Origin: Anaerolineae bacterium
Lineage (GTDB): Bacteria > Chloroflexota > Anaerolineae > UBA1429
DNA length: 64,000 nucleotides
Assembly: GCA_963675785.1 (NCBI GenBank)
Contig: OY776562.1
Span: forward strand, 2,784,001 to 2,848,000
Direction of reading: 5' to 3'
Position numbers and translations under genes: made by a program
Shown: positions 1 through 64,000 of the stretch, piece by piece
Position numbering within the stretch: position 1 is the first letter of the stretch
Layout of the letters: the number at the start of each line of letters is the position of its first letter
The notes under the pieces: generated by a model
Databases searched by the model: none
Seen by the model: the letters and a program-made list of their open reading frames with translations, nothing else
Told to the model about the DNA's origin: nothing

Positions 1-334
1 CGGCAAGCGCGTGCGGGTTCGTGTCAAGAAGAACAAGGTGGCTCCTCCGTTCAAGGTGGCTGAGTTCGATATCATGTTCGATCATGGCATTTCCCGAGAG
101 GGAAGTTTGCTTGATGTTGGTGTCGACAGTGGTGTGATCGTCAAGCGAGGCAGTTTCTACTCGTATGGCGAGACACGGCTCGGCCAGGGTAGAGAGAACG
201 TCAAGACGTTCCTCACCGAGAATCCGGATATGGCTGCTCAGATCGAGCAAGACGTTCGGGTGAACCTTGGATTTTTGGGCGCGCCTGCTGACGATGGCGA
301 CGATGATCAGATTACTGAAGCAGACGAGGACTGA
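1..334 (+). CDS. recA: Recombinase A, 3' part (truncated at window start)
   Basis: KNKVAPPFK, GISREG, SYGETRLGQGRENV motifs of the RecA C-terminus; acidic tail; followed by recX. Confidence 0.97.
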   Translation, partial: GKRVRVRVKKNKVAPPFKVAEFDIMFDHGISREGSLLDVGVDSGVIVKRGSFYSYGETRLGQGRENVKTFLTENPDMAAQIEQDVRVNLGFLGAPADDGDDDQITEADED

Positions 335-561
335 TTCGATCTGTACTGATATTCGTTGCTGATCAAGGCTGGGCCCCAGCCAGCGCTGTACGTAAGGCGC
401 GTGATTCCGGCGAGGGGTGGCCTTAACGTATCTGTAGACATATAACAGAACGGAAGGCAAGCAAAGGTCGTTGACCTGCTGCCAGTATTCATCTATCTAG
501 CCAGTATCACTGCACTCTACAACAGTTGCTAGCGAGGTGTAGCATGTGCTACGCCCCGTGG

Positions 562-590
562 GCTGTGGCCTCTGCGCCACAGCTTTTTTT
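562..590 (+). terminator. Intrinsic terminator between recA and recX
   Basis: GCTGTGGC-6 nt loop-GCCACAGC followed by T7. Confidence 0.75.
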
Positions 591-613
591 GTTTATCGGA
601 ACAGGCGATCAAA

Positions 614-1255
614 ATGCCGCAGATCACATCTCTCGTCGTACAACGACGAAATCGCGGTCGAGTGAATGTTTACATCGATGGCAATTTCGGATTCGGCCTG
701 GCTGTAATCTTGGCCGCAACCTTGCATATCGGGCAAGAGATTTCAAAAGAAGACATAGCCGAGCTGCAAGAAAGAGATGCTGTTGAAGCAGCATACGAAA
801 AATGCTTGAACTATTTGAGCTACCGCCCCCACAGTCGTCAAGAGGTGGAACGGTATCTCGCCAAAAAAGATATTCAGGATAGTACCGTCGAAGAGGTTGT
901 TGAGCGCCTTGAACGCCAACACCTGATCGACGATCGGGAATTCGCTAGATTCTGGGTCGAGAACCGTGAGACCTTTCGCCCGAGAGGGCGTTACGCTCTT
1001 CAATACGAACTCTGGCAAAAGGGGGTATCCTCTGATGCCATCGATGCTGCCTTGATAGATGTTGACGAAGAAGCAAGCGCGCAACGCGCCGCCGAGAAAT
1101 ATGTCCGGCGTCTTGTCGGCCTTGATAGGGATACCTATTACAGGCGCCTTCTGAGTTATCTGCAGCGTCGTGGGTTTGGATACGGGGTGTCTCGTCAAAT
1201 AGTTGACCAGCTTTGGTCCAAACTAGATGACGAGGAGGGGACCAACCCGGACTAG
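614..1255 (+). CDS. recX: Regulatory protein RecX
   Basis: LNYLSYRPHS, LIDDREFA, ELWQKGV, YLQRRGF motifs; directly downstream of recA. Confidence 0.93.
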   Translation: MPQITSLVVQRRNRGRVNVYIDGNFGFGLAVILAATLHIGQEISKEDIAELQERDAVEAAYEKCLNYLSYRPHSRQEVERYLAKKDIQDSTVEEVVERLERQHLIDDREFARFWVENRETFRPRGRYALQYELWQKGVSSDAIDAALIDVDEEASAQRAAEKYVRRLVGLDRDTYYRRLLSYLQRRGFGYGVSRQIVDQLWSKLDDEEGTNPD

Positions 1256-1300
1256 CGGGTAAAACCCGATAATGAATAGAATTTAGAAAGGATCTTAAGA

Positions 1301-2830
1301 ATGGGACCGTTTTGGAGTGCAGCAATTGCCCTCGTTGCTGCTGTAGCAGCATACTTGGTGGGATACACAGTCCGCTTGGGTGGTATCAACAAGAAAGCCA
1401 CGCTGATCGAAACTGAAGCGGAGACCCTGCTTCGAGATGCGAATTCCAAGGCCAAAGAGATTGAACTAGAGGCCCGCAACAGCGCACTTCGCATCAAAGA
1501 AGAAGCCGAGTCTGAAGCCCGGCAAAGACAACAGGAAGTTGCCCACCAAGAAGATCGTCTTCAGCAAAGACGTGAGAATCTAGATCGGCGCTTTGATGCG
1601 CTTGAAGCTCGTCAGCACAAGATGGAAGACCGTAAAAAGAGCCTCGATTTGCGTCAGCAAGAACTGGATAGTGCTTGGGAAGCGCATATCGCTGAACTAG
1701 AACGCATTTCGGCCATGAGCCGTGATGAGGCGCGTGAAGTGCTTTTACAGCGTGTTGAGGACGATGCGCGCATTGATGCTGCCCGCATTATGCGGGAGAT
1801 TGAAGCTGAAGCGCGTGAGACAGCTGACAAAAAGGCAGAAGAGATTGTCTTACAGGCAATTCAGCGTGTCGCCACAGATGTTGTCGCAGACAGAACAGTC
1901 TCGACGGTTGAACTGCCCAATGATGAGATGAAAGGTCGCATTATCGGTCGCGGCGGACGAAACATCCGCGCTATCGAAAATATCACCGGCGTCGACCTTG
2001 TTATTGATGATACGCCCGAAGCCGTGCTTCTTTCGAGCTTTGACCCCGTCCGGCGTGAAGTAGCACGAATTGCGCTCACACGCCTTATCAGTGATGGTCG
2101 TATCCACCCCGCCCGTATCGAATCCACCGTGGAAAAGGCCCGTCAAGAAGTTGAGACGGTTATCCGCGAAGAAGGCGAGCGCGCGGCCTATGATCTGAGC
2201 ATCCATCAGTTGCCCAAAGAGCTTTTACATCTTCTTGGTCGGCTCAAGTATCGAACCAGCTATGGGCAAAATGTTCTCAAGCACTCTATCGAAACAGCGC
2301 AACTCTGCGCGGTGATGGCCGCCGAGCTTGAGGCAGACGTTGAAATGGCCAAAACAGCCGGTCTCCTTCATGATATTGGCAAAGCGGTGGATCACGAAGT
2401 TGATGGGCCTCATGCTATAATCGGAGCAGAGATAGCCAAGCGCCATAACCTGCCCGACAATATCTGTAACGCCATCGGCAGTCACCACGGCGAAATGGAA
2501 CAGTTAACAATGGAAGCCGTGATCGTTCAGGTTGCCGATGCCATTTCGGCGGCACGTCCTGGTGCACGCCGTGAATCGCTAGAGAACTATATCAAGCGCA
2601 TCAAATCTTTGGAGCAAGTCGCGAATTCGTTTGAAGGTGTTGATACGTCATACGCAATTCAGGCTGGTAGAGAAGTACGCATCATCGTCAAGCCCGATCA
2701 AATAGACGATCTTGCCGCAATGCGTCTATCCAAGGATATTGCTCGTAAGGTAGAAGAGAGTCTGCAATATCCAGGACAGATCAAGATTACTGTAATCCGA
2801 GAAACAAGGGCTTCTGATATCGCCAAGTAG
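1301..2830 (+). CDS. rny: Ribonuclease Y
   Basis: N-terminal TM, coiled coil, KH domain ([14 protein letters not shown]), HD domain (LLHDIGK), C-terminal [10 protein letters not shown]. Confidence 0.97.
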
Positions 2831-2935
2831 AAAATTTATCTGAGACTTCCTATTGATTGCACCTTGCCTGACTGCGTCAAGCCATTGCAATAATCGGTCC
2901 TTCATCCGAATGCAATCTTGAGGGGAGCGTCTCAC

Positions 2936-3196
2936 ATGGAAATACTCAAAGTCTCCGCACGATCCAGGTCAACCGCTGTGGCTGGTGCAATTGCAGGAGT
3001 CATCCGCGACACGGGGCGCGCAGAAGTACAGGCAATTGGTGCAGGGGCCGTGAACCAGGCGACCAAAGCTGTGGCAATTGCCAGAGGCTACCTTGCACTT
3101 GAAGGGATTGATGTCATCTGCATACCATCATTCGCGGATGTCACCATCGGGGATCAGGAACGAACAGCGATCAAGCTCATTGTTGAGCCTCGCTAG
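2936..3196 (+). CDS. spoVS: SpoVS-family protein
   Basis: MEILKVSARS...VAGAIA...QAIGAGAVNQATKAVAIARG; ATG at 2936 after GAGGGGAG. Confidence 0.93.
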   Translation: MEILKVSARSRSTAVAGAIAGVIRDTGRAEVQAIGAGAVNQATKAVAIARGYLALEGIDVICIPSFADVTIGDQERTAIKLIVEPR

Positions 3197-3353
3197 AGCC
3201 AAAACTGGCCACTTTTGTTCTCTGAACATCATCAACAAAGACACAACTGCACTTGATGCGTATCTGCCAGAGTTCGATGGTAACGTATCATTGGTTGTCT
3301 GTGTGCTCATGCAGAACGTGTTTGTTTTAGCCAGGGCCGTGCCACACAAAAAG

Positions 3354-3391
3354 AAAGAGGCTATCATGATAATCATGACAGCCTCTTTTTT
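3354..3391. terminator. Probably bidirectional terminator between convergent spoVS and ricT
   Basis: AAAGAGGCTATCATGA-TAA-TCATGACAGCCTCTTT with flanking A/T tracts. Confidence 0.75.
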
Positions 3392-3424
3392 AGCAATACT
3401 GCCTGCCACGAGTCCACTATTTTT

Positions 3425-4588
3425 CTAGTCGGTCGCGGTATCGTCCTTTTGAACTCGACGGGGCGCATTGTTACGATTGGATGTTTTCCTCCGTCTCGGG
3501 CTTCTGCTCAAGTTTTTCCTGGTCTCATCGTTGGTATGATGATCCGGCTTGACCGATGAACTTGGACGTTGCTCCCGTAAGGGTTGTGCATTGCCCCCAT
3601 CTGATCGTGTATTTGAACTGGGTCGACGTCGGTGACCTGCGTTTCTACGAGTCTCCTCGCTAGAACGCACCAAGTTCTCATCACCAGAAAACTCGTCCTC
3701 ATCCAAATCTTCGCGTTCACTTTCAGCATAGTTCAAAGCCTTGCGAACTGCTGAAACCGCCCCCGGCCCTTCTGGAATCTGGATATCCTCTTCGCCATTA
3801 AGCTGAGCCTCTGTCACCCGTAGGCGAGTCCCATCCTCAAGCTCTATCTCAGCCAACTCTTTGACAATATTGAGCCCGATAACGCGAGCTGGCCCTATAG
3901 ACGTTTCGATGTACTTGCCCACCTTGGGAAAACGAGAACGTACTTCTCTGTAAACTTCGTTCTCGTAATTCAAGCAACAGAGAAGCCTTCCACACAGTCC
4001 CGATATTTCGAGCGGCGTCAAGGGCAAGTTCTGTGTCTTGGCCATGCGAATGGAAACAGGACAAAACTCGTGCATCCATGTCGAACAGCACAACTCACGA
4101 CCGCATTTGCCAATCCCGCCAATCATTTTGGCCTGGTCGCGAACACCTATTTGCCGCAGTTCGATGCGGGTACGAAAAACCCGAGCTAGGTCTCGCACCA
4201 ATTGGCGAAAATCAACGCGGTGATCCGAAGTGAAGAAAAAGGTCAGCCGAGAACCATCAAAACTGTATTCGGCGTCCACAACTTTCATATCGAGGCTAGA
4301 TTTGATGATCTCTTGGTCACAACGTTCAAGAGCCTCGGCCTCACGCAGACGATATCTCTCTGTGATTAAGAGATCATGGCTGGTCGCTTTACGGACTACT
4401 TCTTTGAGCGTGCCAACTATTTCGCTTTCATCGATCTCGTGAATCCCTTGCCGAATCTCGCCAATTTCTTTGCCTCTGGCCGTCTCGACGATGACGCTCT
4501 CGCCAATCTCGATCTCTTCCAAGGGGCCAGGAGCGAAAAAATACACTTTGCCCGTGCCTCGAAATTTAACCCCACATACAAGCGGCAT
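3425..4588 (-). CDS. ricT: PSP1/RicT (YaaT) family protein with a basic disordered C-tail
   Basis: RVDFRQLVRDLA, RIELRQIGVRD, CGRELCC, SGLCGRLLCCL Fe-S motifs; downstream of holB. Confidence 0.9.
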   Translation of the reverse strand: MPLVCGVKFRGTGKVYFFAPGPLEEIEIGESVIVETARGKEIGEIRQGIHEIDESEIVGTLKEVVRKATSHDLLITERYRLREAEALERCDQEIIKSSLDMKVVDAEYSFDGSRLTFFFTSDHRVDFRQLVRDLARVFRTRIELRQIGVRDQAKMIGGIGKCGRELCCSTWMHEFCPVSIRMAKTQNLPLTPLEISGLCGRLLCCLNYENEVYREVRSRFPKVGKYIETSIGPARVIGLNIVKELAEIELEDGTRLRVTEAQLNGEEDIQIPEGPGAVSAVRKALNYAESEREDLDEDEFSGDENLVRSSEETRRNAGHRRRPSSNTRSDGGNAQPLREQRPSSSVKPDHHTNDETRKNLSRSPRRRKTSNRNNAPRRVQKDDTATD

Positions 4589-4610
4589 GTACAGCCGTCC
4601 TCTCTATGCG

Positions 4611-5582
4611 CTAACTCGCCAACAACGGAAGCCTTAACAACAATACCTCCATGGCTAGGCGAGGGTTAACGTTCTGTCCCAATTGTTCCAGAGTCTCTTC
4701 TATCTGGCGCTCTGCCTGGTCCGCATCTGCGGCATCCAGGTGTTGGCCCTCTGAATCAATCAGTGTTGCCCAATCGATATCAACTGCCAGTTTCGGTTTG
4801 CCGACGCTTGCCACCAAGACATCATGCCACCATCCCTGCCAAAATCCCAGCACCTCTTCAAGATCGTCTGTTTTTGCCAGCTTTTCGGCTGCCACAATTC
4901 TATCCGCTGGCATAGAACGCAGAATGCTCATCAGCGCTTTTGTTCTCTCTGCTCTCTGCTGCACCAAAGAATCGTCCTCTGCGGCCAAAAGTGCCCAGCC
5001 TATACGTCCTGCAGCCATGCTCGCCAATTTCGTTGCTTGTTCAGGCGCTATACTGTAACGCTCCGCAAGTGTCCGCTCAATCACGTGCCCCGATACAAGA
5101 CGCAAACCAATATGCTGGCAGCGCGATACGACAGTTGGCAAAAGCAGGCTTGTATCTCGTGCTGTGAGGATGATGATAGCACTCGCTGGAGGTTCTTCCA
5201 GTGTTTTGAGAAGCGCGTTTGCAGCTTCGGTCGTGGCAGTTTCGAACTCGGTGATAATACAAACACGATGACTGGACTGATAGGGCTTGAGCGATAGCTC
5301 GTGCTGTGCGTTGCGTATCTGCTCGATACGAATTGTGCCCTTATCGGGCGCAACCACAGTCAGATCCGGATGGGCCCCAGCAAGAATCCCCTTGCAACTT
5401 GAGCACATCTTACAAGGCGCATCAACCTCACGGCAGTTGATGGCTGCCGCAAGTTCCTTCGCCAAATGGCTTTTGCCAATACCTGTAGGACCAGTAAAGA
5501 GAAAAGTGTGCGAAAGACGCCCACGCTTGAGACTATTGCTCAGCAACTCTACGGCCCAGTCGTGCCCGATCGTCTGCCACAT
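4611..5582 (-). CDS. holB: DNA polymerase III delta' subunit
   Basis: GPTGIGK, Cys4 zinc motif, AANALLKTLEEP, LLPTVVSRC. Confidence 0.92.
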   Translation of the reverse strand: MWQTIGHDWAVELLSNSLKRGRLSHTFLFTGPTGIGKSHLAKELAAAINCREVDAPCKMCSSCKGILAGAHPDLTVVAPDKGTIRIEQIRNAQHELSLKPYQSSHRVCIITEFETATTEAANALLKTLEEPPASAIIILTARDTSLLLPTVVSRCQHIGLRLVSGHVIERTLAERYSIAPEQATKLASMAAGRIGWALLAAEDDSLVQQRAERTKALMSILRSMPADRIVAAEKLAKTDDLEEVLGFWQGWWHDVLVASVGKPKLAVDIDWATLIDSEGQHLDAADADQAERQIEETLEQLGQNVNPRLAMEVLLLRLPLLAS

Positions 5583-5706
5583 CGAATAGTAGGCCTTGCT
5601 TTAGATGCTGTACTCGGTGATTCTACCATGCTGACCCCTGCTGCACAAATAATCAGCGCATCCACGCCTGTGGTATACTGGTTTTATAAAGTGAAAAGAG
5701 GTACTT

Positions 5707-6204
5707 GTGAGCCAACATCGGCCATCTATCGCTTTTAGAATACGGCAAAATCACGCCTTTGAACATGCCACATTGCATATTGCTTCAAAACATGGCCTTA
5801 GGCACCGCTTGGCCGGCATTTCCTATTGGTCTGGCTATTTGCTACTAGGCCAGGTTAGCACTTCTTTTGTACAACTTGCGGCAAATGAAGCACTACAATC
5901 ATTGAAAAACGGCCAAAGTGAATTAGCCATCCACTCTCACTGTGGAACCAATGTGGCCGCCACTGGCCTTATCGCCATTCTCGCCGCCCTGCTTTCTTGG
6001 GAGGCATGGCAAAATCTATGGTTAAGATCCCTCGGTATTGCTGCAGGATTGGTGCTCTCTGTTTTTGTTGGCCCCGATTTAGGAACAAGCATGCAAAAGC
6101 ATGTCACCACGACGCCTCATGTCGAGACCCTTGAAATAAAGGGCCTTTGCCGTTTACAGATAGGAAAGCTCGTAATCCATCAAGTCCGCACGGAGGCTCG
6201 CTAA
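5707..6204 (+). CDS. Conserved membrane-associated protein (DUF6391-like)
   Basis: RQNHAFEHAT and AIHSHCGTN motifs, two TM helices; stop abuts the holA start. Confidence 0.6.
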   Translation: MSQHRPSIAFRIRQNHAFEHATLHIASKHGLRHRLAGISYWSGYLLLGQVSTSFVQLAANEALQSLKNGQSELAIHSHCGTNVAATGLIAILAALLSWEAWQNLWLRSLGIAAGLVLSVFVGPDLGTSMQKHVTTTPHVETLEIKGLCRLQIGKLVIHQVRTEAR

Positions 6205-7266
6205 ATGCCGAACGTTTATATTCTACACGGAGAAGAAGAGCTCTTGCGCACTGAAGCATTAGGGCGGCTCCGTCGCAAAGTAGCTGTAGAAGGCATGGGC
6301 GAACTGAATATCGTTACTTTGAACAGCCGCGACATCTCTGTGCGTGAGCTAAAAGACATCTGCAACACTATGCCCTTTCTTGCCCCGCAACGCCTGGTCA
6401 TTGTCGAGGATATGTTAGGCCAGTTTGACGCAGCAGATAAAAAATCAACGGGGATAAAAGAGAGTTCCGATTCTGCCGAGATTATTGATTATCTGAACCA
6501 AGTTCCGCCCACAACCCTGCTGGCTTTTGTAGAATCCCACCCACTAAACAAAGGGAATCCTATCCTCAAGGCCGCATCCGCCAACAAAGAATGCTGTCAG
6601 GTCCAACAATTCGGCCAACTGGATGCCAGAAGGGGTCAGGTTGAAAACTGGATTAGCGAACGATCCGCCCAAAAAAGCGTTTCGATAGATGGTTCGGCGA
6701 TTGCATTGCTTGCCACAAGCGCTGGAAATGATCTACGCCGAATCGATCAAGAGCTGGAAAAGCTGGCAGCCTATGTGGACTATAACGGCACCATAGATCG
6801 CGAATCCGTACAAAAACTGGTGCCTCCTGTGTTCGAGGAAAAGATATTTACTCTTGTAGACGCGCTAGGGCAGCGCAACGGCAGAACAGCGACCCGCATG
6901 TTGGAGGAATTTCTGGAAAATCGTGTCAATGAGCTCTATTTACTCACCATGATTGCGCGCCAGTTCAGGCTCATCATCGGCACCCAAGATCTGGCCAGCC
7001 GCGGCGCAACACCTGCTGAAATTGGCAAACAGCTCAATGCCTCTAGTCGGAATGATTTTGTGGCGCGCAAACTGCTTCAACAAGCGCATCTGTTTAGCCC
7101 AGGGGAGCTCATACGAGTGCAAGAGATGATCCTGGCAACGGATCAAGCTATAAAAACCGGCAAGATGGATCCAACGCTAGCCATTCAAACATTGGTGATA
7201 TCCATCTGCGCTCATCGTAGGCAAGGCAATACTCAAAAAGCCAAGAGTTCGGCCCGTACCCGCTGA
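6205..7266 (+). CDS. holA: DNA polymerase III delta subunit
   Basis: VYILHGEEE, TMPFLAPQRLVIV, ELEKLAAY, IFTLVDA, DQAIKTG. Confidence 0.92.
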   Translation: MPNVYILHGEEELLRTEALGRLRRKVAVEGMGELNIVTLNSRDISVRELKDICNTMPFLAPQRLVIVEDMLGQFDAADKKSTGIKESSDSAEIIDYLNQVPPTTLLAFVESHPLNKGNPILKAASANKECCQVQQFGQLDARRGQVENWISERSAQKSVSIDGSAIALLATSAGNDLRRIDQELEKLAAYVDYNGTIDRESVQKLVPPVFEEKIFTLVDALGQRNGRTATRMLEEFLENRVNELYLLTMIARQFRLIIGTQDLASRGATPAEIGKQLNASSRNDFVARKLLQQAHLFSPGELIRVQEMILATDQAIKTGKMDPTLAIQTLVISICAHRRQGNTQKAKSSARTR

Positions 7267-8279
7267 GCCAACTTTTGTTCGTTCTCATCGCCGCACATCA
7301 GATCAAGGTAGAGCTGTAGAGGGTTAACCAATGGTAGACCCTGATGAACTTGTTTTCCCGCTAGCACGACCTCATCGTAGGGTTGAAAAACAAACACTAC
7401 CGTCTCCCCCTCTTGACCAAGCCCTAAATGGCGAGCTGTAAGATCCGGGGGTTGATCGGCATAAATTGCCACCATACCCTGCAATGAAACATCCGGTAGA
7501 TAAACAGAAGCGGCCGTCCACAACGTTGTCGCAAAGTCTACATCTGGGTTCAAAGCTAAACGTGCCAAAAGCCCCGCAGCACTTTGGGCAGTACGATACA
7601 TGCGATAAGAGTTGCGCATCAGATCATACGTCTCTGAAAGTGCATCCAACAGAGCCTGGCCATCGCGCAACGTCAAACCGGAACGCCCTTTGTGAACCCA
7701 GCCTGCTTCTGCAAAACGGCTCGAGGCCGTACTTGCCAACCCCAAACTCGTCCCCGAAACCGCAGCCAAGTCTCGCATCGTCCAGCGGCGTTCTGGCTCT
7801 AATAAGAGAGTACGAACCAATCGTTCGGCTTTGCCCGCAAGAATTCTCGACTCTTCCTCGTCTTCCACATCCGGAACAACCCGGGGGGGCTTTTCAATGT
7901 AAAAATAAGCTCGTGGTGTTTGCAACAGTGCGTTCCCATCGAGCAGTAAATAACATATATGATGATCTGAGCACAGCTGCCTGGCATCCTGAGATAGAGA
8001 AGGTGCAATAATCGTCGGGAATAGCGTCTCGGCGCTATCTCGTCTGGGAAGGCTCTCCAAGTCCTGGATCAGCCGAGATATCTCATCCGCCTCGTAGGCG
8101 TTCATCGTTGTGCATTCCAAATCAATGACTAGCTCTTGATCTCCCAGTGAGACGCGCAAAAGAAACCCAAAGGGGCCCAAAGCACCTTCGCGTACCTGCT
8201 TGATCCCGCGAAATTTGAGCTGAGGATAGAGGTCGGGAAACACATGAAGAAACTGATCCTGCAAGCCACGGTTGGTCAA
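7233..8279 (-). CDS. AbiEi-like (type IV TA antitoxin / transcriptional regulator) protein
   Basis: HTH (WTMRDLAAVSGTSLGLAS) and C-terminal VNPLQLYLDL motif typical of AbiEi_2-like proteins. Confidence 0.6.
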   Translation of the reverse strand: MTNRGLQDQFLHVFPDLYPQLKFRGIKQVREGALGPFGFLLRVSLGDQELVIDLECTTMNAYEADEISRLIQDLESLPRRDSAETLFPTIIAPSLSQDARQLCSDHHICYLLLDGNALLQTPRAYFYIEKPPRVVPDVEDEEESRILAGKAERLVRTLLLEPERRWTMRDLAAVSGTSLGLASTASSRFAEAGWVHKGRSGLTLRDGQALLDALSETYDLMRNSYRMYRTAQSAAGLLARLALNPDVDFATTLWTAASVYLPDVSLQGMVAIYADQPPDLTARHLGLGQEGETVVFVFQPYDEVVLAGKQVHQGLPLVNPLQLYLDLMCGDENEQKLAQRVRAELLAF

Positions 8280-9076
8280 CTTGCATCCTCCTGAAGCCGC
8301 AAATCCCGAAAGCGCGTCATATAATCGTGGCGAATGCTGCTATCCTCAATGCGTGCCATATCAAGAACAGCCCTGATGACCTCTTGGTTGTCCTGATTGG
8401 CTATTTGCAACGCAAACCCAAGCGGATCAATGATGGCAGAGCGCATAATCTGCAGTGGATTGCCCACATTGCAGCCCACCACAAAACAACCCGTCTCTGC
8501 TGCCCTAGAAACAAGATGCGCCCCCATGACAGGCACCTTCCAGGTGTCGCCACCGGCACCATAAAAGCCTTGCATGATCACCTGTACGCCGCGATCCAGA
8601 AGATAGCGGTATCCCTCTGGAAAGCGCAGATCATAACATATCTGGAGTCCCACTTTGATTCCATTGATCTCGAAAATCGCAGGATTCTTGCCGGGTGTAT
8701 AATAGGCCACATCACCAGGGGTGAGGTGTACCTTGTCATAATAAGCCTCTATCTCACCTCTGCTTGAAATCGCAAAAGCTCGATTGTACCAGGCCGAACC
8801 CATAAGCGTATCTGCTCCGACGACAGCCCAAATACCCCGCTCGGCACAGCGGTGCTGAATAGTCTCAATAGCGCCCTGGATATTGTCCCACTCCTGGGGC
8901 CTGCGCTGCACACCAAGCTCGGGACTATAGCCGCTGACGCAAGTCTCGGGAAACACAACCACTTCGATCCCTTGGCACGCACTAGCATCAATTGTTTCGA
9001 GAATGTTATCCAAATTCTCGCCAACATTGCCAGATACGCCAATTTGTGCAGCACCCACATAAAGAGTTCGCTTCAT
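8276..9076 (-). CDS. Carbon-nitrogen hydrolase (nitrilase superfamily)
   Basis: VVVFPE, YDKVHL, QICYDLRFPE (Glu-Lys-Cys triad). Confidence 0.92.
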   Translation of the reverse strand: MKRTLYVGAAQIGVSGNVGENLDNILETIDASACQGIEVVVFPETCVSGYSPELGVQRRPQEWDNIQGAIETIQHRCAERGIWAVVGADTLMGSAWYNRAFAISSRGEIEAYYDKVHLTPGDVAYYTPGKNPAIFEINGIKVGLQICYDLRFPEGYRYLLDRGVQVIMQGFYGAGGDTWKVPVMGAHLVSRAAETGCFVVGCNVGNPLQIMRSAIIDPLGFALQIANQDNQEVIRAVLDMARIEDSSIRHDYMTRFRDLRLQEDAS

Positions 9077-9222
9077 GTCTCTCCTAATGAGACTTTATTC
9101 GAAGCGATTCTACCACGTGGGATTGAGCGCTTCAAGCTCTCTAGTTTGATCAGCTAGACTTGCGCAGACGTCCTAGCTCTCTTATGATCTCGATTATCTC
9201 AACTATTGCTAGGGAGGTAGCC

Positions 9223-10212
9223 GTGAATTCGCGTGAGATTGTTCAACGCACTATAGAATTCAGTGAACCTGAACGTATTGCTGCTTCATTTCCGCTGCCT
9301 TACTGGAATGACATGTGCCACAGTCGTTATACGCTACCCGGCTTTTCGCGTGATTGGCAACCAACTACTTTGGGGCGCCAGGAGTATATTGATGAGTGGG
9401 GCAACACTTGGGGCAGAGTTGATTCTACTAGCAAAGGCGAAGTCATTCGGGGCGCCCTGGATGATTGGGCCGACCTGGAAAAACTAAGCCTTCCGGACCT
9501 GGCTAATCCCTCTCACTTTGAGCGAGTTCGACAAATATGCTCGGCCCCCGATAATGACGAGTGGCGCATTGGGAGCCTGCCCGGATTTCCTTTCAATATT
9601 GCTCGCAAAATGAGGCGCCTTGACGCTTTTTTGATGGATCTCATTACTGTGCCCGACCAAGTTGACATCCTTTTATCCCGAATTGAAGCCCTGCTCAGCT
9701 CAACCATTATTCAGTACGCACAAGCCGGCGTTGATTGTGTCATGTTCCCCGAAGACTGGGGCACACAGCAATCTTTGATGATCAGCCCTAAAATGTGGCG
9801 TAGGGTGTTCAAACCAGGATTTACGCGGCTTTGTGCTACTGCACACGAGAACGGGATCAAGGTTTTTATGCACTCGTGTGGCAAAATTACGGCTATCATC
9901 CCAGACCTCATCGAGGCTGGCATCGATGTTCTTCAATTCGACCAGCCGACACTTCATGGTATCGATACGCTGGCAGAGTTCCACGGGAAAATCACTTTCT
10001 GGTGCCCGGTCGATATCCAAAGAACACTTCAAACTCACGATGAGGACCAGATACGCGCCGACGCCCGATCAATGGTTGAAAAGATGGGGAGAGAAAACGG
10101 AGGATTCATCGGCGGCTATTACAGTGACAATGCATCGATCGGCCTAGATCCGCATTGGCAAGATGTAGCCTGCCAGGCCTTTATGGAGTATGGTAACTAT
10201 TATCGCAACTGA
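9223..10212 (+). CDS. Uroporphyrinogen decarboxylase-like / MtaA-CmuA family protein
   Basis: DEWG, EDWGTQQSLMISP, MHSCG, IDVLQFDQ; GTG start at 9223 after GGAGG. Confidence 0.85.
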   Translation: MNSREIVQRTIEFSEPERIAASFPLPYWNDMCHSRYTLPGFSRDWQPTTLGRQEYIDEWGNTWGRVDSTSKGEVIRGALDDWADLEKLSLPDLANPSHFERVRQICSAPDNDEWRIGSLPGFPFNIARKMRRLDAFLMDLITVPDQVDILLSRIEALLSSTIIQYAQAGVDCVMFPEDWGTQQSLMISPKMWRRVFKPGFTRLCATAHENGIKVFMHSCGKITAIIPDLIEAGIDVLQFDQPTLHGIDTLAEFHGKITFWCPVDIQRTLQTHDEDQIRADARSMVEKMGRENGGFIGGYYSDNASIGLDPHWQDVACQAFMEYGNYYRN

Positions 10213-10279
10213 CTGGTACTATCTAGCCAGAGTGTCATTATTCTTTAGAGATGCTTTGGCTTTTTGTTTGTGAGGGAAA

Positions 10280-11311
10280 ATGATAAAAGAGCAGCGTATT
10301 CTATATCTTAATCCACGCGAGTTGATGCCCAGTCGAAATAATGTTCGGTCCGATCCCGGCGACCTGGCGGGATTAGCTGAAACGATCCGGGAGCACGGCG
10401 TTTTGCAGCCCCTGGGTGTGATGCAAACTGAAGAAGGTTATCGTGTCGTTTACGGCAACCGCCGCCGAGCTGCCGCCATCGTCGTCGGCCTGGAACGCGT
10501 CCCTTGTGTACTTGTCGAACCAATGGATGAGGCCGATATTCTCGTTCAGCAGGTTTTGGAGAACATGCAACGCCTTGAGCTGAACGACATGGACAAAGCG
10601 ATCGCTTTTGACCGCCTAGCGACTACTTTTGTGAATGCTGGCATGAATCAAACCCAAGGTTTGGAGCGTATTGCCAAGACACTGGGGCTTTCTGTCAGAC
10701 AGATTCAGCGCTATTTGCGATTGAACGCCCTGAACGAGTCGGTCAAAGAGATCGTGCGCTCTGGCGACCTTGGCGTAACCCACTGCCAGCATCTAGCCGA
10801 CCTAAGCGGCGACCCTCGTCAAGTCGATGCAGCCAAAACCGCCATCGAAGAGGGCCTGTCTGCTCGCGATTTGGCCAGGCTCTGCCAAGCACTGGCTAAC
10901 AATCCTAATATCGGCGCTTGGAATGCCTGGGAAATCCTCAAGCTGGGGCAAAATGTTCCCAATATGACGCCCCCAGCGCAACTAACAGAAGATCACCTGA
11001 ACACGGCGCCCATCCCAGAGGAATCGGATGCCGATCTTTGGGCAGATGAAGACGACGAAGATTTGTTCGCTGATTCTGCAGAAGGCTTTCAAGAGCCGCT
11101 AACCCATGACGGTAACCGTGTATTCAGAATCCACAATATGGATTCGTTTATGGACGAAGTGGAACGGCTAACTCAATGCGTTCAGGATGGCGATCTGCAA
11201 AAATTCTTGGATCAGGATCCCGTCAATCTGGTGCGGCTTCGTTTGGCCTCTAGGCAGATTCAGGCTTTGGCTAAAGCCGTTACCGCCCTGGAAGAAGCAG
11301 CAACCCTATAA
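10280..11311 (+). CDS. ParB/Spo0J-family protein
   Basis: LAETIREHGVLQP, YGNRRRAA arginine patch, ENMQRLEL, HTH (IAKTLGLSVRQIQRYL). Confidence 0.85.
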   Translation: MIKEQRILYLNPRELMPSRNNVRSDPGDLAGLAETIREHGVLQPLGVMQTEEGYRVVYGNRRRAAAIVVGLERVPCVLVEPMDEADILVQQVLENMQRLELNDMDKAIAFDRLATTFVNAGMNQTQGLERIAKTLGLSVRQIQRYLRLNALNESVKEIVRSGDLGVTHCQHLADLSGDPRQVDAAKTAIEEGLSARDLARLCQALANNPNIGAWNAWEILKLGQNVPNMTPPAQLTEDHLNTAPIPEESDADLWADEDDEDLFADSAEGFQEPLTHDGNRVFRIHNMDSFMDEVERLTQCVQDGDLQKFLDQDPVNLVRLRLASRQIQALAKAVTALEEAATL

Positions 11312-11313
11312 AC

Positions 11314-11340
11314 AAAAGCGGGGGCGCCAAGCGCCCCCGC
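11314..11340 (-). terminator. Intrinsic terminator of the dehydrogenase gene
   Basis: GCGGGGGCGC-CAA-GCGCCCCCGC preceded by AAAA (U tract on the minus strand). Confidence 0.7.
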
Positions 11341-11354
11341 AGGGTACAAGCCCT

Positions 11355-12383
11355 TTATCGTGTAGGATCAATAAGGATTTTGCAGGACTCTTTGGCAGCA
11401 TGCATCAGCTCCATGGCCTCGGATATCTGCGATGCGGGCATAATGTGACTAACAGGCGTGATCAGATCGACACGGCCTGTAGCTGCGATATCAATAGCCC
11501 CCTGAAAGTCTTCTTTATCACGATAGACACGAATCGGCTGGCGCTGAACTTCGCGGAACAGCAGATCGGTGATATTAATGGTAGGCGGCGTCTTGGGCAT
11601 GCCTACCTGCAAAATCTGACCGCCAATGCTAACCACAGCAGCAGCATTGTTTATGGTCGCCTGCACACCCGCCGTCTCGAACACGACTGGGACGCCAGCA
11701 CCATCTGTGGCATCAAGAATAACTGCCGCTGTATCTTGCTCAGCGACGTTAATCACGTCAAAGCCCAGCTTTTCGGCAATTTCGAGTCTCTTGGGGCTCA
11801 TCTCAGCGACAAATACCTTGCGAGCGCCAGCCAAACGGGCGACCTGCGCCACGAGCATACCCACCGGCCCCGCACCAAGGATTGCCGTGACATCACCCAC
11901 CTTGAGGCGTGAAGCACGCACAGCATGTACCGCCACCGCCAACGGTTCGATCAAAGCGCCTTCTTGAAGCGAGATCGAATCAGGTATGGGGCGTACGGTG
12001 TCCAACGGCACAGCGACATATTCACCAAAGCCGCCATCAGCATCGATACCTAGCAAGCCCAGTGTTGCACATACATGCGGCATACCATTTTTGCAGGCGT
12101 AGCAGTGACCGCACATCAACAAGGGGTTCACCACGACCCTTGTGCCCGGCGCAAAGGCATTGCCATCCGATTCCACAATCGTGCCAGAAAACTCGTGGCA
12201 GGCAATCAAAGGCGCCTTGGCCCGCGGATGCTTGCCAAGGTAAATCATAATATCGCTACCGCAAATACCACCATAGGCAACTTTGAGAAGGGCCTGGCCT
12301 GGCCCAGCCACAGGGCGATCCACACGCTGGAATTCCATTTTTTCCGGCCCTAGCCAAACTGCCGCGTTCATTTTTTCAGCCAT
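11355..12383 (-). CDS. Zinc-binding (sugar/polyol) dehydrogenase, MDR family
   Basis: GICGSD, CHE, CGHCYACxxxxxxxC, GAGPVG. Confidence 0.92.
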   Translation of the reverse strand: MAEKMNAAVWLGPEKMEFQRVDRPVAGPGQALLKVAYGGICGSDIMIYLGKHPRAKAPLIACHEFSGTIVESDGNAFAPGTRVVVNPLLMCGHCYACKNGMPHVCATLGLLGIDADGGFGEYVAVPLDTVRPIPDSISLQEGALIEPLAVAVHAVRASRLKVGDVTAILGAGPVGMLVAQVARLAGARKVFVAEMSPKRLEIAEKLGFDVINVAEQDTAAVILDATDGAGVPVVFETAGVQATINNAAAVVSIGGQILQVGMPKTPPTINITDLLFREVQRQPIRVYRDKEDFQGAIDIAATGRVDLITPVSHIMPASQISEAMELMHAAKESCKILIDPTR

Positions 12384-12487
12384 CTCTTACCTCATTTCAT
12401 AACAACATCAGCTTGCACTCTTGGCGTACAAATCAGGTTGGGGGCAGTCTATCACGCACAGATTGGAAGAACAACTCTCATAACGCG

Positions 12488-12844
12488 CTAAAAGATGTCC
12501 GTTACGGATATGTTATCCCCCACAACGGTCTCTGATTGAGCAGTTGCACCCGCAGGCAGTTCGAGTACGGCATAAACATGCCTGCATATCGATCCGATTC
12601 GCCAAGGCTTGAGGGAATGATCAATGCAAATGACGCGACCTAATCTGTCCAGATAGACCGCGTCAATAGAAAAGCGCATAAAGAACATGTGGATTGAACT
12701 GCACGGCACAATGAGCAAAGCTTCATCCGCAGCCAAAGCACCTCTGCCCATCAGCCCTTTGAAGCGAGGCCAGAAGCTCTTTGCTATCTCCACATTTTCA
12801 GCCAAAATCGAATGCCGTGTTACGTTTATTGCTCTAACTATCAT
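12488..12844 (-). CDS. DUF192 family protein
   Basis: KGLMGR, SIHMFFMRFSIDAVYLD, VLELPAG; last gene of the tad cluster. Confidence 0.85.
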   Translation of the reverse strand: MIVRAINVTRHSILAENVEIAKSFWPRFKGLMGRGALAADEALLIVPCSSIHMFFMRFSIDAVYLDRLGRVICIDHSLKPWRIGSICRHVYAVLELPAGATAQSETVVGDNISVTDIF

Positions 12845-12856
12845 ACCGGTTTTCTC

Positions 12857-13510
12857 CTAGAGCAATACAATGATCCAGAAAAGCCAGCCACCGGCAGCTA
12901 AGTAAGGCCCATAGGCCATATAGTCTTTTCGATCCAATTTTTGTGATATGAGCAGCACAATGGCAGCGATACCACCAAAAAGAACGCCTAACGCCAGGCC
13001 ATAAAGAATAAAGGAATAACCCAAAAGTGCTCCCAAAGCTGCAGAGAGTTTAACATCTCCCATTCCCAAAGGCCCTAGTATGGCCAACAACAGTGTCACG
13101 CCGCCACCAACGAGTATCCCTAGCAGAGAGTCAGAAATCGGTGAACCTGTTGCCAAATGCCAGGTCAAACCCAAGGCCAAAAGCGCCAAATTGAGCTGAT
13201 CCGGCAGTCGGCGTTCGACAAGATCCACCATTGCAAGGGCCATCAAGAGTGCTGTGGCTGCAAGCACTCCGGTCACGGCCAATAAGTTCATATCTGAAGA
13301 TAACCAGGGAGAGCGGATTTCCGAAGATAGGTACCCTCCCAAAAGACCAAAACCTGCAAAGATGAGTACTGCACGCCAACGCAGGAGCTTGAAACCCTGT
13401 CCGAGCTTTGCGCGAGGTATGCCTGTTATTGAATTCAAAGATAACGAAAAGGCTGCCAAGCACAAGCCTCCTGACAGGAGACCGATGAGACAACCCCAAG
13501 TAACAAGCAT
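12857..13510 (-). CDS. Prepilin peptidase (A24, TadV/CpaA-like)
   Basis: VDLVERRLPD, GMGDVKL, AYGPYL; multi-TM. Confidence 0.9.
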   Translation of the reverse strand: MLVTWGCLIGLLSGGLCLAAFSLSLNSITGIPRAKLGQGFKLLRWRAVLIFAGFGLLGGYLSSEIRSPWLSSDMNLLAVTGVLAATALLMALAMVDLVERRLPDQLNLALLALGLTWHLATGSPISDSLLGILVGGGVTLLLAILGPLGMGDVKLSAALGALLGYSFILYGLALGVLFGGIAAIVLLISQKLDRKDYMAYGPYLAAGGWLFWIIVLL

Positions 13511-13519
13511 CAGATTCCT

Positions 13520-15271
13520 CTAATCCTCTCCGGTGGTTGCACGGGGATCGTTGCGTTCCACGTACCAGTTGTCCAAATAACCCTCAAGTGTATTCTCAAC
13601 CTTTGCCCAGCGATCCTGAATCCAACCCATTGCAGAATCAAAAACACCTGCCTCGCGCATATCCGTCCAATAGGGGCGGATATATTGCGGGATGAACAAA
13701 AGTGCGGCAATGAGGAAAAACGCCCCAACTAGCCGACGCCAAGCCAGATTACGTTTGTTCCCAATTTTCTTGGGAGGTTCAAACTGGTCATAATAAGCTC
13801 GCACTCGCCCACCCGTTGTCGGTATAATTCCCAGAAAAGCTCCCAACAGACCCAGGTTCACAAGTCCTCCCAGGATCTGTTCGTTAGAAACAAGCTCGGC
13901 TGTGGGTAATCCCTCCCAGGACCAATAGATCAGCGCAGCCAGAGCTCCAAGTTCTATTCCCCAAAGTAAAGTCTTTGACCAAACACGAAGAATAGAATAC
14001 CAGACGGGCGAATTGGTGGGTTGCACTCGCCCATCAATGAATCCTAAAATTGCCCAGATTCCCGCCGCAATAGTAGGATAGATATACCAAGCCTGCTGCG
14101 GTATTGAGCCTAATATGGGTGCAGACCACAAATACCATGCAAGCCCCAGAATGCCTCCCCACAATGCCATGAAGAGGGCATGCAAAAGGGGTCGCCAGAT
14201 TTTTCGCTCAGCCGTAGAAGGCAAACTGAGCAAGTGCAGTTTGATCGGAATCTGCAAGACCTCTTGCGCACTGTTGCTCTCAACCAGCAAATTTCCCTCA
14301 TATTTACCAGGCAAAAAGTCGAGCTGATTCCCCTCTACTTTGATCTCAGCCTCTACCTGGCCATCATAATATCGCCCGGGATCGACCGAAAGCCAGGGTT
14401 GGTCAGTTTGTAGAGTGCCATAGAGGTAACCGTTGCCACTGCCCTTGGCAATATGAACTCGGCGCGTATATGTATTCTGGGGAAGCACAAAACCAAAATC
14501 GATCACAGAAGGATTGGCTTTTAGTTCGGGACGCTTGAAAAGCCCACTGGCCATTAAAAACCGTTCGAGGGGAATCCGACGATCTATTGCGGCAGTCATA
14601 CGCGCAGAAGCAGCGCTACGAGCTAGTTCTATAGCCCCTTCATCAAAAAGCCATTGCTCAAGGCTGCCATCTTCAATGACAAGTATGCCCGCTTCAATAT
14701 GAGAATCCATGTAACGAAGGGCATCCTCAATAGTCCATACTTGTCGGCCTACTGTCTGGCGGCCACCAAGAGGCTGAAACATAAAAGGCGTTCGGGTTCT
14801 CTCTGTGACGCCCTTGTTACGCTCTACTAGTAATCGTGTTACCTGTCCTCTACTAATATCATCGAGCAACTCGGTGTCTTCAAGTGCGGGCAGATTGCCT
14901 ATGTACGCTGTTACGCTGTCAAGTGCAACGATCGCGATCCCGTCGCTCTCATCTAATGGATCAGGGCCATCGTGAACAATGACGCCAAACAAAGCCGGGT
15001 CCATATGAGTAAATCTGTCTTGCACAATGCCTGTCAAAATACCAAGCTGCTGGCGCACCTTAGTTCGAGCTCGATGAAGAGTCTCGCGTTGCTGGCCACA
15101 AATGTCGACAAGAATGAATAGGCCTTGTACGCCCACGACGACAACATCGAATTCTTGTCCTCCCAACACCGGCGAGACAATGACATCATAGTCATCTATC
15201 AGTCCGTCGGACAGGATTCGAATTAGATTTTGATGCTTTCCATCCCTGACAACCGCCTCGACGTTGGCCAT
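13520..15271 (-). CDS. Multidomain membrane protein of unknown function (NERD-like N-terminus, Ig/BACON-like domain, about 5 TM helices)
   Basis: 583-aa ORF tightly packed in the tad operon; EFDVVVVGVQGLFIL; QPWLSVDP...GKYEGNLLVESN; hydrophobic C-terminal half. Confidence 0.6.
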   Translation of the reverse strand: MANVEAVVRDGKHQNLIRILSDGLIDDYDVIVSPVLGGQEFDVVVVGVQGLFILVDICGQQRETLHRARTKVRQQLGILTGIVQDRFTHMDPALFGVIVHDGPDPLDESDGIAIVALDSVTAYIGNLPALEDTELLDDISRGQVTRLLVERNKGVTERTRTPFMFQPLGGRQTVGRQVWTIEDALRYMDSHIEAGILVIEDGSLEQWLFDEGAIELARSAASARMTAAIDRRIPLERFLMASGLFKRPELKANPSVIDFGFVLPQNTYTRRVHIAKGSGNGYLYGTLQTDQPWLSVDPGRYYDGQVEAEIKVEGNQLDFLPGKYEGNLLVESNSAQEVLQIPIKLHLLSLPSTAERKIWRPLLHALFMALWGGILGLAWYLWSAPILGSIPQQAWYIYPTIAAGIWAILGFIDGRVQPTNSPVWYSILRVWSKTLLWGIELGALAALIYWSWEGLPTAELVSNEQILGGLVNLGLLGAFLGIIPTTGGRVRAYYDQFEPPKKIGNKRNLAWRRLVGAFFLIAALLFIPQYIRPYWTDMREAGVFDSAMGWIQDRWAKVENTLEGYLDNWYVERNDPRATTGED

Positions 15272-15283
15272 GTTCTACACTCC

Positions 15284-16648
15284 TCAGTGCCATCCTCCAC
15301 GCTTTTGTTGCTGGCGTTGAGAAACAGTTGGAGCAAAAGTATCGGGGGGAATCTCCACACCAGAACTTCTGAGCTTGTCGATGAATTTGGGAGGAATGCC
15401 TGCGGCGGTGTGGTATCCGATAACCTTACCTCCCTCGACTCCTATCTGCTCAAATGTAAAAATATCCTGCATGACGATCACATCGCCTTCAAGCCCTTGT
15501 ACTTCTGATATCTGTGTCACTTTACGGGTTCCATCTGAAAGACGGGCAAGATGGACTACCAAGTCAAAAGCTGAGGATATTTGCTCGCGCACTGCCCGAA
15601 GCGGGAGTTCCATTCCTGCCATAAGCGTCATGGTCTCAATGCGGTGTAGTGTATCACGCGGTGAGTTAGAGTGAGCAGTTGTCAATGAACCATCATGGCC
15701 CGTGTTCATGGCCTGAAGCATATCCAGCGCCTCGCCGCCACGAACCTCACCTACAATGATGCGGTCGGGACGCATGCGCAATGCGTTAATAACCAACTGG
15801 CGGATGGGTACTGCTCCCTTACCCTCGACGTTCGGCGGTCGAGACTCAAGCCTAACCAGATGGTCTTGATCCAATTGCAGCTCGGCCGCATCCTCAATCG
15901 TTACAATGCGCTCTCTCTCAGGGATAAAGTTGGAAAGTATGTTCAAGAACGTCGTTTTGCCGGTAGATGTACCACCAGACACAACAATATTGAGACGCGC
16001 CAATACACACGCCCGCAAAAAGTCAGCCATCGGTTGGGTAAGTGTATTCAAGCGTATGAGGTCATCCGCTGAGTGAATGGCATGAATGAACTTGCGGATG
16101 CTGATAGCTGGTCCAACCAGAGAGAGCGGCGGAATGATCACATTCACACGTGACCCATCAGGGAGTCTGGCATCGACCATTGGACTGCTCTCGTCCACAC
16201 GACGACCAAGCGGTGCAACAATGCGTTCGATGATTCGCATAAGCTCATCCTGATCATCAAAACGCACCTTGGTCTTTTCCAAAAGACCCCCACGCTCTAC
16301 GTAAACACTGTTGGGGCCATTGACTAGAATTTCTGTTACAGTTTCGTCATCAAGAAGAGGCTGAAGGGGGCCAAAACCAAGGATGTCAGCTACAAGCTGT
16401 TCATAGATCGAAGCCCGCTCAGTACGCGTTATTACAATTTGCTGAGAAGAAACTTCTTCAGTGAGAATCTGCTCAATGAGCCGCCTGATCTCCATATCAG
16501 ATGGACCACTGAGCGAGCTACCAGCCTCGTTCAATAAACGACGCTGCACCCGTTGTTTGATCTGTTCATAGCCCATAGGCGTACGGTCAAACCCACCAGG
16601 GCCATAGTCGGACCCAACACGGGGTGTCGTTCGTGATCTAGTCACCAT
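15284..16648 (-). CDS. cpaF: Tad pilus assembly ATPase
   Basis: [43 protein letters not shown]. Confidence 0.95.
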
Positions 16649-16664
16649 ATCTTATTTTCCCCCG

Positions 16665-18521
16665 CTACTTGACCCAAAGAGGATCAGTCGCATCCTCAAA
16701 GTCCGTCAGTTGTACTACGTTACGTCCGTCCGAGCCCATCACATAGATTTGAGATGTACCATTGCGATTGGACCAAAACACAATGCGACTGCTATCGGGT
16801 GACCAGGATGGACGCTTATCCCATGGCCAACTGTTTTCTGTAAGGTTCACTGCGCCACTGCCATCCGGATAAATCACCCAAATGTCATCGCTGCCGGTTT
16901 CCTCACTCACAAATGCGATTCGGCTACCATCCGGTGACCAAACCGGGTCATAGCATAAATCGCTCAAACGCGTGATCTGCAATGCCGGCAGCTCGCCGTA
17001 TACTTCATGAACAGGCTGTGTCGTAAATATCTGAGCAATACCAGAAATACTTCGCACGAACAGATGGTATCGGCCATCGGGCGAATACATTTCGGCATCT
17101 CGTTGCGTCTCAATATCCGTTGTCAAAGATTTCCACGTACCGAGATATTGCAGATTCGAGCCATCTGGATCCATAACCCAATAGCCTGTCTGGTCATCGG
17201 ATGTGCCCGTAAAGATGATTTTGCCAACATACGAACTAATCGGTTTTGGCGTAGGTATAGCAGTAGCCACGGGCACATAAACCGGAACAGGCGTTGCCGA
17301 GGGCACCGGTGTGGTAGTAGGTGTAGGGCTGGGCGTAATATAGGGGGCAATTTGAACGAGCAACCCCGTTGCATAGGTCACATCGACACCTGGCAGCAGG
17401 GATGCACGGCGATACAGCTCGTAGGCCGTATAAATGTCGCCTTGCCCAGCGATAGTATCAGCGGCCCGGATGTAGGATTCATAAAGCGCTGGCTGTAATA
17501 GAGAACCACCATATTCGGCATCTTGCTGGTAAACGGTCTCCAGCTGACGATAGGCATTGCTCCAATCGCCTCCCTGGTAATAATCCCAGCCTGATAAGAA
17601 TGTGGTTGCCAGGCTTTTTTCAAGCACGATCTCTGTATCGCGCGGTTTGATGGAAAGTGCTTCGCCAAAGTAATCGAGAGCCAAGGAGACATCCGCAAGT
17701 GAAACCTCCTCAGCATGAACCGCCTCAAGCCCTAGCTGAGAATAAAGATCAAACAAACGAGATTGAACTGTATCTTGTTCATAATCCACATTGACCGTTT
17801 GAAGCTGTTCGTAGAGGTCCAGAGCAACTGTGGCATCGCCAGAAGCATAAGATTCTTCGGCCTGTGTAAAAAGATCAGATAGTTCAACTTCTTTGCGAAT
17901 GGAGGTAATACGTGTGCTGACATCCTTGTAACCCGGGCTCGTCAAAGAAATATCGGTGAGAGCGGCAAGGGCCCCAGCCAAATCCCCTTGTTCCTCCAGG
18001 GTAATTGCCTGAGCATACAACGCAGCAATCTCACGCTGCCGGGCTATCTCGGCAAGAGTGTTTGTAGCCTGTTCATTTCCAGGATCTTGCTCCAGATACT
18101 GATTAAAAAGCTCTTCGGCGTTGTCCCAGTCGCCACTTTCGTAATAGTTTTGGGCTTCATCCAGCATATTCTGGAGATCTTGTTGACCCTGCGCCTCTGT
18201 TACAGCCGGAATAACACGTTCTTGCACATACTTGTAGCCATACCATAGGCCCAGGCTCACAGCGCCAACGATGAGCACAATCGTGACAATTCTGCGCCAG
18301 GGAACGGAGACCTGGCGAGCCTTGATGGTTTGGGAGCCGCTGAGCTGAGCCTTGAAACGGGCCTCGTCCAACAAGTCCGTTATACGCTTATCTTGAGGAT
18401 CCTGCTTGATCAGTTCCTCTAAATCCTGAATCGCGCTGGCCCAATCACCAGATTGAAATGCCCGCAGTGCACGAGCATATTGCTCGTCAAACCGCTCTTG
18501 AGAGCGTTCACTCTCTGCCAT
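16665..18521 (-). CDS. Membrane-anchored TPR + TolB-like (PD40) beta-propeller protein
   Basis: Single TM, TPR helices, PT-rich linker, repeated WSPDGS motifs. Confidence 0.8.
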   Translation of the reverse strand: MAESERSQERFDEQYARALRAFQSGDWASAIQDLEELIKQDPQDKRITDLLDEARFKAQLSGSQTIKARQVSVPWRRIVTIVLIVGAVSLGLWYGYKYVQERVIPAVTEAQGQQDLQNMLDEAQNYYESGDWDNAEELFNQYLEQDPGNEQATNTLAEIARQREIAALYAQAITLEEQGDLAGALAALTDISLTSPGYKDVSTRITSIRKEVELSDLFTQAEESYASGDATVALDLYEQLQTVNVDYEQDTVQSRLFDLYSQLGLEAVHAEEVSLADVSLALDYFGEALSIKPRDTEIVLEKSLATTFLSGWDYYQGGDWSNAYRQLETVYQQDAEYGGSLLQPALYESYIRAADTIAGQGDIYTAYELYRRASLLPGVDVTYATGLLVQIAPYITPSPTPTTTPVPSATPVPVYVPVATAIPTPKPISSYVGKIIFTGTSDDQTGYWVMDPDGSNLQYLGTWKSLTTDIETQRDAEMYSPDGRYHLFVRSISGIAQIFTTQPVHEVYGELPALQITRLSDLCYDPVWSPDGSRIAFVSEETGSDDIWVIYPDGSGAVNLTENSWPWDKRPSWSPDSSRIVFWSNRNGTSQIYVMGSDGRNVVQLTDFEDATDPLWVK

Positions 18522-18548
18522 ATTCTGCTCTCCAAAATTGGTGCGTTA

Positions 18549-19514
18549 TCATCCTGACATCCCCTGCAATGCTCCGAGAATTGGTGGGATGGCCGGGCCG
18601 AGAATGACCACGAACAGTGATGGAAGCTCAAAAAAGACGAGTGGAAACACCATCTTGACCGAAGCCTGCCGCGCCAGTTCTTCGGAACGCTGACGTCTCT
18701 TGATTCGCATCTGCGCCGATTGCGAGCGCAACACATCGGCAATGCTTACGCCCAACTGGTTAGACTGCACCAGTACAGCGACAAAAGCAGAAAGATCCGG
18801 CACATCCACACGCTCAGCCATACTGACCAGTGCGTCCTCTCGCGACACGCCATATTGCATGTCAGCAAGCGAGCGGCGTAGCTCCACCGTCAATGCGTTA
18901 TCCCACTGGCCGCAAACGCGGATAAGTGCAGCCTCAAAAGAAAGTCCCGCCTCTACGCCAATCGTCAACATGTCTAGGGCATCGGGCAGCGCCCGGGCAA
19001 TGTCATGCCTACGACCGTTGGCCTTTCCTCGAAGAACAAAGATTGGCATCAGATACCCCAGTGCCACCAACATGAGGCCATTCCGCAACAAAATGCTGGT
19101 ATCCTGGCTGGAGCCGAATAGGATGAAATAGCCTACGCCCGCCACTGCGGCAATCAGCAAACGAAGTCCGGTAAAGTCCAATCCTGTGAGATTCATGGGA
19201 GAGCCTGCAGCCCGTAAGAGTGACTCTGATTCTTCAAGCCCCTGTTTGGGTGCAAAACGCGAGAAGAACCGAAGCATACTGCGAAAAGCTGGAATAACGA
19301 CCCTTTTTACAAATGGCTCATCAAAGTTCTCGCTCTTTTCGGGAAGAGCTGCCGGATTCCCATAATCTTTGAGCCGCTCGCTAGGCGCTCGGCTCGATGG
19401 GGACATGGACAACCACAAAAAGAGGACCGCCAGGAACGCCAAAATCCCAAACACATAAGGCGCAATATACTGTATTGTCGCAACCGTAATCGGGTCAAGA
19501 TTTAATCCCAACAT
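18549..19514 (-). CDS. tadC: Tad pilus platform protein TadC (T2SSF family)
   Basis: LPDALDMLTIGVEAGLSF, QSNQLGVSI, VKMVFPLV. Confidence 0.9.
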   Translation of the reverse strand: MLGLNLDPITVATIQYIAPYVFGILAFLAVLFLWLSMSPSSRAPSERLKDYGNPAALPEKSENFDEPFVKRVVIPAFRSMLRFFSRFAPKQGLEESESLLRAAGSPMNLTGLDFTGLRLLIAAVAGVGYFILFGSSQDTSILLRNGLMLVALGYLMPIFVLRGKANGRRHDIARALPDALDMLTIGVEAGLSFEAALIRVCGQWDNALTVELRRSLADMQYGVSREDALVSMAERVDVPDLSAFVAVLVQSNQLGVSIADVLRSQSAQMRIKRRQRSEELARQASVKMVFPLVFFELPSLFVVILGPAIPPILGALQGMSG

Positions 19515-19516
19515 CG

Positions 19517-20467
19517 CTAAACCTCGATATCCACGATGCGTCGAATCAACAAAAAGCCCGTCCCCTGCATCACCAGTGCAAAGATCCCTATCATCATGAG
19601 GATGGGCTCTGTCGTAAATCCAGAAACATAGTCCGGACTGACGATAAACAGAAACAGGAAAACCATCATGGGCAAACCGGCCAGCATATAGCCCGTTAAT
19701 CGTTGCTGTGCTGTAAGAGATCGTATTTCGCGCTTCATACGGATTCGATCAGTCACTGTATCGCCAATGTTTTCGAGCGTCTCGGCAAGGTTACCGCCCA
19801 TCTCGTATTGCACAGTGATGGCCGTCACCACCAAGTCGATATCGTCTGTTTGAACGCGGTCCGTCATCTCTTCCAGTGCTTGCTGAACGGGAATACCCAG
19901 TGCAACAGAGCGAATAACGCGGCTGAATTCCTCAGAAGCTGGGGCTTCAACCTGGTCGACCACCATCTCTAGTGCCTGAGTAAGGCCATAGCCCGCACGA
20001 AGCGCACTGACAAGCAACGTAAGCACGTTTGGCAATTGTTCTGTGAGAGCGCGTTTTCTCTTGGAGATGCGGGAACGAACCATCACAACGGGCACTACCG
20101 CAAGAATTATCCCCACAACCAACCCGACAAGAGCTCCATTGATCACAGTACCAAGTACCAAGCCCAAAACACCAAGCCCTATAATGATGAGCACGTATTC
20201 AGCGGCAGTCAATGATACGCCTGCCGTCGAAAGTTGGGTGGCAATATTTGCACCTATGCTGGATCGGCCGTTGCCATAACGCCTTTTACGGGCCCGTGCA
20301 GATGCGCGGGAATTATCCTCAACCGCCGCCACGAAATTAGAAGAGCGTCCGTACTCTGACAGACGATCCGAAGCCTGTTCACGCGTGCGCACAAACTGCC
20401 AAACGGCCATGAACATGGCCAAAACGGCAATCAAAATCAACAAAGCAAATGTCAACGGGCTCGCCAT
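19517..20467 (-). CDS. tadB: Tad pilus platform protein TadB
   Basis: EQLPNVL, ALRAGYGL, EMGGNLAE, LTAQQRL. Confidence 0.9.
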   Translation of the reverse strand: MASPLTFALLILIAVLAMFMAVWQFVRTREQASDRLSEYGRSSNFVAAVEDNSRASARARKRRYGNGRSSIGANIATQLSTAGVSLTAAEYVLIIIGLGVLGLVLGTVINGALVGLVVGIILAVVPVVMVRSRISKRKRALTEQLPNVLTLLVSALRAGYGLTQALEMVVDQVEAPASEEFSRVIRSVALGIPVQQALEEMTDRVQTDDIDLVVTAITVQYEMGGNLAETLENIGDTVTDRIRMKREIRSLTAQQRLTGYMLAGLPMMVFLFLFIVSPDYVSGFTTEPILMMIGIFALVMQGTGFLLIRRIVDIEV

Positions 20468-20487
20468 CGTTGTGCAATCCTTTCCCG

Positions 20488-21750
20488 CTATGCAGAACTA
20501 TCGCTCTTGCGCGCAAACCAGGAAAACCTGCTATCGTCTCGTGCAGCATCTTTACCAGATAATGCTGCAAAACCAAGCTCCTGAAGCAGATGTTCTGCCA
20601 ATTTGCGATAAGCCTTGGATACACTTCCTCGGTCATTACTGCGCTGCAAGGGGACTCCTGTATTGATGCTGTGTGTTACCAGGGGTTGGTCATCAGGCAC
20701 TTCAATCTCGACAGGTATTTTCAAGCTGCGCTCAATGTCCTCGCGGCCCATAGCGCCGCGGATATTGGAGCGAATTACCACCAAATCAATCCTCTCGGCG
20801 GAATAGCCGCGTTCAATTAACCTATCGACCATACGCCGCGTGTTGCGCAATCCCACCATCTCTGGCTGCACGGTAATGACGATGTGATCCGCGCTATCTA
20901 AAAAGGCAAACGCGGTGTCATTCATGGGCAAACCAAGATCAACAAGTACAAAAGGGAACATGCGTTTCATCATGGCCGTGATGCGCTGCACCTGGGGCAA
21001 GCTGACCTCATCCGTAAGCTCCCCTGGTGGCGGCGCCAGCAGTACCCTGAGGCCGGAAGCATGTGTTGCCAGTACATCCTCGAGCATGCGATTATCTACC
21101 TGAGCCAAACGCGGCAGCAGGTCGCCGATCGAACGATCCCACTTGAGATTGAGCGCTACGTCCAAAGCAGGCGCCGCAAAGTCAGCATCGACCATGGCCA
21201 CCTGTCTGTTGGAAATTTCTTGCATCCATAACGCCGTATTGATACAGGTAGTCGTTCGCCCCGTCCCCCCCTTAGGGGCACAGAACACAACCACCGAGCC
21301 AGAACGCGTGGGTTCATCATCCGCCAGAGCACTGGGGCGTTGAGACCCAATGACCCGGCGAATGCTGATAATCAAGTCCTCACGCGAGATTGGCTTGGTA
21401 ACAAAGGCCCTGGCTCCCGCAAGTACTGCCTTGCTCGCTGTAGCCATTGAATCCCAGCCAACAATCGCCAGAATCTCTGTCTCGGGCACCGAGGCGAGCA
21501 ACTGTGTAATTAATCGCTCGATATCCATGCCGAGCAGCTCTTCATCAATCAGAACGACGTGCGGAATGATGTCTGCCGCACGCACCAGTACCAGCTCAGG
21601 TTGCGAGACCCAATAAAGCTGATGGTTACCTAGGTGCTCGGCAAGAATTTCAGATACTTCTTCAAAAGTCGATTCCTGGGTTGAAACCAAAAGAATCCGC
21701 GTTGTCTCGCCAAAGCCAGATTGTAATATTCCCGAACCGGCCATAATCAA
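20488..21750 (-). CDS. cpaE: CpaE/TadZ: receiver domain + MinD-like ATPase
   Basis: N-terminal receiver (VVLIDE, FVTKP); PKGGTGRTT deviant Walker A. Confidence 0.85.
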   Translation of the reverse strand: MIMAGSGILQSGFGETTRILLVSTQESTFEEVSEILAEHLGNHQLYWVSQPELVLVRAADIIPHVVLIDEELLGMDIERLITQLLASVPETEILAIVGWDSMATASKAVLAGARAFVTKPISREDLIISIRRVIGSQRPSALADDEPTRSGSVVVFCAPKGGTGRTTTCINTALWMQEISNRQVAMVDADFAAPALDVALNLKWDRSIGDLLPRLAQVDNRMLEDVLATHASGLRVLLAPPPGELTDEVSLPQVQRITAMMKRMFPFVLVDLGLPMNDTAFAFLDSADHIVITVQPEMVGLRNTRRMVDRLIERGYSAERIDLVVIRSNIRGAMGREDIERSLKIPVEIEVPDDQPLVTHSINTGVPLQRSNDRGSVSKAYRKLAEHLLQELGFAALSGKDAARDDSRFSWFARKSDSSA

Positions 21751-21788
21751 CTCACGTCCAATGCTAATTGCTCAATGCTAATCGTATT

Positions 21789-22601
21789 TCAGCGCTCAGC
21801 CTCATCGGGCAGCTGGTAGCGGTTGATCAAATAGTCCATATCCACAGGCTCAACTTCAAAGGATTGGTCTGCACCCGGAGCCCGCAGAACCACATCCATA
21901 ATGCCGTCGCCATCGAGCACATATTTGATGATTAGCGCATCTTGAGGGCTTACTGCAACCATCAATGCCTGCGCCGTGCCAAAGCTGCTGCCATCCACTT
22001 CTTCAGCTACAATAGCGGAAACAGTGCCGTTCTGCAGACCATCGTATGTAACTTGCTTGTCCTCGCCGCGGCTGACAGTACCATCGACATAATCCGTTGT
22101 GGTGGTAGTATCTTCGATGGATGGCACCGGCACAAACACGGTAAATAGAAGATCGATCTGGTCGCCCGCTTTGAGCGTGCCAGATTCCGACATGAGATCA
22201 CTTGTGGGCAGCGCCATCAGCACACTGTCCTCTTGCAACAAGATACCGGTACGGCCATCATTGGCAACCACGTTCGGATCGACGAGGCGCTGATCCAGCA
22301 GAATCTCGCCCGTGTAAATATCCACCGAGGCGACCATGCCCACAACATCGCTTGTGGATGCCAGCGCCCCTGAAGGAACCTGGTCCACCGACATGTCAAT
22401 TACTTGTACATCGGTTGCTGTAATCACCGTGCGGATGGGAATGTCTGTCGTCGCGACAACGACACTCACCGTAGGCCCCAGATCAACAACAACCTCACCA
22501 GAAGAAGCTGAACCGCTAAGAGCGATAAAGCCAACCAGCGCTGCAAGGCCGGCCACGATCAAGCCAGCAATCAGCCACAACCACCCCTTTAGACGTCCCA
22601 A
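21789..22601 (-). CDS. cpaB: Flp pilus assembly protein CpaB/RcpC
   Basis: N-terminal TM, SAF domain (VVVATTDIP), LKAGDQIDLL, VLRAP. Confidence 0.88.
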   Translation of the reverse strand: MGRLKGWLWLIAGLIVAGLAALVGFIALSGSASSGEVVVDLGPTVSVVVATTDIPIRTVITATDVQVIDMSVDQVPSGALASTSDVVGMVASVDIYTGEILLDQRLVDPNVVANDGRTGILLQEDSVLMALPTSDLMSESGTLKAGDQIDLLFTVFVPVPSIEDTTTTTDYVDGTVSRGEDKQVTYDGLQNGTVSAIVAEEVDGSSFGTAQALMVAVSPQDALIIKYVLDGDGIMDVVLRAPGADQSFEVEPVDMDYLINRYQLPDEAER

Positions 22602-22708
22602 TGGTTACCTCCCTCAAGAAGCAAAACCGGGAAGAATCTTGTTTGCTCTCCCCCAAGCAAAGACACTCCCCGGCTCAGGTGCCGCGACACCAAAGTGCCG
22701 GGCGCCGA

Positions 22709-23998
22709 CTACAAGCTCAGCCTAAACTGGATATTGGCAAATATCTCCTCATAGACGCTTTGAAGTTCACTAGCGTCAGGGGCGTAAAAATACCGATCCG
22801 AGGCTCCGGCGAGATCACGCATAAAGGCCTCATCACAAAAAGTACCCAATGCAATGGTATAGATGAGATATCCATCATCCAGAGCATTTTCGGCCACACC
22901 TAAAGCATATATTTCGGCAGCATAGTTATAGCTATCACCACATCGACCACGATTATCACAATTGGCCACACCGTCACTGAGCAAGATGATCACTTTTTTG
23001 GCATTGGCCCGGCCGTTGCTATCCAATTCATTATAAGCCACCGACATGCCACCGCCAGTGTTGGTCCAACCATCAGCCGTCAGGCCTCCAATAGCAGAAT
23101 TAACCGATGAAAAATTATCGGATAGATGAAGGTTCAACCATGCGCTGGTAGAATAAGAAGCCAATCCAATGCGGGTGAGTTCGGCATCGTTCAGTGAGAC
23201 AAAATAGCGAGCTGCATCCTGAGCCTGGCCTAGCGGTTCTTCTCGAACGGTCTTCCACACCTCTACCCAATCATCGTGGCAAACGTATTCATAATCACAA
23301 ACTTGTTGCCAACGCCGACCAACACGAACCCATTGACACACACGCTCATAGTCGCAAGTTTCCTGGTACACCCAATCCCGATATTGGTATTGGCCGTATC
23401 CACTTACCCAGGGAAGATCCATGTCCTCAGAATCATCATCCATACTGCCAGAAATGTCCATCACGAGCAAGATATCCAGCGGCTGATACTGGGCCACTGA
23501 GACTGCCGAGGCGGTCATATGCCAGGTTACGGTGATCGGTTCCGTAGTAGCCAACGGATCGACTGTAGGCGTTGGTGTTCCTGGCCCTACCTCATAACCC
23601 GAACTGGCGCCGATGCTTAGAACCTGAAAAACCCCGGCGAAATAAGTGTCAGCCGAGGCGCTGGCCTCGACCTGAATGCCCGTAGCGCCACTGGGTGGAT
23701 CAGAAGTAGCGGCAAGGTCCCCCATCGAATCGCCGTTAACGTCCACATACATGGCCTCATCCAGCTCGGCGCCATTCGCTATTACGTAAGCCTCGAGGGT
23801 GTCATAGATCTCTTGGCTGGTCACATGCTGGGCCATGAGGGAGACCGCCGCCAAACCAGCAGCGTCGGCCGCCGTGCGAGCCTTGCGGCGCTGCACATAG
23901 CCAATGCCCACATCAACAGCAAGCGCCAACATACCCAGAATAATGACCATGCTCAAGGCCACATACACCAGCGTGCTGCCGCGTTCTTTTCTTTTCAT
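22709..23998 (-). CDS. TadG-like pseudopilin with vWA domain
   Basis: ERGSTLV prepilin-like N-terminus, AADAAGLA, MIDAS DISGSM, LLSDG; ATG 23998 after AAGGAGG. Confidence 0.85.
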   Translation of the reverse strand: MKRKERGSTLVYVALSMVIILGMLALAVDVGIGYVQRRKARTAADAAGLAAVSLMAQHVTSQEIYDTLEAYVIANGAELDEAMYVDVNGDSMGDLAATSDPPSGATGIQVEASASADTYFAGVFQVLSIGASSGYEVGPGTPTPTVDPLATTEPITVTWHMTASAVSVAQYQPLDILLVMDISGSMDDDSEDMDLPWVSGYGQYQYRDWVYQETCDYERVCQWVRVGRRWQQVCDYEYVCHDDWVEVWKTVREEPLGQAQDAARYFVSLNDAELTRIGLASYSTSAWLNLHLSDNFSSVNSAIGGLTADGWTNTGGGMSVAYNELDSNGRANAKKVIILLSDGVANCDNRGRCGDSYNYAAEIYALGVAENALDDGYLIYTIALGTFCDEAFMRDLAGASDRYFYAPDASELQSVYEEIFANIQFRLSL

Positions 23999-24020
23999 AG
24001 CGGCCTCCTTATAAGGGGAC

Positions 24021-24443
24021 CTATTCAACCTGCATCGTCGATGCAGCTTGTATGCTAAAGACCCCGTCGCTGACCCCCAGCGCCTCTAAAAGGACTCCTG
24101 TGGCCAGCGTGTAATCATAGGTTACCACCACACGCACGGGCCGAGGATCACCCTCGTCCGGCCGACTAATTGTTATTGTAAGCAAATCTTCATTCAGCCC
24201 CGTTGTCAACGTACGAGCGGCTTCGTCAATCCCAGTTATATCCGTCGGGAAAACCGAGCCATAGCGCGCTCCCTCACGGGCGGCGTTAGAGATAGTATTG
24301 TAAGAAAAGATCAACATCCCGAATTCAAGGATGGCCATCATGACCATCATCACCACGGGAATGACCAAAGCGAACTCGACCAGTTCCTGGCCTCGCTCGC
24401 GAGATTTTCTCTTGCTTTTATCCGCTAACAAGTATCGTTTCAT
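24021..24443 (-). CDS. TadE family pseudopilin
   Basis: RGQELVEFAL...AAREGARY. Confidence 0.9.
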   Translation of the reverse strand: MKRYLLADKSKRKSRERGQELVEFALVIPVVMMVMMAILEFGMLIFSYNTISNAAREGARYGSVFPTDITGIDEAARTLTTGLNEDLLTITISRPDEGDPRPVRVVVTYDYTLATGVLLEALGVSDGVFSIQAASTMQVE

Positions 24444-24895
24444 GACGACCGCACCGGGAATACCACATAGGTGCTGAGTTCGCCATTCCAGCCAAAGATG
24501 CCCAGCATGATCGGATCATAGGCATAATCTACCGTCACCCGCACCGAACCAAGAGGATCGCCAGTAACGTTGGCTTCAACATCAATTTCTGCCAGACCGG
24601 CATCCTCGGAGAGATCGACGACGGTACCCTGGGTTTCGGAGCGCACGTGAGTGATAATCAATGCCTCATCGCCCGAAGAGATGCTGACGTTATAGTACGG
24701 CGAACCGCTGGAGGAGAGGACGTTAAAAGCATAACGTCCCCCCTCACGCGCAGCATTATAGATCGAGATATAGGTGTAATATGCCCGCCCTACATCGATG
24801 ATGCCAACCAGCAACAAAAGAAGCAAAGGCAGAACAAGCGCGGTTTCCACCAGGCTTGCCCCGCGCTCGTTTCGCCTTTGCACCTGCCGTCGCAT
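24440..24895 (-). CDS. TadE family pseudopilin
   Basis: RGASLVETAL...AAREGGRY; start placed at 24895 to avoid overlap with flp. Confidence 0.88.
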   Translation of the reverse strand: MRRQVQRRNERGASLVETALVLPLLLLLLVGIIDVGRAYYTYISIYNAAREGGRYAFNVLSSSGSPYYNVSISSGDEALIITHVRSETQGTVVDLSEDAGLAEIDVEANVTGDPLGSVRVTVDYAYDPIMLGIFGWNGELSTYVVFPVRSS

Positions 24896-24914
24896 CACAA
24901 AAGACCGCCCGTCG

Positions 24915-25103
24915 TCAGCCGCCGAGGCTACCAGTGATGTTCTCAAAAACAGCAGCAATAGTCTCGCCAAGGGGCCCTAGCGCCAAGATGACAACGACAG
25001 CGATGAGCACAATGATCAGGGCGTACTCTACCAGAGACTGGCCCTCTTCGCGGTGGAGCAGCGAATCAGCATACGCCTTTGCCAACAAATAAGCCTTGAG
25101 CAT
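24915..25103 (-). CDS. flp: Flp family type IVb/c major pilin (62 aa)
   Basis: EEGQSLVEYALII Flp motif; ATG 25103 after GGAGG. Confidence 0.93.
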   Translation of the reverse strand: MLKAYLLAKAYADSLLHREEGQSLVEYALIIVLIAVVVILALGPLGETIAAVFENITGSLGG

Positions 25104-25335
25104 TTCTTTTCCTCCCAATGGCACATGTTTTTTCGTCCCAGTTATCAGCATCTACCCGGCCGGCCTGGTTAATTCGGCGCGGGCTATCTGCTAACGTGCT
25201 TTTACTCTAGCGCACCATGGTTAATATAACGTAAAGCTGGCGTAACTATTGTATAGCAGTACGTATTATGTCTATAAATAAAAAACCAGGATGTAAACGT
25301 CTGTTCACACCCCGGCAAGTTCTCAATGTTCGCAG

Positions 25336-27354
25336 TCAGCTCTGGATCGGTGCTGACGAAAGCCCGGGGTGTGATAGTCCATTTTTTGATGCCAGAGGCA
25401 AGTCCTGTTCGTCCTCAAAAGAGTCTGAACATGGTTCAACGAATTCAGGCACAAGATCGTGGAGTAGCTGTCGTACGTGGTCGCCATCCTTTTGGCGCGC
25501 AGCGTCCAACAGCTCATCTACTCTCTCTAGCAGCGCCTCACCCTCGCGTATGTCCTGCTTTAGCACATACACTTTATCACATTTGCTGCGAACATATGTC
25601 TCTTTATCCAATATCAGTTCTTCAAAGAGTTTTTCACCCGGGCGCAACCCCGTGATTTTGATTTCGATATCCACATCGGGTTCCAAGCCAGCCAATTCTA
25701 TCATATCACGGGCCAGGTCAATAATCTTGATGGGTTGACCCATGTCCAATACGAACACTTCACCACCCGTACCCAAAACGCCGGCCTGCAGCACCAGCTG
25801 TACAGCCTCCGGAATGGTCATAAAGTAGCGCTGCACGCGGGCATCTGTTACCGTAACCGGGCCACCAGCCGCTATCTGTTGCTGAAAGAGCGGCACCACA
25901 CTCCCCCTGGAGCCCAGTACATTGCCAAAACGGACCGCCACATAGGCCTTGCCAGTTCTTTGAGCCACATCCTGCACCACCATCTCGGCTATGCGTTTGG
26001 TTACCCCCATCACACTGGTGGGGTTGACGGCCTTGTCGGTCGAGATCATGACAAAACGGGGCACATCATAACGCGCACAGGTTTCCACCAAGTTGCGGGT
26101 ACCATGCACGTTGTTGGTTACAGCATCCTGTATATTGTCCTCCATGAGCGGCACATGCTTGTGGGCCGCGGCATGGAACACGATTTCCGGCCTATACAGA
26201 TCAAAAATATGATTCAGCCGGCACTCGTCGCGTACATCAGCCACCACATAATCGACCGTCACCCAGGGCCACTTGAGCCTTAGCTCGCGTTGGATGTCAT
26301 ATAGCGAGTTTTCGCCATGCCCAAGAACGATCAAACTGGTTGGCCCATAACTGGCTATTTGGCGACACAACTCACTGCCAATCGATCCTCCACCGCCCGT
26401 GACTAATACCCGCCTGTGGGCGACAAGTTGCCGGATGGATTCGCGGTCTGTCTCCACCGGATCGCGCCGCAGCAGGTCCTCGATCTGAATATTGCGCAGC
26501 CGTTCCACCGAGACGCGACCATCGATGAGTTCATAGATGCCGGGCATGGTTAACATCTCTAGCTTGAGATTGCGACAAGCATCACGAAGATGTCGAACGA
26601 CATCCCCTCCCACTGAGGGCATGGCAATGATCATTTTATTGGCACCCGTTTCCTGAACGATACGGGCCACATCGGCCAACGTTCCTCTAACGCGGCAACC
26701 CATGATCTCCAGGCCCTGCTTTTGAGGGTCATCATCAACCATGGCAACAACCACATAACCCAATTGCGGATTCTGATTGATCTCGCGCAAAACGGTTATG
26801 CCTGCTTGCCCTGCGCCGGCTATCACTACCTTGGAGAATCCTTGGCGAGGCAGCGGCTTCTCTCGGGATGCTTGGCGAGCTGTTACCAACCTCAGCAGCA
26901 TACGCGGGAACGCCGCTATGCAAAGGGATAGAATAAACTCGATAATGGGTATGGAGCGGGGCATACGAGCCATTAAACCTAGCGGGGAAAACACACCATA
27001 GATCAACAAGGTGAGCGCAGCACTACCCATAAAGTTGGCGAAAATCAGAGTCACCAACTCATCAGTTCCCGCGTAGCGCCACATCCGTTTGTAAATCCCC
27101 ATGGCCCTATATATCGCCACCTTGATCAGTGAGGCAAGGATAGCATAGAAAAGTACAGATTTACCGTATGATATGGGAAAAAACTCTTCCAAGCGAATCA
27201 AAAATGCAAAAGAAATGCACAGGCCCTGGGTTACAATATCCCAGAGAACAAAGTGTCGGTTCCTAAGTTTGGAAAGAACCCTCAGGCAACTTGATGAGAC
27301 ACGCCTGGACATCTTTATTACCCCCAAGTATGCAGTCATTCTATCGATAGCCAA
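25336..27354 (-). CDS. Polysaccharide biosynthesis protein, CapD/PglF-like nucleotide-sugar 4,6-dehydratase (start may be 27312)
   Basis: N-terminal TMs, GAGQAG, TGGGGSIGSE, HAAAHKHVP, STDKAVNP, VRFGNVLGS, GLRPGEKL. Confidence 0.92.
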   Translation of the reverse strand: MAIDRMTAYLGVIKMSRRVSSSCLRVLSKLRNRHFVLWDIVTQGLCISFAFLIRLEEFFPISYGKSVLFYAILASLIKVAIYRAMGIYKRMWRYAGTDELVTLIFANFMGSAALTLLIYGVFSPLGLMARMPRSIPIIEFILSLCIAAFPRMLLRLVTARQASREKPLPRQGFSKVVIAGAGQAGITVLREINQNPQLGYVVVAMVDDDPQKQGLEIMGCRVRGTLADVARIVQETGANKMIIAMPSVGGDVVRHLRDACRNLKLEMLTMPGIYELIDGRVSVERLRNIQIEDLLRRDPVETDRESIRQLVAHRRVLVTGGGGSIGSELCRQIASYGPTSLIVLGHGENSLYDIQRELRLKWPWVTVDYVVADVRDECRLNHIFDLYRPEIVFHAAAHKHVPLMEDNIQDAVTNNVHGTRNLVETCARYDVPRFVMISTDKAVNPTSVMGVTKRIAEMVVQDVAQRTGKAYVAVRFGNVLGSRGSVVPLFQQQIAAGGPVTVTDARVQRYFMTIPEAVQLVLQAGVLGTGGEVFVLDMGQPIKIIDLARDMIELAGLEPDVDIEIKITGLRPGEKLFEELILDKETYVRSKCDKVYVLKQDIREGEALLERVDELLDAARQKDGDHVRQLLHDLVPEFVEPCSDSFEDEQDLPLASKNGLSHPGLSSAPIQS

Positions 27355-27393
27355 TCGTCACATTCAGAGAAAACTTCATTGGACAGGCTAAAA

Positions 27394-28689
27394 TCAGAGT
27401 AGAACGATGTGGGCGCCTTTGACGCCGACATTGCGTGTATCAAGAATAAGGGGCGCATACTTGGCCACACTTGGCCAATCATAGGCGCTGTGGGCAGTAT
27501 GAATAAGAACGATATCAGCAGCCGACAAAAGATCTGGGTTCATGGGCTGTGATTCAAGCACCGCATCGGCCAGCCGGAGTTGGTCAACCCAGGGGTCGTT
27601 ATAAACTACGTTGGCGCCGAGTTGCAAGAGCTCACTGATAATCTCGATAGCAGGGCTTTCACGAAGGTCATCAATATCCGGCTTGTAGGCCACACCCAAA
27701 ACCACTACTTTGGCTCCCTTGAGCGGCATGGCTTTTTCATTGAGGGCATCCTGAATGCGGCGCACGACATAGTGGGGCATGGAAGAATTGATCGTATCGG
27801 CCAACTCAATGAAGCGCGTCTGCATTCCCAACCCCCGCATCTTCCAGGTCAGGTAGAGCGGGTCGATGGGAATACAATGGCCTCCCAGGCCGGGGCCCGG
27901 ATAAAAAGGCATATAGCCAAAAGGCTTGGTAGAGGCGGCAGTGATGACTTCCCAGATATCGATGCCGATTCGATCGCAGATCTGGGCCATTTCGTTCACC
28001 AGGCCAATGTTCACCGCCCGAAAAGTATTTTCGAGGATTTTGCACATCTCTGCCGCAGCCGGGCTGCTCACCGGAACCAGTGTATCCACTGCAACGCTAT
28101 AAAGCGATATAGCCACCTCGGTGCAGGCATCCGTAACTCCGCCAATTACCTTGGGGGTATTGCGCGTGTTATAGCGCTTGTTACCCGGATCTACGCGCTC
28201 TGGTGAAAAGGCCACAAAGATATCCTCACCAACGGTGAAACCGTTTTGAAGAATCCGAGGTATAAGTACTTCTTCAGTAGTGCCCGGGTAAGTTGTACTC
28301 TCCAAAACGACCGCCATCCCGGGATGCATATGGCCGCTGAGAGCATCTGCTGCAGACAGAATGTAGGAAATATCGGGGTCTTTGGATTTACCGAGCGGCG
28401 TGGGCACACAAATCACAACAGCATCTGCATCATCGAGCACAGCGTAATCCGTCGTCGCTGCGAGGCGGCCCGCGTTCACCAATGTTGCAATATCTGCATC
28501 AGGAACATCTTTGACATAACTCACACCGCTATTGATGCTCTTGCATTTGCGCGGATCAAGATCAATCCCCGTAACACGCAAGCCCCCGCGTGCAAACTCT
28601 ACAGCCAGAGGAAGCCCAACATACCCTTGGCCGATAACACAGACATGCGCAGAACCATTCGCAATTTTGGACAATAACTGCTGTTTCAT
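27394..28689 (-). CDS. Nucleotide-sugar dehydrogenase (WecC/WbpA-like)
   Basis: GQGYVG, LESTTYPGTT, FSPER, GPGLGGHCIP, DLRESP. Confidence 0.92.
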   Translation of the reverse strand: MKQQLLSKIANGSAHVCVIGQGYVGLPLAVEFARGGLRVTGIDLDPRKCKSINSGVSYVKDVPDADIATLVNAGRLAATTDYAVLDDADAVVICVPTPLGKSKDPDISYILSAADALSGHMHPGMAVVLESTTYPGTTEEVLIPRILQNGFTVGEDIFVAFSPERVDPGNKRYNTRNTPKVIGGVTDACTEVAISLYSVAVDTLVPVSSPAAAEMCKILENTFRAVNIGLVNEMAQICDRIGIDIWEVITAASTKPFGYMPFYPGPGLGGHCIPIDPLYLTWKMRGLGMQTRFIELADTINSSMPHYVVRRIQDALNEKAMPLKGAKVVVLGVAYKPDIDDLRESPAIEIISELLQLGANVVYNDPWVDQLRLADAVLESQPMNPDLLSAADIVLIHTAHSAYDWPSVAKYAPLILDTRNVGVKGAHIVLL

Positions 28690-28923
28690 CAGTATGATCC
28701 TTATTCAACTATCTTTATGTAGGCCAAGGCCCAAGCATTCTCTACCTGATTATAGGCACTGATTGAATGACACGTCAATCACACATCATTAATAAAAGCA
28801 TATATGTTATCAAAATGTTAAATACCCTCACAAAGGCGATAGGGCGGTTGACAGAGAAACAGTTTGTGTGCAAGAATCCAAACTGCTTGGATGTAATAGA
28901 GAATCGCGAGGAGAGGCAATATC

Positions 28924-29106
28924 GTGTCTGATGATCAGCTCATGACGGCTGAAGATGTGGCTAAATACCTGAATGTTCCCGTAGAAACCGTGTGGAGATG
29001 GTGTAGAAACCACACACTGCCGGCCCAAAAGCAGGGGCGGCAGTGGCAGGTTTCTCGTCAAGAATTGGACGCATTTCTTATCAAGAAAACAAATAACTGG
29101 TCTTAA
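28924..29106 (+). CDS. Small excisionase/BldC-like HTH DNA-binding protein
   Basis: MTAEDVAKYLNVPVETVWRW...LPAQKQGRQWQV; GTG start after GGAGAGG. Confidence 0.85.
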   Translation: MSDDQLMTAEDVAKYLNVPVETVWRWCRNHTLPAQKQGRQWQVSRQELDAFLIKKTNNWS

Positions 29107-29114
29107 TACAGCAC

Positions 29115-30191
29115 CTAAACGGCAAAACGAATATTAAGGATATCACCATCCTGTACAATGTATTCCTTACCCTCAAGGCGAAGCTTGCCCTCTGAGCGCG
29201 CTGCTGCCAGTGTTTTGCAGGCCATCATATCGTTATAAGCAAGCACTTCGGCTCGGATGAATCCTCTCGCCAGATCGCTGTGGATGGTGCCGGCTGCCTC
29301 GACGGCTGGGGCGCCTCGACGTACGGTCCAGGCGCGAACCTCGTCTTCTCCTACCGTGAAAAAGGACATCAACCCAAGAAGATTATAGGCCGCACGAACC
29401 ATGATATTTAGACTAGGTTCTTTAATGCCATAACTCTCGAGGAACATCTCTCTTTCCTCATCATCCAACTGAGAGATTTCCATTTCGATAGAACCCCTTA
29501 GGGCCAAAACCACGTCGTTCGGATACAATTTCAGTCCGTAATCTGTCCCAGGATCATCATCTTCGCCCAAATTGAGCACAAGCATGGTGGGTTTTGCCGA
29601 AAGAAACTGAAAGCCGCGCAGCATCTGATTTTCTTCCTCGGCAAGGCCAAGCGACGATACCGTCTGTCCGTCTTCCAGAGCAGCGATAATGCGCTTCATA
29701 AGATCCATCTCAGCTTGAACCGCAGCCCGATCGCTGGCGCGTGCCTTTTTCAGATCTGATTCGAGCCTCACAATACGCCGTTCTACAACAGCCAGATCCG
29801 ATATGATCATCTCTAGCCGTAAATCTTCCAAGTCCCTCGCTGCATCAATGCTGCCTTTAGGATGGGCAACGGTCTCATCCTCAAAAACCCGCAAAACATA
29901 GACAAGCGCATCGCACGTATTCAATGCATTCAGCACCGCGGGGGCAAGGCCTTCACCCTCGTTTTGTGCCGTGCCAGCCCCAGCCACATCCTTGAATTGT
30001 ACCTTGGCGTAGGTGGTCTTGCGTGGGTTGAACATGGCAGAGAGTATATCTACACGAGGATCCAACACATCCACAATGGCCGTATTGACAGTGAACTTGC
30101 CAAAGGTGGATGTGCTAGCATTACTGCGTGTTAGCGCGTTGTAAATCGTCGTTTTGCCTGATTGTGGCAGGCCCACAATTCCTACTTGCAT
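29115..30191 (-). CDS. ychF: Redox-regulated ATPase YchF
   Basis: GIVGLPQSGKT, FFTVGEDEVRAW, AGTIHSD, GFIRAE, EGKEYIVQDGD; ATG 30191. Confidence 0.95.
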   Translation of the reverse strand: MQVGIVGLPQSGKTTIYNALTRSNASTSTFGKFTVNTAIVDVLDPRVDILSAMFNPRKTTYAKVQFKDVAGAGTAQNEGEGLAPAVLNALNTCDALVYVLRVFEDETVAHPKGSIDAARDLEDLRLEMIISDLAVVERRIVRLESDLKKARASDRAAVQAEMDLMKRIIAALEDGQTVSSLGLAEEENQMLRGFQFLSAKPTMLVLNLGEDDDPGTDYGLKLYPNDVVLALRGSIEMEISQLDDEEREMFLESYGIKEPSLNIMVRAAYNLLGLMSFFTVGEDEVRAWTVRRGAPAVEAAGTIHSDLARGFIRAEVLAYNDMMACKTLAAARSEGKLRLEGKEYIVQDGDILNIRFAV

Positions 30192-30260
30192 TTTTTGACC
30201 TCCACATAGAGAAAAGGCGCCGAACGCCCATAGCGAACGGCGCCCCAAAAACTCTTTTTT

Positions 30261-31268
30261 TTACATGCCTTCGCAAGAAGAATCTTCTTGGTCCGGCCAA
30301 AAAGCAAAGAGCGAACCCACCGAATTCCCCATGACGTTTCTGCGTATGGCTTCGCCAAAGATGCGCCCCACAGAAAGTACCGTCAGCTTTTCCAGATGCT
30401 TCTCCGGCGGCAAAGGAACGGTGTTGGTAGTTACAATCTCATCTATCTCGGGAATATTGGCAAGACGCTGGACGGCAGGGCCGCTAAAGACGCCGTGTGT
30501 ACACGCCAGCGTAATGCGCTTGACATCGTTCACTCGCAAAAGATCGACCAGAGCGATAATCGAGCCACCCGTAGCAATTTCGTCATCAAAGACGATGACG
30601 TTCTTGCCCTTGATATCACCAATGATGCCAGCAATACACACTCTGTCATCTTCCAAACGTTCTTTATCGCCTGCAGCCACACCGATGCCGAGGGCTTTGG
30701 CGAGCTTGGAAGCCCGTTTTGCATGGCCGATATCGGGAGAGACGATGACTGTGTTATCCAGATTGCGCTTACGGAAATGATTAATGAATACACTTTGCGC
30801 CGTCAGGTGGTCAGTTGGTACACCGAAAAACCCGTGTACCTGAGAGGAATGCAACGTCATTGTCATTACATGACTAGCGCCAGCAGTTTGGATCAAATCA
30901 GCAATCAGCTTGCCCGTAATAGAGATGCGAGGGGCATCTTTTTTGTCAGAGCGACCGTAGGAATAATAGGGGATGATGGCATGAACTGTCTTGGCGGAAG
31001 CGCTTCGCGCCGCATCGAGCATCATCAATAATTCTAACAGATGGTCACTAACACTAGGCGAAAGAGATTGGATGATGGCAACCTCTTTGCCGCGAACGCT
31101 CTCTCCCAACTGAACAAAAAGATTGTCATTTGAGAAACGGGTAGTCACATGCGGACTCACATGACATCCTAAACTTGCAGCGATCTCGTTTGCCAATTCC
31201 GGGTGCGAGCTACCACTAAATATCCGTAGATCTTTCTGCAAGCATTGCTGTTCGTCGACTATATCCAC
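30261..31268 (-). CDS. prs: Ribose-phosphate pyrophosphokinase
   Basis: PYYSYGRSDKK, VSPDIG, DDEIATGGS, THGVFSG. Confidence 0.95.
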   Translation of the reverse strand: MDIVDEQQCLQKDLRIFSGSSHPELANEIAASLGCHVSPHVTTRFSNDNLFVQLGESVRGKEVAIIQSLSPSVSDHLLELLMMLDAARSASAKTVHAIIPYYSYGRSDKKDAPRISITGKLIADLIQTAGASHVMTMTLHSSQVHGFFGVPTDHLTAQSVFINHFRKRNLDNTVIVSPDIGHAKRASKLAKALGIGVAAGDKERLEDDRVCIAGIIGDIKGKNVIVFDDEIATGGSIIALVDLLRVNDVKRITLACTHGVFSGPAVQRLANIPEIDEIVTTNTVPLPPEKHLEKLTVLSVGRIFGEAIRRNVMGNSVGSLFAFWPDQEDSSCEGM

Positions 31269-31424
31269 CCCGAATCCTCCCCTGCTAGCTCAGGAGTCAG
31301 ATACCAGCCCCCCAATCGAAAGACACGGGGGAGTGTACCATAACCACAAGTACAGTCCAACTCATCCTTTCATGCTTGGCATTTTGCTTGCATATACCCA
31401 AATGGTATAGTATCGCGCAGTAAC

Positions 31425-32564
31425 TTGATCGAACAGGAGAAAAATAGCGTGCGACGAATAGCTCATTTGCTCCTCATACTTGCATGTTTGTGGACCATTG
31501 TGCTACCAGCAAGCGTCTCGGCGGATAGTACTGCCAACCTTCTGGTCAACCCTGGCTTTGAAGAAGGCGAGCACAAAACAGAAGATATGGGCACCAGCCT
31601 GTCCTCATCAGTGGGCAATGGCTGGACGCCATGGTCTGTCCTAGGCGATGTAACAATAAATCGCGAGGTAGAATACAAAGTCCTCGATGTGGCCACCCTT
31701 CCCGATAGCTATAACATTCATTCGGGAAACCATTGCCAAAAGTTTTTTACGACTTGGGGAACCCATACAGCCGGATTCTATCAGCGTGTGGCCGTAGAGC
31801 CGGGAAGCCTGGTTACTTTTTCCATCTGGGTGCAGATATATACGGGAGAACGAGAGCTCTACTCGAACGGTCACGCCATCTCGGACTTGAACTGGCCCAC
31901 GGAGAGCAATCCCGATCAGGGTCCGGGATTATATGCCGTTTCCGCCGGCATTGATCCTTACGGCAATACCCCTGTGGGCTTTGGCGCAGCTCCCTCTTCG
32001 GATACTGTCTGGTCTGCTTCAGTAGACGAATGGGACACCCGCTGGATAGCAGAAAATGGTGAACAGCACGATCTTTGGGTGCAGCTGACTGTTTCTACTA
32101 TTGCTCAAAGCGACTATGTCACCGTATACACCAAGGGCCAGCCAGAATATGCCGTCAAACATAATGACTCTTTCTGGGATGACGCTTCTTTGGTTGCTGA
32201 AACGCCCCCAACAGCAACGCCAACCATGACCAATACACCCACCTTGACGCCGATAGCATCCAATACGCCGTTGCCCACTGAAACGGCAACGTCTACTCTA
32301 TCACCCACTGCCACAGCGACCCTACCAGCTACTGCTACAGCTACTGCCACTGCAACAGTCGTTCCGCCTACAGCAACAATGGAACCGCCAACAGCAACCA
32401 ATGTTCCGTCTACTGAAACAGCGGTTCCCTCATCAACTGCAACAGCCACTACCACAGCAACTACAGCCGATGAAGCTGAGGGAAACGGTATAATGCTTCT
32501 CTACGGAGGTCTGATTATCATCGCAGTGGTTCTCATTTTAAGCAGATTCCGCACCAAACGATAA
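31425..32564 (+). CDS. Secreted/surface protein with a jelly-roll-like domain, Thr/Pro linker and C-terminal membrane anchor
   Basis: Signal peptide, NLLVNPGFE, FWDDASL, long TATAT/PTAT tract, terminal TM + RFRTKR. Confidence 0.75.
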   Translation: MIEQEKNSVRRIAHLLLILACLWTIVLPASVSADSTANLLVNPGFEEGEHKTEDMGTSLSSSVGNGWTPWSVLGDVTINREVEYKVLDVATLPDSYNIHSGNHCQKFFTTWGTHTAGFYQRVAVEPGSLVTFSIWVQIYTGERELYSNGHAISDLNWPTESNPDQGPGLYAVSAGIDPYGNTPVGFGAAPSSDTVWSASVDEWDTRWIAENGEQHDLWVQLTVSTIAQSDYVTVYTKGQPEYAVKHNDSFWDDASLVAETPPTATPTMTNTPTLTPIASNTPLPTETATSTLSPTATATLPATATATATATVVPPTATMEPPTATNVPSTETAVPSSTATATTTATTADEAEGNGIMLLYGGLIIIAVVLILSRFRTKR

Positions 32565-32566
32565 TC

Positions 32567-32606
32567 AAAAGAGCCCTCTGCGCAATGCCAGAGGGCTCTT
32601 TCTTTT
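32567..32606 (+). terminator. Intrinsic terminator
   Basis: AAAGAGCCCTCTG...CAGAGGGCTCTTT followed by CTTTT. Confidence 0.8.
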
Positions 32607-32697
32607 AACGCCAGAACGTCTCTATCTAGCCCTGTAGACACAAGCCCCGATTGGGCTATAATGGTATCGTTCCTGCAAGTAAAAGCGAGGAGGTTCG

Positions 32698-33678
32698 ATG
32701 CAACCCGATCCCGTACTCTTTAGCATAGGCAACTTTTCGGTTTACTGGTACGGCGTCCTCATTACAGTCGGCGTCATACTCGCCACGTATCTTGCCAGCA
32801 AGCTGGCACAACGAGATGGTCACGACCCCGACCTTGCCTGGACCCTGATGGTCTACGTGCTCATCCCTGGTATCTTGGGTGGGCGTCTCTATCACGTCAT
32901 CTCGAGCTGGAATTACTATTCTGCTAATCCACAGGATATCATTCAGCTGCAAATGCAGGGCTTTGGCATTTTTGGCGCCGTTTTTGGCGGCATTGTCGGC
33001 CTGCTCATTTTTGCCAAGGTTTACAAGCAGAGCTTTTTGCAGTGGGCTGACTTTGTGGCGCCGGGTCTTATTCTAGCCCAGGCTATCGGTCGTTGGGGAA
33101 ACTTTTTCAATCAGGAACTCTTTGGTCCACCAACAGATCTCCCCTGGGGCATCTATATCTCTCCTGAGAACCGCATTGGCGCGAATCTACCTGCTGATTA
33201 TATCAATTACGAGTACTTTCATCCTACATTCTTTTATGAATCGCTCCTGAATTTTATCTCTTTCCTGGTGCTCTATTATCTCGCACGTAACTGGAAAAAG
33301 AACCGCATGTACGGCGATATCTTTTTCCTCTATGGCATGTTCTATGCGGTAATTCGCTTCATTATTGAATTCTACCGCCCCGACGCCTGGACGTTAGGCG
33401 GCATCCCGACGGCACAATGGGTCTCGATTGCCATGTTTCTCGTCTGTGGTGCTATTATGCTCATTCGGCACCGGCTGCGCAGAGCCAGCATGGTCTATGA
33501 GCCGAGTGAACCGTGGGTTGCCCCTGAACTCGAAGAATCGCAAACCCAATCCGCCACGGAAGATACCCCTGTCCAAGATGAGGCTTTGCTTGAAAAAGAA
33601 GCCACATCAGAAGATGAACCTGCGAAAGAAGACGAATCACCGGATCCCAAAGATAAATTAACGGATGCTGCTGAATAA
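32698..33678 (+). CDS. lgt: Prolipoprotein diacylglyceryl transferase
   Basis: WYG, GGRLYHV, QAIGRWGNFFNQE, HPTFFYE, RFIIEFYR; acidic tail. Confidence 0.95.
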   Translation: MQPDPVLFSIGNFSVYWYGVLITVGVILATYLASKLAQRDGHDPDLAWTLMVYVLIPGILGGRLYHVISSWNYYSANPQDIIQLQMQGFGIFGAVFGGIVGLLIFAKVYKQSFLQWADFVAPGLILAQAIGRWGNFFNQELFGPPTDLPWGIYISPENRIGANLPADYINYEYFHPTFFYESLLNFISFLVLYYLARNWKKNRMYGDIFFLYGMFYAVIRFIIEFYRPDAWTLGGIPTAQWVSIAMFLVCGAIMLIRHRLRRASMVYEPSEPWVAPELEESQTQSATEDTPVQDEALLEKEATSEDEPAKEDESPDPKDKLTDAAE

Positions 33679-33679
33679 T

Positions 33680-33714
33680 AAAAAGAGGGGAGACCAATGG
33701 TCTCCCCTCTTTTT
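33680..33714. terminator. Bidirectional terminator
   Basis: AAAAAGAGGGGAGACC-AAT-GGTCTCCCCTCTTTTT between convergent genes. Confidence 0.85.
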
Positions 33715-33721
33715 ACAAGTG

Positions 33722-34465
33722 CTAAGCAATAGACTGCTCTCCTTGAATACTTTCAACCAAAGCCACGGCCTCTCGAACATCTTCTTCACTGCCGAGCAAG
33801 AGCATTCTGAGCCCGCCTTCAGCACCTGCGATGCCACCAGCAGCAACGGGCAAAGCATCTACGTTACAAAGCACATCAAACGCCTCGATCTCGGTAAAGA
33901 TATTCCCCTGGACAGGCCACAGTGCGTGTACTTTGCCAAGCGTATCTTCATCTTCAGCAACAATCTCACTTGCCGCTAAAATATCAAAGGGAACTTCTTT
34001 TTCTAATCCCACAGGAACCAACAGATTTAGCATGCCACCGATAATTTTGCCAATAGCACCGCCTATAGTGCCTCCGACAGGATGACCAATAGTAATGCCG
34101 GCAATGCCTGCCTGATAGTTGAGTGCGTTGGCCCCTTTGATATAGATATCTCCTGGCTTCATCTTGGCCAAAGCAGTCAGCCTATCCAAACTAGGATCGG
34201 GCTTGCCATCAACCAGCACAAGATCGGCAAGACCTTCTACTTGCCATGTGCCCTTGGCTTTAGCAGGTGTGGTGCGACCGGTTACATAGGCACGCTTATC
34301 AATCGTCTGGCCAGTTAGTTCTTCATACACATAACCATTCGTGGTACCCGAAGTCACCACGATGATGCCTTTATCCATCTTTTCGCGAACCTGGTCCAAA
34401 GCGGCAATTCCCTTGGCAATCAGTCTCTTTGATTCGGATACCGTCAAAACAACTTCTGCTTTCAT
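33722..34465 (-). CDS. Conserved hypothetical protein
   Basis: 247-aa ORF with LTVSESKRLIAK, GTTNGY, KGANAL, PVGLEK, GGIAGAEG motifs; RBS GGGGAAG. Confidence 0.7.
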   Translation of the reverse strand: MKAEVVLTVSESKRLIAKGIAALDQVREKMDKGIIVVTSGTTNGYVYEELTGQTIDKRAYVTGRTTPAKAKGTWQVEGLADLVLVDGKPDPSLDRLTALAKMKPGDIYIKGANALNYQAGIAGITIGHPVGGTIGGAIGKIIGGMLNLLVPVGLEKEVPFDILAASEIVAEDEDTLGKVHALWPVQGNIFTEIEAFDVLCNVDALPVAAGGIAGAEGGLRMLLLGSEEDVREAVALVESIQGEQSIA

Positions 34466-34481
34466 TATCTTCCCCCTATAC

Positions 34482-35051
34482 CTAGTAAACGGTTACAAGA
34501 TCCCTGATCTGTGAAAAGGTTACATCACCTATGCCGGGCACATCCAACAGCTCTTCACACGAACTGAAAGGACCATTTTCGGTGCGATATTGGATAATAC
34601 TCCCGGCAGTAACGGGGCCAATACTGGGAAGTTGATCGAGTTCTGCTTCAGTTGCTGTGTTGAGATCAATCAACCCATCTTCCTGTAAAGAAGTTGCACC
34701 TACGGATACCTGCTCATCTACAGCCGGGATATAGATTTTCTGGGCATCAACCAAATAAGCGGCCAAATTCACCGCCTGCCGGTCAGCATCATCCGCAAAT
34801 CCACCGGCACTGTCCACAGCATCCAAAACCCGACTGCCGGAAGGAAGCGAGTAGACGCCTGGCGAGACAACCTGCCCAGTTACGTGAACGTACACCTCGG
34901 AAGATACGCCCTCTTGCTGGCTGGTATCTTGCACAAACTGTACCGTCTCGGGGCCAAGCTTGGCAGAGACAAGGTTGTAAATCGCAAAACACACAAGGCA
35001 ACAGATCACACCGATGACAAAGGGAGCCAAATGCTCCTTGAGTTTTTCCAT
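34482..35051 (-). CDS. comEA: ComEA family DNA-uptake protein
   Basis: TM, SLBB (VHVTGQVVSPGVY), HhH (LNTATEAELDQLPSIGPVTA, VPGIG); start uncertain. Confidence 0.9.
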   Translation of the reverse strand: MEKLKEHLAPFVIGVICCLVCFAIYNLVSAKLGPETVQFVQDTSQQEGVSSEVYVHVTGQVVSPGVYSLPSGSRVLDAVDSAGGFADDADRQAVNLAAYLVDAQKIYIPAVDEQVSVGATSLQEDGLIDLNTATEAELDQLPSIGPVTAGSIIQYRTENGPFSSCEELLDVPGIGDVTFSQIRDLVTVY

Positions 35052-35126
35052 GTGCACTCTTTTCAACAACCTCTTTGATGTTAACACGTGACATGGTGAA
35101 TGACAACAAGCCAGAGAGTGAGATTT

Positions 35127-35153
35127 TTGGCACTCTGGCGTTTACACTGCTAA
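35127..35153. promoter_or_regulatory. CIRCE element 1 (HrcA operator)
   Basis: TTGGCACTC-N9-CACTGCTAA versus consensus TTAGCACTC-N9-GAGTGCTAA. Confidence 0.8.
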
Positions 35154-35162
35154 ATCAACACC

Positions 35163-35191
35163 TTGACAGCTTTAAATCATGGTGCTATCAT
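35163..35191 (+). promoter_or_regulatory. Sigma-A promoter of hrcA
   Basis: TTGACA-17 bp-TATCAT with TG extension. Confidence 0.8.
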
Positions 35192-35192
35192 A

Positions 35193-35219
35193 CTAGCACT
35201 CTGTTATCGAGACTGCTAA
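35193..35219. promoter_or_regulatory. CIRCE element 2
   Basis: CTAGCACTC-N9-GACTGCTAA just upstream of hrcA. Confidence 0.88.
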
Positions 35220-35234
35220 CCACAGATAAGAGAT

Positions 35235-36314
35235 ATGATGAACGAACCCGCCGAGCTCTCGCCCCGACAAAAAGAAATCCTGGCCATACTCGTACATGAG
35301 TACATCACAACGGCCACACCCGTCGGATCGAATACGATCCGCGATGCTGGGCGTATGTCTGTGAGTTCGGCCACGATCCGCAACGAGCTCATGTCTCTTG
35401 AAGATGCAGGCTTTATCATTCAACCGCACACATCGGCGGGGCGAATTCCAACCTTATTGGGGTACCGTCTGTTTGTGGAGCAGCTCATGGGTAACGTCAA
35501 GTTGCCGGACTATGAACAAAGAACGATTGAGCATCAGTTCTATCAGATGGGTACAGATATTGATCAATGGATGAAGTTGACGGCCGCTGTGCTGGCACGA
35601 GCAGTCGACACAGCTTCGTTTGTTACTCCGCCAGTGGCGGGCGAATCCCGTTTCCGGCATATCGAACTCATATCCGTAAGCGAATCAGCAATTCTTCTTG
35701 TGATGGTTCTCCAAGATGGATCCATTCATCAGGAGATGCTCGCCACAACGAATTCGATTTCTCAGGATGTCCTGAGTCGTGCGTCAAATCGACTTAACGC
35801 CCTGTTTGAAGATCTTGATATCAACGAAATTCGTCGATTCCAATGGCCAGAAGGCTTTGCTCCGCAGGATTGGGAAGAGCAAGTCATTCGGCACATCATC
35901 GACCGCATGAGCAATGTGAATAGCACAGCGGTGGGTCGTATCTATCATGATGGGCTCGTCAATGTTCTCAAGCAGCCCGAGTTTCTTGACATCGACCGCT
36001 TTCAGCACGTGTTAGAAATTGTTGAACGAAGAGGTGTTCTAGAATCCGTATTGACAAGTATTTTGAGAGCCAACGGTGTCCAGGTCATTATCGGCGGCAC
36101 AGGGCGTTTCGGCTCTATCGATGATTTGAGTCTGGTGCTGACACCTTATGGCGTTCAAGGGCTAGCCAGCGGTGTATTGGGCGTTATGGGGCCCACCCGC
36201 ATGCCTTACGCACGTGCCGTATCCACTGTGCGCTACGTCTCGGGCATTATGAGTGGGATCGTCGCAGGACTTTACGGTGATCGACCTCAGAATGATGCAC
36301 ATTCGGCAAGTTGA
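35235..36314 (+). CDS. hrcA: Heat-inducible transcription repressor
   Basis: PVGS, SSATIRNE, QPHTSAGRIPT, GVMGPTRMPY. Confidence 0.96.
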   Translation: MMNEPAELSPRQKEILAILVHEYITTATPVGSNTIRDAGRMSVSSATIRNELMSLEDAGFIIQPHTSAGRIPTLLGYRLFVEQLMGNVKLPDYEQRTIEHQFYQMGTDIDQWMKLTAAVLARAVDTASFVTPPVAGESRFRHIELISVSESAILLVMVLQDGSIHQEMLATTNSISQDVLSRASNRLNALFEDLDINEIRRFQWPEGFAPQDWEEQVIRHIIDRMSNVNSTAVGRIYHDGLVNVLKQPEFLDIDRFQHVLEIVERRGVLESVLTSILRANGVQVIIGGTGRFGSIDDLSLVLTPYGVQGLASGVLGVMGPTRMPYARAVSTVRYVSGIMSGIVAGLYGDRPQNDAHSAS

Positions 36315-36320
36315 GAGAGG

Positions 36321-36896
36321 ATGCTAATGACATTTAGTGAAAATGAAGACAACAGAAACACTCCTCGAACTGATGATCAGCAAGAAAGCACTTCTGAGGG
36401 TATAGCGGATACAGAGGCACTCTTTACTAGAATAAAAGAACTTGAGAGCGAGAGTGCCGAAAACCGCGATAAATATTTGCGTTCTGTTGCCGATTTATCC
36501 AATTATCGCAAACGAATCGAGCGCGACCGGGAGCAGCAAGCCTGGCGAGAAAAAGCCAGAATCGTATCCCGTTTTCTCGAGATTATGGATGATTTTGAGC
36601 GCGCCACAGACGCTATCCCTGAGACCGTGAGAAACGATGGCTGGGTTGAAGGCATCATGTTGGTTGAGCGCAAGCTTCGCACGACGCTTCAGGAATTCAA
36701 CGTTGAAACTTTTACATCAGTCGGGCAAGTCTTTGATCCCAATCTACATTCTGCACTGATGGAAGGCGAAAGCAATACGTATCCCCAGGGTGTTGTGATG
36801 GCAGAGCTGCAAAAGGGATACATGATGGATGACCAAGTGCTTCGGCATGCAATGGTACAGGTTTCTTCGGGCACATCTGGCAATAACAACCAATAG
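36321..36896 (+). CDS. grpE: Nucleotide exchange factor GrpE
   Basis: ADLSNYRKR, FDPNLHSA, QKGYMM..VLRHAMVQV. Confidence 0.95.
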   Translation: MLMTFSENEDNRNTPRTDDQQESTSEGIADTEALFTRIKELESESAENRDKYLRSVADLSNYRKRIERDREQQAWREKARIVSRFLEIMDDFERATDAIPETVRNDGWVEGIMLVERKLRTTLQEFNVETFTSVGQVFDPNLHSALMEGESNTYPQGVVMAELQKGYMMDDQVLRHAMVQVSSGTSGNNNQ

Positions 36897-36930
36897 CAAC
36901 AAAAATACGACTTTCTAGGAGGCTTTTATA

Positions 36931-38808
36931 ATGGCAAAGATAATCGGTATTGACCTTGGCACCACCAACTCTGTGGTTGCAGTGATGGAGGGCGGTGAGC
37001 CCACAGTCATCACAACAGCTGAAGGTTCGCGCTTGTGCCCATCAGTCGTGGCCGTCAATCCCAAAACAGGTGAGCGAATGGTGGGGCAGGTTGCACGCCG
37101 ACAAGCCATTACGAACCCTGATAACACTATTTTCTCCATAAAGCGCCTTATGGGACGCAAGTATGATGACCCTCTGGTTCGCAAAGCCCAAAGCATTCTC
37201 CCTTACAAAATCGTCGAACGAGACAACGGCGATGCATGGGTTGTGATGAACGGCAAAGAATATTCGGCTCCCGAGGTCTCGGCCATGATTCTGGCCAAGC
37301 TCAAGGCCGATGCAGAGGCCTATCTCGGTGAAAAAGTCACTCAGGCCGTCATCACTGTTCCTGCTTATTTCAATGATTCGCAGCGCCAGGCGACAAAGGA
37401 TGCTGGCCGCATTGCCGGACTCGAAGTCATGCGTATCATCAACGAGCCGACAGCATCCTCTTTGGCTTATGGTCTTGATAAAAAGAAGGATGAGCGAATA
37501 GCCGTCTATGATCTCGGTGGTGGCACATTCGATATCTCGATCCTCGATATTGGCGACGGTGTCTTTGAGGTTAAATCCACAAACGGCGACACCTTCCTCG
37601 GCGGCGATGACTTTGATCAGACCATCATCAACTGGATCGCCGATGAGTTCAAAAAAGAACAGGGTATCGACCTGCGTAGCGACCGTATGGCTCTTCAGCG
37701 CCTCAAGGAGGCAGCAGAAAAGGCCAAGATCGAGCTCTCGACAACAATGCAAACCGAGATCAATCTGCCCTTTATTACGGCAGACGCCAGCGGACCCAAG
37801 CATTTGAATATGAACCTGACCCGTGCCAAGCTTGAACAGCTTGTAGAGAGCCTCGTAGATCGTTCACTCGAACCCTGTCGAAAGGCACTCAAAGATGCTG
37901 GCTTAACGATCAAAGACATTGATGAGGTGGTGTTGGTTGGTGGCCAAACGCGTATGCCCTTGGTGCAAAAACGCGTCGAAGAATTTTTTGGCAAAGCGCC
38001 CCACAAAGGCGTTAACCCGGATGAAGTAGTCGCCATTGGGGCTGCTATCCAGGCTGGCGTACTCGCTGGGACTGTCGACGACGTGCTGCTTTTGGATGTA
38101 ACGCCCCTGACACTGGGCATTGAAACCCTTGGTGGTGTAGCAACACCTCTCATCGATCGCAACACGACGATCCCAACCAAGCGCAGCCAAGTCTTTTCGA
38201 CCGCCTCGGATAGTCAGACTCAAGTGCAGATCACTGTGGTTCAGGGCGAGCGGCCTATGGCCCGCGATAACAAGCAGCTGGGCACCTTTGTGCTGGACGG
38301 CATTCCGCCCGCGCCACGTGGCGTGCCGCAAGTCGAAGTAACCTTTGACATCGATGCCGACGGCATTTTGCACGTCTCTGCCAAGGATAAAGCGACTGGG
38401 CGTGAACAGAAAATCACCATCACAGCCTCTAGCGGCCTGACTGAAAATGAAATCGACAAAATGGTTCACGAAGCCGAGCAGCACCGCGACGAGGATGAGC
38501 GTCATAAGGACGAGATTGAAAAGCGCAATCAGGCTGACTCAATGGTCTATAGCGCTGAAAAGACCCTGAGAGACCTCGGCGACAAGGTGCCAGCTGACAT
38601 CAGAACAGACGTCGAAGCCAAAGCAGAGGCTCTCAAAGAGGCTCTCAAAGGCGATAACCTCGACCAAATCGATCGTGCTTCAAACGATCTGCAGGTAGCA
38701 ATGAGCAAGATCGGCGAGAAAATGTACCAGCAGGAAGGTCCTCAGGATAACAGCAGTGGAGCCCCTGACGATGATTCCACAGTTGATGGCGAGTTCAGAG
38801 AGGTCTAA
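36931..38808 (+). CDS. dnaK: Chaperone DnaK
   Basis: [35 protein letters not shown]. Confidence 0.99.
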
Positions 38809-38828
38809 CCTCACACGGCTCACTCACA

Positions 38829-38864
38829 AACAAGGGTTAGGAGCGCAGGCCCCTAACCCTTGTT
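38829..38864 (+). terminator. Hairpin/terminator after dnaK
   Basis: AACAAGGGTTAGG...CCTAACCCTTGTT. Confidence 0.7.
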
Positions 38865-38887
38865 CGCTTGTTAATTGGATACGTCAG

Positions 38888-38914
38888 TAAGCACATTTTG
38901 ACCAGCCGTGCTCA
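38888..38914. promoter_or_regulatory. Degenerate CIRCE-like element upstream of dnaJ
   Basis: TAAGCACAT-N9-CCGTGCTCA keeps the AGCAC/GTGCT core at CIRCE spacing. Confidence 0.4.
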
Positions 38915-38948
38915 CACAAATAAACTCTCGTTCAGGAGATAACTGCTT

Positions 38949-40067
38949 ATGGCTTCTGAAAAACGTGATTATTATGAGCTCCTCGGCATTCCGCGTGATG
39001 CAGACAAAGATGCGATTCGCTCTGCCTATCGTAAACTTGCCCGCCAGTACCATCCGGATGTTAACAAGGATGCGGATGCCGAAGATCAATTCAAAGAGAT
39101 CAACGAAGCTTACCAGGTTCTGAACGACGAGGAAAAACGCGCCGTTTATGACCGCTATGGGCATGCCGGTCTGAATCAAAACGGCAATGCAGGGTCTGGC
39201 GCTGGCTTTGGCTTTGATTTCTCTGATATTATGGAGGACTTTTTCGGCTTTGGTACGCGCACATCGCGTCAAGGACCAATGCGAGGTGCAGATCTTCGCT
39301 ATGACCTCGAGATCACCTTTGAAGAAGCCGTTCTGGGTGTAGAAAAAGAAATAGAGGTCAACCGACGAGAGGCCTGCCCTCATTGCCAAGGCTCGGGTGC
39401 AGAGCCCGGTACCTCCCCAATCCGTTGCCCTGACTGTAATGGTACGGGCCAAATACGCCGCGCCCAGCAATCGCTCTTTGGTCAATTTGTCAATGTTACC
39501 ACCTGCCCCAGATGTGAAGGGCGTGGAGAGATCGTTACCACACCCTGTTCGGTATGCCATGGCGAACGCCGTGTAGAACAAGCGCGCAAGTTATCCATCA
39601 AAATACCGGCGGGGGTAGATAACGGGAACCGCATTCGCCTCTCGGGCGAAGGCGAAGCAGGCATGCAGGGCGGTCCCACTGGCAGTCTCTATATCATTTT
39701 ACACGTGATGCCTCATGCCTTTTTCAGAAGGCAAGATCAGGATATCATTCTGAATCTCAATATAAACGTCGCCCAGGCCGCTTTGGGAGACAAAGTGGAC
39801 GTGCCCACTATTGAAGGTGAAGAAACGATAACAATCCCCGCCGGTACCCAAACAGGGCACGTTATCACCCTCAAAGGTAAAGGCGTTGTCGGCGTACACA
39901 GTACCCACCGCGGCAATCAACGCGTCTTTATCAATGTCGTCATCCCTACCAAGCTAACCAAAGAGCAAAAAGAACTGTTTAGGGAACTCGGCAGTTCGCT
40001 TGGGGGAGAGAGCATTGAAGAAGAGCGGTCGTTCATGGATAGGCTCAAAGAAGCCTTGGGAGGTTAG
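38949..40067 (+). CDS. dnaJ: Chaperone DnaJ
   Basis: J domain HPD, G/F region, four CxxCxGxG-type repeats. Confidence 0.98.
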   Translation: MASEKRDYYELLGIPRDADKDAIRSAYRKLARQYHPDVNKDADAEDQFKEINEAYQVLNDEEKRAVYDRYGHAGLNQNGNAGSGAGFGFDFSDIMEDFFGFGTRTSRQGPMRGADLRYDLEITFEEAVLGVEKEIEVNRREACPHCQGSGAEPGTSPIRCPDCNGTGQIRRAQQSLFGQFVNVTTCPRCEGRGEIVTTPCSVCHGERRVEQARKLSIKIPAGVDNGNRIRLSGEGEAGMQGGPTGSLYIILHVMPHAFFRRQDQDIILNLNINVAQAALGDKVDVPTIEGEETITIPAGTQTGHVITLKGKGVVGVHSTHRGNQRVFINVVIPTKLTKEQKELFRELGSSLGGESIEEERSFMDRLKEALGG

Positions 40068-40073
40068 GTAAAC

Positions 40074-40988
40074 GTGGATAGCCGTGAAACCCGTTGGGTC
40101 GAAATAGCTGTTGATGTGCCACGTAATGCTGTTGATGATATTGCTGGTGTTCTGGGGCGCCATTGTGCTGGCGGCGCTATCATTGAAGAATTGCGAGATC
40201 TTCCCGAAGGCCAGGTTAGCGAAACAGTAACCGTAAAAGGCTTTTTGCCGATCTGGGAAGAGGAAGAGCGGCAAAAAGTCGAGATTGCTCTCTTATTACT
40301 GTCCCGTGCAAACGATATCAGTGAGCCTCGAATCACGATTTTGGAGCCCAGGGATTGGGCCGAAGCATGGAAAAGCGGCTATACCGCCCAACGTATTGGT
40401 AAGCACATTCTCATCGTTCCCACCTGGCAAGAAGTTGATCTTCTTCCCGATGATGTGGTCATCAAGCTTGACCCTGGCATGGCCTTTGGAACAGGCCTTC
40501 ACGCTACAACGCGGCTTTGCCTGGCGGCAATGGAAGATAGCATCCCCGCTTTAGCGCGTGTGCTGGATGTGGGTACAGGTTCTGGCATTTTGGCCATTTT
40601 GGCAGCCCTACAAGGTGTGGAGCATGTTGATGCCATCGATAATGACCCAATTGCCGTCCGTACTGCACAAGACAACATTGCCCTGAACAATATGCAAGAC
40701 AAAATCACGGTTACTCTGGGAACGCTGGGAGCTACTGGTCATAGCGAAATCCCAAGACATCCTGGTACGGATTATGATGTTTTGTTGGTGAACATCCTTG
40801 CCGAGATCATCATTCAGATGGCCCCAGAAATCGGGCAGACTCTTGTACCCGGCGGAAAGATTATCGCTTCGGGTATCCTAACATCCAAGGCCGCTATTGT
40901 CGAAGACGCTCTCAACAAAGCCGGTATCATCATTGATGAGCACCCCTTTGAAGGCGAGTGGACTGCTCTCATCGGCCATAAGGAATAG
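40074..40988 (+). CDS. prmA: Ribosomal protein L11 methyltransferase
   Basis: LDPGMAFGTGLHATT, VLDVGTGSGIL; follows dnaJ. Confidence 0.95.
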   Translation: MDSRETRWVEIAVDVPRNAVDDIAGVLGRHCAGGAIIEELRDLPEGQVSETVTVKGFLPIWEEEERQKVEIALLLLSRANDISEPRITILEPRDWAEAWKSGYTAQRIGKHILIVPTWQEVDLLPDDVVIKLDPGMAFGTGLHATTRLCLAAMEDSIPALARVLDVGTGSGILAILAALQGVEHVDAIDNDPIAVRTAQDNIALNNMQDKITVTLGTLGATGHSEIPRHPGTDYDVLLVNILAEIIIQMAPEIGQTLVPGGKIIASGILTSKAAIVEDALNKAGIIIDEHPFEGEWTALIGHKE

Positions 40989-40994
40989 CTCAAC

Positions 40995-41717
40995 ATGCAG
41001 CGCTTCTTTGTCGATCCAGAAGTGATACGGGGAGATATGGCAATTCTTACAGACGCCATCTCCAAACAGCTCTATAATGTCCTGCGTCAAACTCCGGGAC
41101 AAGAGATCACACTTCTGGACAATACAGGAACGGCTTATCTGGCGATCATCGAGTCATGTTCATCCAAAGAGACACGATGCCTCATCTCCAAAACATGGCA
41201 GCCCGATACCGAACCCAACACGCATATTGTGCTTTTTCAGGCAATTCCCAAGAATCAGCGTATGGATATCGTGCTGCAAAAAGCGACAGAATTGGGAGTC
41301 AGTGCTTTTATTCCATTGATCTGTGAACATTCCGTGGTAAGGATAGACGCTAACAGCAGCAAGATCGAGCGATGGCAACGGATTGTTCAAGAGGCTGCCG
41401 AACAATCGGGTAGAGCGCGCATTCCAGAGGTTCAGCATCCTAAGACGCTGGCCGAGGCACTTGCAGGCTCGGTTGAAGACACACAAGTCATCATTCCGTG
41501 TCTTTCAAGGAACACAGTACCCCTCTCGCAAGTGTCCCTTTCAGAAAAGCTCCACATTTTTATAGGGCCAGAAGGCGGTTTCTCAGCCCAAGAACTCGAT
41601 ATAGCAAAAGAGCGGGGCGCACATCTCGTCTCACTTGGAAAACGTATCTTGCGTTCAGAAACGGCGGGCATTGTTGCCAGTGCCCTAGCTTTGTATCAGA
41701 GAGGTGAACTAGACTAG
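40995..41717 (+). CDS. rsmE: 16S rRNA m3U1498 methyltransferase
   Basis: QKATELGV, EAAEQSGR, IGPEGGF, LGKRILRSETA. Confidence 0.95.
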   Translation: MQRFFVDPEVIRGDMAILTDAISKQLYNVLRQTPGQEITLLDNTGTAYLAIIESCSSKETRCLISKTWQPDTEPNTHIVLFQAIPKNQRMDIVLQKATELGVSAFIPLICEHSVVRIDANSSKIERWQRIVQEAAEQSGRARIPEVQHPKTLAEALAGSVEDTQVIIPCLSRNTVPLSQVSLSEKLHIFIGPEGGFSAQELDIAKERGAHLVSLGKRILRSETAGIVASALALYQRGELD

Positions 41718-41746
41718 ACAGAGTCACCATCTCTATAGGTAAGCAA

Positions 41747-43189
41747 ATGCCCTCTTTGAGATTGACTTCTTCTGATCACATTAGAGACCGATGGAGCATC
41801 GGCCATGTGATGCTGTGCTGCCTGATGCTGTTACTCCTCACTTTATTATTAACAAGTTGTCGTTTCTTTGCGCCCTCAGAGGTGTCAGAACCCGTTTTAG
41901 CCCCTACATCATCCGTATTCGAAGAGACGCCTATACCTGTTACCACACCTTCTCTTCTTCCCCTAGAAACTACGCCGACGCCTTCTCCTCGTCCAACATC
42001 GCGTTCGGACTATGAGACTGTAACCCTATGGCATAGTCTCTCCCCGGACTCCCCCGAGGGACAGGCTTTGTCAGAATCTCTGGCTCGATTCGAGCAGGAG
42101 TATCCTCAGATTGTCGTCCTCGATCGCTATCGAGGTACAGATACACAGCTTTCAGAGATTCTATACGAGGCTGTCACAAATCTGAACATGCCCGATGTCG
42201 TCATTACCTCGTCCGGAACAATGGCCGAGTTGGCCAAAAGCGATGCCCTTGTTTCACTAGATGGCTTTTTGAACTGGGAACAAGACGAAGAGACCGAGTT
42301 TGAACACATCCTTTCCTCTCTGGGTTCCTGCTATGGCTGTGATGCGGGTATCTATTCGCTTCCCTATATGATTGACTCAATTGGTCTATGGTATAATCCG
42401 GAAATTTTAGACGGTCTGGGCATTGAAAAAGTACCGACGACCTGGCAAGAGTTTTCCATGACCTGCCAGTACATAAGCAGCTCTTTGGGCTCACCCGCCT
42501 TGTTGCTTGTACCTGATGGTAGGGTAGCACTAGCACTTGTTCTTAGCAGCGGTGAAATACCAACTGCAGAATCCCCTTTCTTTGAGCTGGGAGAAAATAC
42601 CTCCAGCGTACTTGAAACCATCCAGAACTTGGCTTGGGCCAACTCGATTCTGCTAGAAATGGATCAAGAAAATGCACTCAATCTGTTTCTGAATGGAGAA
42701 ATCCCATTCTGCATTTCTGGTACTGATTTCTTGAGTTCAGACGAGCTTGCTGCAAGCCAAATAGAGATTGCCCCTTTGCCGCAGTTAAATGCATCAGAGG
42801 CCACAAGTCTTGTCTACGGCTGGCATATCGGCATTAGTAAGGATGCTTCAGAATCCCGTGAACCTTCGTGGACGCTGGTACAATATTTGACATCAACACA
42901 AGAAGCCGCAGAAATCGCTCAAACCTCTGGACATCCGCCCGTAAGCCATCTGGCACTCTCTCTTGTAGGTACAGACGTTGCCCAGGAGCAAATGCTCTAC
43001 TCTAAAGCCAATGTCTTTTATGATAGTGAGCCCCTTGGTGAAAGCATAATAGGGATCGATGGAATCAAGGCAGTTCTTTCCCAAGTTTTAGTTGACATAA
43101 CAAGCGGGTCATATGTACCAAACGAGGCCCTCAAGCTGGCCCGTTCCAACATCTTGCGGCTGATTGCTTACTATGGCGTCACGCCTTGA
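41747..43189 (+). CDS. Extracellular solute-binding lipoprotein (sugar/G3P type)
   Basis: Lipobox LLTSC, PT linker, VTLWHS, IYSLPY, LWYN, PTTWQE; true start may be about 41809. Confidence 0.8.
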   Translation: MPSLRLTSSDHIRDRWSIGHVMLCCLMLLLLTLLLTSCRFFAPSEVSEPVLAPTSSVFEETPIPVTTPSLLPLETTPTPSPRPTSRSDYETVTLWHSLSPDSPEGQALSESLARFEQEYPQIVVLDRYRGTDTQLSEILYEAVTNLNMPDVVITSSGTMAELAKSDALVSLDGFLNWEQDEETEFEHILSSLGSCYGCDAGIYSLPYMIDSIGLWYNPEILDGLGIEKVPTTWQEFSMTCQYISSSLGSPALLLVPDGRVALALVLSSGEIPTAESPFFELGENTSSVLETIQNLAWANSILLEMDQENALNLFLNGEIPFCISGTDFLSSDELAASQIEIAPLPQLNASEATSLVYGWHIGISKDASESREPSWTLVQYLTSTQEAAEIAQTSGHPPVSHLALSLVGTDVAQEQMLYSKANVFYDSEPLGESIIGIDGIKAVLSQVLVDITSGSYVPNEALKLARSNILRLIAYYGVTP

Positions 43190-44738
43190 TAGGAGCCCGA
43201 TTTTGAGTTTCTTTATTGGTATTGATATCGGAACTACAAACACCAAAGCCGTCGCCTTTAATCCAGATGGACAGGTTATTGGACGAGCATCCCGCCCAAC
43301 ACCTGTTCAAAATCTGGGAAACCGTCAGGCGTTATACGCTCCCCAAAAGTTATGGGAAGCTGTTGTTGGAGCACTAAAAGACCTTGAAGAGCAAATTCCG
43401 AATTCCCATGCGCTCGGTATTTGCGTGGCCAGCATCGGTGAATCCGGTATTCCCCTCGATTATGCGGGGCTCCCTTGCTTTCCCTCCATTGCCTGGTTCG
43501 ATGAAAGAACCTTGCCTCAGGCAGCGTGGTGGGAAAACAGGATGGGGAAAAAGGAGATATTCCAAAACACTGGCCTCTCCCTCAGTCACATTTTTTCGTT
43601 GAACAAGCTCATGTGGTTGAGATCCCGCGAACCGGATGTTTTTACCAGAACCCGACGATGGCTGTGTATCTCGGACTATATCGCCTATAGGCTGTGCGGA
43701 GAGCAGGCTACAGGCTATTCCCTAGCATCCCGAACCATGGCCTTTGATCCGCTCAAAGCATGCTGGTCCAAAGAAATGCTGGCAGCAGCAACGATTTCAG
43801 AACAGCTGTGGCCGCAACCTCTACAAGAGGGGGCATTGTTGGGCATCGTCCTGCCAGAAATTGCGCAGGACATCTCCATGCTCAGCGAGACGCCCGTTTA
43901 TGTGGGGGGACACGATCATGTGGTGGCCGCACTTGCTGTAGGGGCGATCGAACCGGGTATCATGATTGATTCCACAGGAACCACAGAAACCGAAATGGTC
44001 GCTCTCAAGAGTATTGACAAGGCCTTGAACGAGAGCAACACTTCGTTCTGCCTAGGCCGCCATGTCGTCAAAGACAGATACTATGCCATCGCAGGCATCC
44101 TCGGTGCGGGCAGCATGATTCAGTGGATGGGCAGACTTTTGTATGGTTCAGAAGTCTCAAGAGATGATAGTATTGCCATGCTGACTCAGGCGGCTCGAAC
44201 CAGTTCTGTTGGTTCAAAAGGATTGTGGATTCTGCCACATATGGCCGGCAAAGGAGCGCCAAATCGTGATGAAGCCAGCAAGGCTGTTATCACCGGCCTG
44301 GGCTTGGATCATACCCATCAGGATATTGCTCGAGCCACCATCGAGGGATTGGCCTACGAACTGGCCTATCTTTGGGAAGCTCTAGAAGGCTTTACAGGAC
44401 AGCCTTCTCTGCGCACAATCTCTGTAGGGGGAGGATCGCAGAACGAATTCTGGATGCAGATCAAAGCGGACGTAACCAATCGTACGTTGTATGTTGCTTC
44501 TGAGGCAGAAGCTGTAGCAAAAGGAGCCGCTATGCTGGCTGGCATTGGACACGGCCTATGGCCCGACGCTCAAACTGCTGTAGAAGCCTGGCAAAGTAAT
44601 AGCTCGACTATTGTTCCAGATTCTGAGACAGCCAAAGAATATGCCCGACTTTGCTCTACGCTTCAGGGCATTCGCCCTATAGCACATGCTCTTGAACAAG
44701 GTTCCAAGCTCTTAAACCACCAATCGTCGGTAGGGTAG
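43164..44738 (+). CDS. FGGY family carbohydrate kinase (xylulokinase-like)
   Basis: GIDIGTTNTK, IAWFDER, GGHDH, STGTT, GGGSQN; start likely about 43203. Confidence 0.9.
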   Translation: MLTMASRLDRSPILSFFIGIDIGTTNTKAVAFNPDGQVIGRASRPTPVQNLGNRQALYAPQKLWEAVVGALKDLEEQIPNSHALGICVASIGESGIPLDYAGLPCFPSIAWFDERTLPQAAWWENRMGKKEIFQNTGLSLSHIFSLNKLMWLRSREPDVFTRTRRWLCISDYIAYRLCGEQATGYSLASRTMAFDPLKACWSKEMLAAATISEQLWPQPLQEGALLGIVLPEIAQDISMLSETPVYVGGHDHVVAALAVGAIEPGIMIDSTGTTETEMVALKSIDKALNESNTSFCLGRHVVKDRYYAIAGILGAGSMIQWMGRLLYGSEVSRDDSIAMLTQAARTSSVGSKGLWILPHMAGKGAPNRDEASKAVITGLGLDHTHQDIARATIEGLAYELAYLWEALEGFTGQPSLRTISVGGGSQNEFWMQIKADVTNRTLYVASEAEAVAKGAAMLAGIGHGLWPDAQTAVEAWQSNSSTIVPDSETAKEYARLCSTLQGIRPIAHALEQGSKLLNHQSSVG

Positions 44739-44741
44739 CAT

Positions 44742-47700
44742 ATGCCTCAAGACTATCCACTCATTCGCACAAAAACCATAGTCCCTCGGCTTCGGGACTC
44801 TCTTGTTCCGCGCCAACGACTCGTCGATCTATTACACAGCAATATTCATAACAAGCTGGTTCTTATCTCGGCAGGGGCAGGATACGGCAAAACTTCATTG
44901 CTCAACCAGTATGCTCATGATGCCGGAATTCCTGTCTGTTGGTATAGCCTGGATGAGAACGATAATAGTCTTGGTACCTTTAGCCGTTACCTGGTCCGTT
45001 CCATCCAGGAACAATTCCCTGCTTTTGGCCAAAGCGTTCTCACTTATCTACAGGATGTTGGAGCATTAGCAGATGTTGAACCTCTCGTAGGATTATTCCT
45101 CCAAGAGATAGAGTCCCATGCAAATCAGTTCTTTGCCCTGCTGTTGGATGACTATCATCAAGTTATACAAAGCGAGCCAGTCAATGCGTTGTTGGATGGC
45201 TTGTTGCGCTATCTGCCCGATCAATGCCACATCGTTTTAGCCTCGCGAGGCGTTCCCAGGCGCCTTACACTTTCTCGATTGGCCGCCCGCCAAGAAATAG
45301 CTGGATTTGGCGCCAGCGAATTGTGCTTTAACAGCGAGGAAATCAGAATGCTCCTCGCAAACATGGGGCACCTCGATCTGGATGAAAAAGAAATCGAGGC
45401 CATTGCCCAAAGAACAGAAGGCTGGGTGACGGGCATCATCCTTACCGCCCAAACTAGCTTGACCGACTCTGTTCGCGATATTTTGCATATCGTAGGGTCA
45501 AACGAAGGCGTATTTGATTATCTGGCTGAAGAAATCCTCTCGCAGCAGACGCATGAGGTGCAAGAGTTTCTTCTTGCGACATCTCTATTCCAACAAATGA
45601 CACCGAGCCTTTGTAATGCGCTGCTCGACATAGATCAATCGAGTCAGATTTTGCGGTATCTCGTTGAGGAAAACCTCTTTACCGTCTCTCTGGATGCCGG
45701 CAGCAAATGGTACGAATATCATCAACTGTTTCGCGAATTCCTGCGCACCCGCCTGGAAAGAGAAGACCCTGAGCTTTTCCGAGCCTTGTGCCTTAAACAA
45801 GCACAGCTTGTTTCGACGCAAGGAGATTGGGCGCAGGCCATTTCCAGTTATCTCACCGTACAAGCCTATGAACAAGCTGCCGAAGCCTTGGAAATCGTCG
45901 TTCAAGAAGGGTTCGTTTCTGGCGATTATGCCCAACTGGACATCTGGTTCGATCAATTTACCGATCAGCTTCTCAACAAGCATCCTCGACTTTTGCTCTT
46001 TCGTTCACGTGTAGCAACAGAGCGCGGCAATGCCACAGAAGCCGAACGTATCGCCCAGCAAGCCTATGCCGCCGCATGCGACCTACATGATGACGCCTCG
46101 GCTGCCCGCTCGTTGGTGCAATTGGCCGTATTGAGACGCTTTCAGGGCAAGCCGGCAGAAGCCATCAGCTTTTCAGAAAAGGCGCTTGCCCTGGTTGATC
46201 CTCAAGATCTGATTACCGCAGAACAGGCTCATCGTGATATTGGCATATCTCTCTGTATGCAAGGAGATATGGCTGGCGGCGTAGAGGAACTAGAAAAAGC
46301 TCTCGAGATCGCAATCAGCATACCCAACGAAACCGAAGTAGCTCTCATTTCTGCTGATATTGGTTCTGCAGAAATCATCCGGGGGCATCTCGAAAAAGCT
46401 AGACGCCACTATCATCAGTCGCTTCTTTATTGGCGTAGAACTGGCAATGATGCCAGATTAGCGCATACGCTACAAAGTCTGGGCCTGATTCATCACTATA
46501 TGGGCCAGTATGCCGAAGCCGAAAATCGCTTTGAGGAAAGCCTCAACAAAGCTAAGAGTGTCTCTGATTTACGAATACAAGCTTATGCCTTGACCAGCCT
46601 CGGGGACATGTACCGAGATATGCGTAGGTATGATCAAGCATCAACAGAATATGAACTTGCTTATGCTTGCGCTAACGAGGGGGCTCTAACCCCCATGATT
46701 AGTTACGCCATGTGTATGCGCGGAGATACACTCAGATTGAAGGGCGAATTAGATCTTGCGCATCAGGTATTGCTAGAAGCGCAAGATCAACTTAGTCCTG
46801 AAGAAATGCCCTTTGAACAGGGAATTTGCGATTTGGCTATGGGCGCCTATTTTCTCGAAACGAGCAATCTTCAGAAAGCTGAAGATCATTTGCGCCACGC
46901 ATTGGAGCTACTACAGGCAAGTAACAGTACACGGGATGTGGCCCGAACACACCTCTACCTGGCTAATCTTGCTTATAAACGGGGGCAAAGAGAAGAACTT
47001 GATGCACAGATATCCAATGCTGTAAGTTACGTTCAAGCGTTGGGAACAAGCCAGTTCATCGTCGCTGAGTCCGTCTCGATGATCGATATGCTCTATGCCT
47101 GCTCTCACGAGCGCCAGGGCAGATTTGATTTCGCCGAGATTTTCAACGCCATCGATACTTTGATCCATAAACCAGCCCTCGACATTAATTCAATTCTTTA
47201 TCAGATATCACTCCTTTCCCTGGATAACAACCGCATCTTGAAGGATAATGCCTTGGTGACCGACTGGGAATCAGAGATCGCCAAGCTCATGGTCTTTTTA
47301 TTCGCAGAGAACCCTACCGGCCTCAGACGAGACCGCGTCATCGATTTGCTTTGGCCTGAAGCCACACCTGCCAGGGGCAATTCGTTATTCCACTCAACTC
47401 TTTACCGATTGCGCTCTTCTCTGGGCAAAGATTTTATTATTCACAGCAAAGGGCTATACCTCCTCAACCCCGATATCTCTTGCTATTATGATACCCGCCG
47501 ATTGCAGGAATGCTTTGCTCAGGGACGCAATTCGGGGGATATGGCACATATCGCCCGACAAGAGGCTCTCAACATCTATCACACACCTTTTCTTGACCCC
47601 TTTGATCTGGAATGGTGCACTCAAAAGAGGGATCAATTACATGCACAGATGCTGGAATTAGTCATCTCAGAAGCACTGTACCAACTCCATACGGGCGACA

Positions 47701-47936
47701 TGGATACGTCAGAAAGCCTGTTCATCCGCGCCAGAGGGCTTGAGCCTTTTGATGAACGAGCCTATAGGGGCGTGATGTGGTGCAGGGCATCGCGCAATGA
47801 CAGAGCCGGGGCACTGCGCGAGTACAAGGAATGTGAAGTGATTTTGGCCAAAGAACTGGATGTCGAACCCTCTCTTGAGACGCTGGAGCTATACGATGCT
47901 ATTACCAATGGGGTTCCCTTGCCGCCGCTCGAATAA
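44742..47936 (+). CDS. Large transcriptional regulator: MalT-like STAND ATPase + TPR array + C-terminal SARP (wHTH-BTAD) module
   Basis: RTKTIVP..RQRL, AGAGYGKT, LLDDYH, TEGWVTG, YEYHQLF; TPR helices; RDRVIDLLWPE...STLYRLR; EPFDERAYR...LDVEPS. Confidence 0.88.
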   Translation: MPQDYPLIRTKTIVPRLRDSLVPRQRLVDLLHSNIHNKLVLISAGAGYGKTSLLNQYAHDAGIPVCWYSLDENDNSLGTFSRYLVRSIQEQFPAFGQSVLTYLQDVGALADVEPLVGLFLQEIESHANQFFALLLDDYHQVIQSEPVNALLDGLLRYLPDQCHIVLASRGVPRRLTLSRLAARQEIAGFGASELCFNSEEIRMLLANMGHLDLDEKEIEAIAQRTEGWVTGIILTAQTSLTDSVRDILHIVGSNEGVFDYLAEEILSQQTHEVQEFLLATSLFQQMTPSLCNALLDIDQSSQILRYLVEENLFTVSLDAGSKWYEYHQLFREFLRTRLEREDPELFRALCLKQAQLVSTQGDWAQAISSYLTVQAYEQAAEALEIVVQEGFVSGDYAQLDIWFDQFTDQLLNKHPRLLLFRSRVATERGNATEAERIAQQAYAAACDLHDDASAARSLVQLAVLRRFQGKPAEAISFSEKALALVDPQDLITAEQAHRDIGISLCMQGDMAGGVEELEKALEIAISIPNETEVALISADIGSAEIIRGHLEKARRHYHQSLLYWRRTGNDARLAHTLQSLGLIHHYMGQYAEAENRFEESLNKAKSVSDLRIQAYALTSLGDMYRDMRRYDQASTEYELAYACANEGALTPMISYAMCMRGDTLRLKGELDLAHQVLLEAQDQLSPEEMPFEQGICDLAMGAYFLETSNLQKAEDHLRHALELLQASNSTRDVARTHLYLANLAYKRGQREELDAQISNAVSYVQALGTSQFIVAESVSMIDMLYACSHERQGRFDFAEIFNAIDTLIHKPALDINSILYQISLLSLDNNRILKDNALVTDWESEIAKLMVFLFAENPTGLRRDRVIDLLWPEATPARGNSLFHSTLYRLRSSLGKDFIIHSKGLYLLNPDISCYYDTRRLQECFAQGRNSGDMAHIARQEALNIYHTPFLDPFDLEWCTQKRDQLHAQMLELVISEALYQLHTGDMDTSESLFIRARGLEPFDERAYRGVMWCRASRNDRAGALREYKECEVILAKELDVEPSLETLELYDAITNGVPLPPLE

Positions 47937-47956
47937 TAAAGCTTCTCCTTCACTGC

Positions 47957-47994
47957 ACAAAAAGAGATTTCCCTCAAAGGAAATCTCTTTTTGT
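47957..47994 (+). terminator. Intrinsic terminator after the regulator
   Basis: ACAAAAAGAGATTTCC-6 nt-GGAAATCTCTTTTTGT. Confidence 0.85.
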
Positions 47995-48002
47995 TATTCT
48001 TA

Positions 48003-48036
48003 CGTGAGTGTTTCGTGAGTGCCTCTGGAATATGAT
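48003..48036 (+). promoter_or_regulatory. Putative SARP-activated promoter: CGTGAGTG direct repeat (11-bp period) + -10 TATGAT
   Basis: CGTGAGTG at 48003-48010 and 48014-48021; TATGAT at 48031-48036; no consensus -35. Confidence 0.65.
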
Positions 48037-48067
48037 TAGGGAAGAATCGTTCATGGAGGTATATGTA

Positions 48068-48175
48068 ATGAAAAAGACCTATTACACCATCGTCTATATC
48101 GTGCTCTCTCTCACAGCTCTGGTTATGGCCAGCGGCGCCCCAGTTGCCTTCGGCGGCAGCGGCACCGGCGGCTGA
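48068..48175 (+). CDS. 35-aa peptide precursor, copy 1 (MKKTYYTIVYIVLSLTALVMASGAPVAFGGSGTGG); not in the ORF track
   Basis: GGAGG RBS at 48055-48059; signal-peptide-like; duplicated with synonymous changes only. Confidence 0.85.
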   Translation: MKKTYYTIVYIVLSLTALVMASGAPVAFGGSGTGG

Positions 48176-48221
48176 TCTCTCACCTGTCCATATCCATCAT
48201 TCCTAATTGGGAGAAACAACA

Positions 48222-48329
48222 ATGAAAAAGACCTATTACACCATCGTCTATATCGTGCTCTCTCTCACGGCTCTGGTTATGGCCAGCGGCGCCCCAGTTG
48301 CCTTCGGCGGCAGCGGCACTGGCGGCTGA
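48222..48329 (+). CDS. 35-aa peptide precursor, copy 2 (identical protein); not in the ORF track
   Basis: GGGAGA RBS at 48209-48214; differs from copy 1 at Thr16 (ACA/ACG) and Thr33 (ACC/ACT). Confidence 0.85.
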   Translation: MKKTYYTIVYIVLSLTALVMASGAPVAFGGSGTGG

Positions 48330-48354
48330 TCAAACAGTCTATTGATGCCTTGCG

Positions 48355-48969
48355 ATGATACTTTTAGTTGCCGTCATTTTCTCGATCGCCATCGCGCTCA
48401 TTCGAGGCGGATCCTTTAACAATCTGGGGCAGGTTAAATTCAGATACGGGTGGCTCGCCATTCTAGCCTTTGCTCTGCAAGCCGTCATCATCTGGGCTCC
48501 CCTCGAATCCGGCAATGGTTTAACGCATCCAAGAACTCTTTTATTGCTCGGATCGTACGGAATTCTTGTGGCAGTCGTCTTGTTGAATCGTAAGCTAGCA
48601 GGCATTATCATCATCGGTTTGGGACTTTTACTCAACCTGACCGTAATGGTCGCTAATGACGGATTTATGCCCGTTGATTCCTCTGTCCTCAGAACAGCAG
48701 GTCTTGAAGAATTAGCCCTATCTGATGAGACGGGTTCCCGGCTCACATCAACCAAAGATATTCTGCTCCCGCGAGAACAGACCAATCTTTGGGTTCTAAG
48801 TGACATATTCGTTATTCCCGCCAATTGGCCCCTGTCTACGATCTTTAGCATCGGCGACGTTTTCTTGGCGATAGGCGTGTTCGTTTTTCTTCAGCGGTAC
48901 CTATCAAAATCGCCCGCCATGCAGAACAGTGAACAAACCAGTCCTGTCGACCCAGATTTTGAGGAGTAA
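48355..48969 (+). CDS. DUF5317-like membrane protein
   Basis: RGGS..L N-terminus, GLLLNLTVMVANDGFMPV, LSDIF, IFSIGDVFLAIG; about 5 TM helices. Confidence 0.8.
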   Translation: MILLVAVIFSIAIALIRGGSFNNLGQVKFRYGWLAILAFALQAVIIWAPLESGNGLTHPRTLLLLGSYGILVAVVLLNRKLAGIIIIGLGLLLNLTVMVANDGFMPVDSSVLRTAGLEELALSDETGSRLTSTKDILLPREQTNLWVLSDIFVIPANWPLSTIFSIGDVFLAIGVFVFLQRYLSKSPAMQNSEQTSPVDPDFEE

Positions 48970-48973
48970 TAGC

Positions 48974-49219
48974 ATGGCAAAAGACGATCTTCAAGAACTT
49001 GTTGGTACTGCGATCATCAGTAGTCAATTTAGAAGTGAGTTGATCACAAACACAGCGCGAGCTATAGAGGACTTTAACCTCTCTCCTGAAGAGCGTCTGT
49101 TCGTCAGCAATATTCGCGCCAACACATTCCAATCTTTTGCGCAGCAGCTGCATGATTGGATATCTGATGAATCACCTGTGGTCATGCATCGAGTGCCCAC
49201 AGCCATTATTACGCGGTAA
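48974..49219 (+). CDS. 81-aa protein resembling NHLP-leader-like (Os1348/Franean1_4349-type) proteins
   Basis: GAGGAG RBS at 48961-48966; LQELVGTAIISSQFRSELI...FNLSPEER pattern. Confidence 0.65.
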   Translation: MAKDDLQELVGTAIISSQFRSELITNTARAIEDFNLSPEERLFVSNIRANTFQSFAQQLHDWISDESPVVMHRVPTAIITR

Positions 49220-49268
49220 CAGGCACCTGTTGCCTCCTGGCGCTACTAAAGACGCCAAGTCCCTTTTG

Positions 49269-49304
49269 AAGTGCGCCTGACACCCCCCTGTCAGGCGCAC
49301 TTTC
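49269..49304 (+). terminator. Terminator closing the peptide operon
   Basis: AAGTGCGCCTGACA-C6-TGTCAGGCGCACTT. Confidence 0.8.
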
Positions 49305-49322
49305 ATTGTATTCAACGCCTGT

Positions 49323-49351
49323 TTGCCCCTCCCACTTGCCAGCGGTACAAT
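49323..49351 (+). promoter_or_regulatory. Putative sigma-A promoter of tkt
   Basis: TTGCCC-17 bp-TACAAT. Confidence 0.5.
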
Positions 49352-49402
49352 GTTTGAAATAGGGATTCATAGAATCGCTTTGTTAGGATAGGAGCAGCAC
49401 CA

Positions 49403-51403
49403 ATGCCCAAAATCTCATCTGAAACCCGCCGATTGGCTGTTAACACGATCAAGATGCTGGCAGTTGATGGCGTCGAAAAGGCTAATTCAGGCCATCCAGG
49501 TCTCCCCATGGGTGCGGCCGACTATGCCTTTGTTATCTTTGCCGAGTATCTCAAGCATTACCCCAAGGATCCCTCTTGGCCTAACCGCGACCGTTTTATC
49601 CTGTCAGCAGGCCACGGCTCGATGCTTTTGTACTCGCTTCTTCACCTCTCTGGCTATGACCTTCCACTCGAAGAGCTCAAGCGCTTCCGTCAGTACGAAA
49701 GCCTTACCCCCGGTCACCCCGAATACGGTTTGACGGTTGGCGTTGAAACCACCACCGGCCCGTTGGGGCAGGGGTTTTCCAACGGCGTAGGTATGGCTAT
49801 CGCATCCAAGATGTCTGCTGAAAAGTACAACACCACCGAGACGATCGTCGATCACTATATCTATGGTATCGTCAGCGATGGCGATCTGATGGAAGGTGTA
49901 AGCTCGGAAGCAGCCTCCCTAGCAGGTCATCTGGGCCTAGGTAACATCATTTACTTTTATGATGACAACCGCATTAGCATCGAGGGTAGCACAGAGCTTG
50001 CCTTTACTGAAGATCGCGGTAAGCGCTTTGAAGCCTATGGCTGGCAAGTGCTTTACATCAACGGTCATGACGCTGAGCAAGCCGCCAAGGCCATCGAAGA
50101 AGCAAAGGCCGAACCTAACCGCCCGACATTGGTTGTAGCCCGCACACATATTGGCAAGGGCAGCCCACATAAAGTTGATTCGGCCGAAGTGCACGGCGCC
50201 CCGCTTGGTGCCGAGGAAGTTTCTGCGACCAAAAAGGCCCTCGGTTGGCCAGAAGAACCGACCTTTTATGTGCCCGATGAAGTTCGCGAGCTCTTTGCCG
50301 CACGGCAAAAGGAACTCGAAGAGACCTACGATGAATGGCAGGTCACATTGTCTCGTTGGGAAAAGGCCAATCCTGAATTAGCTGCCCAGCGAAAAGCAGC
50401 CATGAACAAGGTTCTCCCGGATGATCTAGAAGAGCAATTGCTCTCCACACTCTCTGGCAAACCTGACGCCACCCGCCGTATTTCCGGTCAAGTCATCCAA
50501 AAAATACATGAGCTTTTGCCCTATTTTGTGGGCGGTTCGGCAGACCTGGCTCCCTCAACATCGACCCTTATCAAGCAGGCTGAGGATATTGGCCCTGGCC
50601 ATTTTAACGGACATAATTTCCATTTCGGTGTACGCGAACATGCCATGGGTTCGATTCTCAACGGCATTGCTTTGTATGGTGGCTTTATCCCCTTTGGGGC
50701 TACCTTCCTTGTATTTGCCGATTATATGCGACCACCCGTTCGCCTATCCAATATCATGGGCGTGCAGGTTGTGTATGTCTGGACGCATGACAGTATCTTT
50801 GTGGGCGAGGACGGCCCTACACACGAGCCGGTAGAACAAGTCGCCTCGTTGCGCTTGATCCCAGGCATGAAGGTCATCCGCCCGGCGGACGGTCCCGAAG
50901 TGGCTGCTTCTTGGGCCTATGCCCTGCGCCATCAGGATGGCCCAACGGCTTTGATCCTAACCCGCCAGGGTGTACCCAACATCAAACGGCAGAGCGATTT
51001 CTGCTTCAAGGCTTTTAACAAGGGCGCTTACATCGTCGCCGAAACAGCTAACAAAGAGCCCGATGTGGTTATCGTTGCCACCGGTTCCGAACTCCAGTTC
51101 GCTGTGGACGCAGTCGAGCCACTTGAAGCAGCAGGCTATGCCGTACGCGTTATCTCGATGCCCTGCAGAGAGCTTTACGAAGCGCAAGACTGTGCCTGGA
51201 AGGATGCCCTCATCCCCGATTCGGCCCGCAAGGTCGTCGTCGAAGCGGGAACCAAGTTCGGATGGGGTGATATCGTCGGCAAAAAGGCTCTCTTTATCAC
51301 TCAGGATGAATATGGCAAGTCTGGCCCGTACAAGACATTGATGGAAGAAATGGGCTTTACCAGTGAAAAGGTTGCCAAGCGTATTCTTGCCTGGCTCCAG
51401 TAA
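49403..51403 (+). CDS. tkt: Transketolase
   Basis: SGHPG, RDRFILSAGH, TTGPLGQG, SDGDLMEG, THDSIFVGEDGPTH. Confidence 0.98.
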   Translation: MPKISSETRRLAVNTIKMLAVDGVEKANSGHPGLPMGAADYAFVIFAEYLKHYPKDPSWPNRDRFILSAGHGSMLLYSLLHLSGYDLPLEELKRFRQYESLTPGHPEYGLTVGVETTTGPLGQGFSNGVGMAIASKMSAEKYNTTETIVDHYIYGIVSDGDLMEGVSSEAASLAGHLGLGNIIYFYDDNRISIEGSTELAFTEDRGKRFEAYGWQVLYINGHDAEQAAKAIEEAKAEPNRPTLVVARTHIGKGSPHKVDSAEVHGAPLGAEEVSATKKALGWPEEPTFYVPDEVRELFAARQKELEETYDEWQVTLSRWEKANPELAAQRKAAMNKVLPDDLEEQLLSTLSGKPDATRRISGQVIQKIHELLPYFVGGSADLAPSTSTLIKQAEDIGPGHFNGHNFHFGVREHAMGSILNGIALYGGFIPFGATFLVFADYMRPPVRLSNIMGVQVVYVWTHDSIFVGEDGPTHEPVEQVASLRLIPGMKVIRPADGPEVAASWAYALRHQDGPTALILTRQGVPNIKRQSDFCFKAFNKGAYIVAETANKEPDVVIVATGSELQFAVDAVEPLEAAGYAVRVISMPCRELYEAQDCAWKDALIPDSARKVVVEAGTKFGWGDIVGKKALFITQDEYGKSGPYKTLMEEMGFTSEKVAKRILAWLQ

Positions 51404-51409
51404 CATAAA

Positions 51410-51440
51410 CAAAGAGGGGGAGCGATGCTCCCCCTCTTTG
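51410..51440. terminator. Bidirectional terminator
   Basis: CAAAGAGGGGGAGC-GAT-GCTCCCCCTCTTTG between convergent genes. Confidence 0.8.
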
Positions 51441-52709
51441 TTATATATTTGCCTTTTTTATTTTGATCAACATCCTCATCATAGATCCTGTTATAAGCCT
51501 AAGGCCCCCAATTATCCACAAAGCCGCCTGAATACCTACCAAACTAGATATAGCTGTGCCAAGAAGCGGACCAGCAAAAGCACAGATATTATCAATCATG
51601 GCGTTAGCCGCTGCAAAGGTAGGTCTTTGGTCTTGAGGTGAAACGCGATAAAGCGTCTCGGTGAGAAAAATGCTAAATCCCGAGTTAAAAATGCCGCCAG
51701 CCACAGCAGATATTAGTAATTGAGGAGGGTTCACTGCAAGAGCCGTCAGTATTGGATACAACACGGTTGCCACACAAGTCAGCCACAGCCAGCGCCTTAC
51801 ACTCTGTTTGCGTAAGAGCCGGCTCAAGGCTAAATAGCCCAAGGTAGAAAAAAGCTGCTGAACCGTGAGAATGATCCCGATCCAGGCGTCGCTAGCTCCG
51901 ACTTCACGTACCCGGTAGATCGAATAGAGCGCCGCAGGCATCTGAAGGCTGAGTCGAAAGGCGAGAACGAGAATAGCATATTTGCGAAAAGCCGGTGCAT
52001 CCTTGATTAATTGCAACATCCCCTTGAAACCCAGGCTTTGCTTATTCTTTGCTTGGGGAAGGGCCGAGGTAGGAATCTGCAGCTGGCGCATGTTCAGATT
52101 ACCGAGAATCGCTGGCACAATCGCAAAACCAAATAATACAGAGTAATTTATGGGGTAGGGAGCCCAGTCAAGCCACTGACCGGCAAGAAAACCAACGACA
52201 GCCGCGGATAGGCCGTTCACTGCCAGCCGCATCGAGAGCATATTAGCCCGTCGTCTCTCTGTCGTTGCTGCCCCCAGGATCGTCGTCATACTGACATTGC
52301 CTACAGCAGTGGCGCCTGACAGGAGGCTTCGGCCAAAAACCAACAGGTAGGGAGAAATCGCGGCGGAAAGAAAGGGCAATATAGAAAAGGTGCTGATTCC
52401 GATGCGAAAAACCGCTCTTCCACCGTTCACTGCTTTGACCAAGTCACCCTTGCGTTGAATAAAAGCCGCAGCTGGTAATGCAGCAATCGTCATCAACAAT
52501 GCGGGCAGTGATGTGAGTAACCCTACTAACATATCTGAGGAACCCAGACGAACGAGATACACCGAGAGAAAAGCTGTTATCCCGCTTCCAATAATGGCCT
52601 GAATTGCGGCATCGCGATAAAGGATATGTTCATTGTACTCGTCGCGATTCAATAAACGACGAATCCCCCGCAGCTTGAACATTTGCGGTTTTTCAGGCAT
52701 AGGCTCCAC
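51441..52709 (-). CDS. MFS transporter
   Basis: About 12 hydrophobic segments, MFS-like loops. Confidence 0.85.
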   Translation of the reverse strand: MEPMPEKPQMFKLRGIRRLLNRDEYNEHILYRDAAIQAIIGSGITAFLSVYLVRLGSSDMLVGLLTSLPALLMTIAALPAAAFIQRKGDLVKAVNGGRAVFRIGISTFSILPFLSAAISPYLLVFGRSLLSGATAVGNVSMTTILGAATTERRRANMLSMRLAVNGLSAAVVGFLAGQWLDWAPYPINYSVLFGFAIVPAILGNLNMRQLQIPTSALPQAKNKQSLGFKGMLQLIKDAPAFRKYAILVLAFRLSLQMPAALYSIYRVREVGASDAWIGIILTVQQLFSTLGYLALSRLLRKQSVRRWLWLTCVATVLYPILTALAVNPPQLLISAVAGGIFNSGFSIFLTETLYRVSPQDQRPTFAAANAMIDNICAFAGPLLGTAISSLVGIQAALWIIGGLRLITGSMMRMLIKIKKANI

Positions 52710-52901
52710 AGCTGCTTTATCCCCTCTATGAAAGAGACAGCGATTCCCCTCATAGATACTTCACTAAAAATGAAATCCATTCTACCTTGTCAGTCAGGAC
52801 GTCGCAACCTTATAAAGAGGGGGTTATTGATGCTGTAGCTACCGAATGTTAGAATATCTTTCAGACCTATCATCCAACCTGTGCATCTGAGAGGATCTGT
52901 T

Positions 52902-53036
52902 ATGCGTATCTTTTGGAACGTTCTGTTTGCTCTTGTTATCCCTATTGGATGGGGAGTTCTTAGTTCTTGGTTCTTTGATTATTTGAGGACGCGGCGAGGG
53001 AAAAAGCAAGATTGTAACGAAGGGAATAACGTGTAA
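52902..53036 (+). CDS. Unannotated 44-aa single-TM small protein (MRIFWNVLFALVIPIGWGVLSSWFFDYLRTRRGKKQDCNEGNNV)
   Basis: GAGAGG RBS; its TAA overlaps the ATG of the next gene (TAATG). Confidence 0.65.
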   Translation: MRIFWNVLFALVIPIGWGVLSSWFFDYLRTRRGKKQDCNEGNNV

Positions 53037-53929
53037 TGGCTGTTTTCCACGTTACCCCCCTCATTTTTATTGGAGCGCTCGTTTTAGGAAGCGGCATTGG
53101 CGTGCTGACCGGGCTGTTTGGCGTCGGCGGTGGATTTCTCGTCACCCCCTTGCTCAACATTCTGTTGGGGGTACCCATGTCGATTGCAGTAGGCACGGGG
53201 AGTCTGCTTACCCTGGGAACCTCAACTGCGGGGCTGTATCGCCGGCATAAAGAACATCTGGTAGATTACAAGCTGGCAATCGTCATGTTTGGCGGCAATC
53301 TGGTGGGGGTTCGCCTCGGAGATAGCCTATTGCAAAGCCTCAAAGGGCTGGGAGAGATCGCTATTGGCGGCACTTTTTTGGATGCTGTCGATATTATCCC
53401 CAAGTTTGTCTTTATCGTTCTATTGGCAGCCATTACCGGGTGGATTTTGTACGATACTCTGCATAACACGGCGCAAGAGGACGCCCCTGTAACGGGTATT
53501 TTTGGCAAAATTCGTATTCCCCCTTATACCAACTTTGAGACGCTCGACCACCCGCGTATGTCCATCGCCGCCATCTCGTATTTCGGTGTGTTAGTGGGTT
53601 TTCTGACGGGATTGTTAGGTATTGGAGGTGGCGTCATTATGATGCCCGCCCTTTTGTACCTCGTTGGCATGCGACCACATCGATCTTCCGCAACCAGTCT
53701 GGCCATTGTTTTTCTCTCTTCACTAGTAGCTGTCATCTCCAAAGTGCCCCAAGGAGATACCAGTATTCCTCTAGCCATTCCCTTACTGCTTGGCGGAACA
53801 TTTGGCCTACAATTTGGTGTTTCTATCTGTAACAAGACCAGCGGATCGAATCTCAAGAAATATTTTGTTGGCGTCGTCGTAGCTGCGATGGTCGTTGTCA
53901 TCTATAATGTTATTTCGCTCGTCTTTTAG
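53036..53929 (+). CDS. TSUP (TauE/SafE) family permease
   Basis: GLFGVGGGFLVTP and GLLGIGGGVIMMP repeats. Confidence 0.9.
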   Translation: MAVFHVTPLIFIGALVLGSGIGVLTGLFGVGGGFLVTPLLNILLGVPMSIAVGTGSLLTLGTSTAGLYRRHKEHLVDYKLAIVMFGGNLVGVRLGDSLLQSLKGLGEIAIGGTFLDAVDIIPKFVFIVLLAAITGWILYDTLHNTAQEDAPVTGIFGKIRIPPYTNFETLDHPRMSIAAISYFGVLVGFLTGLLGIGGGVIMMPALLYLVGMRPHRSSATSLAIVFLSSLVAVISKVPQGDTSIPLAIPLLLGGTFGLQFGVSICNKTSGSNLKKYFVGVVVAAMVVVIYNVISLVF

Positions 53930-53938
53930 GCGCGAACA

Positions 53939-53976
53939 AAGAAAGCCCCTGCAATAAATTGCAGGGGCTTTCTTTT
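53939..53976. terminator. Bidirectional terminator
   Basis: AAGAAAGCCCCTGCAAT-AA-ATTGCAGGGGCTTTCTT. Confidence 0.8.
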
Positions 53977-55894
53977 AGAGGCCGCGTATATCTGGACCAC
54001 ACGGCGTTTTGAGGACCACACGATTGCCCAGTGATCTTAAGATGTCTTCCACGTCGAGTCGGCAAAGTACACCTCGTGGAAAACAGGCAGAAGGCCAGCT
54101 CACAATGGGAGTTTCTGCCCACTCTTGCCAAGAAGATGGGTAGTCGTTCAAGGTAACCGTCGCAATATCGTCATCCAGAGCTGCGGCCAACATGGCATGA
54201 ATAGCGCCTTGCCCCCTGCCGACAAGGTTCACAGATTCTGCCCCTAACTTGCGCAGCAGGTTCACCGTCACCAACACATCATACACTCGGCGTCCGAGAT
54301 AGCTCTCTGCCAAGAGAATGCCGTGGCCGTGCATCATATAATCCATGCCATAGGGCGCCCAGAAATCGTCATCTTCATCGGGGATAGACTCGCCCAGACC
54401 GCGTACATCCAGCGCATACAGCTCGGTCTCTTGCTGTAATTCGAGCGACCAAGAATTGTCGACTAGGTCAATCTCTGCGGAAAAATGCGGCAGGTATAGT
54501 GTTACCAAGTCCTCTACTTCGAGAACATTGGCATACTGGGGCATGCGCATACACTTGTAAAGCAGCGCCCGAATGTTCCCTTCTGTTTCAATGGCATATC
54601 GACCATAATGCCTGTTCCTCAAGGTAGTGGCCCTGAGGTGACGATATTCTGGAGCAAAGTTGGGACGTGAAACACTGAGCATCTCTGCCAAAACCGCTCG
54701 TATGTTCCCTTCGGGGATAGCAGGACGTTTGGCAGCCAAAGCTTGGGCTTCCTCAGAGATGATCTTATAAATCGGCTTGCTGCCAGCCAATACCACGTTT
54801 CCTTCTGGTGCGGCCCAAAGTTTCTCTACAGGCAAGATTTGTGGGGCATCCAGAAACTCAACATTCTCAATACCAGCGTGCTTGGCAAAAAAGTAAACCA
54901 TCTCGCGCTGATTCTCGTCCCAGTATCCATGAGTGCGCGGGCCGCGAAATCCTGCTGCCGTCCCCTCTGGTGCCCCCATTAGCCGATAGAAATCGACGAT
55001 CTCATCTACGGCCTCTTGATGTCCTCGTGGATCGAAAAAGTCATAGCGTTGTCCCATCACCAAAGCAGGCTTGGGAGCCCCGGCAATGATAAAATCGGCC
55101 ATATCAAGTCCACGGCCGACTACACCATAAGGATACTGCTCAGCATCCGCGGGTATCTCGTTTTCCAAGTTACGTGAAAAGGTAGTTACAAAGCAGGAAG
55201 GCGCTCCCATGGTATAGCGATCATCGAGGGCCCATAGCCAGGTAACCAATGTTCCGCCGCCCGAGTTACCGGTCAGGCCGACACGCGTTGAATCTACCTC
55301 AGGACGCGAAAGCAAATAATCAAGAGCACGAATGCCATCCCAGGCACGCCACGAATGGAACCCGTCATTGAGTAATTCCAATTGCTTGCCCATCATGTTG
55401 TGGGCATGAGTTGGTTGATTCACTAGAGAACGATCCTCTATCTGGATATATTGGTCGCGTTCACCCTGGTTGATGGGGTCAAAAACGAGAACTGCAAAGC
55501 CAGCATGAGCCAGACGCGCACAAAAGCTCTGGTATAGTTGGGAGCTTTTGCCCTCTGGCGAATGGCCACAAGAACCCAGTACGCAAGGTACCTTTTCTGT
55601 TGTCTTGGGAAGATAGAGATCAGCCGAAACGAGAAATCCCGGTCTGCTCTCAAAGAGAATCTTTTCGATAGAATATCTTTCGCCTTCTATTCTGCCCGTT
55701 ACTCTGGCATTGAGCGGCGTGCGTTCGGGGAAGGGACCAAAGGCTTGGCGAATGATCTCTTGAACATGCTTTTGATAGGCGAGAGCGTCCTCGCGGGATG
55801 CCAGAGCACCCAAACGTTCCTTACGCTTTGCAGCCTCGTCGCGAAGACGAGCCACCGTGTGATCGATGACCATGTGTCCATAACCGCTACGCAT
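53975..55894 (-). CDS. Two-domain alpha/beta hydrolase (acetylxylan-esterase-like)
   Basis: FESRPG, CGHS, RALDYLLSRPEVD, TGNSGGG nucleophile elbow; ATG 55894 after GGAGG. Confidence 0.85.
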   Translation of the reverse strand: MRSGYGHMVIDHTVARLRDEAAKRKERLGALASREDALAYQKHVQEIIRQAFGPFPERTPLNARVTGRIEGERYSIEKILFESRPGFLVSADLYLPKTTEKVPCVLGSCGHSPEGKSSQLYQSFCARLAHAGFAVLVFDPINQGERDQYIQIEDRSLVNQPTHAHNMMGKQLELLNDGFHSWRAWDGIRALDYLLSRPEVDSTRVGLTGNSGGGTLVTWLWALDDRYTMGAPSCFVTTFSRNLENEIPADAEQYPYGVVGRGLDMADFIIAGAPKPALVMGQRYDFFDPRGHQEAVDEIVDFYRLMGAPEGTAAGFRGPRTHGYWDENQREMVYFFAKHAGIENVEFLDAPQILPVEKLWAAPEGNVVLAGSKPIYKIISEEAQALAAKRPAIPEGNIRAVLAEMLSVSRPNFAPEYRHLRATTLRNRHYGRYAIETEGNIRALLYKCMRMPQYANVLEVEDLVTLYLPHFSAEIDLVDNSWSLELQQETELYALDVRGLGESIPDEDDDFWAPYGMDYMMHGHGILLAESYLGRRVYDVLVTVNLLRKLGAESVNLVGRGQGAIHAMLAAALDDDIATVTLNDYPSSWQEWAETPIVSWPSACFPRGVLCRLDVEDILRSLGNRVVLKTPCGPDIRGL

Positions 55895-55991
55895 GTTTCC
55901 TCCTGCTCCATCCAAATCAGCGGAACGCTTTTTTATCATATCGCGTTCACTTTATGCTAGAATCATACACCATATTGAAAGAGGGCCCAGT

Positions 55992-56906
55992 TTGAGTTCA
56001 TCCCCCAACACCCCAAAACAAATATCGCGGCGTAGACTCCTGCGGAACGGTGCATATCTTTGCCTTGGAGGTGTGGTTTTTGCCGGAAGCACCACCCTTT
56101 ATATGCGGTATGCTGAGCCTGCTTGGGTAGATGTAACCTTGACTACCGTCCCTCTCCCCAATCTCCCGGCTGCTATGGAGGGATTTCGCATTGCCCTCAT
56201 AGCCGATCTACATTCAGGCCCCTATATGACGACCTCAAGCTTTAGCAAGGCTGTTAGATTGCTGAATGAACAGACCCCAGACCTGGCGATTTTGGCCGGC
56301 GACTTTGTAACATCAGATGCGCACAATATCGATGAATACATCGATCTTTTCAGTCAGATATCGGCCAAACACGGTGTCTATGCTGTTCTGGGAAATCACG
56401 ATGTCTGGACCAATCCCGATTACATTACAGAATTACTGCAATCCGTAGGCATCCGCGTGTTGCAGAACGAACAAGCTATTATTCCCATTAACGACCACGA
56501 GTTGGTACTTACTGGTGTCCTCGATTCGGGCTTTGTAACCCGCGATCGCGCTGATCTTCCCTTGTTCTGGTCATCTACGTTAGAGGGCCTTCCGATGCTG
56601 CCCCCAAAAAGCTCGCAACGTACTAGCCTTTTGATCGTGCATAATCCAGATGTCAACGAGCTTTTGGCCGCTAGCGATGCCATAGACTTGGCACTCTGTG
56701 GTCATACTCACGGCGGGCAGGTTCAGCTACCTTTTGGCCTCGGGCCTATCTATTTGCCCTCATGTATGGGCGCCAAATACGGAGGGGGATTGGTCGACGC
56801 TCCGGCTAGCCCAGTTTACGTAACGCGAGGATTGGGTGTTTCAGGCCCCCCGATTCGTCTGAACTGCCGGCCTGAAGTCGCCATCCTAACCCTTGTACGT
56901 GCTTAG
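55992..56906 (+). CDS. Metallophosphoesterase (YkuE-like)
   Basis: SRRRLL + TM, ADLH, GDF, LGNHD, GHTHGGQ, TRGLG; TTG start at 55992 inferred. Confidence 0.9.
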   Translation: MSSSPNTPKQISRRRLLRNGAYLCLGGVVFAGSTTLYMRYAEPAWVDVTLTTVPLPNLPAAMEGFRIALIADLHSGPYMTTSSFSKAVRLLNEQTPDLAILAGDFVTSDAHNIDEYIDLFSQISAKHGVYAVLGNHDVWTNPDYITELLQSVGIRVLQNEQAIIPINDHELVLTGVLDSGFVTRDRADLPLFWSSTLEGLPMLPPKSSQRTSLLIVHNPDVNELLAASDAIDLALCGHTHGGQVQLPFGLGPIYLPSCMGAKYGGGLVDAPASPVYVTRGLGVSGPPIRLNCRPEVAILTLVRA

Positions 56907-57373
56907 CTGATCTCGTTTAAGAAAGGATCCAACAATGAAAGGATGCGCGTCAGGGGAGCTATATCCTCTTTTGCAAAAGCAGCAACCTCTAATGAATCAA
57001 TATCCAGCACAGCCACCACGCGATCCTCAACAACAAGTGGCAGCACGATCTCGCTCTTGGTTCGAGAATCACAAGCGATATGGCCCGGAAAAGCATGCAC
57101 ATCTGGAACTACTTGGGCACGATTCTCGTGCACACACGCCAGGCATACGCCTTGCCCTTTAAGCACCTGACAGGCCACTAATCCCTGGTAAGGTCCCACG
57201 TATAGCTCATCCCCCTCCAGCAGATAGAATCCCGTCCAAGAGTGATGCTTCATTTTATGATGCAGCACAGCACAGATTGTTGCCATGGCTGCAAGAAGAT
57301 TGGGAGATTTGGCCAATAATCCTTCGAGTTGGGTATATATCCGGTCGTATCGACCTAGACGTTTGTTGTCCAT
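56903..57373 (-). CDS. GAF-domain free methionine-R-sulfoxide reductase (MsrC-like)
   Basis: WTGFY, GPYQGLVAC, GVC, HIACD, SEIVLP, LDIDS. Confidence 0.85.
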   Translation of the reverse strand: MDNKRLGRYDRIYTQLEGLLAKSPNLLAAMATICAVLHHKMKHHSWTGFYLLEGDELYVGPYQGLVACQVLKGQGVCLACVHENRAQVVPDVHAFPGHIACDSRTKSEIVLPLVVEDRVVAVLDIDSLEVAAFAKEDIAPLTRILSLLDPFLNEIS

Positions 57374-57414
57374 GATTTCTTCTCTTTTGATCTTTTTAGG
57401 ACTATAGGTGCACT

Positions 57415-58053
57415 TTATTCAATCCGAGCAACAGGATGGCGCAATACTGTTCTAGTTTTTTCTGGCGCAGTTCTACGCGGATCGGACAAATAGATCTCAT
57501 GATGCTTACGTTCAGTACTGGTCATATCCCTTAGACCCTTTTGGGCCATAAACGCTCGCAGATGCTCAATCGTTGCCGGTTCAGTGGCATAAGGGCCAAT
57601 ATGCATCGTATGAACACAAAGCCCCTCGCAAAAATCCTCCAGCCGAGCCGCCTCAAAATTCAATTCAGAGTTCTTTTTTTTGCTAACTTGCACAGCTTGA
57701 GCGAAAACGTCTTCGGTGACAAACTCTGGTTGGCGTATCATAGAGGTCCAGCGCCAAAACTCGCGCCGCTCAAAGTCGAACGGCCCTCCCTCACACCACC
57801 ACAAGCCCTCCAGCGGGGGAACCACATATTCATAGTATCCCGCGGGTTTCCAGTCTTTCATCTTGCTCATCTTGATGGCATACGTCAAAGCGTAGAGAAC
57901 CTGCATAGCGTCAGAATACTCCCCACTCTCTTCATTGGGATCCCCTTTGCCATCTACCATGATGAATTTCATGATGGGCACATCAATCAGCGTGGGTTCC
58001 TTTGGTGCATAGAGGTCTTTTTCCTTTTTACAGTCCCATTTCACATCAGCCAC
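57415..58053 (-). CDS. GyrI-like small-molecule-binding protein
   Basis: GKGDPN, PPLEGLWW, MHIGPY, HHEIYLSDPRR. Confidence 0.88.
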   Translation of the reverse strand: MADVKWDCKKEKDLYAPKEPTLIDVPIMKFIMVDGKGDPNEESGEYSDAMQVLYALTYAIKMSKMKDWKPAGYYEYVVPPLEGLWWCEGGPFDFERREFWRWTSMIRQPEFVTEDVFAQAVQVSKKKNSELNFEAARLEDFCEGLCVHTMHIGPYATEPATIEHLRAFMAQKGLRDMTSTERKHHEIYLSDPRRTAPEKTRTVLRHPVARIE

Positions 58054-58090
58054 GCAAACCTCCTAATACTTTTTTAGCCATGGATACGCC

Positions 58091-59257
58091 CTATCGACAG
58101 TTCTGTAGGTCTTGGAGCGTTCCCAAAATATGGGCTTTGATCACCCCTTCCAAATCAGGGCTCCAGCTCTTGCCAATATCGAATAGATGAAAAGATTCAG
58201 TCTCGTAACCACCTTCTTCATAGGCAGCGCCTGTCGGTAAATAGCCTACACTCCCATTGCAATAGCCAAGCATCATGATCGCTTCGGGGGAAGGTACAAG
58301 GCTTCGCGCGTAAAGAGCATATTCTACAAAAGCTTCTCCTCCCAATCCCATCAGAACACAATCGCCCAAACGGAAACTACCGAGCGGACACGGAGAGGTG
58401 GCACCATCCATGGTAGGAAGATTCATCATAAAACTCTGGAAACATAACGGCACAGTTGAAACCTGGCGCCAATCGCGAATGCCTGTCACAGCCTTGGCTA
58501 CTGTCTCGCCATGCGCTTTCATCTGTTCTATCGTCCGTTCCTGACGATAAGGGTTCTGATCAGCACCACACCCTTGCAAATAAACCGCCCTAGTCCCCCG
58601 CCATATTTCCTCTATCCTGCTACGAGCTATTCCCATCCATTCAGCTGAAATGAGCAAGTTCTCTCCACCCAGGGTTGTGCCGTGCATGGGATGAGTAAAA
58701 AGGAGCACATCGTCAGTTGTGGGGCGCTCAAAGCGCCAACATGTTACCGCATCCAAGTGCGCTCCTTGCGGATTGACCCCGAGAATTATACGGTCATCAG
58801 CCGTCCTCTCCCGACGGTTGCAGCCGATGTTGGCCTTTGCCTCAGCAACGGTCATTCTCGCTGGCGTCAAGTCGTCTAGTGCTTCTTCTGCCGATATAAC
58901 ACAATGCTGCACGACCTGATAAACGTAGGCTTCCTCTGGCGAGTATCCCGCAAAATGAGCCACCATAGGGCCGGCGTGGGTATGTGTAAAGCTAATGATC
59001 TGCTGTTCTGGCCTTATGCCGGTTGCCTCGCAAACAGCATTGTTAAGCAGATCAACCTCGGGTAAATCCATCCAGCAAAGATCAAGTGCCAAGATCAGTA
59101 CGCACTCTTCTTCAGATTTCAAAGCCACTGCCTGGCAATAGAGATCATCATGCACACCATCGAAAGGTGCCGTACGAGAGCCATATCCCAACATGCGCAG
59201 GGGCTGCGTTGGTGTAATCGCCTGCTGGGCAAAACCCACCTGCAAGTCCATTTTCAT
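58091..59257 (-). CDS. Neutral-ceramidase-like amidohydrolase
   Basis: ITP, GVHDDL, THTHAGP, HGTT, QGCGADQNP, GYLPT, GGYE. Confidence 0.8.
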   Translation of the reverse strand: MKMDLQVGFAQQAITPTQPLRMLGYGSRTAPFDGVHDDLYCQAVALKSEEECVLILALDLCWMDLPEVDLLNNAVCEATGIRPEQQIISFTHTHAGPMVAHFAGYSPEEAYVYQVVQHCVISAEEALDDLTPARMTVAEAKANIGCNRRERTADDRIILGVNPQGAHLDAVTCWRFERPTTDDVLLFTHPMHGTTLGGENLLISAEWMGIARSRIEEIWRGTRAVYLQGCGADQNPYRQERTIEQMKAHGETVAKAVTGIRDWRQVSTVPLCFQSFMMNLPTMDGATSPCPLGSFRLGDCVLMGLGGEAFVEYALYARSLVPSPEAIMMLGYCNGSVGYLPTGAAYEEGGYETESFHLFDIGKSWSPDLEGVIKAHILGTLQDLQNCR

Positions 59258-59388
59258 AATGCCCTCCCGAAGACACCTTTTTAGGCATCTTAGCAGATAT
59301 CATGGGCAAATCCAGTAATAGAGAGGTTGACGAAGTCAGCAGAGCCCTTCATAATGCCCCTTGCGCTGCAATAAAGGAGTACGATGAC

Positions 59389-60741
59389 ATGTCAATCAAA
59401 GCTCAAGATATCGCCAATCACTGGCAGCATGTGGCCGACTGGGTTGATTGGGAGCATACCTGCGACGGGTTCAAAGCGGGATCGCCAAATACGCCCATTA
59501 CACATATTGCCGTAGGGTGGCAGTCAACAATGGATGCCCTGCGTCAAGCCAATGATCTCGGCTGCGAGTTATTCATCACCCACGAACCCACTTTTTACAG
59601 TCATATGGATGATAACGAAGCCTGGAAAGCCACCCCAGCTGCTCAAGAAAAAATGCGCTTTCTGCAAGAAACAGGAATGGTTGTCTATCGCTGCCACGAT
59701 GCTTGGGATACCTTCCCTAAAATAGGTGTAAGGGATAGCTGGAGCGCCTACCTTGATCTGGGCGAGCCCGTGGCACAGCGGGGCTATTACAACCTGCATG
59801 ATGTTCCCATGACCACGGCCTGGGAACTCGCTGGCCGTATCGCTGAAAAAGTAAAACCCTTGCGACAGCAGGGCGTACAGTTCATCGGCCAAAAGCAACA
59901 CATGGTTGACAAGCTGGCCATTGGCACAGGAGCCATAACCAATGCTCAGGAGATGGTCGCTATGGGAGCAGATGTCGTGCTGCTCACCGATGACGGCATG
60001 GTACAGTGGCGGGACGGAGCTTGGCTAGCGGATACGAACATCCCTGCAATTGTAGTCAATCACACTACAGCAGAATTCCCCGGTATAAGAAACCTTCAGG
60101 TATATCTGAAGGAAACTTTTGATGTTCCCGTAGAATTGGTTGGTGATAGTTGCGGGTATGAGATGTGGGTCACCCAACCTCGATTGGACGTAGCTGTACG
60201 CATGTTTCGCTCCTCTCTCAACGACCTGCCAGAGATTCAACTACCAGATGGCTATCATTGTGCAGATATGCAAGAAGACCAGGTATGGGCTTATATTGAA
60301 GTGATGAACCAGTCCAACTTTTCCGGTAATTGCGATCAGGCATGGTTCGAACGAACATTTGCATCAGACCCCTTATACAGGCCAGAATATATCAAAATCA
60401 TTTGGAAAGGCGACAAGCCGGTAGCAGCCGCAGCGGCATGGCACACAGATAGCGATGAAGAACCTCGCGGAAAGCTACATTGGGTAGGTGCCATCAATAC
60501 TGCCCGTGGGCTGGGGTTGGGCAAAGCGATTACATTGGCTGCGCTTTATGGACACAAAGCACGCGGGTTTAAACAAGCCATACTAGATACACATACATGG
60601 CGTTTGAATGCGATTGCTGCTTATATGCACATGGGTTTTGAGCCGTTGCCAACAGAAACTGCGCCACAAGAAGTTTGGGACCAAGTATTAAAAGATTTGG
60701 AAACATGGCGGAAACGCTATGCGGTGATGAAAGGACACTAG
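59389..60741 (+). CDS. Nif3-like metal-binding protein fused to a C-terminal GNAT domain
   Basis: DGFKAG, FITHEPTFY, RCHD, NHTTAEFPG; then LHWVG..ARGLGLGKA and AIAAYMHMGF; ATG 59389 after AAGGAG. Confidence 0.8.
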   Translation: MSIKAQDIANHWQHVADWVDWEHTCDGFKAGSPNTPITHIAVGWQSTMDALRQANDLGCELFITHEPTFYSHMDDNEAWKATPAAQEKMRFLQETGMVVYRCHDAWDTFPKIGVRDSWSAYLDLGEPVAQRGYYNLHDVPMTTAWELAGRIAEKVKPLRQQGVQFIGQKQHMVDKLAIGTGAITNAQEMVAMGADVVLLTDDGMVQWRDGAWLADTNIPAIVVNHTTAEFPGIRNLQVYLKETFDVPVELVGDSCGYEMWVTQPRLDVAVRMFRSSLNDLPEIQLPDGYHCADMQEDQVWAYIEVMNQSNFSGNCDQAWFERTFASDPLYRPEYIKIIWKGDKPVAAAAAWHTDSDEEPRGKLHWVGAINTARGLGLGKAITLAALYGHKARGFKQAILDTHTWRLNAIAAYMHMGFEPLPTETAPQEVWDQVLKDLETWRKRYAVMKGH

Positions 60742-60742
60742 T

Positions 60743-62485
60743 TTGAAAACCGTAAAAAGAGTATTTGTATACTTAAAGCCCTACAGGTGGGCGTTGGTCG
60801 TCGCCATTACAGCCATGGTAGGCTTGGTGGTAACCGAGCTGGCTACGCCCGAAGTCGTTCGACGCCTTACTGCTGCTATCACTGGCGGAACATGGAATGA
60901 TGAAACACAAAAGTTTGTCACTACCCTGGCGCTTGCTCTCCTCATTCTCTATACCTTGCGCGCAGGGCTCTCCTTTTTAAGAAGTTATTTTGCGCATATT
61001 GCCGGTTGGGGCGTCGTCGCTGATGCCCGGCGCAGTATTTATGCTCATCTACAAAAGCTCTCCTTGCGATACTATGAAAATCAGCAGACGGGGCAGCTCA
61101 TGTCTCGCATGGTCAATGACTCGGACTATTTCGAGAGGCTCATCTCTCACGCCGTCCCTGATACATTGGTCAATATTCTGGAACTGGTTGCCGTCAGCGT
61201 CATGCTCAGCAGCATCAACTGGAAGCTTATGCTGCTGACGCTTATCCCTGTGCCTTTTATTGTTATTGGTATGCAAGGCTATGCAAAATTCGTTCGCCCG
61301 GCCTTTCGCACCCGGCAGAAAGAGTTGGCCGAGCTCAATGCTGTTCTCAACGACAACTTATCTGGCATTCGTGAGATCAAAGCTTTCAACCGTGAAGATA
61401 TCGAGGCAACACGTATCGGCCAACGTATCGATAACTATCGCCTCTCTTTGCTTCGCGCCTTGAGGCTCATGGCTACTTTTGGTCCTGGTGTCGAGTGGGC
61501 CAGCTCGTTGGGCACAGTCATCGTCATCTTTTTTGGCGGACGGATGGCTTTTCAGGGGATACTGCCGCTTTCCGATTTGATTGCCTTTATTATGTACCTC
61601 AGCATCTTTTATCAGCCGATTCGCGCCCTCTCTACAGCCTGGGAAGCCATTCAGGAAGCCGCTGCTGGCGCAGATCGTGTTGTCGAGTTGCTAGATGAAG
61701 AACCAGATGTGATCGATCTGCCGAACGCCATTGACATTGAGCACTGTACCGGGCATATCTCCTTCCAAGATGTGAACTTTGCCTACATCGAAGGAGACCC
61801 CGTATTACAGCATATCGAACTGGACATCCCTGCCGGATCCGTCACTGCCCTCGTTGGCCCTACCGGTGTTGGCAAAACGACGATGGCCAGTCTTATTCCT
61901 CGCTTTTACGACGTTTCTCAGGGCAGTATCTCTATAGATGGACACGATATTCGTGACCTGACGTTGGCATCCCTACGCAGCAACATTGCCATGGTTCTGC
62001 AGGACGTCTTCTTGTTCCATGGTACGGTGCGAGAGAACATCCTCTTTGGCAAGCCAAACGCCTCTGAAGAAGAGATGCGCCAGGCGGCAGACATAGCCAA
62101 CGCGACCGAGTTCATCAGCAAACTATCCGATGGTTACGACACAATGATCGGGGAGCGCGGTGTCAAGCTCTCTGGCGGGCAAAAGCAGAGAATTTCAATC
62201 GCCCGTGCCATCCTCAAGAATGCCCCTATCCTCATCTTGGATGAGGCAACCTCTAGCGTAGACACACAAACCGAATTGTTGATTCAGCAGGCACTTGAGC
62301 GGCTGATGATAGGACGAACTACACTCATCATCGCCCACCGGCTTTCGACCATTCGCAATGCCGACCAGATCATTGTCCTTGAAGGCACCGGTATCAAGGA
62401 AAAGGGAACACATCACGAGCTAGATCAGCTGGGTGGGCGCTATCACGAGCTCTTGCAGGCCCAAACATGGCTGGCTTCGCAATGA
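60743..62485 (+). CDS. ABC exporter, fused TMD-NBD (MsbA-like)
   Basis: GPTGVGKT, LSGGQKQR, ILDEATS, IAHRLST. Confidence 0.95.
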   Translation: MKTVKRVFVYLKPYRWALVVAITAMVGLVVTELATPEVVRRLTAAITGGTWNDETQKFVTTLALALLILYTLRAGLSFLRSYFAHIAGWGVVADARRSIYAHLQKLSLRYYENQQTGQLMSRMVNDSDYFERLISHAVPDTLVNILELVAVSVMLSSINWKLMLLTLIPVPFIVIGMQGYAKFVRPAFRTRQKELAELNAVLNDNLSGIREIKAFNREDIEATRIGQRIDNYRLSLLRALRLMATFGPGVEWASSLGTVIVIFFGGRMAFQGILPLSDLIAFIMYLSIFYQPIRALSTAWEAIQEAAAGADRVVELLDEEPDVIDLPNAIDIEHCTGHISFQDVNFAYIEGDPVLQHIELDIPAGSVTALVGPTGVGKTTMASLIPRFYDVSQGSISIDGHDIRDLTLASLRSNIAMVLQDVFLFHGTVRENILFGKPNASEEEMRQAADIANATEFISKLSDGYDTMIGERGVKLSGGQKQRISIARAILKNAPILILDEATSSVDTQTELLIQQALERLMIGRTTLIIAHRLSTIRNADQIIVLEGTGIKEKGTHHELDQLGGRYHELLQAQTWLASQ

Positions 62486-62486
62486 G

Positions 62487-62516
62487 TTATCCCCAATTGT
62501 GGATAACTGTGGATAA
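62487..62516. promoter_or_regulatory. Cluster of three DnaA boxes
   Basis: TTATCCCCA (62487-95, 1 mismatch), TGTGGATAA (62498-506) and TGTGGATAA (62508-516), both perfect reverse boxes. Confidence 0.7.
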
Positions 62517-62525
62517 ACTAACCCT

Positions 62526-63281
62526 ATGAGAATTCTTGCTATCTCTTGCGAAGTTCTTGCCCGCTTGCTCTATGCATCTGCCGCGACGAGCCCTCATGTC
62601 ATCGACATACGGCTCGTCGACAAAGGGCTGCACACCAAGCCGCAAGAATTACAACGCTATCTCCAGGGTCTTCTCAATGAAATAGACCCCAACAGCTATG
62701 ATGCCATTGTATTGGGATACGGCCTCTGCAGCAACGCCACCGTTGGCCTTACAGCACCGATCAAAATGGTCATTCCTCGGGCGCACGATTGCATCACCCT
62801 ATTTCTGGGTAATCGAGAAAAATACGCTGCCGAGTTTCGCGAACACCCTGGCACGTATTGGTACGAGCCTGATTACATGGAGAGGAACTCGGCGAATGGT
62901 GATTCGCTCGGTTTGGGCTCAGATAACGACCAGAGCGTAAAAGAACAATATGCTGAATATGTGACCAAATATGGCCAGGATAACGCCGATTATCTGATGC
63001 AGGTTATGGGCGCATGGAAGAGCCATTATGATCGGGCTGCCTTTATCCGCGTCGAAGATGTTCCATTGCCTGACTATACTCCTCAGGTTAGGACTATTGC
63101 CCGTGATAGAGGTTGGAACTATGCTGAAATAACCGGGCATAGTGAGCTAATCAGGTGTTTGCTCCATGGAGAATGGGACAACGGAGCCTTTTTAACCCTT
63201 GAACCAGGGGAGAGCCTAGAACCATCTTACGATGCCAGTATCATGCGGTGTCCGTTCAAACAAGGAGAGAGCCATGTCTGA
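62526..63281 (+). CDS. DUF1638 family protein
   Basis: [32 protein letters not shown]. Confidence 0.85.
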
Positions 63282-64000
63282 CACGCAAAACAAGAGAGAG
63301 TCTCTTTATTCTCTTCTTGGCGACCTACCTGACCGTAATCGCCCCATAGAGATTGAGATAGTTTCTATAGAGACACGGGATGATTACATACTCGAGACGT
63401 TGGTCCTTGATTTGAATGGAATTGAACGGGTGCCAGCCTATATGGTGCGTCCTCTCGAACAGAATGGCCCTGTCCCCTGCGTCATCTATAACCATGCCCA
63501 CGGTGGTGATTATGTGCTCGGCAAAAACGAACTCATCGATGGGCGTTCTCACCTAAAGAACCCGCCCTATGCCGTCGCTCTTGCCAAAGAAGGCTATGCA
63601 GTACTGGCCATCGATCATTGGAATTTTGGTGAAAGACGCGGACGTACCGAAAGTGCCTTGTTCAAAGAATTGTTGTGGAAGGGCCAAGTTCTGTGGGGAC
63701 TGATGGTCTATGATAGCCTGCGTGCAGTAGACTATGTTTGTTCTCGAAACGATATCGACTCCTCGCGAATCGCTACCTTGGGGCTTTCTATGGGCAGTTC
63801 TATGGCTTGGTGGTTGGCTGCGCTGGACGAGCGCATTCGTGTATGTGTCGATCTTTGTTGCCTAACCGATTTTGATTCACTTGTCCAGGCTCATGGTCTG
63901 GATGGTCACGGTCTGTATTACTATGTCCCTTCTCTGCTCAAATATTTCGACACTTTTTCCATCAACGCGCTGATTGCACCGCGCGCTCATCTCTCTATAA
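63274..64000 (+). CDS. Dienelactone hydrolase-family alpha/beta hydrolase (YtaP-like), truncated at window end; not in the ORF track
   Basis: ATG 63274 after AGGAG; [30 protein letters not shown]; open to the window end. Confidence 0.85.

Follow-up and report, generated by a model that had tools for sequence, protein, structure and literature searches.

We examined a window of 64,000 nt, the whole stretch of DNA that was analysed, from an Anaerolineae bacterium (Chloroflexota; GCA_963675785.1, contig OY776562.1, positions 2,784,001-2,848,000 of the forward strand), and found a plus-strand cassette that runs from a regulator gene and its terminator through direct repeats and a -10 hexamer to two copies of a peptide gene, a DUF5317 gene, an Os1348-like gene and a closing terminator. 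All parts that a preliminary description had listed here, namely the open reading frames, domain matches, repeats and hairpins, were recovered in their places. The combination of regulator, twin peptide genes, DUF5317 and Os1348-like gene recurs across many Chloroflexota and has the appearance of a peptide-signalling circuit not described before. In window coordinates, the features are:

44742..47936, plus strand: STAND NTPase-TPR-SARP (wHTH and BTAD) transcriptional activator, 1064 aa (open reading frame and domain matches)
47957..47994, plus strand: terminator-like hairpin ending the regulator gene (16 pairs, then a T-rich tail)
48003..48021, plus strand: direct repeats CGTGAGTG, two 8-bp copies, proposed SARP site (from sequence)
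48031..48036, plus strand: -10-like TATGAT box, 9 nt downstream of the 3' repeat (from sequence)
48068..48175, plus strand: first copy of the peptide gene, 35 aa (family-profile match; GGAGG lies 8 nt before the ATG)
48222..48329, plus strand: second copy of the peptide gene, encoding the same 35 aa (family-profile match)
48355..48969, plus strand: DUF5317 membrane protein, 204 aa (PF17248, E 3.9e-35)
48974..49219, plus strand: Os1348/NHLP-clan small protein, 81 aa (NF038399)
49268..49303, plus strand: terminator-like hairpin ending the operon (15 pairs, 8 of them G-C)

Regulator and promoter

Walker A and Walker B motifs are discernible in the regulator translation, which matched NF003420 (MalT-like N-terminus; E 8.8e-72), TPR_12 (E 9.9e-29) and BTAD (E 2.2e-15); no RRNPP family appeared among its Pfam or NCBIfam matches. 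A structure model of the C-terminal 245 aa (pLDDT 96.6) matched the SARP domains of AfsR and EmbR, with an E value of 2e-10 and a TM score of ~0.8 against AfsR (8k60/8hvr), and the SARP DNA-binding module ascribed to this protein earlier is hence genuine by fold. AfsR, a large SARP built of SARP, NOD and TPR parts, has the same three modules. The cassette regulator differs from it in carrying them in reversed order, with ATPase and TPR first and SARP last, in the MalT-like character of its ATPase part, and in its proposed target, a peptide operon instead of an antibiotic pathway.

The two CGTGAGTG copies (48003-48010 and 48014-48021) lie 11 bp apart. As a 19-nt pair they gave a single perfect match in the 3.2-Mb genome and no other site with up to two mismatches, compared with four matches at that tolerance for a reversed-pattern control. 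In related loci, the first peptide gene is likewise preceded by direct repeats at 11-12-bp spacing, which lie just 5' of a -10 that reads TATAAT, TATACT or TAGAAT at the same position, while the repeat sequence itself varies by clade (CGTGAGTG, AGCTAAAC, TTGTCAGT, TTGAAGCCTG and others). The SARP-type layout postulated for this promoter was thus present in almost every orthologous locus, with clade-specific repeats. A generic sigma-70 scan found no -35 match and therefore passed over TATGAT, as is to be expected of a promoter of the SARP type. The same layout, with direct repeats one turn of the helix apart and adjoining the -10 box, is quoted for SARP sites in an excerpt of the AfsR paper (PMC10936776). 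Terminator-like hairpins numbered four within 47700-49500, against 1.4 +/- 1.3 in shuffled sequence. The regulator probably controls the peptide gene.

A conserved unit of peptide, DUF5317 and Os1348-like genes

Both peptide genes encode MKKTYYTIVYIVLSLTALVMASGAPVAFGGSGTGG and differ at two nucleotides, both synonymous. A profile of the peptide family recovered copy 2 (E 2.8e-18) and copy 1 (E 3.6e-17) from the genome and nothing else convincing, the next-best match (E 0.04) lying within a 126-aa frame. Across 80 related loci (1.29 Mb of strand-sequence), the peptide pattern marked ~70 ORFs just upstream of DUF5317 and three elsewhere, and most copies were preceded by Shine-Dalgarno-like sequences (GGAGG and variants). 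The peptide frame is under purifying selection: pN/pS was 0.40 in this frame compared to 1.17 and 2.71 in the two others (171 pairs), and the two copies within one locus (L009) differed by 13 synonymous and 4 non-synonymous changes, so that these small ORFs, which the preliminary description had read as genes, can be regarded as real. A database search returned 301 relatives at E<=0.01; among the 120 listed, we found no Pfam family and no names beyond "hypothetical protein" or uninformative labels. Loci hold one to five tandem copies. In each peptide of the Chloroflexota type, a conserved N-terminal part and a hydrophobic stretch of ~20 residues lead to an (A/S/G)-G-A-P junction, with an aromatic residue three places past the Pro and a variable, Gly-rich tail that in some clades contains Cys pairs.

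The DUF5317 protein belongs to PF17248 (121.5 bits, cut-off 25), its sole Pfam match, and hence has no AgrB-family match; a search for mentions of DUF5317 in the published literature found none. Five transmembrane helices and a small extracytoplasmic beta unit are predicted (model pLDDT 88.1), and structure comparison found no solved fold alike, protease folds included. Thirteen residues (three Asn, two Asp and one Ser, plus Gly, Met, Pro and Leu) are near-invariant; N78, N94, N101, G103, M105, P106, D150, S165, G167 and D168 each occur in no fewer than 155 of the 158 diverse representatives compared. D150 and D168, 18 residues apart, lie at the predicted outer membrane boundary.

For the 81-aa gene, the earlier identification held: its product passes NF038399, "Os1348 family NHLP clan protein", with 44.8 bits against a cut-off of 40. 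In the PDB, a profile built from 23 homologues found 6lk7 (E 1.5e-4), an 85-residue chain named "nitrile hydratase, alpha chain", which, as far as length and annotation go, agrees with Os1348 of Pseudomonas sp. Os17 as presented in part of the Os17 paper (PMC7726476). The 81-aa protein lacks the double-glycine site of NHLP-type leaders and the cassette lacks a transporter; unlike Os1348, this protein is tied to DUF5317 and a STAND-SARP regulator. No role had been assigned to it. As its gene accompanies the cytoplasmic STAND-SARP regulator and not HD-GYP, starts 4 nt past the DUF5317 stop, and in two proteins (P0192 and P0257) has its domain fused to the DUF5317 C-terminus, we suggest that it may be a relay.

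Regulator, peptides, DUF5317 and Os1348-like gene form one unit, as had been claimed, and this unit is conserved. Among 55 DUF5317 loci with at least 2500 nt of upstream DNA, 36 had both regulator and peptide, 6 the peptide only, 12 neither, and one was scored as regulator-only (L114), which does contain a peptide that the search pattern overlooked. The Os1348-like gene was present in 41 of 45 assessable peptide loci and absent from all 40 sampled loci of two other phyla. A regulator orthologue lay directly upstream on the same strand in 12/12 assessable DUF5317-family loci, a count that leaves out three further loci that stop too early to judge. Since related genomes are not independent, such counts overstate the number of independent events.

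In the two other phyla, 31 of the 40 loci carried a 24-48-aa peptide of the same build near DUF5317, with only one pattern match away from it, in line with the earlier expectation that DUF5317 genes elsewhere would adjoin precursor-like small ORFs. The usual order there is peptide, HD-GYP gene, DUF5317, and three of the scanned HD-GYP partners also bear MASE9. This peptide type extends merely 4-7 residues past its helix, including a Lys/Arg-Trp pair. The N-terminal cytoplasmic segment (MKWGEKV...GVRGLY) is retained across genera, and the two types share an aromatic residue four places beyond the G-A pair. In P0215 and in a 987-aa ORF of locus L152, DUF5317 is joined to PAS-GAF-GGDEF, and it also occurs fused to MFS transporters; the fusion proteins, those with the Os1348-like domain included, are automatic gene calls on metagenomes that may include read-through errors. 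The guess that HD-GYP and GGDEF partners would be found was thereby borne out.

A proposed signalling circuit and its alternatives

Our preferred, if tentative, reading is a positive loop in which the peptide serves as the signal, DUF5317 as its receptor in the membrane, and the Os1348-like protein as a relay to the activator; topology, binding partners, loop sign and peptide cutting are inferred. Here, the STAND-TPR-SARP protein would bind the 11-bp-spaced repeat pair standing in for a -35 box and would switch on a single operon of two peptide genes, DUF5317 and the Os1348-like gene. The peptide would enter the membrane with its basic N-terminus inside and the junction, aromatic residue and Gly-rich tail outside, the tail being either released by the general signal peptidase or left tethered. 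DUF5317 would be a dedicated receptor whose invariant extracytoplasmic residues recognise the junction, and its state would pass via its cytoplasmic tail and the Os1348-like protein to the sensor region of the regulator, such that more peptide would yield more transcription. The conserved unit, the SARP fold and promoter layout, the real peptide genes and the signalling neighbours speak for a signalling role, and tandem copies with a conserved N-terminal part and variable tail would suit a peptide signal. Against it, the ~20-residue hydrophobic stretch is long for a cleaved signal and suits a stable membrane anchor of the kind seen in small subunit proteins; the HD-GYP-type peptide exposes few residues outside the membrane; and a pure receptor role does not account for the MFS fusions.

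The thirteen near-invariant DUF5317 residues, by their nature, resemble an active site more than the pocket of a typical sensor, and such enzyme-like polar residues, D150 and D168 among them, would suit the wiring of the preliminary description, in which DUF5317 is a dedicated leader peptidase that cuts the (A/S)-G-A-P junction at the outer membrane face, and the freed tail (e.g., APVAFGGSGTGG) is a pheromone that is re-imported and bound by the TPR domain. We consider this doubtful, though a serious contender. Its model is the RRNPP cassettes of Firmicutes (PlcR-PapR, NprR-NprX, Rap-Phr, Rgg-SHP), in which a TPR regulator gene precedes a small secreted-peptide gene. The cassette is reminiscent of these in having a cytoplasmic TPR-type regulator followed by a small gene whose product starts like a signal peptide and ends in a short, variable part, but the regulator, of 1064 aa, is here a STAND ATPase that carries a SARP module at its C-terminus and no HTH at its N-terminus, the host belongs to the Chloroflexota, DUF5317 and Os1348-like genes are in the unit, and no importer is linked. 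DUF5317 also bears a weak likeness to signal peptidase II (LspA). Both are small polytopic membrane proteins whose outer boundary has two conserved Asp, the final DUF5317 motif, VFSxGD, can be aligned with VFNVAD of the last LspA helix from the same genomes (shared form VF(N/S)x(A/G)D), and the peptide helix ends in L-A-(S/G)-G-A, close to the lipobox consensus without its Cys. The hhalign score of 26.7-27.2 (P ~0.002-0.003) exceeded the reversed control (13.9) and all 30 block shuffles (maximum 25.8), yet the associated probability was 11-14%, resting on one motif; DUF5317 has five helices instead of four, no solved protease fold matches it, and a true LspA is additionally present in 21/21 genomes searched. 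The peptidase assignment was not borne out. The precursor-like build of the peptide (leader, variable tail, tandem copies) accords with it, and MFS fusions might recall peptidase-exporter fusions; fusions to PAS-GAF-GGDEF are hard to reconcile with it and appear to fit a sensor module better, and the nearly obligatory Os1348-like protein is left without a role. As A-S-G followed by A-P is an acceptable site by the general signal-peptidase rule, a special enzyme is unnecessary.

It is unlikely, in our estimate, that the small proteins are instead stable, non-diffusible, single-pass subunits, comparable to other membrane microproteins of bacteria, within a sensory complex of DUF5317 that detects some other envelope or chemical cue and controls the STAND-SARP activator or the c-di-GMP enzymes. 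The full-length hydrophobic helix, the early stop of the HD-GYP-type peptide with its Lys/Arg-Trp pair typical of a membrane interface, the conservation of the cytoplasmic part, which is unusual for a discarded signal peptide, and the shared aromatic position all suit such subunits, and an excerpt of the MASE9 preprint (10.1101/2021.11.05.467447) points to ligand binding by MASE9 inside the membrane. However, up to five identical tandem copies beside one DUF5317 gene fit a consumed product better than a 1:1 subunit, Chloroflexota-type tails are long, variable and in places Cys-rich, and the operon appears to be driven by a dedicated activator with a single target. A minimal bacteriocin/RiPP cluster, with the SARP as pathway-specific activator, the 35-aa peptides and/or the Os1348-like protein as antimicrobial precursors and DUF5317 as processing or immunity protein, is improbable: SARPs do activate antibiotic clusters according to excerpted sources, precursors with variable cores in several copies are a usual trait of bacteriocins, and the excerpted Os17 paper (PMC7726476) links Os1348 to antibiotic activity, but the space between the two terminators of the cassette contains no modifying enzyme, exporter or immunity ABC system, the GNAT, HEXXH and SagB-like genes of the Os17 cluster lack a counterpart here, and antibiotic production would be a forced reading beside the c-di-GMP enzymes of other phyla.

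Agr-type systems combine a precursor, a membrane processing protein, a membrane receptor and a regulator. The cassette likewise combines a small precursor gene with a dedicated polytopic membrane protein and has a signalling output, and the arrangement of the two other phyla (peptide, HD-GYP, in some cases with MASE9, and DUF5317) follows the same three-part logic. The differences from agr lie in the Pfam assignment of DUF5317, in an output through a SARP activator or c-di-GMP turnover without a histidine kinase, and in showing no sign of a thiolactone. Overall, the pairing of DUF5317 and peptide with c-di-GMP enzymes crosses phyla, and the context of this pair is one of signalling rather than metabolism.

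Peptide genes and DUF5317 in a conserved Chloroflexota cassette

The pairing of a short peptide gene with a DUF5317 gene across phyla is the main new result of this analysis. At 44742-49304, where the preliminary description had laid out a peptide-signalling cassette, we found every part as described:

44742-47936, + strand: regulator ORF of 1064 aa, read as an ORF and with Pfam and NCBIfam matches
47957-47994, + strand: hairpin with a T-rich tail, after the regulator
48003-48010 and 48014-48021, + strand: two direct repeats CGTGAGTG
48031-48036, + strand: -10-like TATGAT, 9 nt past the second repeat
48068-48175, + strand: peptide gene copy 1, 35 aa, with GGAGG upstream
48222-48329, + strand: peptide gene copy 2, identical product
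48355-48969, + strand: DUF5317 gene, PF17248 match
48974-49219, + strand: Os1348-like ORF of 81 aa, 4 nt after DUF5317, NF038399 match
49268-49303, + strand: second hairpin, after the 81-aa ORF

Of 61 genomes of the same class, 41 contain DUF5317, counting that of the window, which has one copy; within the same family, 32 of 36 genomes do. Upstream of DUF5317, 16 of 30 loci (again with the window's) carry similarly built small ORFs, one to five in tandem, and an Os1348-like ORF was found by tblastn in 14 of those 16. Upon widening the flanks, we found that in 12 of 15 loci the gene immediately upstream, in the same orientation, is a full-length regulator orthologue (36-48% identity), the contigs of the remaining three ending within 600 nt. 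Scanning a single genome for each species added 80 DUF5317 loci, nearly all labelled Chloroflexota, of which 55 have 2500 nt or more of upstream sequence; both regulator and peptide are present in 36 of these 55, one has the regulator with a peptide that exists and escaped the pattern, six have the peptide only (in three of which a regulator is visible below the criterion), and 12 have neither. The pattern used for these counts, (A/G/S)GAP widened to cover SGGP, AAAP, IAAP and VGAP, matched elsewhere three times in 1.29 Mb of strand-sequence, and since related genomes are not independent, all these conservation figures are counts, not tests. Seven related genomes (G005, G006, G009, G011, G016, G021 and G024) have two DUF5317 matches each; at least some of these genomes pair a regulator-type copy with one that follows an HD-GYP-like gene. 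Two genes downstream of the cassette lies a 422-aa multi-helix ORF (51441-52709, - strand), transporter-like by appearance, for which we found no conservation with the cassette as far as examined.

The peptide-family profile matched only the two 35-aa ORFs in the 3.2-Mb genome (E about 1e-17 to 1e-18). Over the 23 codons ending at the G-A-P junction, pN/pS was 0.40 in frame versus 1.17 and 2.71 in the other two frames (19 peptide genes, 171 pairs), and the two peptide copies of one relative differ by 13 synonymous and four non-synonymous changes. By these sequence measures, the small ORFs are translated genes under constraint. Six sequencing runs containing this stretch were listed, none of them from RNA. 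A search of nine peptides against Pfam and NCBIfam returned no meaningful family. A bacterial lipoprotein signal peptide was rejected, as the junction Cys is missing: the window peptide has no Cys at all, and none stands at the junction, as the invariant +1 Cys of a lipobox, in the other peptides among those listed. In some clades (loci L051, L053, L054, L076, L077, L092 and L096), the peptide tails have two Cys near the C-terminus, as in ...GAPICIMC and ...GGSSACGSC, which could serve disulfide or ring formation or metal binding. Runs of N interrupt the tandem peptide arrays of L026 (about 1150-1250) and L073 (about 5620-5720), where copy numbers are uncertain.

The STAND-TPR-SARP regulator and the predicted promoter

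The regulator has the build of a STAND/MalT-type protein, with an N-terminal STAND P-loop NTPase (Walker A GAGYGKTS and Walker B LLLDDYH, read from the translation) followed by a repeat sensor region. The MalT model NF003420 aligned to residues 7-524 (E 8.8e-72, NCBIfam), and TPR_MalT scored 57 bits against a cut-off of 45, with many TPR matches besides. A MalT equivalog was rejected at 242 bits versus a cut-off of 537. At the C-terminus, Pfam detected BTAD (E 2.2e-15), and a model of the last 245 residues (820-1064), built with 16 orthologues (pLDDT 96.6), resembles the SARP domain of AfsR (8k60/8hvr; E 2.4e-10 to 6e-10, TM 0.79-0.82 over ~245 columns) as well as EmbR (2ff4). Because of this resemblance, we take the winged-helix part that Pfam missed to be present, and the regulator thus has the domain order of the SARP family, an OmpR-type winged helix followed by the BTAD helical domain. 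It is a relative of the large SARPs, from which it differs in that the modules are rearranged. No RRNPP-specific Pfam or NCBIfam model was among its matches at E<=1; by sequence the regulator is no RRNPP member, though it may work like one. Upstream lies a 524-aa ORF (43164-44738), resembling a sugar kinase by eye, whose stop precedes the regulator ATG (44742) by only 3 nt, which leaves no space for a promoter of the regulator's own; the two may be co-transcribed.

Ahead of the peptide genes, the promoter fits the site layout of SARP targets, which, in the relevant passages of PMC10936776, have direct repeats 11 or 22 bp apart with the 3' repeat ~8 bp from the -10 box. The repeat pair is the single perfect match in the 3.2-Mb genome, in which no near-match occurs elsewhere, while the reversed-pattern control gave four. 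In nearly every regulator-linked locus, the first peptide gene is preceded by direct repeats, two or three in number and spaced 11-12 bp, with a TATAAT-like hexamer ~8-10 nt after them. The repeat sequences are clade-specific (CGTGAGTG, AGTAAGTG, AGCTAAAC, TTGCGAGA, TTGTAAGT and TTGTCAGT; further CGTTCAGAG, GGTGAGTG, GCTAAGCG, TTGAAGCCTG and GTGACTTTT). Co-evolving protein-DNA pairs show a constant layout with sequence turnover, and the promoters behave as expected of such pairs, keeping their layout as the repeats turn over. We consider it well supported that the regulator acts on the peptide operon, presumably by binding at this predicted site.

DUF5317, its peptide and its partners across phyla

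Outside Chloroflexota, DUF5317 occurs in 52 of 61 and 55 of 151 genomes of two other phyla. The preliminary description had staked its reading on small precursor-like ORFs lying near DUF5317 in other genomes, and a fixed pattern indeed found one, in the same orientation as DUF5317, in 31 of 40 loci (20 per phylum, the highest-scoring DUF5317 matches at least about 4 kb from the contig start), with the pattern occurring elsewhere once. Three of the nine misses have <1900 nt upstream, and peptides recognized by eye in L105, L171 and L179 were left out of the counts. The peptides of these phyla are 24-48 aa long. HD-GYP and GGDEF associations, a guess of the same description, also materialized: DUF5317 without a regulator is usually preceded by an HD-GYP gene, and it is fused to PAS-GAF-GGDEF in the protein P0215 and in a 987-aa ORF of L152 (L152:4025-6985). 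Ahead of the HD-GYP gene stands a similarly built small ORF, whose product has a basic start, a single hydrophobic helix and a small-G-small junction, and ends after an aromatic residue shortly past that junction. Of seven HD-GYP partner proteins scanned, three (L082, L086 and L111) also carry the membrane domain MASE9. As a small ORF lies near DUF5317 in 31 of the 40 loci, peptide and DUF5317 are the constant pair and the output partner the part that varies: STAND-SARP with the Os1348-like protein in Chloroflexota, an HD-GYP phosphodiesterase with or without MASE9 elsewhere, or a fused PAS-GAF-GGDEF cyclase.

In other phyla, the order peptide, HD-GYP gene, DUF5317 was seen among L082, L086, L089, L091, L098, L111, L116, L119, L120 and L151-L190, the peptide of HD-GYP-type loci lying ~1.3-2.3 kb upstream of DUF5317. 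Peptides of this type end in (S/A/G)G(A/G/S)-x-x-(K/R)-(W/F), and those of a Bacillota-like set in LAGGA-x-(F/Y)-x-(W/L). The HD-GYP-type locus L163 has two small-peptide copies in tandem, 1452 and 1666 nt upstream of DUF5317, so that tandem copies are not confined to the Chloroflexota type.

The window's DUF5317 protein matches PF17248 over profile positions 2-151 of 151 (121.5 bits, cut-off 25), a family of 6158 clusters at 50% identity (E<=0.001). Its model (pLDDT 88.1) shows five helices, with a small beta unit inserted between the fourth and the fifth. By the positive-inside rule, this unit would lie outside, where the peptide junction would be too; the same rule places N101-G-G-x-M-P, D150 and S165-x-G-D168 there as well, residues that 155 or more of 158 diverse representatives retain. 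With this model, Foldseek against the PDB returned nothing at E<=0.001, VIA-align wide gave helical hairpins only (best Z 6.2), with LspA not among the fold matches listed, and the ESM Atlas offered no usable match. A predicted complex of DUF5317 with the peptide (alignments A2 and A3) reached a median score of 0.31, against a mark of 0.32, a value that speaks neither way on binding.

These features bear on two readings of DUF5317, as a receptor for the peptide or as the peptidase that cuts it, the latter being the wiring originally proposed. An enzyme is favoured by the invariant polar residues and by fusions to MFS transporters, and the last DUF5317 motif resembles that of signal peptidase II (LspA) from the same genomes. 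The hhalign likeness to LspA is weak and driven by this one motif (probability 11-14%, score 26.7-27.2, versus 13.9 for the reversed control and 25.8 for the best of 30 block shuffles); Pfam gave no peptidase A8 (PF01252) match in DUF5317, and in place of the AgrB family, PF17248 alone was matched at E<=1. A receptor is favoured by the fusion of DUF5317 to signalling domains, and we favour this reading, with the peptidase ranked below it as the main rival. DUF5317 is also fused to TPR regions and MFS transporters (P0135, P0234; P0277-P0282), and the model proposed below does not account for these MFS and TPR fusions.

The Os1348-like protein and the proposed signal-input module

The 81-aa protein matches NF038399, 'Os1348 family NHLP clan protein' (44.8 bits, cut-off 40), and Pfam Frankia_peptide only below its cut-off (29.2 bits, cut-off 48). 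The conserved part of such proteins is helical and spans 60 residues, followed by a variable tail. By profile search, which superseded a single-query tblastn that gave 26 of 45, the gene is present in 41 of 45 assessable peptide loci, and two of the four misses are of the HD-GYP type; in the loci examined, it accompanies the cytoplasmic regulator and never HD-GYP. Its translation is closely coupled to that of DUF5317, and in some cases the protein is fused to the cytoplasmic end of DUF5317; such a fusion, with an Os1348/Frankia_peptide-like domain, occurs twice (P0192 and P0257). In L059, L078 (same contig as L027) and L088, the gene comes after the peptide gene and ahead of DUF5317. An NHLP-type RiPP precursor finds no support in the neighbouring genes: the stretch bounded by the two terminators contains the peptide genes, DUF5317 and the Os1348-like gene alone, with no RiPP modification enzyme and no leader-cleaving exporter, and the flanking ORFs resemble housekeeping genes by eye. 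As presented in passages of PMC7726476, the founding Os1348, an 85-aa protein of Pseudomonas sp. Os17 linked to antibiotic activity, sits in a cluster with GNAT, HEXXH and SagB-like genes, whereas the window cassette has none of these.

We suggest, as a tentative proposal that we rate as possible and rather less than probable, that DUF5317 as receptor and a single-helix peptide of 24-55 aa as ligand form a widespread new signal-input module, feeding c-di-GMP turnover in several phyla and a STAND-SARP activator in Chloroflexota, where the NHLP/Os1348-like protein would be a cytoplasmic adaptor from membrane to TPR sensor and not a natural-product precursor. The peptide consists of a basic N-terminus, a helix, a small-G-small junction and an aromatic residue; the c-di-GMP route would run via HD-GYP partners, some with MASE9, or via fused GGDEF, and the Os1348-like protein would link membrane DUF5317 to the TPR sensor of the regulator. 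Judged from sequence and context, the cassette would work similarly to RRNPP and agr-type peptide signalling, and peptide, DUF5317 and their putative wiring seem to belong to no described family.

We know of no peptide signalling system in Chloroflexota. In the library searched, we found no paper on DUF5317, nothing relevant for PF17248, IPR035168, TM1466 or TM1468, and, judged by title, no relevant paper on RRNPP in Chloroflexi. Among the literature matches listed, titles and abstract openings describe no SARP/STAND cassette with a peptide pheromone and direct repeats, and the matching passages of the MASE9 preprint (10.1101/2021.11.05.467447) contain neither DUF5317 nor 'small protein'.

If true, the proposal would provide the first peptide-signalling candidate for Chloroflexota, for which the literature search found none either, as well as a function for the DUF5317 family. 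It would also give the orphan sensor domain MASE9 a concrete partner, cast doubt on annotating NHLP-like small proteins automatically as RiPP precursors, and show that genes of 24-47 aa, easily overlooked or labelled 'hypothetical', can form the conserved core of a signalling unit.
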